This document shows positions 1-64,000 of a DNA stretch of 64,000 nucleotides, in pieces. The stretch comes from Dimorphilus gyrociliatus (taxonomy: Eukaryota; Animalia; Annelida), in contig CAJFCJ010000005.1 in assembly GCA_904063045.1 (NCBI GenBank), positions 3,032,165 to 3,096,164 on the forward strand. The letters are read 5' to 3'. A program made the translations under genes and the position numbers. Every line of letters starts with the position of its first letter. Positions within the stretch are counted from its first letter, which is position 1. The notes under the pieces were generated by a model that searched no databases, was not told where the DNA came from, and was given only the letters and a program-made list of their open reading frames with translations.

Positions 1-738
1 TATTCCTAATTTCGATCTTACAAAGACCCGTCCAAATGAATTTACGCCGAATACGAAATTTGATGACTACTGACTAATTTATTTCACTTTGGTTTGTATT
101 GTTTGCTATACTATAAAATCACGATTACTACTCTAATATGGTAGATGTCAGCACAAGTCTTTGCAGAACATAATCCTATTTACCCCGCCCCTATCTAATT
201 CGCAATTTCAGCTGCTTTTGTAAATTAGTCCTCCGGCCAAAAGATATATAAATAATAGAAATATATATATATGTCTATATTTATATATATATATATATAT
301 ATGCATGCTTTATCTATATCCATATCAGTACTTATTTTATGCCATTTAATATGTCTTTTGTATATTGAAAAAACTTGTACATATATCATCTTAAGAGCAT
401 ATTTATACCGACATAAAACCCCTATAAAGCGTCATTAAGAAGAAAATATTAATCTAACTCTAAATAGGTCAATTATTCTCTTCCTTTAATGATTAATAGA
501 ATTTATTACCTCTCTTGCAGGAAAGATACCTAATAAATATTAAACTTACTGAATGATTTTAATTAAAGAAAAAGCAAAAGTGAAGAAGTTTTAGGCTATA
601 AATGAGCTAATAAGAAAGAGTCATAGAACATATATTTATTATTTGAATTTATAGGACAAATATTAAAAGAATATGTTTATCCGCCTAAGTATCTACAGTA
701 TATACATATATTAGAATATGTGTGTGCATGTGAGAATT

Positions 739-743
<5 letters not shown>

Positions 744-770
<27 letters not shown>
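744..770. repeat. (AT)n microsatellite
   Basis: Perfect AT dinucleotide run. Confidence 0.9.
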
Positions 771-774
<4 letters not shown>

Positions 775-2673
775 TATCATTGTGTGTGGAGGTTGTTCCT
801 TTTAAACTGTTTATTCTTTGGCAAGACTAAAAAGAAAAACATAATCTCGACTCTTTGGTGTGTGTTTGACATGTTTTATCTGATTTCTTTAAGTGTTATT
901 ATAAATAACTTGCACAATATCTTGAGAGTGAAAGAGACAAACAACATTTAGACGTCTGTCCATAGGCATATTCCTAGCGTAAGGACAAATAAAAGCATTC
1001 ATAGATTGATATAAAGATTTTTGTTTTAATTATTGACCTATTATCAGGAAATTCAATGAAATCAAATAATGTTACATAATTGATCAATATCCAATGAGCA
1101 GATTCGAAGAAGTGGAGATATTCCAGGCAGATGACCTGGTACATTACTTGTTGTGTATTAATTTAAAAGCTAAAGTAGAGTATTTGTTAATAGAGATAGT
1201 AACAGATTGTAATCAAGATAAGTAATTAAAGATTTAAATTAGTGTTATAGCTATGGATTCGCATGAGTGTAAATGCTTAAATTTTACATCTGTTACTTTT
1301 AGAAAAGTTGATGAAAATTTTATTGATGTGAGTTATCCTTTCGCTTGTCTTTCTCTCTCTCTCTCTCTCTTGAGAAAAAGTCAATATGCTGTATATTTGC
1401 AATTAAGACTAAACTAATGTTGTGAGTATTTCCTTATTTTGAAGTTTATTTAATTTGGTAGTCAGCTCTTCCATCAAAAGTTCAACTTTTTAGCAAGTTT
1501 ATAATTAGATAATAAAATTACAAAATCAGCTTAAAATAGTGAAAATAGATAGAAGCAAGAAGCTTATTTTAAAAATGAGAAATATACCATTAAATAGTGT
1601 TTTTTTAGGAGAAAATATCTTAAGATTTACTCTAAATAGTCTAATTAAATTTGATGAATGTAATTATTTTCAAAATACTAAATTTCCCAAAGTGCTTTTA
1701 TACTTTTACTATATATGTTGGACAATTAACTCTAAATTAACCGCAAAGTATAAATTCCCTTTGCGAAGATAAAGAAAGCAACAAATATATAACTCAATTA
1801 ATCTGCTCATTCTTCAGCGACACTTCTTCTACTCTTTCATTTATTTCCTTTAGAAAGGAGAGTAAAAACAAAAAATATATCAATAAATTGAAAATCATAT
1901 TGATTTTTTATAACATGGTTTTTTTTGTTTTTATAAAAAAAAATAGTATGCAAGTTAGATAGAATTTTCTTTTAAATATGGTTAAGTAAATATAAATTGA
2001 CTCATTAAAAAAACAACTGATGAACAAAATTCTTCATAGGATTAATTGACTTTTAAGAGAGTACTTCATTTTATCCGCTTCTTTCTTCAGTTCATTTTTA
2101 TACTTTTATCCTCTTTTTTCTTTATAATATTCGTTAATTAAGTTTTTACAACATAGGACTACAAACTAATGTAAAAATTAAATCTAATTTTAATGCTTTT
2201 TTTTTAATCTTAGGCCTAAGTTCTTATATTTATTTAAAAATACATTAAATATTTTATGTATCTTTATACAAGTTATATACAGTACTGTATATACTTTATA
2301 TATACGAATGTCGAATATATTTTGTTAATCTGATAGTTTTCGCCTAGTTTTAGTACAGAATAGACAGTAAATTTACCCATTTCCGTTTCTATTATGAGTC
2401 GACTGTTGACATTTCAAATATCCTTCTTTACTAATTGTAATAAGGAAAAATTCATTATATAAAATAAAAAGATTTACAGATTTTCCGAATGGAAAACATT
2501 ATTGATTTATAAAAATATTTAAGAGAAGATGACAAGTTTAGATAAGTAAGTAGGTTTTTGAAAAATTATTTTATCTTAATGCAAGATACTTCAACCTGAA
2601 TTATCTTGAAGATTTGGAAGATACAGTTATATTTATACTCTATATTAATATGCAAACTTCTGCAAATAAACAT

Positions 2674-3771
2674 TCAATAACTACAGCATTTAAAACGTAC
2701 AACATTCAAGCCAGTCTTGTCAAGTGACGAAGAGATTTCAATTTTTGATTCTACACCGCAAACTGCCGAATTTGCATTGCAAGACGATGACCAAGATCCC
2801 CAATCTCCCTTGGTAAGTCCCCCAGGTGGATGTAAATCAATAGTTGCTTCGTGAGGGTTCAGATAGCTTCTACACCTGAATTTGAAATCAGTAGCGCCAT
2901 AATCGTCGCTGAAAGGTCCTTTATACGGAAGTAGTCTTACTACAAAGGCTACCATGTACATTCCATCAGGACAATAGCTTGTACCATACCAGACTCCATC
3001 TTGAGCAGTACCAGATTTAACACTTGTACCAGTAGTATTATCGTAAGGCCTCTTACATTCTAATCGAACATTGTTCAATGCGGTATCGTCTCCACCAGCA
3101 GGATCAACTCGAAGTTGTATACCGTTGACGAAATAACCGTGAGAACAATATTTATAACCTTTCCAATCTCCAAATTGAAGAGTATTTGAATGTGTTAGTT
3201 CATCGGAGATTTGAATTCCATTATTAATTGCACAAGTTGTTCCACTGAAACCCCCTACACACAAACATCGAAAATGCTGCGAATCAGATGTTCTAACACA
3301 CGATCCAAAATTTGTGCAAGGATTAGGATTACAACCGTCATTTTGACAAAATTTTCCATAAAATCCAGTGTTACATAAACATTTTCGGTTCCAGATATTA
3401 TAATTACCATTGTGATAGCAATCTGACACCGCAATTTTATTGTAAACTTTATAAACTTTTGCTGTAGGAGTTGTACAAGAGGTAATTAGAGATGAATGAT
3501 GAAAACATCTTCGATCTGAAGAATAGGTCGCAGCAAAACATCCTTTATCTCTTGAACAGAGAGTATAACAAATAAACTCCCTATTAGTAACGAACGTTTT
3601 GATAATAGAGCCAGGAGGACTTCCTGATTTACAATAAAGTCCTAAAATATGAAAAATTGTCGCAAGTGAAAAATTCCACAAACATAAGAATATCAGAGTT
3701 CTGAATACTATTATTCTGGCTGAATGAGACAGAAACATTTTCTCAAATGGAATATAAGCATAGTTTTTCAC
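2674..3771 (-). CDS. Single-exon EGF-repeat + vitelline membrane outer layer protein 1 (VMO-I beta-prism) domain protein, probably secreted or membrane-anchored
   Basis: 365-aa ORF: hydrophobic N-terminal segment (LIFLCLWNFSLATIFHILG), Cys-rich segment, two EGF-like repeats (CLCNTGFYGKFC; CNPNPCTNFGSC...CLCVGGFSGTTC), then VMO-I-type repeats (GDWKGYKYC...GIQLRV...GDDTALNNVRLEC; GDWGSWSSSC...AVCG...DKTGLNVVRFKCC). Alternative start Met at 3738. Confidence 0.85.
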   Translation of the reverse strand: MKNYAYIPFEKMFLSHSARIIVFRTLIFLCLWNFSLATIFHILGLYCKSGSPPGSIIKTFVTNREFICYTLCSRDKGCFAATYSSDRRCFHHSSLITSCTTPTAKVYKVYNKIAVSDCYHNGNYNIWNRKCLCNTGFYGKFCQNDGCNPNPCTNFGSCVRTSDSQHFRCLCVGGFSGTTCAINNGIQISDELTHSNTLQFGDWKGYKYCSHGYFVNGIQLRVDPAGGDDTALNNVRLECKRPYDNTTGTSVKSGTAQDGVWYGTSYCPDGMYMVAFVVRLLPYKGPFSDDYGATDFKFRCRSYLNPHEATIDLHPPGGLTKGDWGSWSSSCNANSAVCGVESKIEISSSLDKTGLNVVRFKCCSY

Positions 3772-6700
3772 ATATTAGTATGTCCTATTGAATAGGATGA
3801 TCAATAATAAATCTATAGATATTAAACTAATCACATGTGACCGTTTCTCTTAAGACAATAAAAAAAATAGAGTAAGAAACGCCTGATATTAGTTATTAGT
3901 ACTACTTGAAAGGTCGTACCAATCGACGTTTATCGATAACTAATGTCTTGTAGTTTTTCCCCATTTCCTTGAAAATGTTCAATAATATGTCAATGACTTC
4001 GAAGTTACCAATAAAGATCGCGTTTTTAAAACAATAAGGTGATAATCGATTGTCTTATAAGAAAGCCGTAGTGATTAAAACGTCTTAATGTTAATAATTA
4101 ATATTTTTTTTTTTGAAAGGTGAAAGACACTTTCAACATTATTCAAGTATTATCTATTAGACATACTAGATGTCAGCACTCGTATATGATAACTTGATTC
4201 TTTTTTACTTTTTTCTTTACTACAACCATTTAGCATCTACTTTCATACTTTATTCGTAATTTTATACCCTAAATGGCACAAGTGTTGACTAGAGCATCCT
4301 TTTTCAGTTATACAAACCTTACTTCTGTACCATTTGTTTGTTTTACTAACTAATAATTTTGTATATAGAATGTGTTAGCCTGCAAACTGTAATAGTATAG
4401 TTCCACATATATAGTTTTTAAGATAATTTCTAGGCTATTATGAAAACGAAAGTCTCGCGGCACCAAGATAATAAGGAGATAATTTGTAGTAAGCAATTCT
4501 TAGCCTCACGTCTTATTTCTTATTTGCGCAAACGTATTTCTTTGTAAAGCTAACTTTGCTTTTGGATTACGAAAATCGCCTTCTAAGAATTTTAAATATT
4601 TTTCATTATAGCATTAATCTCCTTCAGCCTTAAAAAATATGAGGTAAATTATACTTTAATAAGCCTATTACTACGTCCTATTAACAGCATTAATTAATAA
4701 TAATGTGTGTTATAATAAGGGATTTTCTCACTACGGTATGTTCCTGTAATTAAAAAAACCCCTCAATTCATCAATTCTACTTCCTTATAGATTTCTTTAT
4801 ATTTCCCTCTCTTTTCTATTCCTTTTTTTATTTTTTTCTTCCCTCTCTCTCTCTCTCTCCCTATATTATAAACCACCCTAAAATATAGCAGCTATTTATC
4901 CGGTCTAGTTTACTAGATATATGATTTGAGGGAGATCGCTTGCATAAAACTATATGAAAAAGTTACTATTCATATCTAATCCGGATTATGTATTATTACT
5001 AACCAGATTATCCTCTGGCTTATTCTGCTTCATTTAGTAGTCACTTAAAACCTCTGAATCTGCAACTTTCTCGTTACTTTTAGGGATGCAATCTTAGTGA
5101 AACCGTGGGATAGTGTTAAAAATCCCTTTCTCGAATTCGATTGGATAATAGCACTGAAGACGACTGTTTCTCCATCTAGAGTCCAGTTCTAACTGCAGCA
5201 CAATGGCTGTGTAATTTTTACGTTTGAATTTGTTCTCATGTCTGATATTTTTCCCCGTACGGGCTTTATGCTTAAAAAGAGGATATATATGACGTTTATC
5301 CACTTGTCTGCAAGTTCCATCAAATCCTGCCGAAAAATTACACTTGAAACTCTGACCGATAGGCCTTCTCAAGCAGGTTCAAGTTTCTGTGGAGCCCTCT
5401 CTCTCTTACCCCTTCAAAGAGAGTGAAAAAGAAAATATATTTTACCCAAGGGAGAAAATACTAATGGTGTATTGGTAAGGAATTGTTTCTTTTTTGCAAG
5501 GGTTCCTTCATAACATTCCATTTCATATTCTGTTAAAATTATGCTGATGGCGCAATTAGACACAATTACTTTCGTATAGACAGTGACAGAGAGACTCGTA
5601 CGTCGAAAAAGAAAGGCATGTCACGACCCCGTCAACAGAATGGGGTTTCTTATTGGTCAGTCTGAAGGAAATATATATATATATTGAAATGACCATTGGA
5701 GTATTGTATAACAGAATATTCCGATTAGAAAAGAAATCAAGAAATAGAGGCAAGGAGTTTTTTAATAAAAGTAATACTAGAACCTATATCATATTTTAAT
5801 AGAAACCCTCTCTTTTTATTTATCGAATTGTTCAAATGCCCATTCTTTTACCAAGCCAGGCGCATCAATCCCCTTTTATACTCTTTCTATTTCAATCAAT
5901 AACGAAATCCTGGCTTATAACCTGATAAACAATCCTACTCATTTTTTTCCTATCTTATTCCATCGTTTATACGTTTATTATTAAAAAGAGAAGAAAAAGT
6001 AAAAGAAGACGAACAAACAAAACAAAGGTAAACGGTTAAGTTTTGTGTAAACAATACTCTAATGTTGACACTCAAGCAGATTTATAAGCCTATTGGGAGA
6101 GATTCACTTATTAAATATATATATAATATACTGTATATACTATGTATAAATAGTCTTTACGTAAAAAGCATAGATAAACTTGTATATAAGGGGAGAAATA
6201 GTTTGACCATTTTCTTATTACTCACGCACGTTTCTAATTGAAGACGTCAATATAATTATGTTGCCTTTTAAATATTTAATAGCGTTAGTTGAAGTTTATC
6301 TTTACAAAAAAAAAATAGGCCTTAATTAGTCATTTTTCTGTTTCTTTATCTATTTTTAACTTGCGTAGCATTTTTTTTTCTCTTGACTTACTTAAATCCG
6401 TCTAATCTTTTGATGAAGTTTTCTGCTTCTTTTTTGTCTAGTATTTCAGGTATTCAATGATATAACTGTGGGTGGTCTATTAAGCAAATAACAAACTCAC
6501 GAATGTATGTTATGGATGATGCAATTTGATAGTAATGTATAAATATACATATAAAGCGTCTATTAATATATTTATATTACGCTTCATAGCGCGTGGAAAG
6601 AGAGAGCAACCGAGAGTTATTTTTGTGTGTAAAAGCTTTATACTGTCTATTACTATAAACGCCTATATTTAAAGCTCACTTACATAAATATAAATGAGGG

Positions 6701-6792
6701 ATTAAAGTATATAAAAAGGGCACGTAAAGTCAATTATAGGCTAGTTGTTTCATCTAACAGCTGTTCATTGACTTTCAGCTCACGCTTACGGT

Positions 6793-7636
6793 ATGGAAAC
6801 ACTCGGGGCGGAAGAAAGGATTAAAACGGCTCATCAGGAATTTCGACGACGACGCTCACTAACTTTAGAAAGTCATTCGAGCCCTTTTACTGGAAGCTCA
6901 CTTGGAAAATGTTTAGAACAAAGAAGACAAAGTATGACCAGTGATGAGGATGATAATGGGAGGCTATCAACTTTGCAGACGACACTGCATAGTTCTCAGG
7001 CCGGCAATCTATCTTATTATGGAACTGATAGAAGAAGATGCTTTATTCAGGTTTGTTCAGGCTGTAGATGTCGCTACAAATTCCCATCATTTTATGGGAT
7101 GTTCTGCAGAGATTTTAGAAAAAAAATGAAAAATTAAACCATATTTTTGAGTTATAAATAAGTTTACTATATAAGGATTACTCTATGGTTATTTATGGAT
7201 ATATAGAAATACACGCATCTGCATGAAAAGCCTATAAATACCAATATACCTTGAATCTAATTATATATACAAAGTGAATTACACGTGTCCACTAAGATAT
7301 GATTTTATATTTAGAAGTATAGAGATGGTATTTAGGAGCAATTTGGAAATGGATCTTTTCTTTAATTAATAGGTTGAAAAAGTTTTTGTACGCCCTCTAG
7401 TGACGAATCGATTTTTTTCAGCACGGCTTTGTAAATTGCGCTTTGCAAGTACTGATTACGAAGAAGTATGGTATAGAGATTTGGAACGAAATTCGGTTCG
7501 TATGCGTGTATGTGCATAGTAGATATGTATACTTATAAGCATACAGTATACTCTATTCTATTATGTAATATAAATATACAATATAGCTATACATTTGTAT
7601 ACAAACAGTCTTTATGTATAAACGTTTGCGTGTCTG

Positions 7637-7687
<51 letters not shown>

Positions 7688-10280
7688 TAAATGCATTACG
7701 ATATGTATTGTTCGTTATGCTAATGTATATACATGTACATATATACAGTATATATATATATATATATATATATTTATCTGTTTATTTACAATATATATTA
7801 GCTATATAGTATAGTAATTTATTAATTATGTAATAAACAACAATCCTTATTAAATTCTTTAATCTTTTTTGTAAATAAGCGCAATTAGACAAATCGCTGA
7901 GTAATGATGATGAATTTTACGCCCCAATCGTTTTGATTCGACCATGATAATTACCTATCAGTTTATAAAAAAAGAGTCCACTATTTACAGGCAACTCTGC
8001 CGGGAAAAGCTTCGTTCGCCGTCTGTTTTTAGGAGAATGCTATACGACAATATGAATTCGAATTATGATTCTGTTGAAGCAACGTCTGAAGTTTTAGGGC
8101 TGGGAACGAATGCCGTATGGGAAATGTTCGGAGAAATGTTTTTTGACTTTTGCGAAGAATCTGGTTATGATAGGATATTAAGCGTTCTGGGTGGAACACT
8201 AAGGGATTTTCTTCAAAACTTGGACGCTCTTCACGATCATTTGGCCACTATATATCCCGGGATGAGACCGCCGTCCTTTCGCTGTAGTGAAAAACGTCCA
8301 GATGGATCAATGATATTGCATTACTATTCAGAGAGAAAAGGCCTTGAGCACGTAGTTATAGGTATGGTAAAGGCGATCGCTCAACGTCTACATAGTAAAG
8401 AAGTAACTGTCGAAATAGTATCGACGACCTGGGAATTTTGTCGAGATCATGTGCAGTTCCTAATTCGAGAAAGAGTAGCCCAAAATCCAGCTTTAGTTCG
8501 ATATGATCATTCAGTGGAGCTATTATCAGAAACACCTTTAATTAGTCCTGCGACCTTCTGTAAAGCCTTTCCTTTTCACGTGATAATGAATCGTGAATTG
8601 AATATAGTGCAAGTTGGCCAATCTTTATCTAGAGTTGTTCCGGAACTCAATCAGCCGAATTGCAGCTTCAAGGACGTTTTTCAAATAGTTCGACCACACC
8701 TGGTTGACACCACATATGAGCAGATAATTAATCATGCTGATAATACAACATTTGTTGTTAGAGTCAGGGACAAAAGAAGTCAGTCACCGAGACAATCAAT
8801 AGATGTTCCATCTTTTGCATTTTTAAGGCAACAGGCAAGATTAGGCATTCCGGACGCTGGTTGCCGAACGAGGATGCGTCTCAAGGGACAAATGGTCGAG
8901 CTTCCGGACCGCCTACTGTTCCTATCCTCACCTAACTTTGCCAACATCGACGAGTTACTGGAAAGAGGACTCTATTTAAGCGATATACCAATACACGACG
9001 CTACTAGAGATCTTATTTTATTAAGCGAACAGTTTAGAGCCGAATACGAATTAACTCAAAAACTTGAAGTACTGAATGACAAAATGCAGCAGACTTACAA
9101 GGAACTCGAAATTGAAAAGCAGCTGACCGATAAACTAGTATATTCCATTCTACCGCCTACCGTTGCTAATAGACTACGATTAGGTGAACCAGTAGAGGCT
9201 AAAAAATACTCGTAGGCATCTTATTCAATTTCTTTCACTTTGATTCCTATTAGTGATTTCTTTCAGATCTGCTTCCATACTTTTTAGCGGTATATACGAT
9301 TTTAATTCATTTTGCAATAGTAATACTCCTATAAAAGTTGTTAACCTCCTTAACGAATTATATACAAAATTCGATTCTTTGGCGGAACCTCAAATCTATG
9401 ATGTTTATAAGGTAAAGAGATATTGACTATGCAGAATAGAAGGCGTTTTAACCTATATATATCTATATATATAGATATATAGATATATATATATATATAT
9501 AAATTACCTTATAGAAAGTTAAACCCTCAAGCTAGTTTCTTTTTAATCGGTTCAGGTCGAAACTGTTGGAGATAAGTACATGCTGGCGAGCGGTTTACCG
9601 GAACGAAGCGGCAGACATGCGAAAAATATTGCGTTGGTCGCGTTAGACATGATGGATATCGTGCGCGAATTGCAAGTCGATGGTCAGAACATACGGGTTA
9701 GTGTTGAGTAATAAATAATATAAAGCTAATAATTTTTTCCATGTTTTTTACTATCCTTGGATTATTTGTTAGCCAATAATAACTGTTTAACGACATACGA
9801 TGATTTCTATATCTTCATTTTTTATATGACTAATAGTTTTTTCGTTTACAGTTGACAATTGGTATACACAGTGGAGAAGTTGTCGCCGGAGTTGTAGGTC
9901 AAAAGTTACCTAGATATGCTGTTTTTGGTAGCACTGTATGTTTAGCCAGCAGGATGGAAAGTACCGGGTTGACAGATTGCATTAACATATCGGAGACCAC
10001 TTTTGAATGTCTACAAACAGAGGAAAATAGAGACGAACAATTCGAAATCAAAAAAAGGGGTTTGGTACCGATGAAAGGTCGAAAAGAGCCTATGGCGTGT
10101 TACATTCTCTCTAGAAACCTTAGAAACCTACCCAAAGTTCAAATGATGTTGGAAAGCGGTATTCCAGTCCAATCCAGTCGACCGCCTTCGGGAACAGCAA
10201 CGTCACCATTAAGCCTAAGCGATCAGTTGACTGCAAACACGCTACGACAAGTAGCGCTCAACTTGCAGGACTATATATAA
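6793..10280 (+). CDS. GUCY1B1: Soluble guanylyl cyclase beta-1-like subunit (H-NOX, PAS/H-NOBA, coiled coil, cyclase); multi-exon
   Basis: Exons inferred at GT-AG sites: 7422-7495 ([25 protein letters not shown]), 7991-9211 ([10 protein letters not shown]; HYYSERKG), 9267-9411 (ILFSGI, as in beta-1), 9556-9696 (VETVGDKY), 9852-10280 (TIGIHSG...PRYAVFG...MKGRK). The 5' end is uncertain: either an ATG-only coding exon at 7325-7327 or the 6793-7050 exon. Confidence 0.85.
7645..7685. repeat. (AT)n microsatellite in an sGC beta intron
   Basis: About 20 AT units; a second shorter run follows near 7750. Confidence 0.9.
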
Positions 10281-10844
10281 TAGTATTATTTTGAATTTAA
10301 GTCAATTTTATATATATCTTCCATAAATACATATGATAAAATGAGCATAATATACAAGTGTAAAAAATGAGAAAAAAATAGACGACAGGATAAATGCCTC
10401 GACGCCTATCGATCGTGGTGAAATTTTACACCAGTAGAAAATCTATCAGTCGAATTAATTCGGCGTATAAATCACATGATGCGCTGACATTTCGTAGACG
10501 AGTAAAAAAAAAAGGCGGGAAAGGAAGCGCAAAAAAATAAGGAGGAGCAGTTAACAGCTACCTAGCGACTGCGGGACGCCTGCTAGACGGCTGATGGACG
10601 GAACTAGGACGTTCTAAAAGGTTTAACAAGAGAGGGAAAAAGAGTGTGCGAAAAAAGGTCAAGGGGAAAAGCAGAGACCTCTATAATTCAGTTGTTTAGC
10701 GCTAATTGAAAATTAAAAAAAAAACAAATTTAATCGATATTTAATGTATATAAAGAGGAAATAAAGTAATGATGGGAGAGTGAAGTTACTGAGTAAGCAT
10801 ATGAGTGAATGAGTAAGAGAGGGATACATAGATACATTTAACTA

Positions 10845-10950
10845 CATACACACACACACACGCACACTCACACTCACATACGTGAGAGTTAGTGAGCGAG
10901 AGAGAGAGAGAGCGAGAGAGAGAGAAAGAGAGCGAGAGAGAGAGAGAGAG
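10845..10950. repeat. Compound (CA)n/(GA)n microsatellite upstream of the second sGC gene
   Basis: Imperfect CA run 10845-10879 followed by an imperfect GA run ~10894-10950. Confidence 0.85.
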
Positions 10951-10995
10951 CAAAAAAAAAGACAAGCTGCAGGTGGCTTAAAATTTGCCGTACAG

Positions 10996-11026
10996 CCAAT
11001 CCTCGAATTTATCCTGATCACGTGAC
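10996..11026. promoter_or_regulatory. Putative proximal promoter of the second sGC gene: CCAAT box and palindromic E-box
   Basis: CCAAT at 10996-11000 and TCACGTGAC at 11018-11026, 70-100 nt upstream of the ATG at 11097 and just downstream of a long GA repeat. Confidence 0.4.
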
Positions 11027-11096
11027 CCATTGCGGTGCCGACGCCCGGCAGAAGGCACGTCGAAAACGGAACATGCGGAACGGATAGTTGGAAAAG

Positions 11097-14000
11097 ATGG
11101 TTAGCAGACTTAAATTTATTTCTTTTTTTTTAGTCCATACTTATATCTTCCATCATTCATCTTCTTCATTTAACTCGTAGGCATCTCATAGCATTTTCTT
11201 ATCTCTTTTTATATTTCATTTATCGCTCTCCTCTTATAAAATATCTATAGATGGTGGCCAATCGACCGCAGCGGCTCGTAATTTCATATCGATTCTGTTG
11301 CGGTCTGAATATATTGGATACATATTCTTATTCTTTCCTTCTTTTTTTATGCAGTACGGCTTTATTCTGGCCGCACTCTCTAACCACGTTCGGAACAAGT
11401 ATGGGGAGGAAACGTGGAAATCAATAGCGTAAGTAGCAAAATATGTGTAAATAATATTATATAACAAGATACACACATACAGTTTATATATTATATATAT
11501 ATATATATTTTAAATATTTATACTTATATACATAAATATGTTAAGTAACGCTTATAATGATTCCAAAAGCGTTATTAATCAGCTGCATTAACGTGGAATT
11601 ATGTAAATAAGCAAATAGATTTATTTATATTTTAATAGCATTAACAAAATGATTTATAAAATTTTATTCAAGTGTTTCATTGTAAATAAATGGGTAAATA
11701 CTCTGTTGACAGATGCGAGTGCGGCCTGGAAGAGGATGTCGTCATTTCGCATCAAAAGATGTACGATGATCAACTTGTGCAAAAGGTCTTCACTTCGACG
11801 GCGCATAAACTCGGTACGTCCTTTTCTAGTTCAGAAAATAAGCGAAAGAAAACATACATATACACACACACACACATACATACACAAAAAACAACTAATG
11901 ACTAAATTAAGGGTTAATTACGGGTTGAATAACCTTGTATATATGTATCATTAACCTTAGGGTCACGAACGAACGATTTCTTGGAGAAATTTGGTGGCAA
12001 CTTTTATGATTATTGCGTAGACGGAGGATATGAAAGGATCATGCGTGTTCTTGGTAATAATTTAGCGGATTTTCTCTGCAATTTGGATGCCCTTCACGAT
12101 CATTTGGCAAGCGTATACACGCAAATGAACGCCCCATCATTCCGTTGTTGCAGTAAAGAGGACGGAAGTTTATACCTTTACTGTTCGAGCGATAGGCAAT
12201 GGATGTATCCGATGGTAAAAGGTCTTTTAGTCCGCTTAGCTGATCAATTATTCGATACAAACGTTCATGTTGACCTCGTTGAAACGGATGCGGAAGACGA
12301 TCAAGTTGTATTCAGTGTTAGAGAAAGGACTAGAGAAAGTAGGCGGCGTAGCTGCTCACTTATAACAATAACAACAAAACGCCTACGGACGTCGAACCTT
12401 CCCGAAGAATCTTGCGTTCCAATCGATGTCTTTTGCCGACTCTTCCCGTTCCATTTTGTGCTGAACCGCAAATTGGAAATTGTTCAAGCCGGCGTCGCTT
12501 TATTGCGTATTTTAAACTGCAGAAAATCATTACGTCTACAAGATGTATTTCAAATCGTTAGGCCTATTGGAAAACCAACTTTTCCTTCCCTATTGGCCAA
12601 CCTGCACCACGTTTTCGTCTTAAAGGGTAAGCGAACAGATATACGCCTAAAGGGTCAGGTTATCTACGCAAGCGAATCGGATAGCCTTCTATTCCTTTGC
12701 TCCCCTCGCGTCGATAATCTTGACGATTTGAAGGCGAGCGGTCTCTTCCTATCCGATATTCCTCCGCACGATGCGACCCGTGACCTTATACTAATCACGC
12801 AGGCTAGACGAGCTGAGAGAGAGCTCGTAGAGAAATTAGAAGAAGCTTCTGCCAATTTAAAACGATTACAAAGAAAATTAGAAGAGGAGAAGCGTCAAAC
12901 GGACCAACTACTAATTAGCTTGTTACCGTCTAATGTTGCTTCCAAACTGCGATTGAATCAGACGGTTGAGGCCGAAAAGTATAATCTAGTAACTATTTTA
13001 TTCTCGGATATAGTTGGATTTACTGCAATGTGTAGTAACGAAAAGGTCGTGCCTATGGACATAATCCGGGTACTTAACAAACTATACACGAAATTTGATA
13101 TGATGAGCACGGCCCATAATGTTTACAAAGTCGAAACCATCGGAGACGCTTATGTTGTCGTTGCTGGTCTACCGCACTATACTCAAGTAATAATCTCTTA
13201 CGTTTTTTCCACTTCAAGTATGACTTTCGTTTCTCTTATAAATTTTCTTTATATTTAGACTCACGCCGACAGAGTCGTGAACATGGCATTGAGCATGCAA
13301 CAGATTACTCAATCCATAACGAGACCCGCATCAGATTCCCCGATACAGGTATAAATCCCTTTACAACCCGTATGTTTTTGACGGCGAGAAGAGGATGGAA
13401 GGTCATTAACCTCCCACGTCTAGCCTTTTATAATAATTAATATGACGCTCAAAGTAAATTTTGATCAACTATCAACAGATTCGAATAGGTATACACAGCG
13501 GCGATTGCCTAGCAGGTATTGTTGGCCAAAAAATGCCAAGATATTGTCTCTTTGGTCATAGTGTAAGCATTGCTTCTCAAATGGAAGGAGCTAGCCTACC
13601 CGGATGCATTAACATCAGTAAAATAGCGAAGAGGTAGGCCTATCTCGCTTCAATTTTTCTTCCTTAACCTATTAATAGTATTTTTTTTATCAATCTTGCT
13701 GCTGCTTCTTCTATGGATATTTATTTCACCCTGCGATCTATCTTCTCATTCTCTTCCATCTTCCAAATATGCGTCGTTCTCTTTTCCTCCCATTTCTCAT
13801 TCATCAAAATCAGCTACCTTACCTGTCCCAACTCGTACATTTTCGAGAAAAATTGGCAGGCCGATGACTGTTATTTCGTCTACCAAAAGAGCGGGGTGAA
13901 CTTTGTTACTTCCTATCTTGCTGATTTATCGATTCCGGAGGCACCAAGGAGCCATTTTAAAACGCCTAGTCCGTCGCCCACGGCTTCCCCCGATTCTACA

Positions 14001-15031
14001 CCTGTTCGAACAATTGATTATAATACGGAGAACAGAACAAAATCAAAAATTTCATCACCATTGACAGTAAGTTTACCTTTCGTATTAGAAAGAAACAACC
14101 AATAAACAAGCAAACAATTAATTGTTGTAAGTTTTTCCATTTCTTGTTATTATAATAGTAAAGAAAACATATAGACAGTGAAAGGAAAAGGCGCGATAAA
14201 TTATGTACTTGATTTACCCTACACCGTAAAAATTAGTTTAATTTCTAGGGCGATTAATTTGTAACTGTAGGGGTTTCAGTAACTCTTTTTAATGTTTTCC
14301 TTTCTGAAAAACAATTAGATATGCAACTAATATTGTAATGAGTATTAAGGCAGTAAGGCTGTCAAGAGTCATCAAACAATGAATGAAGACGGATTATTTG
14401 CTGAAAGCAAGTGGTGTTTGAGGAGAGATAACGCAACTCGACTTTTTTTTTATTTCCTCCCAATAGTAATTTATATATATGTATATACATATATATTATA
14501 TTCTTTGTTCTCCTTTTCTCTTTATAGATGCCTATCATACATATTTCTGACGTTGGAGAAGTTGAAGAAGATACAAGAAAGAGAAAGGAAATTGAAGAAA
14601 GAGAAAAGTTAGGGTGGGATCGGTACGATAATAGTGAATTAGATAAAAGAGATGGTATCTTAGAACCTTCACCAACACCATCTAATGGATCTTCTACACC
14701 AACGTCATCGTTTGCTAGTAGGAGAATGAGCGCTGTTGAAAAACGATCTGCTGAACGCTGTCCTGCTTTAGCAGCCCACGAATTATCTGGTAGAACTGAT
14801 AGTAGGAGACCTTCATCATTATGGACTGTAAACCGGAAATCACGTTCATCATCTTTATTCGTTCAAACGGAATCTCACCCAGATAAGCGTCGAACTAGGA
14901 GTAAATCGACCGGATGTGCCGATGTAAGAATTGCTCAACTAGACTTAAAAAAAATTCGCGAAAATGGCCGCCTAGTTTTCTATTTTTACAAGGACAAGAA
15001 TTATAAAGACAGATCGAACGAATCAAATTGA
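11097..15031 (+). CDS. Second soluble guanylyl cyclase subunit: full H-NOX domain with an alpha-type catalytic domain and a long Ser/Arg-rich C-terminal tail
   Basis: Exons inferred: ATG 11097-11099, 11355-11428 ([24 protein letters not shown]), 11713-11813, 11961-13186 ([10 protein letters not shown]; FSDIVGF; VETIGDAY), 13259-13348, 13479-13633 (IRIGIHSG...[19 protein letters not shown]), 13814-14066, 14528-15031. All junctions keep the frame. The last two exons are less certain. Confidence 0.85.
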
Positions 15032-15096
15032 TAGTTAGTGACATCTTTCGGATTAATATTGTTTTATCCTTTAAAATATTAATTATATTTTTGTCT

Positions 15097-18000
15097 CTAA
15101 TAGAATGTGTTTAGGTCGTCCGTACTCTTGGCCGACTTGATGAATTTCTTAGTTTTCGGAAGTGATTGCGAAGCTTTATCTACATCGACCAAACTGGCTG
15201 AAACGAACATATTCAGAGTCATTCTTAAACGTTCGTATTGTCGCTTCAAGTCGGCAATCTCCTCTTCTTTCTATAAAATGTAACAAACGCTTTAATTATA
15301 TACAGTTTACGACTATAGGGAAATGGGGGTGGGAAAAAGAGGGTTGTAGGAATACACTTGGGAAAAGAGTTAGTTGTCTGATTACAATGATAGAGACTCT
15401 ATGTAAGACGAATAAGCGAAAATAATTTTTCTCCTCCATTTATCCTTGATTTTTCCAATTCTTCTTCGTATCAGTCTTTCTTTTCTTAATCCATCTCCGT
15501 ATCTTATCCTTGTTCACTTTTCTCCATTATCATCATCTTCTCTTCATTCTTGCTCTGTGCATCTGTAATTCTCGTTAAAAAACTTCTTTTGGCTTTATAT
15601 AAAACAGATATTCCTTTTTCTTCTTCCTTTGTTCTTTTGCTTTCTGGTGTTCTTGTGTCTGGGTTTGTATATATATATACTTGTGTACGTGTGTGTATGT
15701 GCGTAGGTTTTTACATTAAGTAATTCCTAATTAAAGCGTTTCTTTCGACACCTTTATCTCTCTTCCTTTCTCTCTTCTTGGCGAGCGACAAGAGGATTAT
15801 GCGATTTACGACGCGAAATAAATAACCGATTGGGCTTTCCTTTTAATCAAGCCAATTCCCCCACAGTTGCTCCGGAAGAGGAACATTCTATTTTAGCAGG
15901 GAGGCTGGGAGACTGACGGAAAATTCCGTGTACCCTGAAGGTTTATTACAAGATTAATCAATTGGGTGGAAGGGAAGGTTATTTTTTTTTATTTTTCTTT
16001 CAGGGAAGTGCGCATTGATCATTTTTATTCTCTGCATCTATAATGACAACATATATAAAAGAAACGCTTACCTTTGACAGTATGTTCTTTACGATTAAGT
16101 GAATATTTTGGTCATATTTTGGTTGTAAGGAATAATCGATTGTATCTATAGGATTTTCAATTCCTGCCTAAACAATGTAATGAGTAAAGTTGAGTGGAAA
16201 ATCTTTATTAAATGTATAGAAAAATAAAAATAGATAACCTCCTTATATATTCGTTCCATGGTATAGAGAAATGTGTTAGAACCATAAACAGACTCGGAGC
16301 TGGTATGATGACTAATGGACTTTGCTAATTTATTTCTTGGCGTTTCCTTATGCTGCCTCAAGTAAATTATCTAACGAAAAGTACACATAAAAGAGAATTG
16401 AATCAATTAAAACGATATGAGATACTGAGAATTTAATCAATAGATTGCATTTTCTTTTCTTAATATAAGAAAAAATTACTTTGAAAGATATAAAGTACCT
16501 TTGGTATGAAAAGAAGGAACAAGGTTATAGACGTAGCTAACAAAACACAGCCGCTATAAAAACCGTAGGCAACATCGATCTCATCTTGCATAACTGTTAC
16601 AACAGTTACACCAACCAGGGACATAATAAGGACGTTGTAAACGCAAAATCCAATATATCTATATCATTTCCGTTTCGTTTTTGTTGGTTCATTAAGGTAG
16701 TTGGCAAGTAAGAGAAATAAGTTCATTGCATTACTTCAAGTTTATATATAAATATAATACATATATAGCATACAGTATATATATATATATATATATATAT
16801 ATAATGTAATATATAAACTGTATGGATTTATATGAAATTTCTATTTTGTTTTTACTTGGAATCATTTAAAGCTGGCAAGTGAATATGTCTTGTTGAATAA
16901 GCCAAAAAACAACCAAAAACTAATAAACATAATTTCCAACTTCCCAGAGCAATAAGCCAGTAAATTTGGTTGTTACTTTTACAGTGTAAATGCCTATAAT
17001 GCAGTATATGCAGCAAAGTTTCCTACAAGAAAAAACAAACATTAGTTAGATAAGAAGTTATCTTCACTCTTATTTCTTATCCTCTATACTTTTGGATTTC
17101 TAAAAGTTATTTCCACTAATCTAAATGGATTTATAATGGTCCAAATCACTAGTATGATAACGTCTATCATCCAAAATAGTAGAACAGAAGTTATAAGGTG
17201 AAAATCTTTAAGAGGTTGCTAAGGATGTATGCAGTAAAAAAATAGCCATGTGTTATAAAGGAAGCATTTTTTATAATTATAAATAATGTATAATACAAAA
17301 ACCTTTTGTCTCGGTATCATCTTTGTAAAGATGGCGTGAACACGCCAAGTTTTAGCAAACATAGGGGCGAATGCAAATGTAAAACCCGTAAATATAGCCC
17401 AGACCCTTATCTGCATTATGGTGGCAATTATTTATATATTTTTAGTAAAATATTCGTATACTTACTAAGCAGATTCTAGTAGCAAGCGTATGGGTTAGAT
17501 AACGGCCGTCTAGACCAAATAGTATAGCGCTGGCGTAGCACAAGATACATCCAAAAGTAATTAAATTGTTTAATCTAGGCGAAGACATTTTTATGTGCCT
17601 GTTTGTATATATTTTTATTGTTTGTTAATGTTATGTGATAAGATAAAGACAGTAAGGAAAATATATAAAAGAATGATAATACAGACGCATGATTCCTGAA
17701 AGCGATATTGAAGAAAAGAAAGCCCAATGCCATTGCTATTCCCACAACACTTAGTGTGAATACAACAATAATAATCTTTTTGTTCAAATATACAAACACC
17801 TTGACGGGTTTTGGTTCATCAGTTACTCTAACATTGTCTGAAAGAGAAATTTAAACTCGGCTATAATTAGCTTCATTTGTAGATGTATAAAAAATATATA
17901 TAGTGTATATATATATATATATATATATATAGCTATTGTTAATTATATTGGCCACACACACACAGACACACATCTGAACATGTATATTTATTATTTATTA

Positions 18001-21000
18001 TTTACTTGGCCATTTTATTTCACCCAAGACCTTAATTGCTACCGTATCATTCTTTATAACAGCATATTCTTTAGGTATTTGGTCTGGAAGGTTAAATAAA
18101 TTTTTTAAGCGAATAATTCATTGGTTATTCATCGTATTGAAATAACTAAGCGTTTCTTTTTCTCATCCATACCCTGGAATTGATGGATAAGCAGATTGCT
18201 TTGCCTATTTCCGCTCTTGGTAAAGCTTACATGGCCCTTTATATTTTAAGTAAAAAAAAAATAAAACATATTATTAGTAAACTATTAGACGCTTTTAAAG
18301 AGGTTGTGAGAGAAGAAAAGCTAGACGGCGTCTACTTACGCTAACTCCCCTGAAGGACGTTTTTTTCATACTATTCAATAGCACTTCATGAAATTCCGAA
18401 TTGAAGAAATAAGTAAAGTCCTTTAAAGTTAAAGGTCGCAGAACCTTATCATCTCCAATTTTTACTGGAATAGTCTACGTGGATAATAATAGAGAGTGTG
18501 AATAAAAGGACATACGTGGAGGATATACGTGTAATTAATTAAAAATCTAAATGGGAGATTTATTCATCTGCACATGAAAGATTTAATAATTTCAGTCATA
18601 ATTAATTATTTTACCTGATTCTTTAGAACATCCTCAGAGGCGTTTAAACTTAACGCTATTGCCCAAACAGCGTCATAAGCGTTGGCATGATAGAGGCTTG
18701 TACCAAATCGGCTTACAGTTGGCCACATTGTATATCTTTTCAAATATTGGTTATAAGTCTAGTAAACATTGTAACAGAACTTATTTAAGTATATAGAGCT
18801 ACGAAAAAATTAATAGACCTGTCCAGAAACAGTAACGATGCCATCATCCTCTCTTTTTACGTCAGAGACAGTTAACGTTAATTCTAAAGCTTTCCAAATA
18901 ATTTCAGGTTGGCAATCAGTAGTTCTTAAATTTTGCCATCCAGGTTCATAAAATCCAGGTATAATCCATTGGTAACCAGGACCAACCATATTTAGAGTAT
19001 AGGCTTCGCAAAGTACTATTCTAGCATGGTGTTCATTGCCGAAAAAGACCATTATTCTACCATTTTTTTTCTTAATATTCATTAAATTATCAATTGCCGA
19101 ATTTCTAAAAGATTCAGTTGTTATCAATGTCATATTATCTAAACGTATCATTCTACGAAGTAAATTCATTGTTAGATCATAAGGCATATCACTTTCGTGA
19201 ATAATAGAAACTTTTCTCCAATTAAAGTGTTGTAATACCAATAAAATGGCTTGCATTATCTTTTCATAAGAAGGAATTGTTCTAAAGAAATTCGGAAAGT
19301 GTTTTTTACTGGAGAGATCAGGACTTCCGGCAGCAAAAGATACCTGAAAGATGTGAATTATTCTATTTCCTTTATATGAAATTATTTATCATAGACAAAT
19401 TTAAAATTTAAAATATTCTCTTCATAAAATATTTATGAAAAATTGAATATTTTTTTTATTAAAAAAAATAATGAGGAGATAGAAAGAATTAAAAAGAATC
19501 TTAATCGATTAACTAGCTAGCGCAAAGTCACGTCTATTCCAATCTAATTAACGAGTAGAATAGGAATTGTGGAGTTTCCTATTATTGGTAGATTTTTTAA
19601 CTATAATGCTTTCAGACTATTCTGAACTAACTGAAATACAAGAGACACAAAGTCACGGTGTATTGCCAGACAGGGATAGGTTATTTAGAAAGAAACAAAG
19701 AAAGATGAGAGAAAAAAGAGATGGTACACAAGCTCTATTTTATTTTTAGATAAAAAAAATTATTATTTTCTTATTCATTACAGCTAGCTCTATCACAGGA
19801 AAATTCTCTTTTCCATGCTTTCAATCGGCTAATAGTAGTACTATAAGATTTATGTTTAATCCTAGAAAGCAAAATGGCAGAATAGGTTAGTTTAATTAAC
19901 ATTCGCTGACTAATATTTGAATAATTAGGAAATATAATTACAGAAAGTAGAATTGACTCTACAGCTGCCATATTTACTGATATTGAAGATGGAAATGCGC
20001 CTTTGAATAGGGTGGAAAATTTTAATATGGAACTGGGGCTTACTCAACAAAACTTGAGGGAATTACACAAGATATTTCTTGTAAGGATTTTTGCACTTTC
20101 TTTCCCTCTTCTCTCTTTACCATCTTTAATTATTTGAAGGAGAGAAGAAGGAAAAAAATCGAAATATTACTTGTTTTCTCTTTCTTTATTCGTTAAGGAA
20201 ATCGATCAAGACGGTAGTGGTGGAATTGATCAAACAGAATTTCGAATGGCTATCCAAAAGTTAAGAGAAATTACTGGACACGATATAAAGGATGAGGATA
20301 TAGATGAAACCTTTATGAAGATCGATGCAAATTGTGACGAACAGGTCGATTGGCAAGAATATTTAACCTACGTATTAACAAGTATGAAAGAAAAAGAGAC
20401 TATGACTAATTTATATAAAGAAAAAACTCTACCAAAGCAAGCTAAGCTTGTCCATAAAATGTACAAATATCAAAAGACGCTCGATACGTGCGTTGTAATT
20501 TTATGGTTACCGATTTTACGTAGAGAAAACATTCGCAATGCTGTGTTTTATAAAACAGTCACTATGGGATATGGGAGATATTTAACAGTTAGCAGGGACG
20601 GTATTTTAAACGTATGGACAAAAGATTTATGTCATGAGAGACGAATAGAATTAGACTCAAATAAAATTTGGGTAACTGACGCTTGTTTATTGTTAAATAT
20701 TAACGCTCTTGCTGTAGCTACAACTAAGGATAAGATAACAGTCTACGAATTAGTAGGTTTCCAGATCGGTAAGCCGGAAAATTGTAATTTTGTTGAAAGA
20801 ACTGTTTCGGTGCTTAATTACTCTATTTAGATTGAAATCCTAAATGTTTTGCTCATTCTAATTTCCTTCAGATTGATACAGGGGTATTTCCTACTTGCTT
20901 GACTTATTGGTTCGATGATAAGAAACCCTATCATGCAACGCTCTTTTGGGGCGATATGAAAGGGAATATTAATATAATAGAATTCAATCAGTGTAAAAAG

Positions 21001-24000
21001 TTATGCCTCTTACAACCTTTGCTGAAATCTAACGACAGTTCAATTAGCACAGTAAGATTATTTCGACTATCAAATTTTATCTTTTCCTATTCTTCTTTTT
21101 TCTTCTATTTCGCTAACGTAGAAAAAAGTCTATTTAGAGAAGAATATTTCTTTTGAAGATTTACTGCGGCAACCAGCTTCCTATTGTGGTGCATTGGCTA
21201 CTCATTTGTCAAATATTCACGAGGACTTTGTTCTCAAAATAAAATATTACCCATCTAAGAATATGTTCATATCGTGCTGTGCAGCGGCGAATACAGCATT
21301 ATACATGTCAGATAGTAGACAATTATGTCAAACAAGGTTTTTTATTAAAAGAGGAGTAACGACTTTCGACTACTGCTATAAAAATAATATGATAGTTACT
21401 GCTGGACAGGATTGCATCGTAAGGAAAACTGAACACACTCCCTGAGTTATTAGTTTAAAATTAGTTTTTGCCAGGTTAGAATATGGGATCCTTACATGCC
21501 CGAAAGACCAATTATGTATTTAATTGGTCACAAAAATCCGGTTGTTTTCGTTATTATTGACGAAACTGGAGGTGAATTGATAACAGTATCCAAAGAGAAA
21601 GATATATTAATATTTGACTTGGCCACTCAAATGTGTTCGCAAACCATAACACGTGGACACGTAAAACTCGGAAAACAACCGGTTAGTTACATTATATAAT
21701 ACACAAGTATGTATACATTTTTTTTAAAAAAATATATATATATATATATACATACTAACTTTTAAAAATATATCATTTCAAGAGGGTAAGCTAACGATCT
21801 AAAGTATAACTATTAGAGATGTTAGTAAGCGCGGTGAATATATATGCATATTTACAAGTATTAATAGCCTATTTAACTTATTTTGACTCCCTTGTGTCTC
21901 GACTGTTTGAGTTTATACTATTTTCAAGCCAGTAAATAATATTATTAGCAATGTCAGTTGATGATTGATCGAGTAAAGAGCGTATCGCCATTTCAGTTTT
22001 CATGGTATTTTGATATTCCTCGTTATGTCTCCATAAATTAGAATTAATTAAATTCATAATTTCTTCGTCTTCTGGAAACTCTGTAAGACCTCGCTTAACA
22101 TTCATAGATAATTCGATTGAAGAGCGATTAAATTTTGCCCATCTCGAATCAGCACTAGGTGTTCCAGGAATGCTAGCTAATTCGGGTGTTTCAATGACTT
22201 TCCACTGCTTAGCAGTCTTTACAGGATTGATATTTACTGGAGCATTCTTTTTCACTTGAGTATTTCCTCTCACTGCTATCCAACTAACTGGAGTTGCACA
22301 ATAATTCGTCCTGCACACTTTCCATCTAGTGGAATAAGCGTCCTGGTAATTCGCTATTTATGTCCTTGTAATTAATCAGAAATTCTCTTAATTGAAATGA
22401 ATCACTTTTACTTACTGTTGTACTGAATATAGGCATTCGAATTAATTGAGTTCGTCAACTGCATTCCGTATGGGTTTTCTTTGGAAAATATCAACGGATA
22501 CAATGGAACGTTCTGTGGAACTACATTTGGAACAATAGCGTAACGTTTGTCTGGCGCTTCAAATCCTCGCGTTAAGCGCGCCGTTTTACGATAATCCCTT
22601 TAATCAATTTACAATGATTAACCATATCATATTCAAATCTTTAAATTAATCAAATTTCACGTGTTACCTCTTGGTGTTTTCCATTTCTTTCGGAATTTCT
22701 CACAAGATTAATGCTGATTGGTCTAAATTATTACAGCATTGGCCTATTTGGCGGGAAAAAATGCACGTGAAGGCCTTATAGGGGTTCGAGTATTACGTAT
22801 AACACTGTCATACTAGTGCTTTTTTTAAGTCATAATCAACTCTTTTTTTTTAAGTTTCTTTTGTTTTTTATCTTGTTTTTCTCGTCTTTTTAGGTGACTT
22901 CAGTTTGCTTTAACTCGTATAGGAAAGCTTTAGTGATTGGAAACAATCAATTATCAATATTTGAGCACAAAAGTCCTAAAGATGAAGAAAAATCGTTAAT
23001 TACACATTACAAGTCATTCAAGTGCATGATTTATAACCAATTGTTCCAGAAGATAGTTGCCAGTGGTGCGGATGGCTATGTTTACGTGTTCGCTTTTGAA
23101 ACGGGAGATAGAATCCTCCAATTCTCAGCCCATCGTACAGAAGTTTATGGGCAGGAGGAAGGTTTGGAAATTACAACTATGGCATTTGATTATTCTCAAA
23201 GACGCTTATTCACTGCCGGAAGAGATGGTATTGTAAGATGCTGGAATTTCAATAATGGAATGATGTTACAAGAACTACGGGAAGCTATTGGTTCAGAGAT
23301 AATGACTATAGCTACCTCACCGAAAAAAAAGATCTGGACTGCTGGTTGGAATAGAATATTGATAGAATATGACGATAATCCAACGACTGTAGAGACTGAA
23401 ACTAAGAAGCTCTTTTACGATAGATGGCATAATGAAGATATTCAAACTGCATGCTGTGACCTGAGATCAGGTAGATTAGCGACAGCTTCATACGATGGCG
23501 ATATTTATTTGTGGAATGTGGAAACCCATCAACCTTTGATGAAATTCAATGCAAGTAAAGGAGTTGTTATTTCCATGTCGCTATATAAAGACATATCAAC
23601 AACAACTAAAGAAAATACACTTGAAGGTCACCCCATTACGGAAAAAGTAGCAAGAGCACGTCAGAGATATATTCCAAGAAATCGGCACCCTTTGTCTGTG
23701 ATCGAAAGAATACGTAACGAACAAAAAAGATCGAAAATGGGTGTCTCCAGAGAACAATCACCCTGCAGAGTCAAATTGAAAGAAAGACGGATGACTATCA
23801 ACAGGCTGCAAAAGGCAACTAAAAATTGTCATAAATTTATAAAGTCAACTGGGGCAACTGAAAGAGGAAAACTGGATTCTAAAGTTATCTCGCTTTCACA
23901 AGTATCTCATTCTTCGTTGTCCAGCACACCTGATAAATTAGAGAAGAATAAAGCTGAGAAACCTTTAAATGACCGTCGAGTTCACTTTAAAACATCGAGG

Positions 24001-26281
24001 TCAAATAGTGTAAATGACGATAAAATATCAGATATGAAGCCAAAATCTAGAAGAATGTCGCAGATTTTGTCCGAAACTTCCAAGATTTTACAACAATACA
24101 TAGAAAATCAGGATCAAGCTGTTTATAAGTTACTAATTCTTGCAAAAAGAATTCCCTCGCAGTTTACGGCTACCTTAATTGCAGCGGGTGCTAAAGGCTG
24201 GATTCGTTTCTGGTCAATCAGACCAGGGGGAGGATTGATAGGGCAATTTAACGCCGCTCATTTAGTTGGAGATTCGATATTATCGATCTGCACAGATACT
24301 TGTAATATATTTCTTTTTACGTCAGACACGGGAGGTTACGTTAAAGTTTGGGATATCGGAGACTATTGTGTGGAAGAACCATTGAACGAAACTTTTAAAC
24401 ACCGCCTCAATTTAATTAGAGCACAGTATGAAGTAGCTTTCCCTCTCTTGTCATTGCCACAAACAATATGGGACAAAGTACTTAAGCAAAAAAAACACGA
24501 ACCGCCTTCCAAGTGTTCATTACCTCATCGTACTTGGACTGCTCCAAAGCTATTAACCTCCTTTAGGGCTCACATGCAGCCAATAAATTCTATTGATTAT
24601 GTGAATGACAAACAGATTATCCTTACTTGCAGTTCCGATAGGAGCATACGGTTATTTTCATTAACTGGACAATTTCTGGGTGTATTAGGTAAAGCGAGAA
24701 AGAATCCCCCAATTTTACTAAATATGTATACCAATAAAGATTTACCGCCAATTGATAAGGACATCAATCAGTTAGATATTATCAGATCAGCACGGACTAA
24801 GTATTATCCCCCACCAGACATTGCTAAAGAAGCGTCTCCAACCACTCTTCACGTTAATAAAATGGGTAAAAGCCGTTTGTGGAAGCGTGTTAAAACAGCC
24901 GTTAGTACAAGTAAACCTTCGGATAAAAAGATCAGATTTGGGAAGACGGTAGGAGTCTCTGAATTTTCTTCAAGATTTAAAAAGCTGAGAACAAGATATT
25001 TGCAAAGGCAACATGGAATGTTTGGCCTATGTTGCAGTGAGGTCAATGAAAGAGTTTACTGTTTGCCACCTTCTATAAACAAGTCTCTCACACCGTTAAA
25101 ATCGAAAATTCTGGGAAATTCTTATAAAAAATTAAGAAATTTTAGAAGTTTTGATGGCGTAAAATGTAAAATTGATTTTCAACAAAATTATCCATGCGTT
25201 TACTCGAATTTAAGGATTCACGAAATGGATAATGAACCGATTGTTCCTAAGCAACTTCAGATGTTCAATGAAGATGAAAAATGGATGCAAAAAGTGCTGG
25301 AAACTGATAAACAGTAAGAATATCTTTTTTAAGTTCATTCTATTATGTTTCTGTATATTTTTACAGTTTCTTTTATCACTTTACATCAGGATTCGCTTAA
25401 AGAAGAAACCCGAAGTTAAATCGAGGGCAAGATCAAGCCCTATATCCGATAAGTTGGAAATTATCCCGAAACAGCCTACAAAGATTAATGACAGTGATAA
25501 TAAGCTCTACGAACGGTCAAAGTAGAGTCTTTTTTAACCTAATACATTTATATCACTCTATTTTTATCCTATAAAACTTTTGATACCTATCAGTTGAAAT
25601 TAAAACCGTTGAATTATGAATAGCACAGAGAGATAATATTCGATATAATACAAGTATAAAAATACAAAATTATTACTGACCTGGACTAGACCAAAATAAT
25701 GCGCTACTCTGGCTACTGGCCAAGTAGAAATAGAGCAACCTCCTCCTAATATCATTATTTTGGGTTCATTGGAATCGGTAAGGTGGTAATAGAAAGTTAA
25801 AAGTGATTCCCCAGCATCGCATTTCGTATCCCTTGCATGAACGATGAGCTTGTACTTTTTTAGTATGTCATTTCTGTTGGTAAAGTTTTATTTAATATCA
25901 CTTTTTATTAATCTTTCCTACTTGCCTTAAGTTAATATCTCGAACTGCCATTTCTATAGCAGGAATAACTCCACCTGTTGCTCTACCTGTGCCATAGAGA
26001 TATTGATAATTTTAGTTTCAATTTGATTAATTGAAAGAACCTTTAGTCAACTCTACATCTACCGGGATAAAGCCCATGATGTGTATACTTTCTCTAGTTG
26101 CATCTTGATCGCAGTTATCTAGACGACTTTCATTTAATGGGACCTTATGGGCTTTTAGTTCACTGCCATTTGGCATAAATGTTCTATATATACTGATATA
26201 TCCATCCGTTTCGTAAGAATTTAGCTGGGATGCAATTGGCGAAAATAAGACCAAAAAGAGAAACTGTTGACAGAGTATCAT
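15097..26281 (-). CDS. GABA-B receptor-like class C GPCR (closer to GABBR2-type); multi-exon with a 6.3-kb intron
   Basis: Signal peptide exon 26281-26041; exons 25986-25926 (GGVIPAIEMAVRDINL) and 25873-25681 (RDTKCDAG...ILGGGCS...LVQ); resumes at 19343 (VSFAAGSPDLSSKKHFPNFFRTIPS). Further exons give AYDAVWAIALSLN, IKMSSPRLNNLI, FAPMFAKTWRVHAIF, LPALNDSK, TLFLLFIPK. Probable terminal coiled-coil exon 15270-15097 (KEEEIADLKRQYERLRMTL...TFY*); the 3' end is less certain. Confidence 0.85.
16776..16803. repeat. (TA)n microsatellite in a GABA-B intron
   Basis: Perfect TA run; a similar run lies at ~17906-17931. Confidence 0.85.
19606..25525 (+). CDS. EF-hand + WD40 repeat protein (WDR49/EFCAB8/WDY-like), nested antisense in the GABA-B intron
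   Basis: EF-hands (DQDGSGGIDQTEF; DANCDEQVDWQEY) in the 20171 ORF, WD40 repeats in several short exons and in the 22894-25317 ORF (LFTAGRDGIVRCWNFNNG; LATASYDGDIYLWN; ILTCSSDRSIRLFS). 1212-nt intron 21682-22893 joins QP|VTSV in frame. Last exon 25390-25525. Start codon uncertain (19606 or 19852). Confidence 0.8.
21878..22684 (-). CDS. Orphan three-exon gene (~224 aa) nested in the WD40-gene intron
   Basis: Exons 22684-22668, 22597-22416 and 22353-21878 are joined by 70- and 62-nt GT-AG introns (donors GTAACA, GTAAGT). They sum to 675 nt and give one open frame MENTKRDYRKTARLTRGFEAP...RDTRESK*. No family recognised. Confidence 0.65.
22717..22769. promoter_or_regulatory. Putative promoter of the nested orphan gene: two CCAAT boxes, an E2F-like site and an E-box
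   Basis: ATTGG at 22717-22721 and 22738-22742, TTTGGCGGGAAAA at 22747-22759, CACGTG at 22764-22769, all 33-85 nt upstream of the ATG at 22684. Confidence 0.45.
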
Positions 26282-26473
26282 GTCCTAAGTTTTAAGTTAG
26301 TTTGTCATAATCAGTGGCATTTATATAACAAGTAGTGAAAAAATCTTTTAACGTTAATGGAAAAGCAGAGATTATATTGTTTATTTAGATTTTGACCTTA
26401 TATATTATTTTTTGCATATAGTCAATTATTTTCAGAAGTCACTAAAAAAACAGATTCATATTCTAGTTTATTT

Positions 26474-29400
26474 TTATTCCGTTTCTTCACTTTCGTCGTA
26501 TGGATCGGAATTTCTTGGACAAATTGGATCTTCCATTAATGAGGCGTTAATAGCAGCCGTCATTCCGTCCCACTCTCCTTCATCTGACACAGTTTCTCCT
26601 GCGGTTGCCCCTACCGTTGATGTCAGAGCGGGGGCAGCAGGAGGCGGTGTTTCTGTTCCTTCTCGAACGTCTTCCATAGGATCTGACGTTAAAGCAACTC
26701 TAGCATAATCGTCGGTATCAATAGATTTACAAAAGTGTATAGCATAACGCAATTTATGACGTAGAACCTCCTTGGAACTATATCGGGGAAGCTTTAGTAG
26801 AAAAAAACAGGTGTAACTTTCTGGGAGGAAATTGTCGGGCGGATGGTATTTATCAAGTATTTGTAACACAAAATCTCGACCTCTAAAATCAGCTATTGTC
26901 CTTGGTAGCCTTGTTCTTCCCCACACAAACCGCAAAAATAGAGATCTTTCATTGTTATCTAGCTCCTCCATGACGTCCCAAAACCACTTCACTAGTTGAT
27001 GATTAGCATCAATGCCCTTGTATGCAGCGACTGACTTAAGCATTCCAATAGGTATATCAGGTGTACTGCAAACCATTGTTTCAAGTTCAGAGCCCGTAAA
27101 TAAAGAAAGTAATGGAACAGGAATAACTTTAGTCATTCCTTCTCTCGCCCATTGGACAGCTGTGTTAAATTCGTTTAATCTATAATCTAAAGCCAATTTC
27201 ACATATTCTTGCTTGTTGGATGGTGTTATGGCGGTATATCGGCTAGATAATTGTATTACATTGCAACCTCCAGCAGCAGAAGGTGTGGTGAATGGCATGT
27301 CAGCCGCTGTAAGGTCGTCATCGCTCATATTTTGTATGTACATTAGTCCCGGCACATAATCTTTATCAATCTCATTTAGGTCTTGGACGTCCAAATTCAT
27401 ACCAGCTAATTGTTTCCAAACTGGTTCTGCAAGTGACAATGATAGAGGGCTACCAGTTCTAATTGCTATTCCAAGTATGATGCCAAAGAAATTAAACATT
27501 TTCTTGTGCCTGACTGATTTTAGTGTGGGATTTAGAATGAAACAATCGCGATTCGCTCCCGATTCATCTCGTCCATTGGGTGTGACAATTAATAAGGGAA
27601 CGATTCCCGACTGCAATTCGTCACACATTTCAGCTATCGACTCACTATAACCGCCACCGCAGTCATCAACCGATTCGCCTGCAAATTTTACTTTCCACAC
27701 TCGGTGTGCTAACATTAAATGATCATTTGATAATTGATCCATTTTTTCGCAAACTTGATAGAATACTGATCTCAAACCATCCGGATCTTTTTCAGATTTA
27801 TTACGCTTCACTTGCATCCTATTAATATCGATAACTGGACCGTGTTGTTTGTCTCTTACCATTGTGCTATGAAGGGTTTTCTTAAAGATGCTCTCTTTGG
27901 CTTGCAATGTTAGCAGAGATCTCAAATTGTTAGATTCTATCGCAGGTACGGATAGCATTGGGAATGAGGGACAGATTAACTGAGATGCAGCATGAAGTAG
28001 GACTAAGCGATTTCTTAATAAAGACATATCCATGTTAGCTAGTTCGCTATACTCTAGAGGTATTGAGGTAGGTAAACGACAGGTGCGGGTCGGCTTTGAT
28101 GTTGACCAGGCAATGGAGTGGGCAGAACCACAGGCCACTCTATTGATTCTCTTTCCATCTAAAGCTGCAACGAGTCGGGGTCTTGGTATTGCATTTGTTG
28201 TTGCGTCTCCTAATTGACCTTCATCGTTATCACCCCATGTATATACATCACCCGTATCAGTACATGCAACACAATGTAAAGATCCACAAGCAAATGTAAC
28301 GATCTTCTTTCCCTGTAGACCAACAACCCTCTTTGGATTCCTAATATGATCATCCGTCCCATGACCAAGTCTCTGATAATCTCCTTTTCCCCATGTGTAG
28401 ACAGCTCCAGATCTAGTTATTGCGACACTGAATTGAGAACCACATTCCACCTTACAAACTCCCAATCCAGTCAATTTATCAATTTTTTCTGGTATTTTGC
28501 ATCCTTCTGAACCTCCTCTACCAAGTTTCCCATAGTCTCCGTCTCCCCATGAATATACAAAGTCTCCTTCTGTTATGCAGAGTGTTTGTGAATCGCCAGA
28601 GCCACACGCGACATCTAAAACCTTCATTGATCTTAATGTTTCCACAATCTTTGGCTTCGTCTGATCTTCGCTATCTCCATGTCCTAATCGCCCGTAACGA
28701 CCTTTACCCCATGTATATAATTCCCCTTGGGCACTAATAGCTGCACTATGGGCACCTCCTGCGGCAATATCTGTCACTTCCTTTCCTCGCAAACTTTCTA
28801 TAATTCTAGGCTTATCGCAAGTCTGTCTATTTCCATGACCTAATTTACCATCTTCTCCTTCACCCCAAGAATAGACGTCTCCGTCCGCCGACAAGGCTAG
28901 ACAGTGCTTCCCTCCGGCGTTAACAGAAACCTTCTTAATGAAAACGTGTTGAATTGACTCTAACGTGGTCGGACTGGAAACACATTCATTGGAACCAATT
29001 CCTAAACGTCCTGACGCTCCATAGCCTGTAGCATGAACTTTACCGTCGCTTGAGACGATAAATAAAGTTTGCTCGCCCCCAACTATCTGTATTGGTCTGA
29101 GGTTGGCAAAGGAATCACAAGCAGTAGGGACTTTGACTTTTGCACCTTCCAATCCACCCAGCTGACCCCTATGATTGTGACCCCATCCCCAGATTATTCC
29201 CGAACCAGCCCAGGATAAAGTCCATTCGTCTGGGCGTCGGATATTCCATGTTAAAAGTTGTTCATCTTTACTTCGAGTAAAGGTGGCGTGATCTTCGTAT
29301 AAGCGTGAAAGGTTATATGTTGCCACTTCTGCAGAATCTCCTAATTCCTGAACTTTTTTCCAAACTCCTTCACAAAAGGATGACGGAAGAGGAGTTCTAT

Positions 29401-32400
29401 ACAATAGAGCCTCAACGACCCTCTGAGCTTCACATGCTTTTCTAAGCCAGGCCCACTGTTGAGATTCTACACAAATAGACAAAGAGTCTAAGCTAAGATC
29501 GGATGCTAGAGCAACAAGAGTGCGGAAAAATTTGGAATGCATTAGCTGTTGATTCTTTCTCAAGTATGATTCTTCATAATCAAACTGTCTCTGCAATGTT
29601 TCAGGGAGTGCGGCTACTAGAGACTGTAGAGCTCCTTTATCATTAGATAACGGTCCTACCGTGAGATATGAGTGAAGAGATCTTAATTGATCCAAAGCCC
29701 ACATTCTTTGTGAAGCCATGAGACAAGGTAGTTGGGCAGTAGTTGCTAATGCAGAAGCCATCCTCGGTAGAATTCCAGATTGCGATTGAAGGACACTCTT
29801 AAAATCCAATAAGCACATAACTAGCTGTATCGAAGGTTTTGTAAGCAACGCTCTATCGCTTAGAATATAATCGGGAGTGGACGATGCATGTATAGGATAG
29901 ACTGTAAATTTCCATCCCCAGCCATTTACTGAGTTATCACTCTTAAACTTCCATCTTAATTCGTCACCAGCAACAACTACGGGATGGGACCAGTCAGCTA
30001 GATCTCTTCCTGAGCGTTCACATACTACTTGACCATTAGAATCGATTATCGTCAAAGGATCATGACGCCTTTCCGTAGAACAACGTTTATCGAATTCAAC
30101 CCTTAGGGAGTGGGCGCCAGGTATCCTTACAACATCAGTTGAATTACACTCATCTGGATACGGATGAGGTGATTCTACTATTTCGGGTTTTTCTGATATT
30201 TTAGACGACTCTGTATCAGCTGCAGCTTCCTCTAGCTCAACAACACATAATTCAAGGATTAAATCGCTCATTTCGCATGAATGCTTAGCTAAAGCTTTTA
30301 GAACGTGGGTGAGTTCTTGTTTGTTGCACATTCGTCTCGTTACGCACAATTTCAATAAATTAACAAGCATTCGAGCGTCGTCAATCATTAATTTATAAAC
30401 AAAGTCATCAAGTGTTGAATGACTTTTAGTTGCTTCGATTGGTGAGAAAGTTTCGGCAGCTATGCAGTCGGCAGGAGATGCTGCTTGAGCTAAGTTATGC
30501 ATTGAGGGAAAGTTTGATGCAATTTGTCGGTCTTGAACTGTTTCGTTTGATAACGGAGCTACCGAAAAGGCGCTTATTATGGCTTGGCGGGAAAAATGTA
30601 TACGAAGGGCATTTAAAATGTGAGTCAAAGCAGACTGACGAATTGAGAGAGTTTTTTGAGCAAGGACTGCCCTTGTTAATGATATTTTGGCAACGTTCAT
30701 TTGACGTTCAACAGATTCAGATGAATCTTCTTCATCATTCGATCCTATTACGTAAGATTGTCCCATGGGATCATTCAGCACTTGAAAGAAGACCGGTTCA
30801 TGATTAACCGGTGCTGATATGTCGGACGTAGTCCAAGCAACCGAATGGGATGATCCACAGGCGACTTTCGTTATTTTATGACTTTCAAGCCCGTGAACTA
30901 ATGTGGGTACCTTGTTGACTTGAATGTTTCCATTTCCTTGCTGACCATGGTCGTTGTCACCCCAAGCAAATACTTGTCCATTGTCCGTTACAGCCAAACA
31001 ATGAAGGGCACCGACTGCTACATCTACAATTTTATATTGTTCTAAAACTTCGACCTTTTGGGGTTTACGTGCATGTTGCTCATTCCCATGACCTAGCCGA
31101 TAGTAATCGCCTTTACCCCAAGTCCATACTTGGCCTAAAAAAAAGTATTTAATCAAGTAAATTTAACAGAATAAAGGGGACTATATAGCTTACCTGACTT
31201 AGTCAGAGCTAAACTAAATTGGGCGCCACATTCAATTTTGCAAACTCCCAAGCCGCTAAGTCGGTCGATTACGTGCGGGGTGTTGCAGCCCTCTGAACCT
31301 CCTCTTCCCAATTTGCCAAAGTCTCCATCTCCCCAAGACCAGACTTGATCGTCGTCAGTTAAGGCTAATGTTTGAGCATCTCGACTTCCACAGCTTACTC
31401 TAACAACTTAAAAAGACAAGCGAATTAATAAAAATAAGCAAACTTTATCTATTCATTTACTCTACCTTTGTGCTGTGCTAAAGACGCAACGATTTTAGGT
31501 CGCAACTGATTAGCATTATCACCATGCCCTAATCGACCATAATCACCTAATCCCCATGTATAAAGCTCTCCCTCTTGTGATATAGCAGCGCTGTGAGCAC
31601 TACCACAAGCTATATCTTTGATCCTTTTGGACCGTAAGGCTTCGATTAGACGTGGTTTATCGTAAGATGTTCGATTAAAGTGACCCAATTTTCCATCATC
31701 GCCCTCACCCCAGGAGAAAACCTTTCCGTCAATAGTTAAGGCCATTGTGTGACGCCCACCGGAATGCACGGCTATTTTTTTGACAACATAAGCGCTTAAG
31801 GATTTCAATTGTTTTGGAACTGAGACTGCGCCAGATGTAATCCCTAATCCCAATCTTCCTCCTGTTGCCTCTCCACATGCATATACTCGGCCATCATGAG
31901 TAACTGCAAATAAAGACTTACTTCCTCCACAAATATCAGCTACTTTTAAACTTGATAGATTGTCGTTCAGGAAAGGCAATTTTATTTTAGATCCTTTCGG
32001 ACCTCCCAATTGGTCCTTATCGTTGAGACCCCAAACATAAACTTGAGTTTGTATTCTTGATGGAAATTTATGATCTTTCGGAAGAGGAGGGTGAACAATC
32101 GCTCGAGAGTCTTCGTCTTCTTCGTCTGATGCTAAAAATTTAACAGAGGCAGCAGCTCTATCTTCCTCAGCACACCTTCTGCCTACAATACTAAGACCAT
32201 GGATTTTGCAATCTATTCCGGAACTCCTACATTGTTTTATTTGTATCTCGATAATTTTATAATATGCGCTGGCGTCTTGAATTAAAACAACTAGATCGTC
32301 GTCTGATTGAACTTTAACCGTGTGCAAAAGTTCTAACTGATTTACTGATTGACCAACTGAAACCGTGATTAGGCTGGGCATATATGACGCATCTGATGGA

Positions 32401-35400
32401 TCAACTCTCATACATAAACGAGAAACTAGGATAAATGGATGCATTTCCAATCTTATCCAATGTTGTCCTTGTTGTCCGTGCGACTGCCAGAAACCGCTAC
32501 CGCCATCTATCATACGATGAGCTGAAGTAGACGTAGACGAGACAGTCATGTGCCGAACGCAGGCTTGCCAATTGTCAAGTAAATCTATTCCAGCCATTCG
32601 TTTTTCAAATTTATGCTCAGAACATTTTTTGAAGGCATCTTTCGAGCAAGTTGAACAATAGAGAAACCTGCCTTTACATTGCGTGCATTTACAGTTATAA
32701 ATTACACCTTTTGTTAGAGACTTAGAGCAGGTATGGCATAATTTATCAGCATTCTTTATTACCTCTAAATCTCCCATTTGACCTGTCCATCCTTCTTGAT
32801 CTGGAAAAGCAACTACTACATCTTTTTTGTTCGGTGCAGTGAACATAACGGTACCGATATTCTGTTGCTTTATGCTTGCTGTCCTACTACTTTTAGATTT
32901 TAAACGTACTCTTACTTTATTCCTAAGAGAATTAGGTATACCACCCGATCTAGCACGAGAAGTTCTTCCAATTATGGCTAGATTTGTAAATCGAACCCAA
33001 TATTTCCCTTTGTAAAGTGTCCAATCTACATTAGCATTCAATTCGTGTAAGCTACCAATATCTAGTTGAGTGACAACTCCAATATCGCCTTGAGATACCT
33101 TTTCATAAGCTTCACAGCATTTCACCAACATTCCTACGGCTAAATTGTCCCGAACATATTCTGCATAGCAATCATCACTCGTAAAGTCACTTCTAACTTT
33201 GTATGATGGGGTTTGCGGGCCATATACCATTTCTGGAGAAGAACACACAGTACCCTCGCTTGATGATGAAGAACATACTGATGAAGGTCCACACGAATCG
33301 GTGTCGTAATCTGACAATTCAATTAGATCTTGTTCGATTGTTTCGTGATCCAATAGCCAAGCAATTAGTAGTTCAATATAGACAGCTGGTGTTTCAACTC
33401 CTGGTCGAATAGTTACTGGCGTAACGGCTTCGACTGCTAGTTCAATTTTACGTGGTGAAAATCCCATGTCAACTAGCTGAGAGAAAGTTTCCGATGATAT
33501 TCCGTTATGTCTGTTCCGTCTAGGAAATTGTAGCCTTTGGTCAGTCCTCCTTTGTTTTATATGAGGAGGTTCTTGTCTGGCGGATAAAAGTGGAAAAAGT
33601 GTCGAATTATCCACACTTTCTTCCGACATTGCAGTCGCTCCTTCAGCAGCAGACTCATTGTTGTCCTCTTCATCAGCATCTTCGTTTGAAGAAGACGCTG
33701 AAAATTCATCGTTTGTAGTTTGATAATTTGCAATCGTAGCTAAATGTTGACATAAAGCTCTAGCAGCATCTTCCATTTGGTTATCAGTACTAAATATAGC
33801 TTTTATCGGTGATGGTCTAACGGCACAGGCTAAAACTGATCTAAATAAGGTGCAATTTTTTTCCGATTTTTGTAAAATTTGATGTAGAATATCCTGATGG
33901 TTGTTAAAAATTTTAGCAGCTCGACAAACAGCTAAAGTTAATCTCTGTCTCCACAACAAACTTGGTCGAACATTATCTGTATTAGAATAAAATCTCATTT
34001 TAAAATGTAAGCTAAAAGTTTATATTTCTAATTAACATTTTACCTTGATCTCCATGAGATTGAAAGATGTTACAGTTTCCATTCAACCCCTCAGCTGCAA
34101 TTCTCACAAGATATGACCAAATATCTAAATCTAGAGGCATTTTTCTTAAGTCGAAAGTACTTAATTCAACCTAAAATAGTTCAATTTAAGATCATTTTGA
34201 TTATAGCACGTAGATTTAGTTAAATAACTAACCGGTTGTAGTTCTTCAAGTTTACATAAACTTATATCATTTGAACCTTCAAATAGTACGGTGACTTTAC
34301 TATTCAGCGATATTTTTATAACAGTACCAAGTCCATCATTTTCGTGTTGAACTTTGCCCCCGATCCTTACTCTGGCATCAACTCCACCAATGACATATAA
34401 TACTGCTAAAGTCATCTCTTCCTTAATATTGCCAGTTAAATCCTGTTTTATATAATATAGCATATACGATATATACAATTTTTGTTATAATTAAAATCTG
34501 AAAATACTAACATTTTCATCCATTGATGGATTAACCAATTGAGGTAATATTTTTAAATATTGCATTAGCGTTAGTTTTACTTCTTCACTCCACGCCGCCG
34601 AGCTAAGTAAAGTCCTAACCAGCTTAATACCTTCTTCTGCTATCGTACTTGTGTAAGATGCAGTTAAGCAAGAATAAGCTCGTTTCCTTCGCCTTGTTCT
34701 TCTACCATCTTGAACCATTAGTGTTGGATCATTTTTACATTCGAGAAGAGAACAACCAATAGTAGATAGCAGTTTATCGAGAATATCTCTCATTCTTCGT
34801 TCATTAGACTTACTCCAAGATAGGAGAATTGAAGATAGGACTCTGAGAGCTAAAACCCGTTTGGTAATTCCGCTCCGAGAATTCTGACTCAAGTCAAATA
34901 GAAGGTTTAGCCAAGAAGGAGATGACAAAGAAAAACAGACTGCTGGAGATGAAGTCATACTTTGAACTATTCCTACCCAATTAGAGTAGCTATCATCCTC
35001 TAGAGCCCTAGTTTTAAGCAAATTACATAAGCTCTTTACCGATGCTTTTTCTTCGACAGATATATGTAGAGCAGTCGAAAGACAAATGGATGATTCTAAA
35101 TGTTCAAGTGCTGAGCTAGTAGCATTCTGTACAGTATTAGATTTATTCAGATGAGTCGAGTCATCGCATGGTAAAGAAAATTCTGTCTCCGAATCACTGT
35201 CATTATCAGCGTAAGATTCAGAGAGCTTTAAATCATATTTATTTTCTTTTCCCATTCTATAGGAATTTGTTGTTCCAGTTTCCCATTGTACTCTAATCCA
35301 CCCATCATCCCCAACGTCGCTAATAACACGGCCAATTCCAGGTTTGGGACCATCTTGATCGGCCCATTTCCAATCAAGGCCTCTTTGAACTTTGACACCT

Positions 35401-38400
35401 TTCTTCATCATTGTCACTAATTCAGGACCAGATGTAGGAACTTGCACAACTACTTTCGAATTAAGACACTTTTCAAAGATTGCTTGAACATGACATATAG
35501 ATTCATTTTGGACTTTCTTGTCAGTTGATAAACCTATTTGCGAGGTTCACTCAATAATAATTTTGCATAATAAAAATTTATATTAAAACTTACAATAAAT
35601 TTTTCTAAAAGCATCCAAAAGTGCTAAAATCCCATTTCTTAAAATCATTGCAGTCTGAGGGGAATAGTATTCTTGTGTTAATAGACCGATATAGTGTATT
35701 AAGTGTCGAAGTTCCGATAAGGGAATATAGCCATCTTCTATCTTTTTCTGCAATAAAAATTATATTAATAATATAGAAAAGATTAATTGGTACCCATCTT
35801 ACTCCTTCTGCTTGTTGGCTGAGTTTTTCTCTGGCTTTCATTATACCTTTTCGAAAAGCATTGAGCGTCCAAGTAGTAAGATCGGCAAAAGCGGATTCTA
35901 AAAGGACTCGATCGCATGGTGGTATAAGGTTAACCATTCTCAATGTGTGAGGTATAGGGACCCTATTTGATGTTTGAATTGTTATACCTTGCCAACCGGA
36001 AAGCAAAGCATATTCAGCAGAAGGTAGTAAATTTTTTTGATAAAGAATTTGTAGCATGTTCTGTACTCCTTTCAATCTCATATCAGCTCTTTTCATCTGG
36101 TGGTGTAAACTCCTTCGTATTACATCTATATCTATTGCTTCTGAGTGTAATATAAAATCGTAGATAATTTTGAGAACATTCGGATTGGAGTCTGTCCCGG
36201 CGAGTCTCTGTTTTAACCATCCTAATTGTTTAGGATTAGTTACAGCCAACCTAACATATGACCATAATTCTTGAGCACGAGAATTTCCTTTAGCTTTAGG
36301 ATTTTCAGGGGAGAGGGGTGCCGAATCCGAGGATAATTCGAATTCTGAATCTTGAGTGGGACATAATTTTACCCTAACTTCGGATAAGTCAACATCAGAA
36401 CTGTGTTGAGAAAGTTGTTCATCTGAACTATACGAATCATTCGGTTTCAAAGTGAATTCGTTTGCTAAATCAATAAAAAATATATTTTGTGAATGCTATT
36501 GAACATAACTTTAAATAGTATCCAACCTTTCTCTGTGCGAATAAGATTCAAAGTATACGCCAATGCTCTCTGCCATCTAGATTCTGATTTTAACATTCGA
36601 CACCTAAAGCCATCTAGTAAAGCATTTGAAATACTTGTTGGTCGTAGTTCGTTAATTAAAAAGTAACATCTCTCCATAATTGGGCTGCAGATTTCCTTAT
36701 AAGACCTGTTTTGCTCTTGATGAATCTGTTATTTTAAGCAGTAATTTGTTTAGTATAAATCAACGGAGAACAATGTCATTGATACCTTTATGATTGCTTG
36801 CTTCGCTCGGCAAACAGCTTTACAAACTTCAACTAAACTCTTGGGTAAATTAGAGCATTTCTTCTCTTCATTTTCTTCATCCCTTGCTAAATTCATAGCT
36901 AATAGGCCAATATCCAAATGTCTTAACAACACGGCTAAAATCAATCTGTAAAAATTTTTAACCTGTCAGCTTTGATTACATGATTTAATACCTTTGCTAA
37001 CCTTCCTGATTCTTCAACGGGATGATCTTTTTGGAAAGGTGTGGAAATATATAAATAATGGGTTCCACAGTAGGTATCTAGAACGTCTAAAAATTTAATG
37101 ACAATTTCATCTGTAATATCCCTTTCAGCAAGCGCTTTTATGAATGAATCAGCAAAATCAGTTAAATTTGTATCCTTTTCAGATATCCTCTCTTTGTTTG
37201 CTAATTTCATCTGATCGGGAGGGTTTGATACTGGTGTAACTGCAGTGCTCTCTCCTTTCTCTTCATTAAAAGGATCTTGAGGTAAAAGAGTTTGTAAACC
37301 ACCGGAAAATAATTCACTTGAAAGCCATGCACTTAAAATTAATAATCATTTTAGGAGAATAATGCAATTGCATAATTGTTAGATATTTTCTACCTGCATT
37401 GTTCTTCGCATTGTTCTTCATTTAAACCCCTTACTTGTGAAGCGAAGAAAGAACCTAAAAATAGAGCTAAGTTTCTTTCAACATTAGCAAACGGTGAAGA
37501 TGTTCTATCAAAATATGCTGTTTCAACAATTTCATCATCCGACTGAAAGTTAAAAAAGACATTCAATTGACTATTAGTAAGCAACAAATTGTTATGATTT
37601 ACATCTAAATAAGGACCAACGAAACATTTCTTTAATTCTTCTTCATCAAGGCGATCTAAATTTTCATCTAAATAAAGAAAAATGATCTCTAAATGACGTC
37701 TAATAACGAAGATAAGTTATACCTGTTGGAATAATATCCAATTTTTTTAAATCATAGACATTTCCATTCAAAATTTTCCATTTTCCTCCATCCAGATTCT
37801 CATTTTCAACGTCTCTAAATCGAATATTATTTGCAGCCTTTCGTTTGATTTCCATTTGTTGTCTATTTTTTAATTGAGATTCTATTTTTCAAGAAACAAG
37901 TTTATTACTAAATGTAATTATGTAAATTGAAAATGGGAGTTAATTATCTACCATATTCTCCTGCCCAAGCAAGATCCGTCTCTTCATCGTAGTGACTACC
38001 TGGAGCGTAGGCATTAAAACTATCCAACAAAAATAAAATTTCCCGCAATGGGGTTACAATATCTGTTGATAAAAGTAAAGATGGGACTTTTGTTTGCAGG
38101 AAGGTTAAGTTGATGACTAGTTCCGGTAAAAGTGTCCCTGAATGAGATCATAGTTACTTTCATTGCATTTTGATTAGGTAAATAATATCATACCGATTAC
38201 ATCTTGCGATAATATATTGCTGATGTGAAGGAAATGAGAAGAAGATAAATTATCCAGCAGACTGATAGCAGTAGGAAGAATATCCATTAAATGACTATGC
38301 AAAAGGTTAACATATTTTTGAAGTAATTTCATCATAGCCTCCTTACGGATATCTTTAAAGTGAGGAAATGTTTAATAAATTTTAAATCAGGATAAAAAGT

Positions 38401-41400
38401 ACAACAAAGTAGAAAAAACCTAAATTATCCATTCCGTTTTCAGAATCAAATATTTCAAAAGTTAACATTCTATGAAATTGTTGAAATAATTTAAATGAAG
38501 TGCATGAAGAATCTGAATTTATCATTTGATTTCTTAGTGGTGAATTGGCTCTAACTTCTTTTAATTGGCTTTTTGTTTGAGTTGCTATACTCCGCAGTAG
38601 TTGTTTAATAAGGAAGAGAAGGGGAATATTATTCTGATCAATTTCAATTTCATCATTTGACAAAACTTTATCAATAGTTTTTTCTTTCGTGTCATCTTCC
38701 TTTCTAGCTTCAACGTCTAATTTTTCATTCCTGATAGCACTTTCCAAAGCCGAATTCAATCCATTGTCTGCCATTAGACTTTCTACAAGAAGATTAGTCA
38801 TAAACTCTTGCCCTGAATGAAGATTACTTTGGGACAATGATAACGGTAAGAGATCAGATAAAGCCTTTGCTCTCTGTAAAGCAGTTGGCAGTAGTAAGGA
38901 CCAGGCTACTGTTAATACCTCTTGAGCAGCTTCTTGAATAGTGTTAACAATATGGGCATTACTTGCTAAAAGCACAATTTTGGAACTAAGACTTTTAACT
39001 AATTCTCCATCCTCATTCAGACCAATTGATGAAGGGTTACAATTGTTACAAATGGCTGAGTAGAGTTGTATATGTAGCAAGCGTAGAGTTGCTACGGTCA
39101 TACACTCTTTTCTTTGGCTAGGAGGTCTTTCATCTGTCCCATCCATACCGGAACAAACATCTGACAAAAGAAAATCTAATTGCTCAAAGCATCTTTGATT
39201 GACATCCATGATAAACGGTAGTCTCAGGGGCAAAGTAACACTCCTATCAGAGGAATTACTCCATCCTAAAGTCGAATGTGGAGTACAGCATAATCCAACA
39301 AATTTATTATGGCTTCTTCCATTTGTTGAAAGTTTAAAAGGAAGATTATTTAAGCTTAAAGGTTTAGAACCATATTGATTAAAACTTTTCTTTCCCCAAA
39401 TGTATAACTGTAAAAACAATCACATACAATGAACGTATAATTAAATTAAATATGACAAAATTAACCTCTCCTTTATTCGTTAATGCTGCACAATGATAAA
39501 AACTAGCGGATATGTCAATTATAACTTCGCCGATAGTTTCTACTTGCTTAGGTAGGCAACAGTGTTCTTTTGTTCCGTGACCCAACAAGGCATCGTCACC
39601 TTTTCCCCTAAACACAGAAAATGATATTATAAGCCTAATGGAAAAGAAAATGGTACAGCATATAAAATTTACCATGTATACAACACACCAGAATGACTAA
39701 GTGCCATAGAGAAGTGTGATCCAGCAATAACTTTTTTTATATTCGTAAGTTCAATTTGTTTAGGAATGTCCGTGTATTCAAAAACTCCTGTGCCTTTTTT
39801 TCCATATTCTCCGTCTCCCCATGCAAGTACTGTTCCTAATTGAGTAACACACAATGTATGTGCATTAGGACCTCCGCAGGAAACATCTACGACTTTAACG
39901 TCGGCAAGATATTCGACTAATTGAGGAGTATTTTCCCGAGTATTATGACCCAGCCCTAATTGTCCAACTTCTCCGCTTCCCCATGTATATAATTTGCCAT
40001 TCTGAGTTACAGCCGCACTATAGCTACTGCCTACAGCTACTTTGACAATTACAGTTCCCTCAAAATCCACAATTTTGGTAGGTTCATTAGTGCAGCTAAT
40101 TGATTTTAAAGTTAAAACAATTAAAATACTAATATTTTAAAAAGTTGAACTCACATTTCAGATCCCAATCCTAATTGTCCTTCACTGCCCTTACCCCAAG
40201 CATAAACAGCTCCTTTTGAGGTAAGTGCTAGAACATGTTTGGCACAAGGATTGGCAGCCACTTGAATAATTTCTTCGTCTCTCAAAGCTTCAACCAGTCT
40301 TAGACACTTTAGAAGGAAAAAATTTTACTATGTCGAAATTTGTAATAAAACTTGTCATACTTCATTATCTTTTTTGTTCGAAACGAAATACAAGCTGTAA
40401 GAAGCTGTTATTATAAAAAGATACTGATCCGAACAAGCAATACTATAAATTTCCTCATTTTCAAACAACTTGTCAAGCTCGACTGCTTTAGATTGAATAT
40501 TACAATCAAAAGAATACAAATTACTTTTCAGACGGTTACTATCTTGTTTTTGCTGTCGGAAAATATGTATTTTTTTCAGTATAAGAACAAAATATTACTA
40601 CGATTTCGATATATCTACCTTAGAGAATTTGGATATATATGGTGACGCTAATCGGTCTAAATGAGCAAGCATTACAACTGCACATAGACCTAAATCTACT
40701 AATAAATTCTCATCTCTAGGAAGACGGAGAAAACGTAAAAATACTGCATTCGGTCCCGTATGTTCGTCCTATTAAAAAAATTAAAATTCTAGTATATTTA
40801 ACTTTAATTGGAGTAAATGAAATAGAATACTTCATCTATTTCTCTCTCATCGTTTTCAATATTTGCTCCATCTTCAATCTTTAAATTACTCATTCTTTTA
40901 ATAAAATGTAATAGAGGAGCACTTGTTATAAAGTTGTTAAATCTGTTAACAATAGATAAGAATAGCAATAAAATCACATCAATCAAATAGCAAAACTATT
41001 GTTCTTCTCTTACCTATTATCATTTCTATGTCTTCTACCACTAGACCATAAATTTAAAAGGAGGATAATAGCATTTATCAGGTCGCTGACGCTTGCTTTT
41101 TGTAAAGTTAGCTCCATGAAAATGCCCAAAGCCGTTTGTTGATCAACTAAAGGGATTGGTAAACTACATGATGCTCCTGTTCCACTAGAAATATGTCTGA
41201 AAAAATACAAATTAAATATTAGACATAGTCCAATTTGTTATTTCAATTATACCCTTGAATAACTGTATCTAAGAAATTTTCGATTTTCTTCATTAAATCG
41301 AACCAAACGGAGGTGGAGGAATCGATTTGAAACATGCTACCAGGTTCAATGTCTCTTAAAGCTTCGAGAGCGTCTTGTAGGAATTCTGAGCACAAATCGC

Positions 41401-42102
41401 AATCTTCTCCAGATCGCCAAGCTCTTTTAAGAGAGAAGCTGATAAACGAAAAAGCAGTTCTTGAACCAACTTTTGCAAAGCTGGCAGATAGATTTTCCGA
41501 TTTTTTCTGATGCAGGCTATAAGATTCGAATACAGAATATTAGAGACTAAAAGATATAATTTTTTTAATAAAGTGGTCACCTTCTCTGTTTATCAATATT
41601 TTCTTGAGCATATTTTTCTTTTTTCGAGGTGTTGACCTCTCTTCGAATGTTTCCTTTTAAATTTTCTGCTTTTAAAGCTAACATATAACGTTCTAGTATT
41701 ACAAGTTGATATCTGATCTTCATGGCACTCTTAGTACTTCGACCGACTTCGCAGCATAAATCTTGCTGTTCTTTTAAAACACTTTCAAGACAATTGGTTA
41801 GGTCCGAACGCTTAATGTCATCTCTCCAAATCCATAATTTGAAGATTTCGCATGAAGGCTGTAGTTTAGCACCATCTGCGTTGTCAACATCAACAAAGCG
41901 AACTTCACCGCTTTCTACAAGCTCATTCCATAAGGAAAAGAGGAAGTTATCGATAAATATGTCCTAAAAAAATAAAAAGTTGATTTGTTTATCATCTATC
42001 ACTTTGAAATATTTGTAGGGAAATAGAGACCTTTAGATCTAATTTAAGCCATTTCGAATCTAGCCTCGATTTACGTTCCAAAACAATTTCTCGCCAAGAC
42101 AT
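26474..42102 (-). CDS. HERC2: E3 ubiquitin ligase HERC2 (RLD1, cyt-b5-like, MIB/HERC2, UBA-like, CPH, ZZ-like, DOC, RLD2, RLD3, HECT)
   Basis: N-terminus [20 protein letters not shown] at 42102 matches the HERC2 RLDSKWLK motif. RCC1 repeats at ~39.4-40.8 kb, ~31-32 kb and ~28.1-29.2 kb; MIB/HERC2 ([14 protein letters not shown]...[11 protein letters not shown]); CPH ([18 protein letters not shown]); DOC ([17 protein letters not shown]); HECT ([13 protein letters not shown]). Many short introns. Confidence 0.97.
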
Positions 42103-42623
42103 GATTAGCTTATATTATAAGTTTCCTAAACGAGAAATATATATCCCTTCAAAAATACATATAGTTGCTTGAACAGGAATAGAGCATGGAAATATCCCCC
42201 AGAATCGCAGCAAATTGTCAACATCGGGAAAAATTCTAAGGTCAAGGTTTTTCAAAATGTTCTATCTTGCAGAAAACCGAACCAGACTAGTCATCAACGC
42301 CCTCTAGCCTCAAAATTTTTAAATTAGTTTTTTTTATTTAAGCTCATGAAATATAATACATATCAATTATTGTAAAAATATCCATTAAGCTCATTAAAAT
42401 CTAAATATTTATATATGTAGTATATAAATATAATAAATATTGATAAAAAATTCTGACAAAAGTTAAAAGAGAAATATTCGATTTAAAAATGTTCGTAAAC
42501 AATGTTTATTAATATTTTAATAAGAGGTGTTTTTATATATAAATATTATTGTAATTTTATAAGAAATTGTTAAATTCTCTATAAATGGATATGGATAAAT
42601 AAAGATTTAAGTAATGACGTAAA

Positions 42624-44247
42624 ATGATCAAATACTTCCGAATACTTTATTATTATACTTGTATTATTCTAATAAAAACAGTGTATAATAATAAGCAAGA
42701 AATAATATATAATCATTTAAAGATTGTAAGTTTAAATTTATTGAAAATATGAGTTTAATAAGAAAATTCTCAAATAAAAATAGAATGAGGAAACTTGTTC
42801 GTGTATTCATTCAAATTTAGAACTGGAAATAAATTGCTGGTCTTCCGGAGAATGTTTCTACGGTTATTTTATAAGAATTTTATCATTTATCTATATAATC
42901 AAATTAGATTAATATTTATATATTTTTAGGTCAAAGTATCGAGAAAGTAACGTTTCAATGTAAAGAAATATATAATTATAAACTAAATAAGAATATTTCA
43001 AAAATATTTAAGTAGGTCAATTAAAATAAATTTATCTTTCTTTTTTTCGATATTCATCGATATCATTCTAAATATGGCGCTTTTTTCTCTCTCTCTCTCT
43101 TACATACAGTCATGTTCAGATATTGGAAAATGTTAGAATAATAAAATTCCATTATTGTAATAGTCCTGGTCTTCGAATTTTTATTCCTTCACGTTTAAAA
43201 TATGTTAAAGTACTAGAAATAGGCATTAACAATGGTCATAATCCAATTATATGTTTATTGTTTATTAAGAAAGTTGAAAAATTGATATTTATTTGGCATG
43301 GTAAAGTGATTAAGGATGGATCATTTAATTTTTACGAAAATTATTGTAGTGGTTATCCTCTTCGAATTGAAATAGTTGACGAATTGGTTATTAAAAAATT
43401 CTTACCCATTCAAGTATATCCATTCAAATTACGAAGTTTAAACATTATCTTAGATGATCTTACTATATTACCTTTAAATCTAAGTACTACATTTTGCCTC
43501 TATCTTTTAAACGATATAGAAGAGTTAAAGTTAAAAGTTTATAAGGAGGAACTACCTTACGAATACCTATGTAAATTGGAATGGTTGTTCAAATTAGTAA
43601 TATATAGATTGACTTTGAAGAAACATAGTACTCTTGAACTTATTAATAAAAAGACAAAAATGTCTTATTTCTTTCAAAATTCAAGAGACGAACTTGAAAT
43701 TACCATAAAAAATTACTGTTCTATTAATTATAGCATGAATTACAACAATCTTTGTTTAGATTATGAGCAATCTACAACTTTTAAAACGTTTATAAATAGT
43801 TCTACACCAAATGAATTAACAGAATCAACAAGCTTAAATAATGCTAGCGTTCAAACAACAGTAATAACTTTAAATATATATAATTCAACTAAAAATATAA
43901 TTATTGGTAATCTGCACTCTATTCTTTCGTACTAATTATTCCATAATGATCCCTTGAACACGTTACAGATAAAACTACAATTGATCCTAGAAAAAGTGAT
44001 ATCCAAGTAATAAAAAGAGAATTCTTTTAAAATATTTAATAAAGGTTTCTTTATTAATTAGACATGGAAATTAGGAATATCAATAACAGCTTTAGTAATT
44101 ACCAGTTTATTAGTAATATTTCTATCACTTTCTACATTCTATTTAAAGACCAGGAGGAAACACTTGAAACTATTCAATGGTAATTCTAACGAGTCTGATG
44201 AAATTTCACATTGGACAGAATCTTCATCGAGTAATGCATATTATTAA
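42624..44247 (+). CDS. Orphan single-pass type I membrane protein (six exons, ~430 aa)
   Basis: Exons 42624-42725, 42784-42862, 42930-43011, 43110-43906, 43969-44006 and 44062-44247 splice in frame at GT-AG sites. They give a signal-like N-terminus, a Cys cluster (TCSC...INCWSSGEC), a Ser/Thr/Asn-rich stalk, a TM helix (LGISITALVITSLLVIFLSLSTFYL) followed by KTRRK, and a short tail ending NAYY*. Confidence 0.6.
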
Positions 44248-44424
44248 TGAAATGGTAAATAAAGTTATATCTTCTTTAAACTGAATTGCATTAAATAATT
44301 AATAATAGATGTCGCCACTGAATAAAATGACTGGTAACAACGCAAATAAACTTGATTGAATGGTCAAAAATCAATAAGAAATAGTAACAGAAAAGATTTC
44401 TCTCTTTTGAAGGGAAAGGAAATT

Positions 44425-45232
44425 ATGTGGCAATATTTTTGGCCTCATATTGTTTATCATTTAATTAGATGGTTCCCGAGAAACAATAGAATTAAAATGT
44501 GAGTTAACTATTCAAAATTTAACTATATTTCGTTACACTTTTATTCAGCAAACTTGAATTGAAAGGTTTTTTTGGGGGAATGTAAATAAACTGAAAATAT
44601 TTTTTTCTCTTCTTTTGCTTACAGTCGAATTGTTCTCTTCATTTTTACGTTTGCTTTAATTATTCCACAAATTGTTGTACTCTCTTTCGAGCATACGAAA
44701 CGTTACTGTGCTCAGCCTCTTTTGGAATTGCTAATTCTATCATTAGTCCTAACACTATGCCTTTGCGGATTCTCTGTATTATTTGGAATAATGGATCCAG
44801 TTCCTTGGGAAGTAAAATTGGTTTTCCATATATTCGGTTTGGTAACGTTTATTAGTGGACTTGTTACTGTAGGCTATACAGCTCAAGCCGGCTATTGCGT
44901 AAGAAATATTTTATAAATGTGGAACTTTTTTGCAAATGATAAAATATGCTATTTCACTTTCTTCAGAGGATTAGTACCAATGAGCTCTATTACTATTCAA
45001 TTGCTGCTTGTGTACTGATACTACTCTCTACCGGTAGATTATTAAATATTTTAGTACCATAAGTAAGGACTATCTTAACTATAGATTTATTTATTCAACA
45101 GTTTATTTCGTCTTCCTAATACCGTTTTGGATTGCTGAAAGATTTAAACCGGATATTATTCTGGATAGAAAGCAGCGAGTCGGTATTTGTTTTGAACCAG
45201 TTAACTGTTGCCAATGCGTTTGGCATATTTAA
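44425..45232 (+). CDS. Small four-transmembrane protein (~185 aa), possibly TMEM272-like
   Basis: Exons 44425-44498, 44625-44898, 44967-45033 and 45102-45232 splice in frame. Four hydrophobic helices, loop Cys motifs (RYCAQP; GYCRISTNELYYY), Cys-rich tail (NCCQCVWHI*). Family assignment is inference only. Confidence 0.6.
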
Positions 45233-45795
45233 AATTTTGTCGCTGGTCGGCCTAAATTCTTCCATGTCTTCCGTTTTAAGACTAAGAAAACACTCTTTCT
45301 AAAATATTTATTCGAGTCTTTTATTATTTTTCGTCCTTTCGTGTCAATATTATGCAGCTTATTTGTTAGAACAAAGTAAATAAAACAGGCAAAAATTAAC
45401 TTAAATTACATTTCTACCGATATGTTTCACTTTACCTTCGAACAAGCATGATTATTCATTCAAGTATCTTCTTCATTCATAGGTAACTCTCTCTATAGAC
45501 AAGATATAAAAATATAAAGACTTTTTCATCTTTTACTTTGAATTTTGTTCAATTTTTTTTTAAAGTACAAACAATTCATGCAGTCAAAATATTTCAATTT
45601 TTTGTTCAGTACCGGACGATATTTAGCTGTTGTTTTTGCGTAAATAGCATGTTTGGAGACATAAATTAATAGCTCTAAGGAACTTTTTTCTTTCGATCTA
45701 ATGAATCGAACGAGACAAATAGGAAACAAGGAGAACGAAAAACAAAATGTGCTTTCTACGAAAATGAATAACTAACATTGACAATAAATCTATAT

Positions 45796-46458
45796 TTAAC
45801 TTCTTTTAGGTTGTTTTGAAATCTCGGCAACATCAATGCTTGCGAAATTGATACAGGCAGCGTACATTTGCACCAAACTTATTCCAGATTTAACTAATGC
45901 TATAGGAGCGCACAGAATACATATTGCCGAATATATGCCAAAACTCAGTGGACCAAGAGGAACTACAGGTCCCGGTGTAAAATAAACAAGATAAAGCATA
46001 CAATAGAATAACTCATTTCCGGCACACATGCAGAACAAAACTTTACGATTCGTGTAGTATAATTTTAGGATTTTGTTCTTAGATAGGTCCATCTTCTTGT
46101 GGTTTTCGATACCTTTCATCAGACATGATTGTAGGTGCATCCAATGACTAGCAATATCGATTACAACTGACAACTGGAAAATAAACATCCAACTTGGATA
46201 GAAATGTGACAGTGTAATCAAAAGACACATTGTTGCACAACGATCCGTCAGTTGGTCGAGAATTGCTCCGAACTTTGAGCTTTGATTTAACATTCTGGCA
46301 GCATGTCCATCTATGGCATCCAGGAATGAAGATAGTAAGTAACAGAATGTAGCTATAACATGATTTGTTGGCATGAAGTAGAAAGAGATCAGAGCGAGTA
46401 TTATCCTTGCGTAGCCGATTAGATTCGGCACGAAAAGGAAGACGTCCTTTTCTTCCAT
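45796..46458 (-). CDS. CDIPT: CDP-diacylglycerol--inositol 3-phosphatidyltransferase (phosphatidylinositol synthase), single exon
   Basis: 220 aa; VFLFVPNLIGYARI and the CDP-alcohol phosphotransferase motif DAIDGHAARMLNQSSKFGAILDQLTDR. Confidence 0.97.
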   Translation of the reverse strand: MEEKDVFLFVPNLIGYARIILALISFYFMPTNHVIATFCYLLSSFLDAIDGHAARMLNQSSKFGAILDQLTDRCATMCLLITLSHFYPSWMFIFQLSVVIDIASHWMHLQSCLMKGIENHKKMDLSKNKILKLYYTNRKVLFCMCAGNELFYCMLYLVYFTPGPVVPLGPLSFGIYSAICILCAPIALVKSGISLVQMYAACINFASIDVAEISKQPKRS

Positions 46459-46790
46459 TGAGTCTTTAGTAGGGAATGATTCTCCTCAAAATAAGTGAAT
46501 TTATAGAAATCTGTGAATAAAATTTCTAGTAGCGTATTTTATAGGATCCGATTAAGCTTATTAATAGAGTATTTCGCAAGAAACCTCACCTTATTAGTGA
46601 TTCACTGTGACGCGTTTAGCACTTAAAAATGGCGGCTAACTTCCGCTCAAAAAGTTTCGTAAGATAGTTATTTTCGCGCCAAAAATAAGGAACATTTCAA
46701 TTATTAATTCTTTTAAACCAACATTATATTTAAATATCTTGACTATTAGAAGGAAAACACGCGTTAGCAAATTATCTCTTAGAGTCACAA

Positions 46791-48669
46791 TTATTTTTCT
46801 CTTGTGCTTCTTTTCTTTTCGCAATCCTTCCAGTACTCCTCACTTTGCATCTCAATTAATCTAGAAACAACTCTTTCAACTGCAAATTGTTCTTCAAGAC
46901 CAGAGAAAAGAGCTAATTCTTCATTTGGGTCACCCTAATTATAAAAAATATACAAATATAAGAATTAATAAAATCATTAATAAATTACTTTTTTAATATC
47001 CAAATCTCCTATGACAATCCTTTTAAAGTGCTCTTCTTCGTCAGTTAGTTCTTTACCAATTGAGAATAAATAATTGATTGTTGCATCAGCCGAACAAACA
47101 AGTTGCATCTGATTAACAAGTAATTAGAATTACAGATAGATTATTGATAACAATGAACGTACCCTTTCGTCATATATTGTATCGATAAGACTAATAAATC
47201 TTTTAGCAGCAGTTTTATTTCTTTTCGTTAATATTGGAATATTTCTTAATAAAAGTGTATTGAATTCTTTAGATATCTCTAAATAGTCTTCAGCGCCAAG
47301 TGGTCTATCGCACAACTCCTTAAAATCGCAGTCAATTACTTTTCCCTTCGTTTTTACGAACTTAACTTGTCTTTCCCTAACTGTTATGACTCTTTCTCCT
47401 TCAACTGGAAATAAATTACGGATTATAGGACTAATTCATAATGTAAAGTAAATGTTTTTACCTCCGGACTCCTTCTTTGTTAAATCTTCAAATATCCTAT
47501 CCATTTCTTTTACAGAGTCACATTTATGTGTACTATATATTTCATTATAGATTTTATTATTATGACTTATTTGAATAACTTATTTCTTGAAACAATACTA
47601 ACACAAAGAATATTTGACTTGTAGATGGCACTTTCAAAACCCTATGATCAATTTTTGAGTCTAAATCCCTAACTATACAATTTTCCTGCAGAAGAGATAG
47701 ATGATAATAATATAAAAATCTATAATTAACTTTATAGTTTACCTGTAATAAAGGAATAAATGGTACAAAGTTACTTCTTTGTAAACCTTTTTCATATAAT
47801 TCTTCAGGTGGGCGATTTGATGTAGCGATAACAACAACTCCATATTCCCATAAGAACGTAAAGAGTCTTTTTAAAATCATAGCATCGGCTATGTTAGTTA
47901 CTTGAAATTCATCGAAGCACAATAGCCAAGACTCCTCAGCAATTTTACGGGCAACTGGAGGAATAGGATCAAAACTTTCATGTATTCTAACTGTCTTATC
48001 CCTGGGAATAGTTTCTTTAAAGGCGTGTATCTCTACCAAAGTAGAAAAAATGTTTAATTCAAATTATTAACTTTATCATTTCTATTACTTTTGTGGACAT
48101 TAGCCATAAATTCATGAAAATGAAGACGGCTCTTCTTCTCTATTGTAGATGTGTCATAAAATAAATCCATAAGCATTGTTTTGCCACAACCAACGCTACC
48201 GTGAAGATAAAGTCCTTTAGGTTTTTCAACTTTTTTCTTTCTAAATAATTTCTATAGCAGTTGAAACTTGTAAATCATTTAAATATTCTTATAATATTTC
48301 GTATTGGGAAATATATTTACTGGTATCAACCGGACCTGCCGTTCAAAGGAATTAGGAACATAATTTTCTAAACGATCCCTCAATGGTTCGAACTCTTCCT
48401 TTATGATTAATCTCTGAAATTCGTCATTATCTAATTCTCCTGATTTAATTCGTGTTTCGTATAAACTTGATAAGGTTTTGGAGTAGACACATGTGGTATC
48501 TGCAATAAATAATGAAATTGTTCAAGTCTAAAGCACACAAAAACAATGCAACTTAAAGAAATTATTGATGTTAATTACGCGATAAACATCTAGAAATGAT
48601 CTTCGGTTCATAATAATATAAGGTTGAAAATATCAAAGATGACCTTTTCATGAGAGGTGAAAACGCCAT
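46791..48669 (-). CDS. AFG1L: AFG1-like mitochondrial ATPase (LACE1); multi-exon
   Basis: Presequence-like N-terminus [12 protein letters not shown]; [22 protein letters not shown] (Walker A), [22 protein letters not shown] (Walker B), [50 protein letters not shown]. Confidence 0.95.
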
Positions 48670-49180
48670 TTTGCAGACGATATTAGATTAAAATAAGGCA
48701 GATGGCGCTCCCAAAAATATACTAGAATATTGACGAAATCATTTTAGACTCTCCTCATTTCAAACAATTTTTAGTTTTCACATACATTTTCAATTTCTTA
48801 AATCAATTTATAGATAAATTCTACAATGATATAAGCTTATTTCAATTATAAAACTTTCTATACATTTATATTATCAATCTTTTCCAATTTGTTTGAAATG
48901 GAGCAAATGAATGCAACATTGCACCGCTTTTAAATTCCCAGAGAAGCAAGAGAATTTTCTCTTAATCGTTTGCTTAAGACTAAATTATGAAAAGGTTTGC
49001 CTACCTTTCCTACTGAGAGATTGATATTTCTATGTTATAGATTTTTCATTGTATTTCACACGAAAAATACTGACAAAGACAAGGTTAAACTAACATTAGG
49101 TTACACTTCTCAACCTCCATAAAATATTTTCTTTTAATTAACATTCATCTGCCAGAAGATATATCTGAAAGCTCATATAA

Positions 49181-51824
49181 CTATTGACTCGGTCCAACTG
49201 AAGTATGCTTACTTTCATTTGTGGTACAACGTAACGTTTCATTTTTTACATAGAATAACGCATACACTTTAGGCAAAAATAGACAAAGTAAGGTGATAAA
49301 TCCGTTCGCAAGTAAACATACTCCTAAAATGACTACTTTATAGTAAATGTAGAACATGGTAAAGTATGTTGGTAACAATACAATCCATAGGAAAATCGTT
49401 GTCGCAACAGAAACAAATATATACCATGACTCGTTAAAATTTTCTGGTAGTTTTCTAGCTAGATAAGCCAATGTTACACATATTAACAATAGCAATACGT
49501 TAAACCCCAGAGGGATCGCTAGAGAAATCGGCGGATTGGAACATGTTAGCTCTACTTTCTGTTCAGTTTCTATACGTTGGATTCTTTCAGACGACGGTTG
49601 CCATAAAATGACACTTGTAATTACGAACACCGCCTCAATCAATATGAGAATAGTGGTCAGAACCATAAGCGATTTGTTACTAATCATTTTAGGTTGTTGT
49701 TTACCTTTTCCTCCAGCAGTGAAGATTCTGTACACTCGTTGAGTTTTCATTAAAAGTGGAGCGTAAATAAAGGATGCTCCTAAATGAAATCCTATTCGAT
49801 TCACTAAACAAGTAGCGTATGATGGCTTTGTAATTAGAAACAAAACGGTCATATATCCAATTGTGCTTCCACATAGAATTATTACAGAGAAATGACTGGA
49901 GGATGCTCGAATTATTTTTTCATTTCTATAAACAGCATATATTGCAACAATAGCACTGTTGCCCAATAGTCCGATTATAGACAAAACTAATAGGAGAAGC
50001 CCAAGAGAATCGCCCCATTTAACATATTCATCATCAATTTGAAAACATGCCAAAGCTTCCTCCGAATCTGAAATATCGACATGTTTATATGATCAAATAA
50101 TAGAAACTGTAAATATGAAAGATTGATTTAAACCTGGCCAGAAGAATTGCGGACATTTTTGACAATCTGTTCGATTATTAACTAGAATTTCATTTTCCCT
50201 ACATTCTTTACATTGCCAACAGCATTTAAGTTTTTGCTGGACGATGATTTGTTTCTTTCGGCAAGGAATGCTACAAACAGAAGTAATGTTTAAATCTTTA
50301 AACATGGTAAGAGTATCTGTAAGTTTAGAGTAGGTTCCGACAGTTTCTCGATTCCAGATATTGTCTTCCCAAGTGAAGCGATTAATTTCGAATAAACCAT
50401 TCATATCACCTTTATCGTCGAATGTGTATTTTACGCCACTCAAACTAGTTATTTGAGTTTTTCTTAAGTAATAAAGTACCTTATCTCCAGTAATGCAATC
50501 ATTCTAAGAGTAAATTGAAAGTTGTACTTATGCCTATTAATTAAAATATTATCCTTATCGACTTAACACTTATATTAATAATTTATGAATGTAATGACTT
50601 TTAATATGTAATTTAAGAAATAAGGAGAATTATATATGTATAAGAAACAACTTTCAATATTGATCTATTCTGAAATGCTTTCGGACATTCTGTAGATATT
50701 AAATTATGTAATGCTTTAGCATAAACATCAATTCCATCGGCTACTTTCCTAAAATTACCCGTAAATAGTGGATTTATATTTGACATGTTGTTATACTTTC
50801 TACAAGTTGTATTAAAGTCACAATTTCCCAATTGTTCCCATAATCTTTTTGTCCAATATAATGTCGGATCATTAGGTGTTAATGATTCAAAGTACTTTTC
50901 AAACTCAATATCTTTACCGTCTGGATAAGTAAATGTTAGAGTTCCATGTTGGATGTGTTCGTAGCCATTCTCTCGACTAAAAGCATCACTTGCTATAAAT
51001 ATGAATTGTTCATTTGGTGCCAATTTATTTAGAGTAGAGTATAGTCGAAATCTCATTCGAAGTACAATAAAGATAACGATAACTCTTGCCTTTTTATGAT
51101 GAATTATATTTCGAACAATTTCATCATAATTATCTGTATAATCTTGACTAAATCTTTTTGAATATCCAATACAAATTCCATTCTTTTTGGTATATTTTTC
51201 CATGTATTTTGCGGCATTTTCACCGAATGAACCTTCAGTATATAACAATTGAATATACGTCCATCCAAAGTGTTTTAAAAGCTTTACCATGCCTTCTGTT
51301 ACAAAGGTGTCAGGTGGAACTAGACGAGAGAAATATTCAAATCGTGCTTTATTTGATAGCTCTACATATGTCGAATAAATTCCGAGAGTTGGTAAATGAA
51401 TTGCGGATGTTACACTAGCTAAGGAAATAGCTTGATCGGATGAATAAGGACCAATAATACCGATAACTTTACTTTTTCTCCTTCCTTCAGTTTCATTAAT
51501 AAATTCCAGAGATCTCCAAGTATAGTCGTTTATTTTTCCACAAGTATCTAAGAAAAGGAAACCAAGCGTAATATTTGGTAGAATATTTGCGTTTTCATTA
51601 TAAATTTTTATTCTATGTCTTATCAATTCTGGAACCAAGTCCAGTTTGGAACCACCGCCTTCATGGCAATTTCTTTTTTCAGTAACATCCGTTTGAAATA
51701 TTATGCCAATTGTTAAATCACCACTTTGATTTAAGGTATTCTTATAACTCAAATCATATTGCTGTAGAGGATAGAAAGATTGTGAAAACTTCAACGTTAG
51801 TAAAAGAATATAAGAAAGTAACAT
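49181..51824 (-). CDS. Metabotropic glutamate receptor-like class C GPCR, paralog A (VFT-CRD-7TM; three exons)
   Basis: Exons 51824-50652, 50503-50134 and 50067-49181. ILPNITLG, GIIGPYSS, RFEYFSRLVPPD, CRD (CCWQCKECRENE...CQKCPQFFWP), 7TM with LARKLPENFNES and LFLPKVY. Confidence 0.92.
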
Positions 51825-53949
51825 ATCCTTCGATTGATAAGGGAAGTTCATGTATAAGAGCTCCCTTTTTTGTGATTTGTCCACTAGCACACCTATATGT
51901 ATACTGCATTTGTAATTATAATAATTCTTCAACATAACATATGTCCATAACAATGTTGCTCACAAAAAGAAGAATGCTTTAGTTCAAATTACAATTTCTT
52001 GACAAAAAGATGAATTATATTATTCTATTCCTCATTAGTCCAATAGATAAAGAGTATCATCGTTAGTTACAATGACATATTTTCCCTTTAAAATTATTCT
52101 ATTGAAGATCAGCATTGAACTTCCTCGGTGTAGCATTTTTCTTCTTCAGCATTCAATAACAAATACGAGACAGCTTTACAATTTGAAAAATCATAGATAT
52201 CGCCTTTGATATTTTACCTATTATAAGCAAATACTTAGTTCTATTTCACAAGTACGATAAAGAATCCCTGTTCTTTACCGCACATTATTAATATTATTAC
52301 TAATTAACCCTTAATTATGGTCATGAATATAAATTGCCTACAAGTGTTACAATTAGATCATATTATTAATAAACAAAAAAATATAATTATTATATTTGTA
52401 TTAGCTAAACTTCAAACAAATTTCTTTAATAAGCAAACTATATGAAAAATTATAACGTTTTAGTTAAATTCGTCAAACAACTATAAATATTATACATTTA
52501 ATAGAATATTTAGTGTTAACTACACGTACAGTGTATGTGTACTTACAGACAAATCTCTAAACTAATATATTTCATTTCTTTTGACAACAAAACACTTCTT
52601 TAATATTTATTATACATTTTCCAAAATTCACAACATAGATGTACATTTCAATAAATGATCTTCAATATTTACTGATCTTTGCTAATAGAACTAAGTTTCT
52701 CGGTTTGCGTGGGATATATAGTGCTTCTTTTCATTAAAATACTAGTACCTGTAATATCATCTTCGTGCACTAAAAATAACGCATATACTTTAGGCAAAAA
52801 TAGACAAAGTAAGGTGATAAATCCGTTCGCAAGTAAACATACTCCTAAAATGACTACTTTATAGTAAATGTAGAACATGGTAAAGTATGTTGGTAACAAT
52901 ACAATCCATAGGAAAATCGTTGTCGCAACAGAAACAAATATGTACCATGACTCGTTAAAATTTTCTGGTAGTTTTCTAGCTAGATAAGCCAATGTTACAC
53001 ATATTAACAATAGCAATACGTTAAACCCCAGAGGGACCGCTAGAGAAATCGGCGGATTGGAACATGTTAGCTCTACTTTCTGTTCAGTTTCTATACGTTG
53101 GATTCTTTCAGACGACGGTTGCCATAAAATGACACTTGTAATTACGAACACCGCCTCAATCAATATGAGAATAGTGGTCAGAACCATAAGCGATTTGTTA
53201 CTAATCATTTTAGGTTGTTGTTTACCTTTTCCTCCAGCAGTGAAGATTCTGTACACTCGTTGAGTTTTCATTAAAAGTGGAGCGTAAATAAAGGATGCTC
53301 CTAAATGAAATCCTATTCGATTCACTAAACAAGTAGCGTATGATGGCTTTGTAATTAGAAACAAAACGGTCATATATCCAATTGTGCTTCCACATAGAAT
53401 TATTACAGAGAAATGACTGGAGGATGCTCGAATTATTTTTTCATTTCTATAAACAGCATATATTGCAACAATAGCACTGTTGCCCAATAGTCCGATTATA
53501 GACAAAACTAATAGGAGAAGCCCAAGAGAATCGCCCCATTTAACATATTCATCATCAATTTGAAAACATGCCAAAGCTTCCTCCGAATCTGAAATATCGA
53601 CATGTTTATATGATCAAATAATAGAAACTGTAAATATGAAAGATTGATTTAAACCTGGCCAGAAGAATTGCGGACATTTTTGACAATCTGTTCGATTATT
53701 AACTAGAATTTCATTTTCTCTACATTCTTTACATTGCCAACAGCATTTAAGTTTTTGCTGTACGATGATTTGTTTCTTTCGGCAAGGAATGCTACAAACA
53801 GAAGTAATGTTTAAATCTTTAAACATGGTAAGAGTATCTGTAAGTTTAGAGTAGGTTCCGACAGTTTCTCGATTCCAGATATTGTCTTCCCAAGTGAAGC
53901 GATTAATTTCGAATAAACCATTCATATCACCTTTATCGTCGAATGTGTA
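49254..53949. repeat. Direct near-identical duplicated block (49254-50428 and 52775-53949; 1175 bp, offset 3521)
   Basis: Manual comparison found five substitutions and no indels across the CRD/7TM coding region and the shared 66-nt intron. Confidence 0.92.
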
Positions 53950-55284
53950 GCGAACACCGCTAAGAGCGGTTATCTGAGACTTTCTGATATGTCGTAATAG
54001 TCTGTTGCCTGTTATACAAGTCTAATTGTTTTAAAGGTTGTAATAAGAATGTTAGGAATACTCTAATGACATTTTAGAAAACAGAGTTTTATAGATTGAT
54101 TTGACAACCTTTAAAACAGATTTATCCTTAAACGCCTCGGGGCATTCAGTAGTTATTAAAGTATTTAATGCTGTAGCATAAACGTCTATACCATCAGCAA
54201 TTTTTAACATAATTCCTTCATAATTCGGTCGTAGAATTGACATATTATGATAGTTTTGACATGTTGTTTCGTATTGGCAATTGCCATATGTTTCCCATGC
54301 AGTTTTTGTCCAGTAGTTAGCCGTATCGGAAGGTTTAAGTGAATCAAAATGTTTTTCAAACTGTTCATCTCTGCCAGCAGAATAAACAAACATCAAACTT
54401 CCATGTTGTAAATGTTCATTACCAAAATTTCGACTGTACGCATCAGCGGCAATAAAAATAAACCTTTCGTTTGGAGAAATTTCATTCATTGTCGTAAAGA
54501 GTTTTGTTCTGATTTTTGAATTGAGAAATAGAACAATTATTTTAGCCTTTTTTGTTTCAATCATTCTTTTTACAACATTTTCGTAATTATCTGTAAAATC
54601 ATGATTGAAACGTTTAGAGTATCCAATACAAATATCGTGTTTTTTAGTATATTTTTGAATATTTTTAGCCGCATTTTCTCCGTAAGATCCCTCCATGTAG
54701 AGCAATTGAATATATGTCCAGTGAAAAGTTTTCATAACTTCCACCATTGCCTCTGTGGCAAAAGCGTCGGATGGAACAAGCCGAGAAAAATATTTGAATC
54801 GAGCTTTATTAGAAAGTTCTACAGATGTTGAATAAATTCCGAGAGTTGGTATTTGAAGAATCGATGTAAGGCCAGCTAGAGAAATAGCTTGATCAGATGA
54901 ATAAGGACCAATAATACCAACAACATTTGATTTAAATTTTCCGTTATCATGCTTCACTAATTCCAAAAATCTCCATGCATAAGTATTTACACCGCCACAC
55001 GTATCAAGATAAATAAAACCCAGTGTTATATTAGGCAATATCTCGTTATTTTCATTAAATCTCTTCAATCGGTAAGTTAACATCTCCGGAATGAACATAC
55101 CTTTTTGATAAAGTCTACCAGTACAGGGAACTTCATCATAGATGTAAGTTTCGTAAAGTATTCCCAAGTTTATATCGCCGTCAATTGATAAATTTGTTTT
55201 TTGAGACGATGGAAAATTCGGCAAATTCAATGACAAACCTGATATCATTCTTATCACAAAAATATTAACAAAAAACGTTTCCAT
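52669..55284 (-). CDS. Metabotropic glutamate receptor-like class C GPCR, paralog B (VFT-CRD-7TM; three exons)
   Basis: Exons 55284-54109, 54021-53655 and 53588-52669. Same motifs as paralog A; begins METFFVNIFVIRMISG. Confidence 0.92.
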
Positions 55285-56152
55285 TATATTCTTATCTCAA
55301 ACAAGTAAAACATGTATCGTGTATCTTATAAATAGAAAGAAATACTGTTTCTACGTAAAGTTCCGGTTTTATTAAAGCGATACGTTTTAATGCGCTGTAG
55401 TACGTTGCAGATTGAAATGTCCACCTACATTAATTATCAACGTTTGTCTTCTAACTGTCTCAGGTTTGATTTGATATGTCAAAGACAGGAGGAATATTTT
55501 TGCATAAATTTTTTCTGAAAGGTCAGAAAGGCGTTGAATTTCTAATTGTAAACTCTTATCATTATAATAATCTGTTTCCTATTTTGGAAATTTCTTACTA
55601 TTCTCTTCGACATGATAGTCCATTAATTATGGCGTTTGGCTATTGACGGTTAGCAATGAGGCCAATCATATGTTTAATGTCTAGATTTTAGTCAGCACTT
55701 AAGATTTCGAAAATTATACAGTTGATGTTTTAATTATATAAAAATTAGTTTGATTCAGAATGTTGGCTGGAGCAAAATTTTACAGTTTGGTAAAGTTTCT
55801 TTTTTTTGTGATATCGCTATGATCACAATGAAAATTCGAATTAACTACTAAACAAGCGCTATTAAATATGATTTAAAAACATTAGCGAAAGCTTCTTTTA
55901 CTTTCTTTATTAGTCATTTTTATAGCAACATTTTGTAAACAACTACACCAAATATAAATTTAAAAACAAAATTTGTTGATCGGAAATGTTCAAGTATTCA
56001 AATTCTTTCCGACTCAAGAATTCAAATTGTTTATACGTGGCGAACCATCATCTGTGGTAAACATTCCCCATTTACGTCATATTACAGCATTCTTCTCTCC
56101 ATGCCTATTCTGAACCATTCTCGTCTCTTACCGCGTAAAATTCGGGAGAATT

Positions 56153-59100
56153 TTAATATTGCGACAATTGACCTTGTTGAGATAGACTTTGATAAAAGGC
56201 CCTATCACCCTGATAAGTTGAATCCTGGGATAGGAGCATATCACCTTGTGATCTATATTCTTCTTGTTGAGAGAAATCTCCTTGGCTCATTCCTCCTCCA
56301 GTCATATTCATTTGCCCAGTTTGGGAGAAAGGTTGACTGAATGGCTGGGATATTGGCTGAGTCATAGGTCCTTGGGAAAATGATGAAGATTGAGAAGATA
56401 CGTTATTAGAAGCCTGTGGGGGATAACGACGTTGCTGCTGTTGCTGAGCTCTTTGCATGTGCATAAAAGGCGGAGGATAGTTGGTGTAGTTCGGTGGCAT
56501 CATCAGTGGAACAGGCATATTAAATGCAGCTGATGCGTATGCTTTGTTCTGTTGAATGTATCCTAATTGATCATGATGAAGATCAGTGTGAGGTGGATGT
56601 TGATGTTGCATATTGTAACCCTTTTGCTTGCTAAGCTGCCTGGCGTCGTATGTAGTTGTTTGCATAAAATGAGCTCCTGGATTAAATTGATTTTCAAGTT
56701 TTTTAGGAGGTGCCAGCTGCATGACACTCTCCTTTAAGTTGTTCAGGGGTCCTTCAACTAGAACGTGCTCATCTTTATAAAATGATAGTAAATTATTCCA
56801 TAAACTATGTTTTGATAGCACTTTTGGATTTCCAACAATAACTATTCCATATTTTGCTCTAGTTAAAGCAACATTTAGCCGTCTGGGATCGTTTAAAAAT
56901 CCTATTCCTTGATGCTCATTTGCACGAACACAAGATAATATAATGAAGTCTTTTTCGCGTCCTTGGAAAGCGTCAACACTAGCCACTTCCATTTCCAAAT
57001 AAAGCTTGCTGTTCAGTGAACCAGCATATTGCATATGTTGCACTATATATGCTCTCTGTCCTTCGTACGGTGTAATGACGCCAATCTGATCTGGTCTAAC
57101 TCCCGCCTTTAAAAGACGTGTTGCTACTTTTTCGACATTAGCAGCTTCTGTTCTGTTCAAAAACGAAGTACCGGAAGCTGATATTTCTTCCTGACCAAGA
57201 GTTACCCAAAACATTCTCGGTTTATCGGGTTGTGGCCAGGGCATATCAGCACCCGTTGCAGGTAGAGTTCTATCAGCTGCTGTTACGCCATTTTGAAGAG
57301 TTCCCTCGTAAAAAATATTTGATGGGAAAGCTGAAAGCGATGGATGCATTCTATATTGAACTTGCAGCCGAATTGGGCGTAGTCCTAGAACGACTAAGCG
57401 CTCAAACAGACTCTGAGACAAACCCGCTTTCGCTGCAGGTTTGCACATTACAACAGGTCCTAACTGACAATGATCTCCAACAAGAACCAATTGTCTACAA
57501 CCAAGGACAACAGGTATCATGCACTCAGGTTCTGTCGCTTGAGTGCTTTCGTCAACTAGAACATATTTAAAAGTCATTCGTGCTAATCTTGGATCACCAG
57601 CGCCAACGCATGTGCAGCATATAACATCAGCGGCATGCAAGAGCTCGCGTTCAGTAGATTTTTTAAGAGCTCTATATCGCTTTTCATCAGCTGATGACAG
57701 CTCTCCAGTTTCGTCCTTAAGTTGTTGTAACTTTTTCAAATCTAGGGGCGCGGATGCAGCATTTCGTACCTGATTATGCAAGGCTAAAAAGGATACAGGT
57801 GAATCAAGAGCCTCTCGACTTTTTGCGCATAATCTAACAACTTTTAGTCCAGTTTTATGAATTTTTTCAGTTAGCTGATCAACAGCAATATTCGAGGGAG
57901 CACATACCATAACTTGTCCACTCTGTTTAGCCATATGATAAACAATAGTGGCTGATGTTACAGTTTTTCCTGTACCTGGTGGCCCTTGAATCAACGATAG
58001 TGGTCTCTGCAACACTTGCTTTACAGCAAAAACTTGAGAGTGATTTAACTCAGGTAGACCCGGAGCAGAAAAACGCTTTGGTAGTGTATTTTTCAACAAA
58101 GCCTCTTCTACTTCATGACCGAGTATTCTATGATAAATGTAAGCAGAGACTGAAGTTTCGTCTACAGCTAGTGTTTTCATAGCAGCTTGCATTCGGTCAA
58201 ATGAGGTCGATTTCCATACAACGTCAACAGTATAATCACGAGTAAACTCAATAGGCACTGCTGCGTTTGTTTTCATTTCTATGCCAACTTCATCTCCATA
58301 ATTATCAGGTACTTTAATAACATGGCCAACTCCAGACCACATTTTATGGCCTTCGCCAACATAACGAAGTCGCAACTCGTCGCCTTGCATTATACGAATA
58401 TCATCAGAATTTGTTAAACGAAAGTAGGCAATTCTTCTCTTGTTTAATCCCTGATCCCATCGAACATTAATATTATTTTGAGTTTGTGATTCTTTTACGC
58501 TTCTATCATAATCAGCTTCTTTTTTCACAAGAGGTCCTAGAATATTTTGGTACTGATACGCATCGTCATAACGTAACATAACTGGAGTTGGTTCGTCAGC
58601 CATTCCAGGAGCATCAATATCTTCTAATTTTGCAGATGGTTGTTCTTTCCAAAGTTCTTCTAATCTAGCTATTTGATTCGATGTTATCCTGCGAGCTCTA
58701 TTCTGCTCATTTTCACTTGGAACTTTAACAAGCCAGGCTAGTAATTGATAATCCTGAACGAGTGGTTGCCACTGAGACGAATCCCATGAAACATCTTTCA
58801 GTGTGGCATTAGTTGCACAAGGTGCTCTGCAAAGTAGAACAACAACACTGTCGGCTTTTGCCGGAATAAATCCCAGTAAAAATATGTTTTTGCAACCACA
58901 ATTGTAACATTCCATTACAGTTTCTCCAAGAGGTCCTTCGGAGTGTAGCATTACTTCTTTGGTTTTCGCTCTAACCAAATGCTGTATGATATGACTTCCA
59001 GATGAGCATCCGCGTCCGTTACAGAACCATTTCTTTGAGGATATACATTTAACAACGCAAGCAGGGTCATGGATTCCACAATAGGCACAGGCATGTTCAG

Positions 59101-59462
59101 GGAGATCCCTGTTATACGTTCCCTCTTCATCATCTCCTTCTTCAAAAGTCAACTCAGCTACTCCCGATGCTAATGTCGCTAAACCATCATTAACACCATT
59201 GGTCTATTGAATAATACCATTATATTAAATTTTAAAATATATTTAAAATACAATCGGTTATCAATAAAAAAATTCACCCTACCAAATTGTTTTGGGATTG
59301 TATGACATCGTCAAACGGTTGAGTCTGGGTTTGAGTTTGAGTTATACCCGTAAAGTCCTCAAATTGAGATTGTTGCGTGTTTTCAAGCAAGTAATCATTG
59401 CCAGATTCATCTGGGTCATGGAACACGAGGCTTTGCGTATTGGATTGAAAGGTGTCGGTCAT
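56153..59462 (-). CDS. UPF1: Regulator of nonsense transcripts 1 (UPF1 RNA helicase); two exons
   Basis: Exon 1 59462-59283 and exon 2 59203-56153 (79-nt intron). CH domain ([20 protein letters not shown]), SF1 motifs ([28 protein letters not shown]), SQ-rich C-terminus ending LSQY. Confidence 0.98.
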
Positions 59463-59739
59463 TTCGGGCTAGAATAGTGTTCTTCAGTTCTAGGAGAAAT
59501 AGTTCTCTATAATAAGTAGCTTCGTCGCAAAATTAATGTACAAACTATCTAAATTCCGTAAATATTAACGAAATTATTCTCCGAAAACCACAGTGAAACT
59601 AGCTCGTATTACATCAGATTTCAAAATGAGAAAAATGAAAGAGAAACAGGGAACCATGCTATTTCTTAAAAAATGTATGTTTTAGATGACGCTGAACCTT
59701 AACTGGTAAAGTGTAAAGGATAAGACTCTTCGAAAGTTG
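59463..59739. promoter_or_regulatory. Probable bidirectional promoter between UPF1 and MRPS17
   Basis: Head-to-head start codons separated by only 277 nt. Confidence 0.6.
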
Positions 59740-60210
59740 ATGGCATCTGCTTCAGGATTAGCTGCCTTTGTTGGCAAAGTCGGCAAAAGAAGAGACATAT
59801 GGAAGGCAGTTCAAATTTCAGTCACTAAAATGACTTTCAATGACTACCTCAAAATGGTAAGTGTAACCGTACATGTGAGCGACAATAACCGGTTGAAAAT
59901 TAAAAACGTGTTTCAATAACAGTATTTCAACAAGCCTGAAACATACTGGGCTGCAGATCCAGATAAAAAAGTTAAAGAAGGAGATATAGTACTTATTAGA
60001 GAGTTGGAGGAACCACAGTCAGACGTTGTTCAACATTATGTTCATGACATTGTCTTCGAATCGGGAAATATCATCGATCCTATAACTGGGAGGAAATGCA
60101 GAGGGACAAAATTTGTTGATGAGAGATTTAGAAATTTTCCAAAATTTGAATTAAAAAATACTTTTGCAGAGGAGGAAATATCACCAATTCCTCCTTATGT
60201 CAAAAAATAG
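59740..60210 (+). CDS. MRPS17: Mitochondrial ribosomal protein S17 (uS17m); two exons
   Basis: Exons 59740-59856 and 59923-60210 give ...NDYLKM|YFNKPETYWAADPDKKVKEGDIVLIRE...GNIIDPITGRKC, which matches the uS17m pattern. Confidence 0.85.
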
Positions 60211-60545
60211 TTAATACATTGTAAATATTAGTTTTAAATGCAAAGATTTTTACTGCAATTGTAATTTAATTTGTCTTTTAAGTTTTCTGCAGCAATAAAT
60301 TAGTTTTTTGTTACTTAATGCCGTTAAATATCACTTTGATTGTTTTTTATTTTATAATAACAAAAAAGTTTATTATACTTTTCGAAAAAAATGACATAAG
60401 GAAAGGCTTTTAAGTGATCTCAGAGTATTTTATTCTGAGATTAAATTAATCTTCATTATTTCCAATAAATAGAAATCAGATTATAGATTGATAATAACTC
60501 TATGGATACTGTATTCTAATAGGAGTGGTATTCTGCTTTAATAAA

Positions 60546-63476
60546 ATGGCGACAATCTTGAAGGTTTTTGAACTAGGCCGGCAATCAAAATGCATAAGGT
60601 ATGTCACTTTTCACTTTGTACATATCGCGAGTGGAAAATGAAAATGCTAAAGATTTAAATAAGCTTCTACTGCATAAATTACATATTTGGAGAAGAAAAT
60701 ATAATCGTGAGCGATAATATATAACTATGTTATCTATGAATAGAACTGAATTTATTTAAATCACTTCTAATAGTAACGTCTTCGACAGATTGCAATCCTT
60801 AGGAAATATTCATATGAGATACTGTAGTAAAAGTAAGATTAAATAATACATTGATTTGGTTTTAGCAATGTAGTATTTGTTATATTATGTTCAGGTTATC
60901 AGAATATCTCTACGCTGTTAATTGCAAATAGAGGAGAGATAGCATGCCGGGTAATGAGAACTGCAAAAAAAATGGGTATAAAAACTGTGGCCCTGTTTAG
61001 TGAACCCGATCGAAACTCAATGCATGTGGCAATGGTAAATATTCAAAATACCCATATTTACTATTATCGTACACAGTGTAGTTTTTAGGCAGATGAAGCT
61101 TATCACATTGGGCCAGCAGCCTCGCAAGAAAGCTATTTAAGACAAGATAAAATAATCAATATAGCCAAAAAAACAGGAGCTCAAGTGAGATTTGAAAAGT
61201 CTTTTTTAATATTTTGGTGTTAAATAATTTTGGATTTTCTCTTTCATTAGGCAATTCATCCAGGTTATGGATTTTTGTCGGAAAATTATGAATTTGCTGA
61301 TTTATGTAAATCAGAAGGTATCACTTTTATTGGACCTCCATCTTCCGCCATTAAAGATATGGGAATCAAGAGGTTTGAAATGTCTTTTACTGAAATACAT
61401 AATCTTCTTATTAATTAAGAATGTTTTGATTTATAGTACATCGAAACATATTATGTCGGCTGCTGGTGTACCAATTATAGAAGGTTATCATGGCGAAGAT
61501 CAAAGTGACCAAAGGCTTAGAGAAGAAGCAGAAAGAATAGGCTTTCCTATAATGATAAAAGCGGTTAGAGGTGGAGGTGGAAAGGTAATAGAAATTTGTA
61601 CTTTGTTTTATATATAATATCTTAGTAATGTTATTTTACAAAAGGGTATGAGAATTTCTAATACTGCTGAAGAATTTCAAGAACAATTAGACTCTGCTAG
61701 AAGCGAAGCTATGAAATCTTTTGGTGATGACGTTATGCTAGTAGAAAAGTTTGTTAATACACCAAGACACGTCGAAGTACAAATATTCGGTGATCATCAT
61801 GGAAATTATGTTTACCTATTCGAAAGAGATTGTAGTGTACAGCGTCGGCATCAGAAGGTGATTGAAGAAGCACCTGCTCCAGGTTTAACGTCCGAAACTC
61901 GACAGGCTATTGGCGAAGCCGCTATCCGAGCTGCTAGAGCAGTTAACTATGTTGGTGCTGGCACTGTTGAATTTATTATGGATGAAGAACAAAATTTTTA
62001 TTTTATGGAAATGAACACAAGACTTCAAGTTGAACATCCTGTTAGCGAAATGATTACAGATACCGACTTGGTAGAGTGGCAAATTAAAGTGGCTAGTGGT
62101 CAAGTGCTACCGAAAAAACAGTCTGATCTAAAGATAAATGGACATTCCTTTGAGGCTAGAATCTATGCAGAAGATCCGGATAACAATTTTATGCCTGGAG
62201 CAGGTCCTCTTCACTTTTTGGAAACACCCAAACCCGATGAGTTTACACGTGTGGAAACAGGTGTTAGACAAAATGACGAAGTGTCTGTACATTACGATCC
62301 AATGATTGCCAAACTTGTTGTATGGTCTCATGATAGAAAAAGTGCCTTGAGTAAATTAATATATTCCCTAAGACAATATAAGGTAATTGTTAAAAATTAT
62401 ATCTGCAATCTAATTTATAAATATTTCTTTATCTATATACATTTAACACACTTTATTTCAGATTGTTGGATTAGCAAACAACATTTCCTTCCTGGATAAT
62501 TTAGCTAGTCATCCAGAATTCCAAAATGCAAACGTCCATACAGGTGTTTAAAACGTTTATTATAATACACTGTAATAAATTAATATGTTGAATTTTTCCT
62601 TCTCTTGTCAGGATTTATTCCTCAATATTACGACAATCTATTTGTGAAAAAATCAGTCGATCCTAGCGTTATTTGCCAATCAGCTTTAGCATTGTTATTG
62701 AAAAGAATGAATGATGTTAAAAAAAGAGGTATTTTTTAAATGGTCAATAAAGATGCGTGATGAATAAACTATTTATTATTTTAGATGCTTTTACACCGTT
62801 TTCGGATTCTACTTTGAGAAGGGTAAATCACGATTTACGCAGAAAAGTTCTATTGAAGAAAGATGGTGCAGGTAGATTACTATTATTATAACTTTTTTAA
62901 AAGAGTAAAATATCTCTACTTTATTGTAGATTATGAAATATGTATTGTTCCAAGTGCTAAATCAAATGTGTATCAAGTGGAATACGAAAATTCGTCATTT
63001 GAAGTTGAAGTACTACCAGTTATTTCAAATGAAAATCGTTTGGATTTAAATTTTAACATTGATGGAGTGAAGTCAAAGGCAACAGCTGTCTTTTCACAAA
63101 ATACTATTAACTTATTTTCTCAAAATGGGTCCTTTGTATTTGATGTACCATTACCAAACTATACCAAGGGCTCATCTGCTGCTGGAGCTAGTTCCGATTC
63201 TGCTATAGCTCCAATGCCTGGAGTTGTTGACAAAGTACACGTTACCGAGGGTCAAGAAGTAAAAGAAGGTAAAGTATATTTCAACAATCTTTGTACCCGT
63301 TTTGCTATTGCAATTTAAACTTTGTTGTCAAAATAGGAGATAGGCTGTTGGTCATGATAGCTATGAAAATGGAATATGTTATTAAGAGCCCTAAAGATGG
63401 AGTGATTAAAAAAATATTCCATAAAAGCGGAGATACAACCAGTAAAGGAACCGTTCTTGTAACTTTTGAAAATTGA
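60546..63476 (+). CDS. MCCC1: Methylcrotonoyl-CoA carboxylase alpha (biotin-containing) subunit; multi-exon
   Basis: [88 protein letters not shown], and the biotinylation motif IAMKMEY near the C-terminus. Confidence 0.93.
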
Positions 63477-63644
63477 ACAACGCCATTGCAAACTTTCGTT
63501 ATACGTAATTTATCAATTAAATAAAAATTACCGATATGAGTTTGTCTCCGTTTGAAGATTTAATAAAAGAATGAGATCAGCACTGGAAAAAGTTTGGTAC
63601 TCTTGTCAACGAAATCTGAAATATAATAGCCAGCAAACATGTTA

Positions 63645-63880
63645 TTAAACATTGTCTACATCAAATATTAGGTTATTTTCTTTGAAGTAGATATTAGTAC
63701 AATGCTTTGAAGTTATTCTGCTGCCTCTGAATTCCTTCACGTACATAAAAATTAACGTATGACTATAATTATCATAGTTAATTAAAGTTTGATATATATC
63801 AAACTCACTGTTCATGAAGATGTTAATCTGCAATATGAATCATTTTACTCTCTGAAGATGAATGAGTCAACAATCACCCA
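63645..63880 (-). CDS. Possible 3' exons of a gene entering from the right edge
   Basis: Acceptor-like ttgcag precedes an open 60-codon stretch (INIFMNSEFDIYQ...FDVDNV*), with a possible upstream donor near 63850. No homology recognised. Confidence 0.25.
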
Positions 63881-64000
63881 TTTCGAAAACACACAAAGTA
63901 TACTTAATAAAAAATATCTTATTAAGCAAATATTGAAATTAAAAAATTGAATATGATTTTTGATTTCAAAATTAGAAGAAGTAAATTTCTAGACAAATAA

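What the first reader, a model, noticed from the sequence alone, without database searches (positions are those of the whole stretch)
6793..15031. Tandem soluble guanylyl cyclase pair that looks like a self-contained heterodimer operon-like unit
Two adjacent same-strand sGC genes have complementary active-site halves. Gene 1 is beta-type: FSGI lacks the first metal Asp, and it keeps the guanine-recognition Glu (VET), the transition-state Arg (ASR) and the MKG lysine. Gene 2 is alpha-type: it has both metal Asps (FSDI, IGDA) and the RIGIH Arg, but lacks the Asn/Arg pair (HSVSIASQM) and the MKG motif. Neither should work as a homodimer, so they are predicted partners (inference). This parallels the vertebrate GUCY1A1/GUCY1B1 tandem, but gene 2 looks like a beta-derived H-NOX protein, which could mean an independently evolved alpha-like partner.
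Basis: partly seen in the sequence, partly recalled or inferred. Interest (0 to 1): 0.7.

Follow-up and report, generated by a model that had tools for sequence, protein, structure and literature searches.

The report
Unusual tandem pair of gas-sensor cyclase genes
Two neighbouring genes in the tiny marine worm Dimorphilus gyrociliatus each encode one complementary half of a cGMP-making gas-sensor enzyme, and both belong to old but apparently unnamed branches of that enzyme family rather than to the textbook alpha and beta subunits.

Summary
Window 6793-15031 (+) of Dimorphilus gyrociliatus carries two intact soluble guanylyl cyclase (sGC) genes: gene 1 has 6 exons (755 aa) and gene 2 has 7 exons (802 aa), with about 1.07 kb between them.

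Gene 1 has a beta-type half-site (Gly at the first metal Asp; Glu, Arg and Lys kept). Gene 2 has an alpha-type half-site (both Asp and the Arg; no Asn, Arg or Lys) on a beta-like H-NOX that keeps the heme histidine.

Gene 2 is under strong purifying selection (dN/dS 0.06). It is not a canonical alpha and not a local invention. It sits in a well-supported clade with placozoan, cnidarian, annelid, nemertean, amphioxus and chelicerate proteins, all combining heme-binding residues with an alpha-type catalytic half.

Gene 1 belongs to a beta-1 side branch marked by a conserved N-terminal extension.

That the two proteins pair with each other is plausible but unproven.

The parts
6793..7050 (+). Gene 1 exon 1: start codon plus an 86-aa N-terminal extension that precedes the H-NOX domain
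   Evidence: The ORF runs from an ATG to a phase-0 donor, CAG|GTTTGT. The extension aligns with the N-terminal extension of Tubulanus P0369, sharing a motif just before the H-NOX start. It is absent from the annotated model P0121.
7422..7495 (+). Gene 1 exon 2: start of the H-NOX domain (HGFVN..., with no Met-Tyr)
   Evidence: tblastn hits of sGC N-termini fall here. The acceptor lies immediately upstream and there is no in-frame ATG.
7991..9211 (+). Gene 1 exon 3: rest of H-NOX, the PAS/HNOBA domain and the coiled coil
   Evidence: Pfam HNOB and HNOBA. 100% identical to DgyrCDS3804. Splice phases are consistent.
9267..9411 (+). Gene 1 exon 4: first part of the cyclase domain (FSGI; Gly replaces metal Asp 1)
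   Evidence: Pfam Guanylate_cyc; model reproduces P0121; residue table.
9556..9696 (+). Gene 1 exon 5: middle of the cyclase domain (VETVGD)
9852..10280 (+). Gene 1 exon 6: end of the cyclase domain (T520, A541, C548, R552, K593) and the C-terminal tail, to the stop codon
   Evidence: The tail motif is shared with Tubulanus P0369.
10281..11348 (.). Intergenic spacer of 1068 bp, containing ATTAAA at 10712, AATAAA at 10760 and a CA/GA microsatellite at about 10780-11030
11349..11428 (+). Gene 2 exon 1: ATG and the start of H-NOX (MQYGF...)
   Evidence: tblastn hit of Nematostella P0007 residues 1-25; donor GC|GTAAGT.
11713..11813 (+). Gene 2 exon 2: H-NOX
   Evidence: Splice phases. 86% nucleotide identity with no gaps to the sibling contig L007, against about 70% with indels in the flanking introns.
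11961..13186 (+). Gene 2 exon 3: H-NOX (His105; CxSxR), PAS/HNOBA, coiled coil, and the first part of the cyclase domain (FSDIV, IGDAY)
   Evidence: Pfam; closest homologues; 92.7% identity with no gaps to L007; residue table.
13259..13348 (+). Gene 2 exon 4: middle of the cyclase domain
13479..13633 (+). Gene 2 exon 5: cyclase domain (IRIGIH Arg; C541; S548 and Q552 in place of Asn and Arg)
   Evidence: Pfam; residue table; motif identical in the sibling taxon.
13814..14066 (+). Gene 2 exon 6: end of the cyclase domain (no MKG lysine) and a Ser/Pro-rich tail
   Evidence: Collinear with the Capitella P0002 tail. Conservation ends at the conserved donor |GTAAGT.
14528..15031 (+). Gene 2 exon 7: 167-codon C-terminal extension, to the stop codon
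   Evidence: Phase-0 junction with a conserved acceptor. No gaps to L007 and dN/dS 0.073. Its first residues match Tubulanus P0202 at the collinear position, though only marginally (E 0.049). No Pfam domain.

Best explanation
These are two separately transcribed, intact subunit genes of heme-based soluble guanylyl cyclase, and each carries only half of a class III cyclase active site.

Gene 1 is a beta-type subunit. It comes from a beta-1 side branch (here called B1x) that has a conserved N-terminal extension. It contributes the guanine Glu, the transition-state Arg and the phosphate Lys.

Gene 2 is an alpha-type subunit from an ancient, unnamed clade (here called G2). It contributes both metal Asp residues and the triphosphate Arg. 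Unlike canonical alpha subunits, it keeps a beta-like H-NOX with the proximal His.

The most likely mechanism is an obligate heterodimer with one composite catalytic site and, unusually, two potentially heme-binding sensor domains. It would respond to NO or CO rather than O2, because neither subunit has a Tyr at the position corresponding to beta-1 Ile145 (the site equated with the O2-stabilising distal-pocket Tyr).

Shown here: the gene structures, the residue pattern, the clade membership and purifying selection on gene 2. Inferred: that the two products dimerise with each other, their heme content, their ligand and their activity. Activity may be low, because gene 1 lacks Asn548.
For: - Domain architecture is present in both genes.
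- GT-AG models are consistent in phase, and the gene 1 model reproduces DgyrCDS3804.
- The half-site residues are complementary.
- Gene 2 is constrained: dN/dS 0.063 at dS 0.42 against a sibling-taxon contig, with the unusual catalytic motif unchanged and introns diverged with indels.
- The G2 clade has 100/99 support, the alpha clade 100/100, and gene 1 plus Tubulanus P0369 100/100 inside the beta-1 clade.
- The B1x subclade is supported at 100.
- The B1x N-terminal extension is conserved across two phyla.
- A B1x gene and a G2 gene also lie on one contig, same strand and same order, 80 kb apart, in another unidentified organism.
- C78 and C214 are kept, and position 145 is Val in gene 1 and Met in gene 2.
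Against: - There is no expression, co-expression or interaction data.
- The rest of the genome could not be searched, so other sGC subunits (canonical alpha, canonical beta-1, or complete atypical subunits) may exist and be the real partners.
- In Tubulanus the B1x and G2 genes are about 16 Mb apart.
- No sGC gene lies within 10 kb of the G2 gene in Capitella, Nematostella, Tubulanus or amphioxus, so adjacency is not a conserved feature of the pair.
- Gene 1 lacks Asn548 and Cys541, so even the composite site is incomplete.
Confidence: 0.5

Rival explanations
1. The two genes are neighbours by descent from an ancestral sGC gene cluster, but they do not partner each other. Each product pairs with a different subunit encoded elsewhere. 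For example, gene 2 might pair with a complete atypical subunit or a canonical beta-1, and gene 1 with a canonical alpha.
For: - sGC paralogues are linked in other animals without being specific partners. Tubulanus has alpha, beta-1, G2 and B1x genes all on one chromosome.
- A mite gene model fuses two sGC units.
- G2 genes occur in cnidarians, amphioxus and ticks, and none of the sequences sampled from those groups fell in the B1x subclade, so G2 must be able to use another beta-type partner there.
- Another annelid (Owenia) has both a canonical alpha and a canonical beta-1.
Against: - No second Dimorphilus sGC protein appeared among the top 120 hits of either exon search. This is weak evidence because of the list cut-off and the length filter.
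- B1x and G2 are also linked in the same order on ENA contig_349.
Confidence: 0.3
2. The pair does dimerise, but the complex is a weak or dead cyclase, or has altered nucleotide specificity. Gene 1 has lost Asn548 and Cys541, and gene 2 cannot supply them. The complex would then act mainly as a heme or gas sensor, as a scaffold, or as a dominant-negative regulator.
For: - N548C and C541A are found only in gene 1 among the beta-1-clade sequences that cover this region.
- From general knowledge of class III cyclases (not tested here), the equivalent Asn positions the ribose, and mutating it lowers kcat strongly.
Against: - The catalytic domain of gene 2 is almost invariant between the two sibling taxa, which suggests the catalytic module is still in use.
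- Glu473, Arg552, Lys593, both Asp residues and the Arg are all present in the composite site.
- From my own knowledge, some active guanylyl cyclases lack the Cys.
Confidence: 0.15
3. Operon-like unit: both genes are transcribed as one polycistronic or read-through RNA from the gene 1 promoter.
For: Same strand and only 1.07 kb apart.
Against: - The genome paper finds no spliced leaders and a canonical promoter landscape, and excludes operons in this species (PMC7854359).
- Poly(A) signals lie at 10712 and 10760, after the gene 1 stop.
- Gene density is 209 genes per Mb, so a spacing of about 1 kb is ordinary.
Confidence: 0.04
4. Gene 2 is a recent, lineage-specific derivative of a beta-1 duplicate that converged on alpha-like catalytic residues.
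For: The H-NOX and PAS domains of gene 2 are closer to beta-1 (38-44% identity) than to alpha (22-38%).
Against: Gene 2 groups at 100/99 support with orthologues from Placozoa, Cnidaria, Nemertea, amphioxus and arthropods, which share the same alpha-type residues with few exceptions. Its nearest relatives are Capitella and Tubulanus proteins (99/95).
Confidence: 0.01

Closest known systems
Canonical NO-sensitive sGC alpha1/beta1 heterodimer (GUCY1A1/GUCY1B1; Drosophila Gyc-alpha-99B/Gyc-beta-100B; PDB 6JT0, 6PAS)
   Same: - Both have the four-domain architecture.
- Both have one composite active site built from an alpha-type half (two Asp plus Arg) and a beta-type half (Glu, Arg, Lys).
- The beta-type subunit has His105 and YxSxR.
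   Different: - Gene 2 lies outside the alpha clade and keeps the heme ligands that canonical alphas have lost.
- Gene 1 lies outside the core bilaterian beta-1 clade, has an 86-aa N-terminal extension, and lacks Asn548 and Cys541.
Atypical sGCs: Gyc-88E with Gyc-89Da/Db, MsGC-beta3, mammalian beta-2, C. elegans GCY-35/GCY-36
   Same: - These are beta-like, heme-binding subunits.
- Some are thought to act as alpha/beta-like heterodimers made of two heme-domain proteins (PMC1435932).
   Different: - Nearly all sampled atypical sequences keep the complete catalytic set. The nematode gcy-35-type and Gordionus sequences have Lys at 552, and one Rhodnius 88E-like protein lacks both Asn and Arg.
- They branch outside the alpha + G2 + beta-1 clade (100/99).
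- The 88E-like crab sequence sampled has Tyr at position 145, whereas both window genes do not.
- No sequence named Gyc-89D could be included.
The 'G2' clade itself: database proteins labelled beta-1-like or hypothetical (Capitella CAPTEDRAFT_127209, a Nematostella 'predicted protein', Branchiostoma floridae beta-1-like of 674 aa, Ixodes 855- and 1057-aa proteins, Placozoa sp. H4 soluble GCY)
   Same: - 50-56% identity to gene 2 over the large exon.
- They form the same clade.
- They share the residue pattern: His105, Tyr135, Ser137, Arg139, both Asp, Arg520 and Cys541, with non-Asn at 548 (usually Thr), usually Lys at 552 and no Lys at 593.
- Several have long C-terminal tails.
   Different: - Gene 2 has Cys at 135, Ser at 548 and Gln at 552.
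- I found no paper that names or characterises this clade.
Tandem alpha1-beta1 gene pair of vertebrates (my own knowledge) and of the nemertean Tubulanus polymorphus
   Same: Two sGC subunit genes lie head to tail on one strand, about 1 kb apart (Tubulanus).
   Different: - There the order is alpha then beta-1, and both are canonical paralogues.
- Here the order is beta-type then alpha-type, and the genes are B1x and G2.
- In Tubulanus the B1x and G2 genes are dispersed on the same chromosome.

Membership tests
Soluble guanylyl cyclase (H-NOX cyclase) family | H-NOX (HNOB), HNOBA/PAS, coiled coil and class III cyclase domain, in that order | tested here: met
   Pfam hits on the exon translations of both genes. 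Full-length alignment to human and Manduca sGC chains via the Capitella orthologue.
Canonical alpha subunit (GUCY1A / Gyc-alpha-99B) | Placement inside the alpha clade | tested here: not met
   The alpha clade has 100/100 support without gene 2. Gene 2 is in a separate clade supported at 100/99.
Canonical alpha subunit (GUCY1A / Gyc-alpha-99B) | Alpha-type catalytic half: both metal Asp and Arg520 present; Asn548, Arg552 and Lys593 absent | tested here: met
   Gene 2 has D, D, R, then S548, Q552 and a gap at 593.
Canonical alpha subunit (GUCY1A / Gyc-alpha-99B) | Degenerate H-NOX that has lost the His105 and YxSxR heme ligands | tested here: not met
   Gene 2 keeps His105, Ser137 and Arg139; only Tyr135 is changed, to Cys. 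Its H-NOX is 38% identical to beta-1 against 22% to alpha.
Canonical beta-1 subunit (GUCY1B1 / Gyc-beta-100B) | Placement in the core beta-1 clade | tested here: not met
   Gene 1 is inside the wider beta-1 clade (100/100). However, it falls in a separate subclade with Tubulanus P0369 and P0122-P0128 (support 100), outside the core bilaterian beta-1 clade (support 100), which contains the canonical Tubulanus and Owenia beta-1 proteins.
Canonical beta-1 subunit (GUCY1B1 / Gyc-beta-100B) | Heme ligands His105, Tyr135, Ser137 and Arg139 | tested here: met
   All four are present in gene 1.
Canonical beta-1 subunit (GUCY1B1 / Gyc-beta-100B) | Beta-type catalytic half: Gly at 426 and Thr at 520; Glu473, Cys541, Asn548, Arg552 and Lys593 present | tested here: not met
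   G426, T520, E473, R552 and K593 are present, but position 541 is Ala and position 548 is Cys.
Atypical homodimer-capable sGC (Gyc-88E / beta-2 / GCY type) | Complete catalytic residue set in one chain, and placement in the atypical groups | tested here: not met
   Both genes lack part of the set, and both lie in the alpha + G2 + beta-1 clade (100/99).
'G2' clade (defined here) | Monophyly with Capitella 127209, Nematostella P0007 and the others, plus heme ligands combined with an alpha-type catalytic half | tested here: met
   The clade is recovered with the whole protein, with the cyclase domain alone (support 95) and with the N-terminal part alone (support 99).
Eukaryotic operon | Polycistronic transcript resolved by trans-splicing | not testable with these tools
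The literature excludes operons in this species. Poly(A) signals lie between the genes.
Obligate heterodimer of gene 1 and gene 2 products | Physical association, with activity only on co-expression | not testable with these tools
   Only the complementarity and the linkage are available.

The most novel reading that the evidence does not exclude
The G2 clade is a fourth ancient sGC subunit type: an alpha-type catalytic partner that still binds heme.

Canonical alpha was found only in bilaterians in the profile-free search. G2 occurs in placozoans and cnidarians, and it groups with alpha in the whole-protein tree (88/55) and in the cyclase-domain tree (SH-aLRT 74). G2 could therefore represent the ancestral state of the alpha lineage. 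On that reading, the first heterodimeric sGCs carried a heme on both subunits.

The Dimorphilus B1x/G2 pair would then be a living two-heme heterodimeric gas sensor, distinct from the textbook one-heme enzyme.
Probability: 0.3. Interest if true: 0.75.

Novelty: new variant of a known kind. Interest (0 to 1): 0.55.

Why it matters
Soluble guanylyl cyclase is the main NO receptor of animals and a drug target. Its asymmetry, one heme-binding beta subunit and one heme-less alpha subunit, is usually treated as a given.

A conserved, widely distributed subunit type that has the alpha catalytic half but a beta-like heme pocket gives a direct handle on three questions:
- How the asymmetry arose.
- Whether two-heme heterodimers exist.
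- What cnidarians and placozoans use as the alpha partner.

Dimorphilus offers a compact gene pair, small enough to clone, in which to test this.

For annotation, the work shows that the public model of gene 1 is truncated at its N-terminus. No named Dimorphilus protein matched gene 2 in the search, possibly only because of that tool's length filter.

Tried and rejected
**Read mapping.** That was the only call allowed, so splicing, expression and read-through are untested.

**A possible extra H-NOX exon in gene 1.** The stretch at 7879-7917 resembles beta-1 residues 29-41. I rejected it as an exon because no in-phase GT-AG sites exist. The phase-correct acceptor at 7991 gives an equally good alignment.

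**Is G2 sister to alpha or to beta-1?** The AU test cannot tell (p 0.49, log-likelihood difference 0.02). Domain trees lean opposite ways and only weakly: the cyclase domain puts alpha with G2 at 74, and the N-terminal part puts G2 with beta-1 at 65.

**Conserved tight tandem.** This was not found in Capitella, Nematostella, Tubulanus or amphioxus within 10 kb of the G2 gene. Look-ups for the coral genes failed.

**Other sGC notes in this genome.** The scan's notes list none other than one on this window.

**Conserved intron 4 of gene 2.** No Rfam match and no unusual fold.

**Left out by rule.** Database searches with the joined spliced proteins were not run. Searches were made exon by exon, by reference, and joined models were used only inside local scripts for alignment and trees.


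Full report
**Source and gene structure**

The large exon of gene 1 is 100% identical to DgyrCDS3804 of Dimorphilus gyrociliatus (P0121). The window is therefore from this miniature annelid.

Pfam finds HNOB, HNOBA and Guanylate_cyc on the exon translations of both genes. Using tblastn guides and inspection of splice sites, I built GT-AG models.
- Gene 1: 6793-7050, 7422-7495, 7991-9211, 9267-9411, 9556-9696 and 9852-10280. This gives 755 aa and contains P0121 exactly.
- Gene 2: 11349-11428, 11713-11813, 11961-13186, 13259-13348, 13479-13633, 13814-14066 and 14528-15031. This gives 802 aa.

The public model of gene 1 starts inside exon 3, so it lacks the start of the H-NOX domain.

Database searches were made exon by exon, by reference. 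Joined models were used only in local scripts.

**Evidence that the gene models are real**

A Logan contig from a sibling taxon (L007, about 85% nucleotide identity) covers gene 2 from intron 1 onwards.
- Exons 2-5 and exon 7 align without gaps at 86-93% identity. The only gaps in exon 6 (85%) lie after the 14066 donor adopted in the final model. Introns 1, 2, 3 and 5 are 51-70% identical with indels.
- dN/dS is 0.063 for exons 2-6 (dS 0.42) and 0.073 for the last exon.
- The unusual catalytic motif is unchanged in the sibling taxon.
- Conservation stops exactly at the conserved donor after 14066 and resumes at the conserved acceptor before 14528.
- The first residues of the last exon match Tubulanus P0202 at the collinear position, marginally (E 0.049).

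For gene 1, the 86-aa first exon aligns with the N-terminal extension of Tubulanus P0369. The two share a motif that runs straight into an H-NOX lacking the usual Met-Tyr start.

There is therefore no RNA evidence.

**Active-site and heme residues**

Residues are numbered on vertebrate beta-1, which has 619 aa and the same numbering as human.

| Group | Heme ligands (105, 135, 137, 139) | Catalytic positions |
|---|---|---|
| Atypical / beta-2 / 88E-like | present | full set, apart from Lys552 in the nematode and Gordionus sequences and one Rhodnius protein lacking Asn and Arg |
| Canonical beta-1 | present | G426, T520, plus E473, C541, N548, R552, K593 |
| Canonical alpha | lost | both Asp, R520, C541; T548, K552, no K593 |
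| Gene 1 | H, Y, S, R | G426, E473, D477, T520, A541, C548, R552, K593 |
| Gene 2 | H, C, S, R | D426, E473, D477, R520, C541, S548, Q552, none at 593 |

Gene 1, however, has also lost Asn548 and Cys541. No other beta-1-clade sequence covering that region shares this, including its nearest full-length relative. The composite site is therefore still short of the ribose-orienting Asn.

Both genes keep Cys78 and Cys214. Position 145 is Val in gene 1 and Met in gene 2, whereas a crab 88E-like protein has Tyr there. This points to an NO/CO-type pocket rather than an O2-type pocket, by inference only.

**Phylogeny**

Gene 2's best hits are not named beta-1 orthologues but a distinct set at 50-56% identity: Capitella CAPTEDRAFT_127209, a Nematostella 'predicted protein', Paralvinella, and many unnamed marine sequences. 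True beta-1 proteins reach only 41-46%.

On the cyclase domain alone, the Capitella orthologue's neighbours are cnidarian, amphioxus, tick, centipede and placozoan proteins, followed by beta-2-like and 88E/gcy-35-like proteins.

A search with a fish alpha-1 supplied canonical alphas from vertebrates, amphioxus, Ciona, sea urchin, arthropods, molluscs, nemerteans and the annelid Owenia. None of those that I could name came from a non-bilaterian.

A careful maximum-likelihood tree of 71 sequences, rooted on choanoflagellate sGCs, gave the following:
- The atypical groups branch at the base.
- A clade supported at 100/99 contains alpha (100/100), a 'G2' clade (100/99) and sponge sequences plus beta-1 (97/93).
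- The G2 clade holds gene 2 with Capitella and Tubulanus (99/95), plus amphioxus, chelicerates, a centipede, cnidarians and a placozoan.

Alpha + G2 is favoured only weakly (88/55). The AU test cannot reject G2 with beta-1 instead (p 0.49). The cyclase-domain tree puts alpha, G2 and an Oscarella sequence with an alpha-type half together (support 74 and 85). The N-terminal tree leans weakly towards G2 with beta-1 (65).

Almost every G2 member with data keeps His105, Tyr135, Ser137 and Arg139 together with an alpha-type catalytic half. Gene 2 is thus neither a canonical alpha nor a recent beta derivative. It is a member of an old clade that combines both characters.

Gene 1 groups at 100/100 with Tubulanus P0369 inside the beta-1 clade. 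Together with P0122-P0128 it forms a subclade ('B1x', support 100). In a separate quick tree with the simpler LG+G4 model, that subclade is sister to the core bilaterian beta-1 clade, which contains the canonical Tubulanus and Owenia beta-1 proteins.

**Genomic context elsewhere**

- In Tubulanus, a canonical alpha lies immediately upstream of canonical beta-1 on the same strand. To my knowledge this matches the vertebrate alpha1-beta1 tandem.
- Also in Tubulanus, the G2 gene (6.4 Mb) and the B1x gene (22.3 Mb) are elsewhere on the same chromosome.
- On ENA contig_349, from an unidentified organism, a B1x gene and a G2 gene lie 80 kb apart on the same strand, in the same order as here.
- No second sGC gene lies within 10 kb of the G2 gene in Capitella, Nematostella, Tubulanus or amphioxus.
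- A mite protein model (P0200) holds two HNOBA and two cyclase domains. This suggests two adjacent sGC genes fused by the annotation.

The family thus tends to stay linked, but the tight B1x-then-G2 tandem is particular to this compact genome.

**The 'operon-like' claim**

The genome paper reports no spliced leaders and a canonical promoter landscape, and it excludes operons and trans-splicing. Gene density is 209 genes per Mb (PMC7854359). ATTAAA and AATAAA signals lie 430-480 nt after the gene 1 stop, about 590 nt before the gene 2 ATG. A 1.07-kb spacer is ordinary here.

**Literature**

Fitzpatrick et al. 2006 place the atypical O2-type sGCs at the base. They propose that alpha/beta heterodimers arose later from homodimers (PMC1435932), and my rooted tree agrees.

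Papers on placozoan and ctenophore NO signalling, and a 2026 preprint, sort sGCs only into alpha-like and beta-like groups. I found no description of a heme-competent alpha-type clade. The held library is incomplete, so prior description cannot be excluded.

**Verdict**

The partner inference is reasonable but untested, and is weakened by gene 1's own missing Asn and by the unknown remainder of the subunit repertoire.

The 'independent origin' and 'operon' readings are not supported. The more interesting result is that both genes represent under-described sGC subunit types. Gene 2's clade suggests that alpha-type subunits with a working heme pocket are ancient and widespread.

Noticed in passing
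window 7879-7917 (+), inside gene 1 intron 2: A 13-codon open stretch resembles beta-1 residues about 29-41 (the AQLD... segment of H-NOX). It has no in-phase GT-AG splice sites. It may be a relic of an older exon or a chance match.
   Followed up: partly
window 13349-13478 (gene 2 intron 4): This 130-nt intron is 89% identical to the sibling-taxon contig with only 3 gap columns, whereas the other introns are 51-70% identical with many indels. There is no Rfam match and no unusual predicted fold (z -0.39). The reason for the conservation is unexplained.
   Followed up: partly
window 6793-8036 versus public protein P0121 (DgyrCDS3804): The public gene 1 model starts at a Met inside exon 3. It therefore omits about 125 residues: the conserved N-terminal extension and the first part of H-NOX. 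No named Dimorphilus protein matched gene 2 in the search, possibly only because of the tool's length filter.
   Followed up: partly
L005:1-13128 (Tubulanus polymorphus OZ123230.1, about 3.89 Mb): A canonical alpha-type sGC gene lies directly upstream of canonical beta-1 on the same strand, about 1.3 kb apart. To my knowledge this is the same arrangement as the vertebrate alpha1-beta1 tandem, which suggests the tandem is ancestral to bilaterians.
   Followed up: partly
protein P0200 (Leptotrombidium deliense, 1028 aa); also UniProt T1ITQ8/T1ITQ9 of Strigamia: The mite model contains two HNOBA and two cyclase domains, so it looks like two adjacent sGC genes fused by the annotation. In the centipede, the alpha and G2 proteins have consecutive accession numbers. 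Both hint at G2-alpha adjacency in arthropods.
   Followed up: no
window 10780-11030: A CA/TG and GA/TC microsatellite block lies in the spacer between the two genes.
   Followed up: no
   Followed up: no
proteins P0399 (Oscarella pearsei) and P0410 (Microstomoeca roanoka): A sponge sGC and a choanoflagellate sGC both keep the heme ligands but lack the Asn/Arg pair (S/N and T/D at positions 548/552). Half-site subunits may therefore predate or recur outside the alpha and G2 clades.
   Followed up: no

Follow-up and report, generated by a model that had tools for sequence, protein, structure and literature searches.

Nested genes of the 'Russian-doll' type, in which one gene lies in the intron of a second gene that itself lies in the intron of a third, are known in Drosophila (Assis et al. 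2008, cited in Assis 2016, PMC5174743). The same arrangement is observed at a locus of the tiny marine annelid worm Dimorphilus gyrociliatus, identified in a window of 64,000 nucleotides of contig CAJFCJ010000005.1. Here, too, each guest is encoded opposite its direct host, the most frequent orientation (~71% in D. melanogaster; PMC5174743), and each is smaller than the gene that holds it. In contrast to the Drosophila examples, this locus comes from an annelid, whose genome spans 73.8 Mb and has a median intron of 66 bp (PMC7854359); the host introns hold almost nothing but the guest, the middle gene is large (~1300 codons) and not a short young duplicate, and the innermost gene is itself interrupted by introns. 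The locus adds an uncommon instance to an arrangement already known and does not represent a new kind of system.

It is very likely that three protein-coding genes are genuinely nested here in two steps. The outermost would be a minus-strand gene for a class C receptor resembling GABA-B receptor subunit 2, interrupted within its ligand-binding domain by a 6337-nt intron; the middle one, a WDY-type EF-hand/WD40 gene, would occupy that intron on the opposite strand; and the innermost, a probably lineage-restricted gene of 224 codons and three exons on the receptor strand, would lie inside a 1212-nt intron of the WD40 gene. The coding span of the WD40 gene (~19606-25525) falls wholly within the receptor intron (19344-25680), and that of the inner gene (21878-22684) wholly within the WD40 intron (21682-22893). 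The receptor intron is almost filled by the WD40 gene, with 262 nt and 155 nt outside the annotated coding span, and the host introns are long only because each carries a guest. The original prediction had placed a whole opposite-strand EF-hand/WD40 gene in the receptor intron and a third, spliced gene on the receptor strand in the long WD40 intron; the former is borne out by the Pfam EF-hand_7 and WD40 domains and the latter by three exons with both intervening introns spliced in RNA.

The three-level nesting is supported, and it is retained in a close relative (L002), to which the locus corresponds in a single 12.7-kb collinear alignment with 78.6% DNA identity; the arrangement is older than the split from this ~79% DNA-identical relative. 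A search within 10 kb of the WD40 orthologue P0005, from another organism, found no receptor reading frame, which is weak evidence as the gene calls there are bacterial in style. A repeat search revealed no flanking repeats or target-site duplications indicating transposition of either guest, and an Rfam scan of 19000-26400 gave nothing near the threshold of any family. The original prediction also proposed that the three transcription units may interfere with each other or be expressed in mutually exclusive cell types (neuron versus ciliated or germ cell). The RNA data come from one run of one study (X1) in the form of unstranded contigs without transcript ends, and transcripts of all three genes are present in this one run.

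The receptor gene begins on the minus strand with exon 1 (26041-26281), assigned by open reading frame and splice phase, which carries the start codon (26281) and encodes an N-terminus that resembles a signal peptide. Exon 2 (25926-25986), placed by frame bookkeeping, is followed by a 52-nt GC-AG intron (25874-25925), the donor of which is GC in D. gyrociliatus and GT at the same position in the relative. Exon 3 (25681-25873; dN/dS 0.12 against the relative) ends in ...GGGCSISTWPVARVAHYFGLVQ and matches positions 18-75 of the Pfam ANF_receptor profile and residues 52-111 of GABBR2 (4f11_A). Here the frame halts at ...HYFGLVQ, followed by GTCAGT (GT at 25680-25679), and it restarts after ...TTTCAG at 19343 with VSFAAGSP in exon 4 (18819-19343), which begins with VSFAAGSPDLSSKKHFPNFFRTIPS and matches ANF_receptor positions 78-210 (E 3e-24) and 4f11_A residues 114-255 (E 1e-25). 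The exons on the two sides of the phase 0, GT..AG intron at 19344-25680 correspond to consecutive residues of human GABBR2 and to consecutive positions of the ANF_receptor profile, and the neighbouring receptor introns measure 55 and 52 nt.

The receptor primary transcript is spliced across the entire 6.3-kb insert. An RNA-derived contig of 2518 nt (X1 contig 1) covers 19250-19346 and continues with 30 letters identical to 25684-25713, which are unique within the window; this junction was read from the loose end of the contig and not from a listed joint, and the apparent offset at 19343|25681 is due to three shared letters, CTG. Both splice sites are kept in the relative, with identity collapsing just within the intron. 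The first level of nesting is supported by the RNA contig and by homology, and the predicted break at LVQ (25680), the resumption at VSFAAGSP (19344) and the contrast of this intron with the short introns typical of the genome all hold. A Venus-flytrap (ANF_receptor) domain followed by a 7tm_3 domain, the latter on the annotated downstream product, places the receptor in the class C GABA-B group. The top PDB matches of the receptor exons are all GABBR2, followed by GABBR1: the Venus-flytrap region best matches subunit 2 (PDB 4f11, 6uo8, 9jqx chain B; E 1e-25 to 1e-26), with subunit 1 weaker (E ~1e-17), whereas identity over the parts compared is ~35-40%.

The middle gene, on the plus strand, is preceded by a spacer (19500-19605) with 85% identity to the relative, flanked by sequence with ~31% identity and many gaps, which is probably a promoter or 5' UTR. 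An annotated upstream exon (19606-19723) is without codon bias. The early coding exon (19929-20080) is covered by X1 contig 3 on 19942-20080 and its mismatches to the relative fall mainly at the third codon position; enumeration of splice sites for each intron allows an acceptor at either 19928 or 19943, so that the first exon or exons are uncertain. The intron at 20081-20197 is spliced in RNA (joint 20080>20198, GT..AG), and the following exon (20198-20809) encodes the EF-hand pair (Pfam EF-hand_7, E 8.5e-11; mismatches at the three codon positions 9/5/46). Two exons located by tblastn with the orthologues (20872-21051, mismatches 3/2/21; 21122-21418, mismatches 10/4/34) are succeeded by one ending in ...KLGKQP (21475-21681; dN/dS 0.05) and the donor GTTAGT. 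Beyond the long intron, a large exon with Pfam WD40 and beta-propeller matches (22894-25313), a 76-nt intron (25314-25389) and a last exon (25390-25525, stop 25523-25525) complete the gene; the tail of the annotated protein P0003 maps to the last exon, where the mismatches are 2/1/7 and the relative has 9 extra nt inserted in frame. A poly(A)-signal scan identified ATTAAA at 25599, after the stop codon.

An N-terminal EF-hand pair followed by WD40 propellers is also the organisation of the WDY-type, or EF-hand and WD40, proteins of Saccoglossus, Mercenaria and Mya, with which the product aligns collinearly over nearly its full length at 29-39% identity. Judged by this sequence similarity, the middle gene is an orthologue of the "WD repeat-containing protein on Y chromosome" (WDY), and the family name would suggest a role in cilia or sperm.

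The long WD40 intron (21682-22893, phase 0) is recognised from the orthologues and from the relative. Six orthologues (P0005, P0006, P0007, P0009, P0010 and P0011) align collinearly and without a gap across 21681|22894 in tblastn; residues 355-427 of P0007, for example, map to 21475-21693 and residues 424-642 to 22894-23565, and P0005 is a single unbroken reading frame of 1148 aa. The GT donor and the AG acceptor are kept in the relative, where the alignment breaks directly after the donor and collapses inside the intron. The stretch 22894-23025, which precedes the annotated ATG, contains no start codon and shows codon-position mismatches of 5/2/21. The second level of nesting is supported by these collinear orthologues, the retained splice sites and the codon-level constraint, and not by RNA, and the WD40 transcript would be spliced across the inner gene. 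The two junctions put forward for checking fared differently in the RNA run: 19343|25681 is joined by X1 contig 1, and 21681|22894 is seen in no contig.

The public annotation (GCA_904063045.1) models five separate genes in this region and cuts both host genes in two: a 74-aa gene, which is part of receptor exon 1; an 807-aa WD40 gene (DgyrCDS3810), which starts at the ATG at 23026 inside the large WD40 exon; the 224-aa inner gene (DgyrCDS3809); a 556-aa EF-hand/WD40 gene; and a 461-aa receptor without an N-terminus. The WDY-type protein is in the public Dimorphilus record split into DgyrCDS3810 and the 556-aa protein. If these gene calls were right, the genes would not be nested and both hosts would have been split by insertions, a view with which the lack of the WD40 junction from the RNA contigs agrees, as does the very different depth of the two WD40 halves: the 5' WD40 contigs have depths of 2-6, whereas X1 contig 4 averages 90, and the 3' half could be expressed on its own. 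Against this, an RNA contig joins both receptor parts, the 461-aa receptor would begin at position 78 of the ligand-binding-domain profile, and the orthologues are single proteins across the break. The 807-aa model, moreover, omits 44 conserved, codon-constrained residues before its ATG, which start exactly at the conserved AG, and the end of the 556-aa model is a read-through of the conserved GT donor into non-conserved sequence. Five independent genes are considered highly improbable.

The innermost gene comprises, on the minus strand, exon 1 (22668-22684, MENTK..), exon 2 (22416-22597; dN/dS 0.20) and exon 3 with the stop codon (21878-22353; dN/dS 0.15; codon-position mismatches 22/19/50). 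Its two introns (22598-22667 and 22354-22415) are spliced: both are removed in X1 contig 4, which contains the joints 22596>22667 (CT..AC on the plus strand, GT..AG on the minus) and 22353>22416 and reproduces the annotated protein, P0001. Other reading frames of exon 3 show dN/dS ~1 and many stops. The original prediction had called the gene an orphan and had allowed that its exons might be untranscribed or present only in the receptor transcript; its transcription is seen in the splicing of its introns, and X1 contig 1, the receptor contig, skips its exons. Homologue searches (word-based in 5.8 billion clusters; phmmer in 1.84 billion representatives) returned only the protein itself and a 77%-identical reading frame of the relative, Pfam gave no family for the exons or for the complete protein, even with E values up to 10 admitted, and the protein atlas gave no usable match. 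The orphan label is apt in so far as the gene appears, from these searches, to be taxonomically restricted, without a detectable homologue beyond the close relative; it is less apt in that the gene is annotated, conserved, transcribed and under purifying selection. The AlphaFold model built from an alignment of two sequences had a mean pLDDT of 34.

A conserved block (22685-22810) ahead of the start codon of the inner gene, defined in the alignment with the relative, contains TATAAG, TTTCCCGCC and two CCAAT motifs and may act as a promoter; each guest would then be driven by its own promoter in the conserved spacer directly upstream of its start codon. A cell-cycle role for the inner gene, suggested by an E2F-like site, by the CCAAT boxes and by SKENPY, a KEN-like motif, is retained as a weak lead only, since the E2F-like motif occurs 6 times in the window against 3.8 expected, no excess over chance.

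The extent of the minus-strand RNA raises the question of whether the inner reading frame belongs to an independent gene. X1 contig 4, of 4716 nt, is collinear with the genome from 20596 to beyond 25249 except for the two minus-strand introns; it passes straight through both ends of the WD40 intron, retains the short plus-strand WD40 introns and reaches 1.3 kb beyond the stop codon of the inner gene and, on the other side, 2.5 kb or more upstream of its start codon, and no poly(A) signal accounts for its end at 20596. This single contig suggests a minus-strand RNA running well beyond the WD40 intron, so that the inner unit may overlap WD40 exons in transcripts and may not be cleanly nested. 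The inner exons could accordingly be parts of one extended minus-strand RNA, be it internally spliced RNA of the receptor intron or a long WD40 antisense transcript, with an incidental protein, and such an account fits the low-confidence predicted structure and the poly(A)-signal scan, which found no canonical AATAAA just after the inner stop codon. It is nevertheless unlikely, given that the dN/dS values of 0.15-0.20 and the third-position bias are confined to the proposed frame, the reading frame is intact in the relative, the TATA-like and CCAAT block directly precedes the inner ATG, and the mature receptor contig lacks the inner exons. Moreover, assembly from short words fuses overlapping transcripts of the two strands, so that one contig need not correspond to one molecule.

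An independent inner gene remains the preferred reading, and a further role for its RNA may be considered along with it. The region 22300-22810, which includes the inner introns and the upstream block, is ~90% identical to the relative, the value for other non-coding DNA being ~50%. Taken together with an inner RNA that would cover WD40 exons 3-6 in antisense and reach 20596 or beyond, this conservation could conceivably reflect a conserved sense-antisense switch, a rather doubtful proposal at present; if true, the expression of all three genes, the orphan, the cilia-type WD40 gene and the receptor, would be coupled by such a switch.

The analysis corrects two gene models, those of a GABA-B receptor subunit and of a WDY-type protein, in the reference annotation of a genome that was used for a study of genome compaction. 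The locus is a compact and fully readable case of two-level nesting conserved in two species, in whose 6.3 kb the signals for promoter activity, splicing and polyadenylation of three genes are separated by no more than a few hundred bases, and this close packing makes it a convenient system for testing transcriptional interference and intronic polyadenylation.

The outermost level of the nest lies on the minus strand, where the frame of a GABA-B receptor subunit 2-like gene reads ...GGGCSISTWPVARVAHYFGLVQ, is followed by GTCAGT with its GT at 25680-25679, and restarts with VSFAAGSPDLSSKKHFPNFFRTIPS after TTTCAG at 19343. The host intron thus bounded (19344-25680) is of phase 0 and 6337 nt long, its neighbours being 55 nt and 52 nt. 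The original prediction of a frame break at donor 25680 with an in-phase restart at acceptor 19344 is borne out by the continuity of the Pfam ANF_receptor profile (positions 18-75 in the upstream and 78-210 in the downstream exon) and of human GABBR2 (4f11_A), whose residues 52-111 and 114-255 are covered by the two exons. The best matches of these exons are GABBR2 chains (E ~1e-25 to 1e-26), with GABBR1 behind (E ~1e-17).

The junction was also sought in RNA. The only public run found (X1, 2017) is stored as contigs and behaves as RNA, since its contigs are without introns; they do not record strand, fuse transcripts that overlap and report depth as a mean only. A 2518-nt receptor contig, from which the inner-gene exons are absent, follows 19250-19346 and then runs on in a sequence that matches 25684-25713 exactly and occurs nowhere else in the window. 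CTG is present at both 19344-19346 and 25681-25683, and therefore the true receptor junction is 19343|25681. In a related species both splice sites of this intron are kept and identity collapses within it. The second receptor intron (25874-25925, minus strand) has a GC donor (AAG|GCAAGT) here and a GT donor (AAG|GTAGGT) in the relative, and only the GC-AG reading preserves the frame. About 190 nt upstream of the receptor start codon, and on the same strand, a HERC2-type ubiquitin ligase gene finishes with its large last exon (26474-31156, minus strand).

On the plus strand within the receptor intron, an EF-hand pair (Pfam, E 8.5e-11) and WD40 propellers are encoded, with homologues named "WD repeat-containing protein on Y chromosome". 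The public annotation places two plus-strand genes here, of 556 aa (19606-21699, whose frame passes over a donor and ends at a stop codon) and 807 aa (23026-25525); of the host intron, only 262 nt on one side and 155 nt on the other lie outside their coding span. Four lines of evidence argue that these are probably a single gene. Six orthologues (1148-1389 aa), one of them a single unbroken ORF, align collinearly and without gaps over 21681|22894, the homology searches having been run one exon at a time. Upstream of the junction the exon closes in phase 0 with a GTTAGT donor, and downstream of it an AG precedes an exon that opens in phase 0; the relative shares these two splice sites, the intervening sequence diverging immediately. 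The 44 codons between this AG and the annotated ATG contain no start codon, and their mismatches against the relative fall 5/2/21 at codon positions 1/2/3. Lastly, this third-position bias recurs in all the flanking exons. Coding-type constraint extends to the terminal exon, up to 25525, after the last intron (25314-25389, 76 nt). The long intron predicted at 21682-22893 is thus upheld by orthologue alignment, kept splice sites and codon constraint, but its junction was not seen among the X1 contigs; these confirm, at low depth, the GT..AG intron at 20081-20197.

Codon-position bias against the relative is lacking (10/12/8) in 19606-19723, annotated as the opening coding exon of the 556-aa protein, and the true start codon of the WD40 gene may lie further downstream, e.g. 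the ATG at 20027. The 117-nt WD40 intron carries a pyrimidine/purine-tract hairpin (20083-20172; fold z-score -2.3), for which miRNA-like Rfam matches were weak and sub-threshold and conservation in the relative was not found.

The innermost gene, predicted as a third, spliced "orphan" on the receptor's strand, has an ORF identical to DgyrCDS3809 (22684-21878). A further X1 contig precisely excises 22354-22415 and 22597/8-22666/7, which read CT..AC on the plus strand and hence GT..AG on the minus strand, and this splicing reproduces the annotated 224-aa protein. Against the relative, dN/dS is 0.15 in exon 3 and 0.20 in exon 2, while in other frames the ratio is close to 1 and stop codons are numerous. 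The sole match in searches of 5.8 billion clusters and of 1.84 billion representatives is the relative's ORF, at 77% identity, and no Pfam family was found. On the strength of this splicing, selection and relative-only match, the gene is lineage-restricted, expressed and under selection, with no function assignable; the predicted structures carry low confidence and show a putatively helical C-terminal third. The conserved block directly 5' of its start codon contains TATAAG, TTTCCCGCC and two CCAAT motifs; the E2F-like motif, taken alone, is not above chance frequency within the window.

The two inner-gene introns and the upstream block (22300-22810) are 89-92% identical to the relative, whereas other introns and spacers are about 50% identical, and inner exon 2 has a synonymous divergence of 0.26 as against 0.5-0.8 elsewhere. 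At the level of sequence comparison, these features point to additional constraint. Several TAAT-core motifs are conserved in 22300-22810.

The contig that splices the inner gene (4716 nt) is collinear from 20596 to past 25249, covering that gene, four WD40 exons with introns retained and the large WD40 exon. It retains all plus-strand WD40 introns crossed and reads through either boundary of the long intron, a pattern suggestive of a long RNA from the minus strand, antisense to the WD40 gene. Read most simply, the X1 library would contain more of such RNA than of spliced WD40 mRNA over 20596-21877; it would represent either a long inner-gene tail or host-intron RNA. Beneath this contig, the 62-nt WD40 intron 20810-20871 differs from the relative at just 4 positions, a level of conservation above that of synonymous sites in the adjoining exons.

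The relative's 27.5-kb contig aligns as a single collinear 12.7-kb block (78.6% identity) in the order HERC2, the entire nest, then receptor and guanylyl cyclase genes; both nesting steps are therefore older than that divergence. A repeat search found no flanking repeats marking recent insertion of the nested genes.

A 20.8-kb stretch taken from Dimorphilus gyrociliatus assembly GCA_904063045.1 (contig CAJFCJ010000005.1) agrees with the window at every base. The 73.8-Mb genome of this annelid has a median intron length of 66 bp, and its published analysis found no evidence of trans-splicing or operons (PMC7854359). About 10% of Drosophila genes are involved in nesting, mostly on opposite strands, and "a few" cases of Russian-doll nesting have been recorded (PMC5174743). 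The three-gene nest is a new, well-supported example of this known but rare class, and the chief practical gain from the locus is that two split gene models are put right.

Follow-up and report, generated by a model that had tools for sequence, protein, structure and literature searches.

Probable interlocus gene conversion of a cysteine-rich/7TM tract between two old tandem class C GPCR genes of the annelid Dimorphilus gyrociliatus

Two adjacent receptor genes of Dimorphilus gyrociliatus, here called A and B, share a nearly identical tract of 1175 bp, which is very probably the product of interlocus (non-allelic) gene conversion between old tandem paralogues, a process that would be recurrent and limited to an island formed by the cysteine-rich domain (CRD) and the seven-transmembrane (7TM) region. 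Both genes lie in a window of 64,000 nucleotides (the whole stretch that was analysed, contig CAJFCJ010000005.1, positions 3,032,165 to 3,096,164), and all coordinates below are those of the window. Conversion is supported by the homogenisation of an intron and of synonymous sites, by saturated synonymous divergence (dS) in the flanks, by a significant fragment test and by an apparent disagreement between the trees of flank and tract. The case is a clean but ordinary regional gene conversion, its kind being well known and its mechanism not new.

Gene models and family assignment

Genes A and B are neighbours in a head-to-tail tandem, both on the minus strand and both intact according to their open reading frames (ORFs) and domain searches. 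The full class C GPCR domain set (ANF_receptor, NCD3G and 7tm_3 of Pfam) was found in each, with NCD3G matches above the curated Pfam cut-off and a PF00003 match that spans profile positions 2-251 of 251, i.e., 7tm_3 at full length. The features of the two genes are the following (a slash marks the exon end at a donor site).

Gene B, all on the minus strand:
54109..55284 (-), exon 1: signal peptide and Venus-flytrap (VFT; ANF_receptor) domain, 392 codons, ATG at 55284; ORF, PF01094 5e-42, donor AAG/GTTGTC, nearest solved structure mGlu3 (1.9e-42)
54022..54108 (-), intron 1: 87 nt, GT..AG, placed by splice landmarks
53655..54021 (-), exon 2: end of the VFT domain and cysteine-rich domain (NCD3G), PF07562 1.8e-12
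53950-54021 (-), part of exon 2 outside the identical tract: its first 72 nt, 53-54% identical to A
53589..53654 (-), intron 2: 66 nt, same sequence as intron 2 of A
52669..53588 (-), exon 3: 7TM and 35-residue tail, stop codon included; PF00003 1.7e-57, mGlu3 2.2e-42
52775..53949 (-), homogenised tract, gene B copy: 5/1175 mismatches against 49254-50428, dS 0.01-0.04

Gene A, all on the minus strand:
50652..51824 (-), exon 1: Venus-flytrap domain; ORF, PF01094 3e-43, donor AAA/GTTGTT
50504..50651 (-), intron 1: 148 nt, placed by splice landmarks
50134..50503 (-), exon 2: end of the VFT domain and NCD3G, PF07562 2.4e-12
50429-50503 (-), part of exon 2 outside the tract: its first 75 nt, with an identity of 72% to the C130 copy but 53% to B
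50068..50133 (-), intron 2: 66 nt
49181..50067 (-), exon 3: 7TM and 24-residue tail, stop codon included; PF00003 1.6e-57, tail homologous to that of C130
49254..50428 (-), homogenised tract, gene A copy: the same comparison over 1175 positions as for the gene B copy

The start of gene A was tentatively set at the codon at 51824 (MLLSYILLL...); an in-frame ATG lies upstream of it (MNFPYQSKD...), and extra 5′ exons beyond the modelled exon 1 are possible. Protein searches were carried out with one exon per query, so that the annotated full-length A and B (about 810 aa) lay beyond the range of lengths that the word search covered. The nearest solved structures were mGlu3 and mGlu2 (7TM ~1e-42), and in the alignment of exon 1 with mGlu3, examined with regard to the amino-acid-binding Ser/Thr signature of the VFT domain, the motifs YSSD and YSTS face the GSYSS and ASTS stretches of that receptor. 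Judged by their VFT, NCD3G and 7tm_3 domains, the predicted products of A and B are class C (glutamate-family) GPCRs. They belong to a lineage-specific mGluR-like subfamily of this annelid.

The near-identical tract

When 49254-50428 and 52775-53949 are compared without gaps, they differ at five sites (50240, 50198, 49516, 49421 and 49265 in gene A coordinates), of which four are synonymous and one exchanges Ile for Val, and intron 2 is without any difference; the first-pass annotation, which had reported five differences counted by eye with a single nonsynonymous one and an identical 66-nt intron, was thus accurate. Within the tract lie the final ~49 codons of the ligand-binding domain, the CRD, intron 2 and the complete set of seven membrane helices. 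Its 5′ edge lies 24-25 codons into exon 2, at YTFDDK, and its 3′ edge directly past PKVYALF, the end of TM7; that these edges are sharp, as had been claimed from the letters, is borne out by an identity that falls at once to 42-54%. Both edges sit in motifs that are conserved at the nucleotide level (LSGV.Y.F..GD and PKVYA), and the replacement is in register at both ends, without indel, duplication or filler. The copies are spaced 3.5 kb apart, and the 78-Mb assembly holds the block in just two copies, the next best match being 73% identical.

The longest identical run between A and B measures 681 nt, whereas none of 2000 shuffles gave a run longer than 56 nt. In an in-house permutation version of the Sawyer/GENECONV logic (not GENECONV itself), 243 consecutive polymorphic sites had A = B, while 10000 permutations produced no more than 25 such sites in a row (p <= 1e-4). 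The binomial log10 P for the tract is about -228, and its origin by chance is excluded. The five differences sit towards the edges of the tract, around the clean core of 681 nt; an erosion of the edges, considered from this clustering, was set aside as not significant (largest-gap p about 0.08, a hand calculation).

Divergence outside the tract

Outside the tract, A and B agree at 53-54% of the nucleotides over the initial 72 nt of exon 2, at about 63% over exon 1 and at 42-49% in the tails. The first introns (148 nt in A, 87 nt in B) give no meaningful alignment, and the ligand-binding exons have 54% amino-acid identity with a saturated dS of 1.54 and a dN of 0.37, so that the divergence of VFT exons and first introns noted earlier stands. 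The course of dS along the genes, which the first-pass annotation had set as a test of its reading, is not uniform but changes from ~1.5 in the ligand-binding exon to 0.01-0.04 in the tract. That annotation had also spoken of diversifying sensor domains; for the exon that encodes them dN/dS is about 0.24, a value of purifying and not of diversifying selection. The C-terminal tails, which it had called unrelated, are indeed poorly alike between A and B, yet each has a homologue in another paralogue, the tail of A in the C130 copy and that of B in C1b. The 5′ parts of exon 2 are homologous but only 53-54% identical, and A and B are therefore both old, complete genes. The alternative wording of the earlier claim, gene conversion or domain-swap duplication, can consequently be narrowed to recent conversion, a domain swap being unneeded for two genes that each have an anciently diverged but homologous 5′ part of exon 2 and a tail of their own.

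The ligand-binding exons of A, B, C1b and C130 all stand at roughly the same distance from one another, B being 62% identical to C1b and only 54-56% to A. The 7TM tree has A and B as sisters and rejects a clade of B with C1b (p-AU 1.6e-4). In the VFT tree B is closest to C1b, yet under the AU test an A+B clade stays acceptable (p 0.168), and it is accordingly the 7TM side, together with dS, that carries the discordance of the A/B trees.

The same pattern in other clusters

The first-pass annotation had proposed a search for domain-restricted homogenisation in other receptor clusters, and it was found on contig C9 and, in a weaker version, at C1:3.26 Mb. On C9, three genes of the same subfamily (a, b and c) share identical patches that switch partners: a run of 637 nt in the 7TM part between a and b, a run of 213 nt in exon 2 between b and c, and other patches between a and c. 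The ligand-binding exons of this trio have 1:1 orthologues in another species (P0041, P0037) and the C9a+C9b clade is rejected (p 6.5e-10), a cross-species comparison made with VFT ORFs, no C9-type 7TM ORFs having been recovered from that species. The trio resembles A/B in its exon structure, in a 3′ limit near the end of TM7 and in having identical 7TM/CRD patches under anciently diverged ligand-binding exons; it differs in that three genes carry several short patches with changing partners, whereas the two genes A and B have one continuous tract that includes the CRD and the intron. A pair of genes at C1:3.26 Mb has 96.4% identity in the last 797 nt and 82% upstream.

Gene conversion and its alternatives

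By this account, a break in one copy would have been repaired with the neighbouring copy as template, and a complete pre-existing gene would have been overwritten in register. The edges of the tract may then be the borders of an island in which similarity still suffices for homologous repair; the ligand-binding exon and the tails have presumably long been too diverged to join in. Conversion in the subfamily is probably recurrent rather than a single accident. Earlier rounds are shown on C9, and at the A/B locus they are an added assumption, made because a C1b-like block in B (~69% identical) before the event would have been a very inefficient substrate for homologous repair. The GC content at third positions showed no conversion-specific rise (0.28-0.32 in 7TM exons vs 0.20-0.30 in ligand-binding exons), and it was discarded as a sign of biased gene conversion since paralogues without a conversion partner show the same difference. 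A cassette origin, in which two alternative ligand-binding exons with one 7TM part were followed by duplication of the constant part, was likewise rejected, as A and B each own an old, diverged start of exon 2 (24-25 codons) and tail.

Class C receptors act as dimers. It is conceivable, if rather unlikely, that the shared CRD/7TM part is a selected common "chassis" that would allow A and B to pair freely and to form combinatorial sensors that all feed one coupling output. The sharp edges are accounted for just as well by a neutral conversion island whose limits are set by homology. If such selection were at work, the subfamily would form a continuum from independent tandem genes (C1a/C1b) over converted modules (A/B on C5, the C9 trio) to a shared module. 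The shared-module end of that continuum would be the locus at C1:~85-95 kb, with one physical module for three alternative ligand-binding first exons. We know of no description of such a protocadherin/UGT1A-like route for GPCRs.

The tract could also have entered gene B by a one-off, non-homologous paste of the CRD/7TM part, through a microhomology-mediated template switch or a partial segmental duplication. The flanks beside the tract are only 42-54% identical, C1b as a proxy for the original block of B would at 63-69% identity to the tract have been a poor substrate for homologous repair, and the short conserved motifs at both edges could have supplied microhomology. Such an event is nevertheless improbable, both ends being in perfect register with no junction scar, and the many small partner-switching patches on C9 being typical of repeated homologous conversion; its outcome would in any case formally be a conversion.

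Still less probable is an artefact of assembly or polishing, by which a single true CRD/7TM part would have been placed in both diverged genes, or the mis-mapping of reads would have homogenised two moderately similar copies. The copies differ by five substitutions, have unique flanks on both sides and stand only 3.5 kb apart within a PacBio-based assembly with an N50 of 2.24 Mb (PMC7854359), which holds no third copy of the block. Polishing would be unable to lift ~70% identity to 99.6%, and the same pattern recurs with different edges on C9 and more weakly in the second C1 array.

Lastly, the whole gene could have been duplicated recently, the ligand-binding domain and tail then diverging very fast while purifying selection alone held the 7TM part. 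This would agree with the generally better conservation of 7TM than of Venus-flytrap domains and with the A+B clade that the ligand-binding exon does not reject, but is refuted by the contrast in dS and the identical intron 2. The first introns and tails are moreover unalignable, and in its ligand-binding exon B is less close to A than to C1b, which lies on another contig.

Direction of the transfer

Under gene conversion, gene A was tentatively the donor and gene B the recipient. The block shared by A and B has 73-77% identity with C130 but 63-69% with C1b, and the exon-2 flank and tail of A are C130-like while the tail of B is C1b-like, which suggests that the block belonged to A; the flanks compared are short (70-75 nt) and C130 is a pseudogene. 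Exon-sized ORFs of a related species were gathered from Logan assemblies by word-based protein searches, which for A/B gave one VFT ORF (P0034) and one 7TM ORF (P0003), unlinked to a single gene. P0003 and the A/B block form a group that leaves out C1b, and this too points to A as the donor. The five differences that are left resemble point mutations acquired by both copies since the last event, the derived state being in A at 50240 and 49265 and in B at 49516 and 49421, with 50198 ambiguous.

Significance and comparison with known systems

A/B is a textbook-clean case, with two copies and one 1.2-kb tract that encloses an intron and whose edges are resolved within a few bases. For annelid class C GPCRs, phylogenies and orthology calls that are based on the 7TM part will mislead, paralogues resembling recent species-specific duplicates: A groups there with B, and the three C9 genes with each other, even though these genes have ligand-binding exons older than the split from another species. 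Hidden within the "conserved GPCR repertoire" of D. gyrociliatus there is thus an mGluR-like subfamily in which the sensor half and the signalling half each have a history of their own. In a literature search, neither gene conversion in D. gyrociliatus nor a domain-restricted form of it in class C GPCRs was the subject of any paper found.

Among characterised receptors, the group II receptors mGlu2 and mGlu3 share the three-domain architecture of A and B and give the best structure matches for both the VFT exon and the 7TM exon. The kinship is distant, being drawn from Pfam and PDB E-values (~1e-42), and A and B are putative receptors from a lineage-specific expansion. In the OlfC genes of fish, V2R-like class C GPCRs that likewise combine VFT, CRD and 7TM parts and have expanded in tandem, gene conversion was detected with GENECONV (PMC6588630). 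That paper gives the events as a caveat on phylogeny, without a domain-restricted tract, an identical intron or sharp edges (PMC6588630), and concerns vertebrate chemoreceptors, whereas A and B are mGluR-like annelid genes.

The mammalian TLR1/TLR6 pair, in which regional gene conversion took place in independent events in nine species (Kruithof et al. 2007, PMC2077338), belongs to another receptor superfamily, and A/B is documented in one species and partially in a second. The rationale of a shared partner (TLR2) has no demonstrated counterpart for A/B. As with A and B, however, TLR1 and TLR6 are tandem receptors in which conversion is confined to the C-terminal membrane and signalling part while the N-terminal ligand-binding part diverges. 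In the mammalian pair the conversion is repeated, and in its C-terminal part the paralogues are more alike than the orthologues.

Two tandem receptor genes and their neighbours

Genes A and B are class C GPCR genes that lie on the minus strand as direct repeats, 3521 bp apart. Their exon frames connect without stops, every splice site is GT..AG, and the models are as follows.

Gene A exon 1: 51824-50652, minus strand, ligand-binding (Venus-flytrap) domain, start codon tentative
Gene A intron 1: 148 nt, minus strand, GT..AG
Gene A exon 2: 50503-50134, minus strand
Gene A intron 2: 66 nt, minus strand, GT..AG
Gene A exon 3: 50067-49181, minus strand
Gene B exon 1: 55284-54109, minus strand, ligand-binding domain
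Gene B intron 1: 87 nt, minus strand, GT..AG
Gene B exon 2: 54021-53655, minus strand
Gene B intron 2: 66 nt, minus strand, GT..AG
Gene B exon 3: 53588-52669, minus strand

When the products were searched exon by exon, both contained ANF_receptor (3e-43 in A, 5e-42 in B), the cysteine-rich domain NCD3G (about 2e-12) and a full-length 7tm_3 domain (about 1.6e-57), and the closest solved structures to both halves were mGlu3 and mGlu2. The surroundings hold the following genes.

45796-46458, minus strand: CDP-alcohol phosphatidyltransferase
47560-48039, minus strand: AFG1-like ATPase
56153-59152, minus strand: 999-codon single ORF, a complete UPF1 nonsense-mediated-decay helicase (UPF1_Zn_bind, 1B, AAA_11, AAA_12), immediately upstream of gene B, GC about 41%, clearly higher than its surroundings
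61648-63318, plus strand: biotin carboxylase / acyl-CoA carboxylase

Since the CDP-alcohol phosphatidyltransferase, the AFG1-like ATPase and the biotin carboxylase are housekeeping genes, A and B form an isolated two-gene array outside any larger receptor cluster. At 16964-17621, minus strand, 7tm_3 matches only weakly (31 and 25 bits), in a separate, distant class C gene.

A near-identical tract between diverged flanks

In an ungapped comparison, 49254-50428 (gene A) and 52775-53949 (gene B) differ at 5 of 1175 positions. Identity per 50-nt window rises from a background of 20-46% to 92-100% from 49250 and returns to background past 50428, and gapped alignment of the gene regions recovered the same block, with the upstream ligand-binding exons alignable and strongly diverged (72% over the best 300 nt, repeat family D2). 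Read on the minus strand, the gene A tract runs from 50428 down to 49254. It starts at YTFDDK, after 25 codons of exon 2 in A and 24 in B, and ends directly past PKVYALF at the end of TM7; it therefore takes in the final ~49 codons of the ligand-binding domain together with the cysteine-rich domain (CRD), intron 2, which is identical in A and B, and all seven helices. The first-pass annotation had described these blocks, introns and edges correctly in every checkable detail, the single Ile/Val change included. Nowhere else in the 77.9-Mb assembly does the block recur: the best hit apart from these two copies, on contig C130, is 73% identical.

Divergence between genes A and B (amino-acid identity; nucleotide identity; dN; dS)
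Exon 1 (ligand-binding): 54%; 63%; 0.37; 1.54 (saturated)
Exon 2, first 24 codons: 58%; 54%; 0.38; saturated
Tract, exon-2 part: 100%; 99.3%; 0; 0.038
Tract, exon-3 part: 99.6%; 99.6%; 0.0016; 0.011
Tails: 25%; 42%; 0.90; saturated

Sliding-window analysis, which the annotation had proposed, gave low dS in the tract, with exon-1 windows mostly above 1.4 or saturated. A and B agree without interruption for up to 681 nt, whereas 2000 shuffles of the differences never produced more than 56 nt; permuting a three-sequence alignment in the manner of GENECONV gave p <= 1e-4, and the near-identity has a binomial log10 P of about -228 given the rate outside. Recent gene conversion, as first suggested, is thus supported by the identity of silent and intronic sites within the tract, the saturated dS of exon 1 and the permutation result. 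Protein-level selection as the cause of the identity was ruled out, because silent and intronic sites share it.

Within the ligand-binding exon, the most conserved 40 codons (GIIGPYSSDQAISLA...PTLGIYSTSVELSNKARF; 51345-51464 in gene A, and the gene B counterpart) have a dS of 0.59, which may be the remnant of an ancient conversion patch that has since decayed, or may reflect constraint at the nucleotide level; among the other nine exon-1 windows, dS is above 1.4 or saturated in seven and 0.93 in the first.

Old paralogues and their subfamily

A scan of the genome for 7tm_3 gave 53 matches. The A/B subfamily, whose members have a three-exon structure in common, also includes C1a, C1b and the C1c locus on contig C1, three genes at C9:1.956-1.980 Mb, and the C130 copy. 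Across the ligand-binding exon B matches C1b at 62% identity and A at only 54-56%; together with C130, these three make up a clade that has good support as a whole but no resolved order inside. Among exon-sized ORFs of one related species from Logan assemblies, the ligand-binding exons of C9a, C9b, C1a and two C1c exons have 1:1 orthologues, and a single member, P0034, falls in the A/B/C1b/C130 clade.

The 7TM tree joins A and B as sisters on very short branches, and forcing B with C1b was rejected (p-AU 1.6e-4). An A+B clade was not rejected in the ligand-binding exon (p 0.168), so the case for A/B conversion comes mainly from dS and the intron and less from topology.

The C130 copy (C130:13144-15434, genome stretch L047:4145-6434, on a 32-kb contig) is broken: its 7TM region has a frame break and contains stop codons, and its ligand-binding exon is partial. 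No other sequence comes nearer to the A/B block (73-77% nt), and its tail is A-like. The C1c locus (C1:~85000-95200, stretches L049:4071-9000 and L046:179-7176; listed elsewhere as C1: about 75-95 kb) has three consecutive ANF_receptor exons, with a single exon 2 and then a single 7TM exon after them; tblastn found no CRD/7TM between the three, two of which have 1:1 orthologues in the related Logan species (P0042, P0036).

The same pattern in other clusters

Other receptor clusters, to which the first reading had also pointed, were then compared by sliding identity, and similarity in other tandem pairs was likewise limited to the 3' module. C9a and C9b share a 637-nt run in the 7TM exon with zero differences, C9b and C9c an identical run of 213 nt in exon 2, and C9a and C9c further patches, with about 205 nt identical in all three; as in A/B, identity stops near the PKVYA motif. 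The ligand-binding exons of C9a and C9b nevertheless each have their own orthologue in the related species, and a C9a+C9b clade was rejected (p 6.5e-10). Such partner-switching patches beneath anciently separate flanks are the hallmark of repeated interlocus conversion.

A second C1 array (C1:3258832-3261478 and 3270254-3273117, stretches L051-L053) of class C genes, with an exon structure unlike that of the A/B subfamily, contains two genes that are 82% identical over 2.1 kb and 96.4% over the last 797 nt, the second half of the 7TM, which may be another conversion tract. The two halves of the 7TM region in these genes are separated by short tandem repeats of an approximately 107-nt unit (C1:3272109-3272586 and 3260683-3260947), recognised as staggered self-hits in blastn.

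Mechanism, direction and selection

The replaced segment is continuous over 1175 bp, in register and without indels, and would have arisen when a break in one copy was repaired with the other as template. Both edges sit on nucleotide-conserved motifs (LSGV.Y.F..GD and PKVYA), and the sequence adjoining them on the outside is 42-54% identical, so that strand invasion and annealing must have occurred within the tract, which implies an island already similar before the last event. This pre-existing similarity and the C9 mosaic favour, by a small margin, recurrent conversion that has kept the CRD/7TM island homogeneous over a single late event; conversion would long ago have ceased to reach the tails and the ligand-binding exon. 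Of the five differences, two are derived in A (50240, 49265), two in B (49516, 49421) and one is ambiguous (50198); being split between the genes, they appear to be ordinary mutations postdating the last event.

Direction can be proposed tentatively. The block is nearer to C130 (73-77%) than to C1b (63-69%), the exon-2 flank and C-terminal tail of gene A are C130-like, the last seven codons included, the tail of gene B is C1b-like, and P0003, a 7TM ORF of the related Logan species, clusters with the A/B block and leaves C1b outside (support 95/97, alternative p 0.017). Together these suggest, by a modest preference, that the block is native to A and that B was overwritten.

The first-pass annotation had proposed that conversion keeps one signalling module under diversifying sensor domains. 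The conversion is supported and the adaptive part is unproven. A neutral, similarity-limited island explains the sharp borders. The data do not point to diversifying selection: with a dN/dS of about 0.24 in its exon, the ligand-binding domain has diverged yet is under purifying selection. GC3 gave no signal of biased gene conversion. A selected shared chassis for dimerisation and coupling, in a continuum with the C1 locus of three ligand-binding exons, seems quite improbable.

Relation to known systems

For Dimorphilus gyrociliatus, a miniature annelid with a published ~78-Mb PacBio assembly (N50 2.24 Mb, median intron 66 bp), the genome paper makes no mention of gene conversion (PMC7854359), and our literature search found no such conversion reported for annelids or mGluR-like genes. 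The A/B tract serves mainly as a clean example of the process, and it calls for caution when orthology in this family is read from the 7TM. Conversion between tandem receptor genes, the reading supported here, is itself known: it was detected in the class C OlfC genes of fish (PMC6588630), and in TLR1/TLR6 of nine mammals domain-restricted conversion has kept the membrane/signalling part alike while the ligand-binding part diverged (PMC2077338), an arrangement of tandem receptor paralogues that A and B resemble in both respects.
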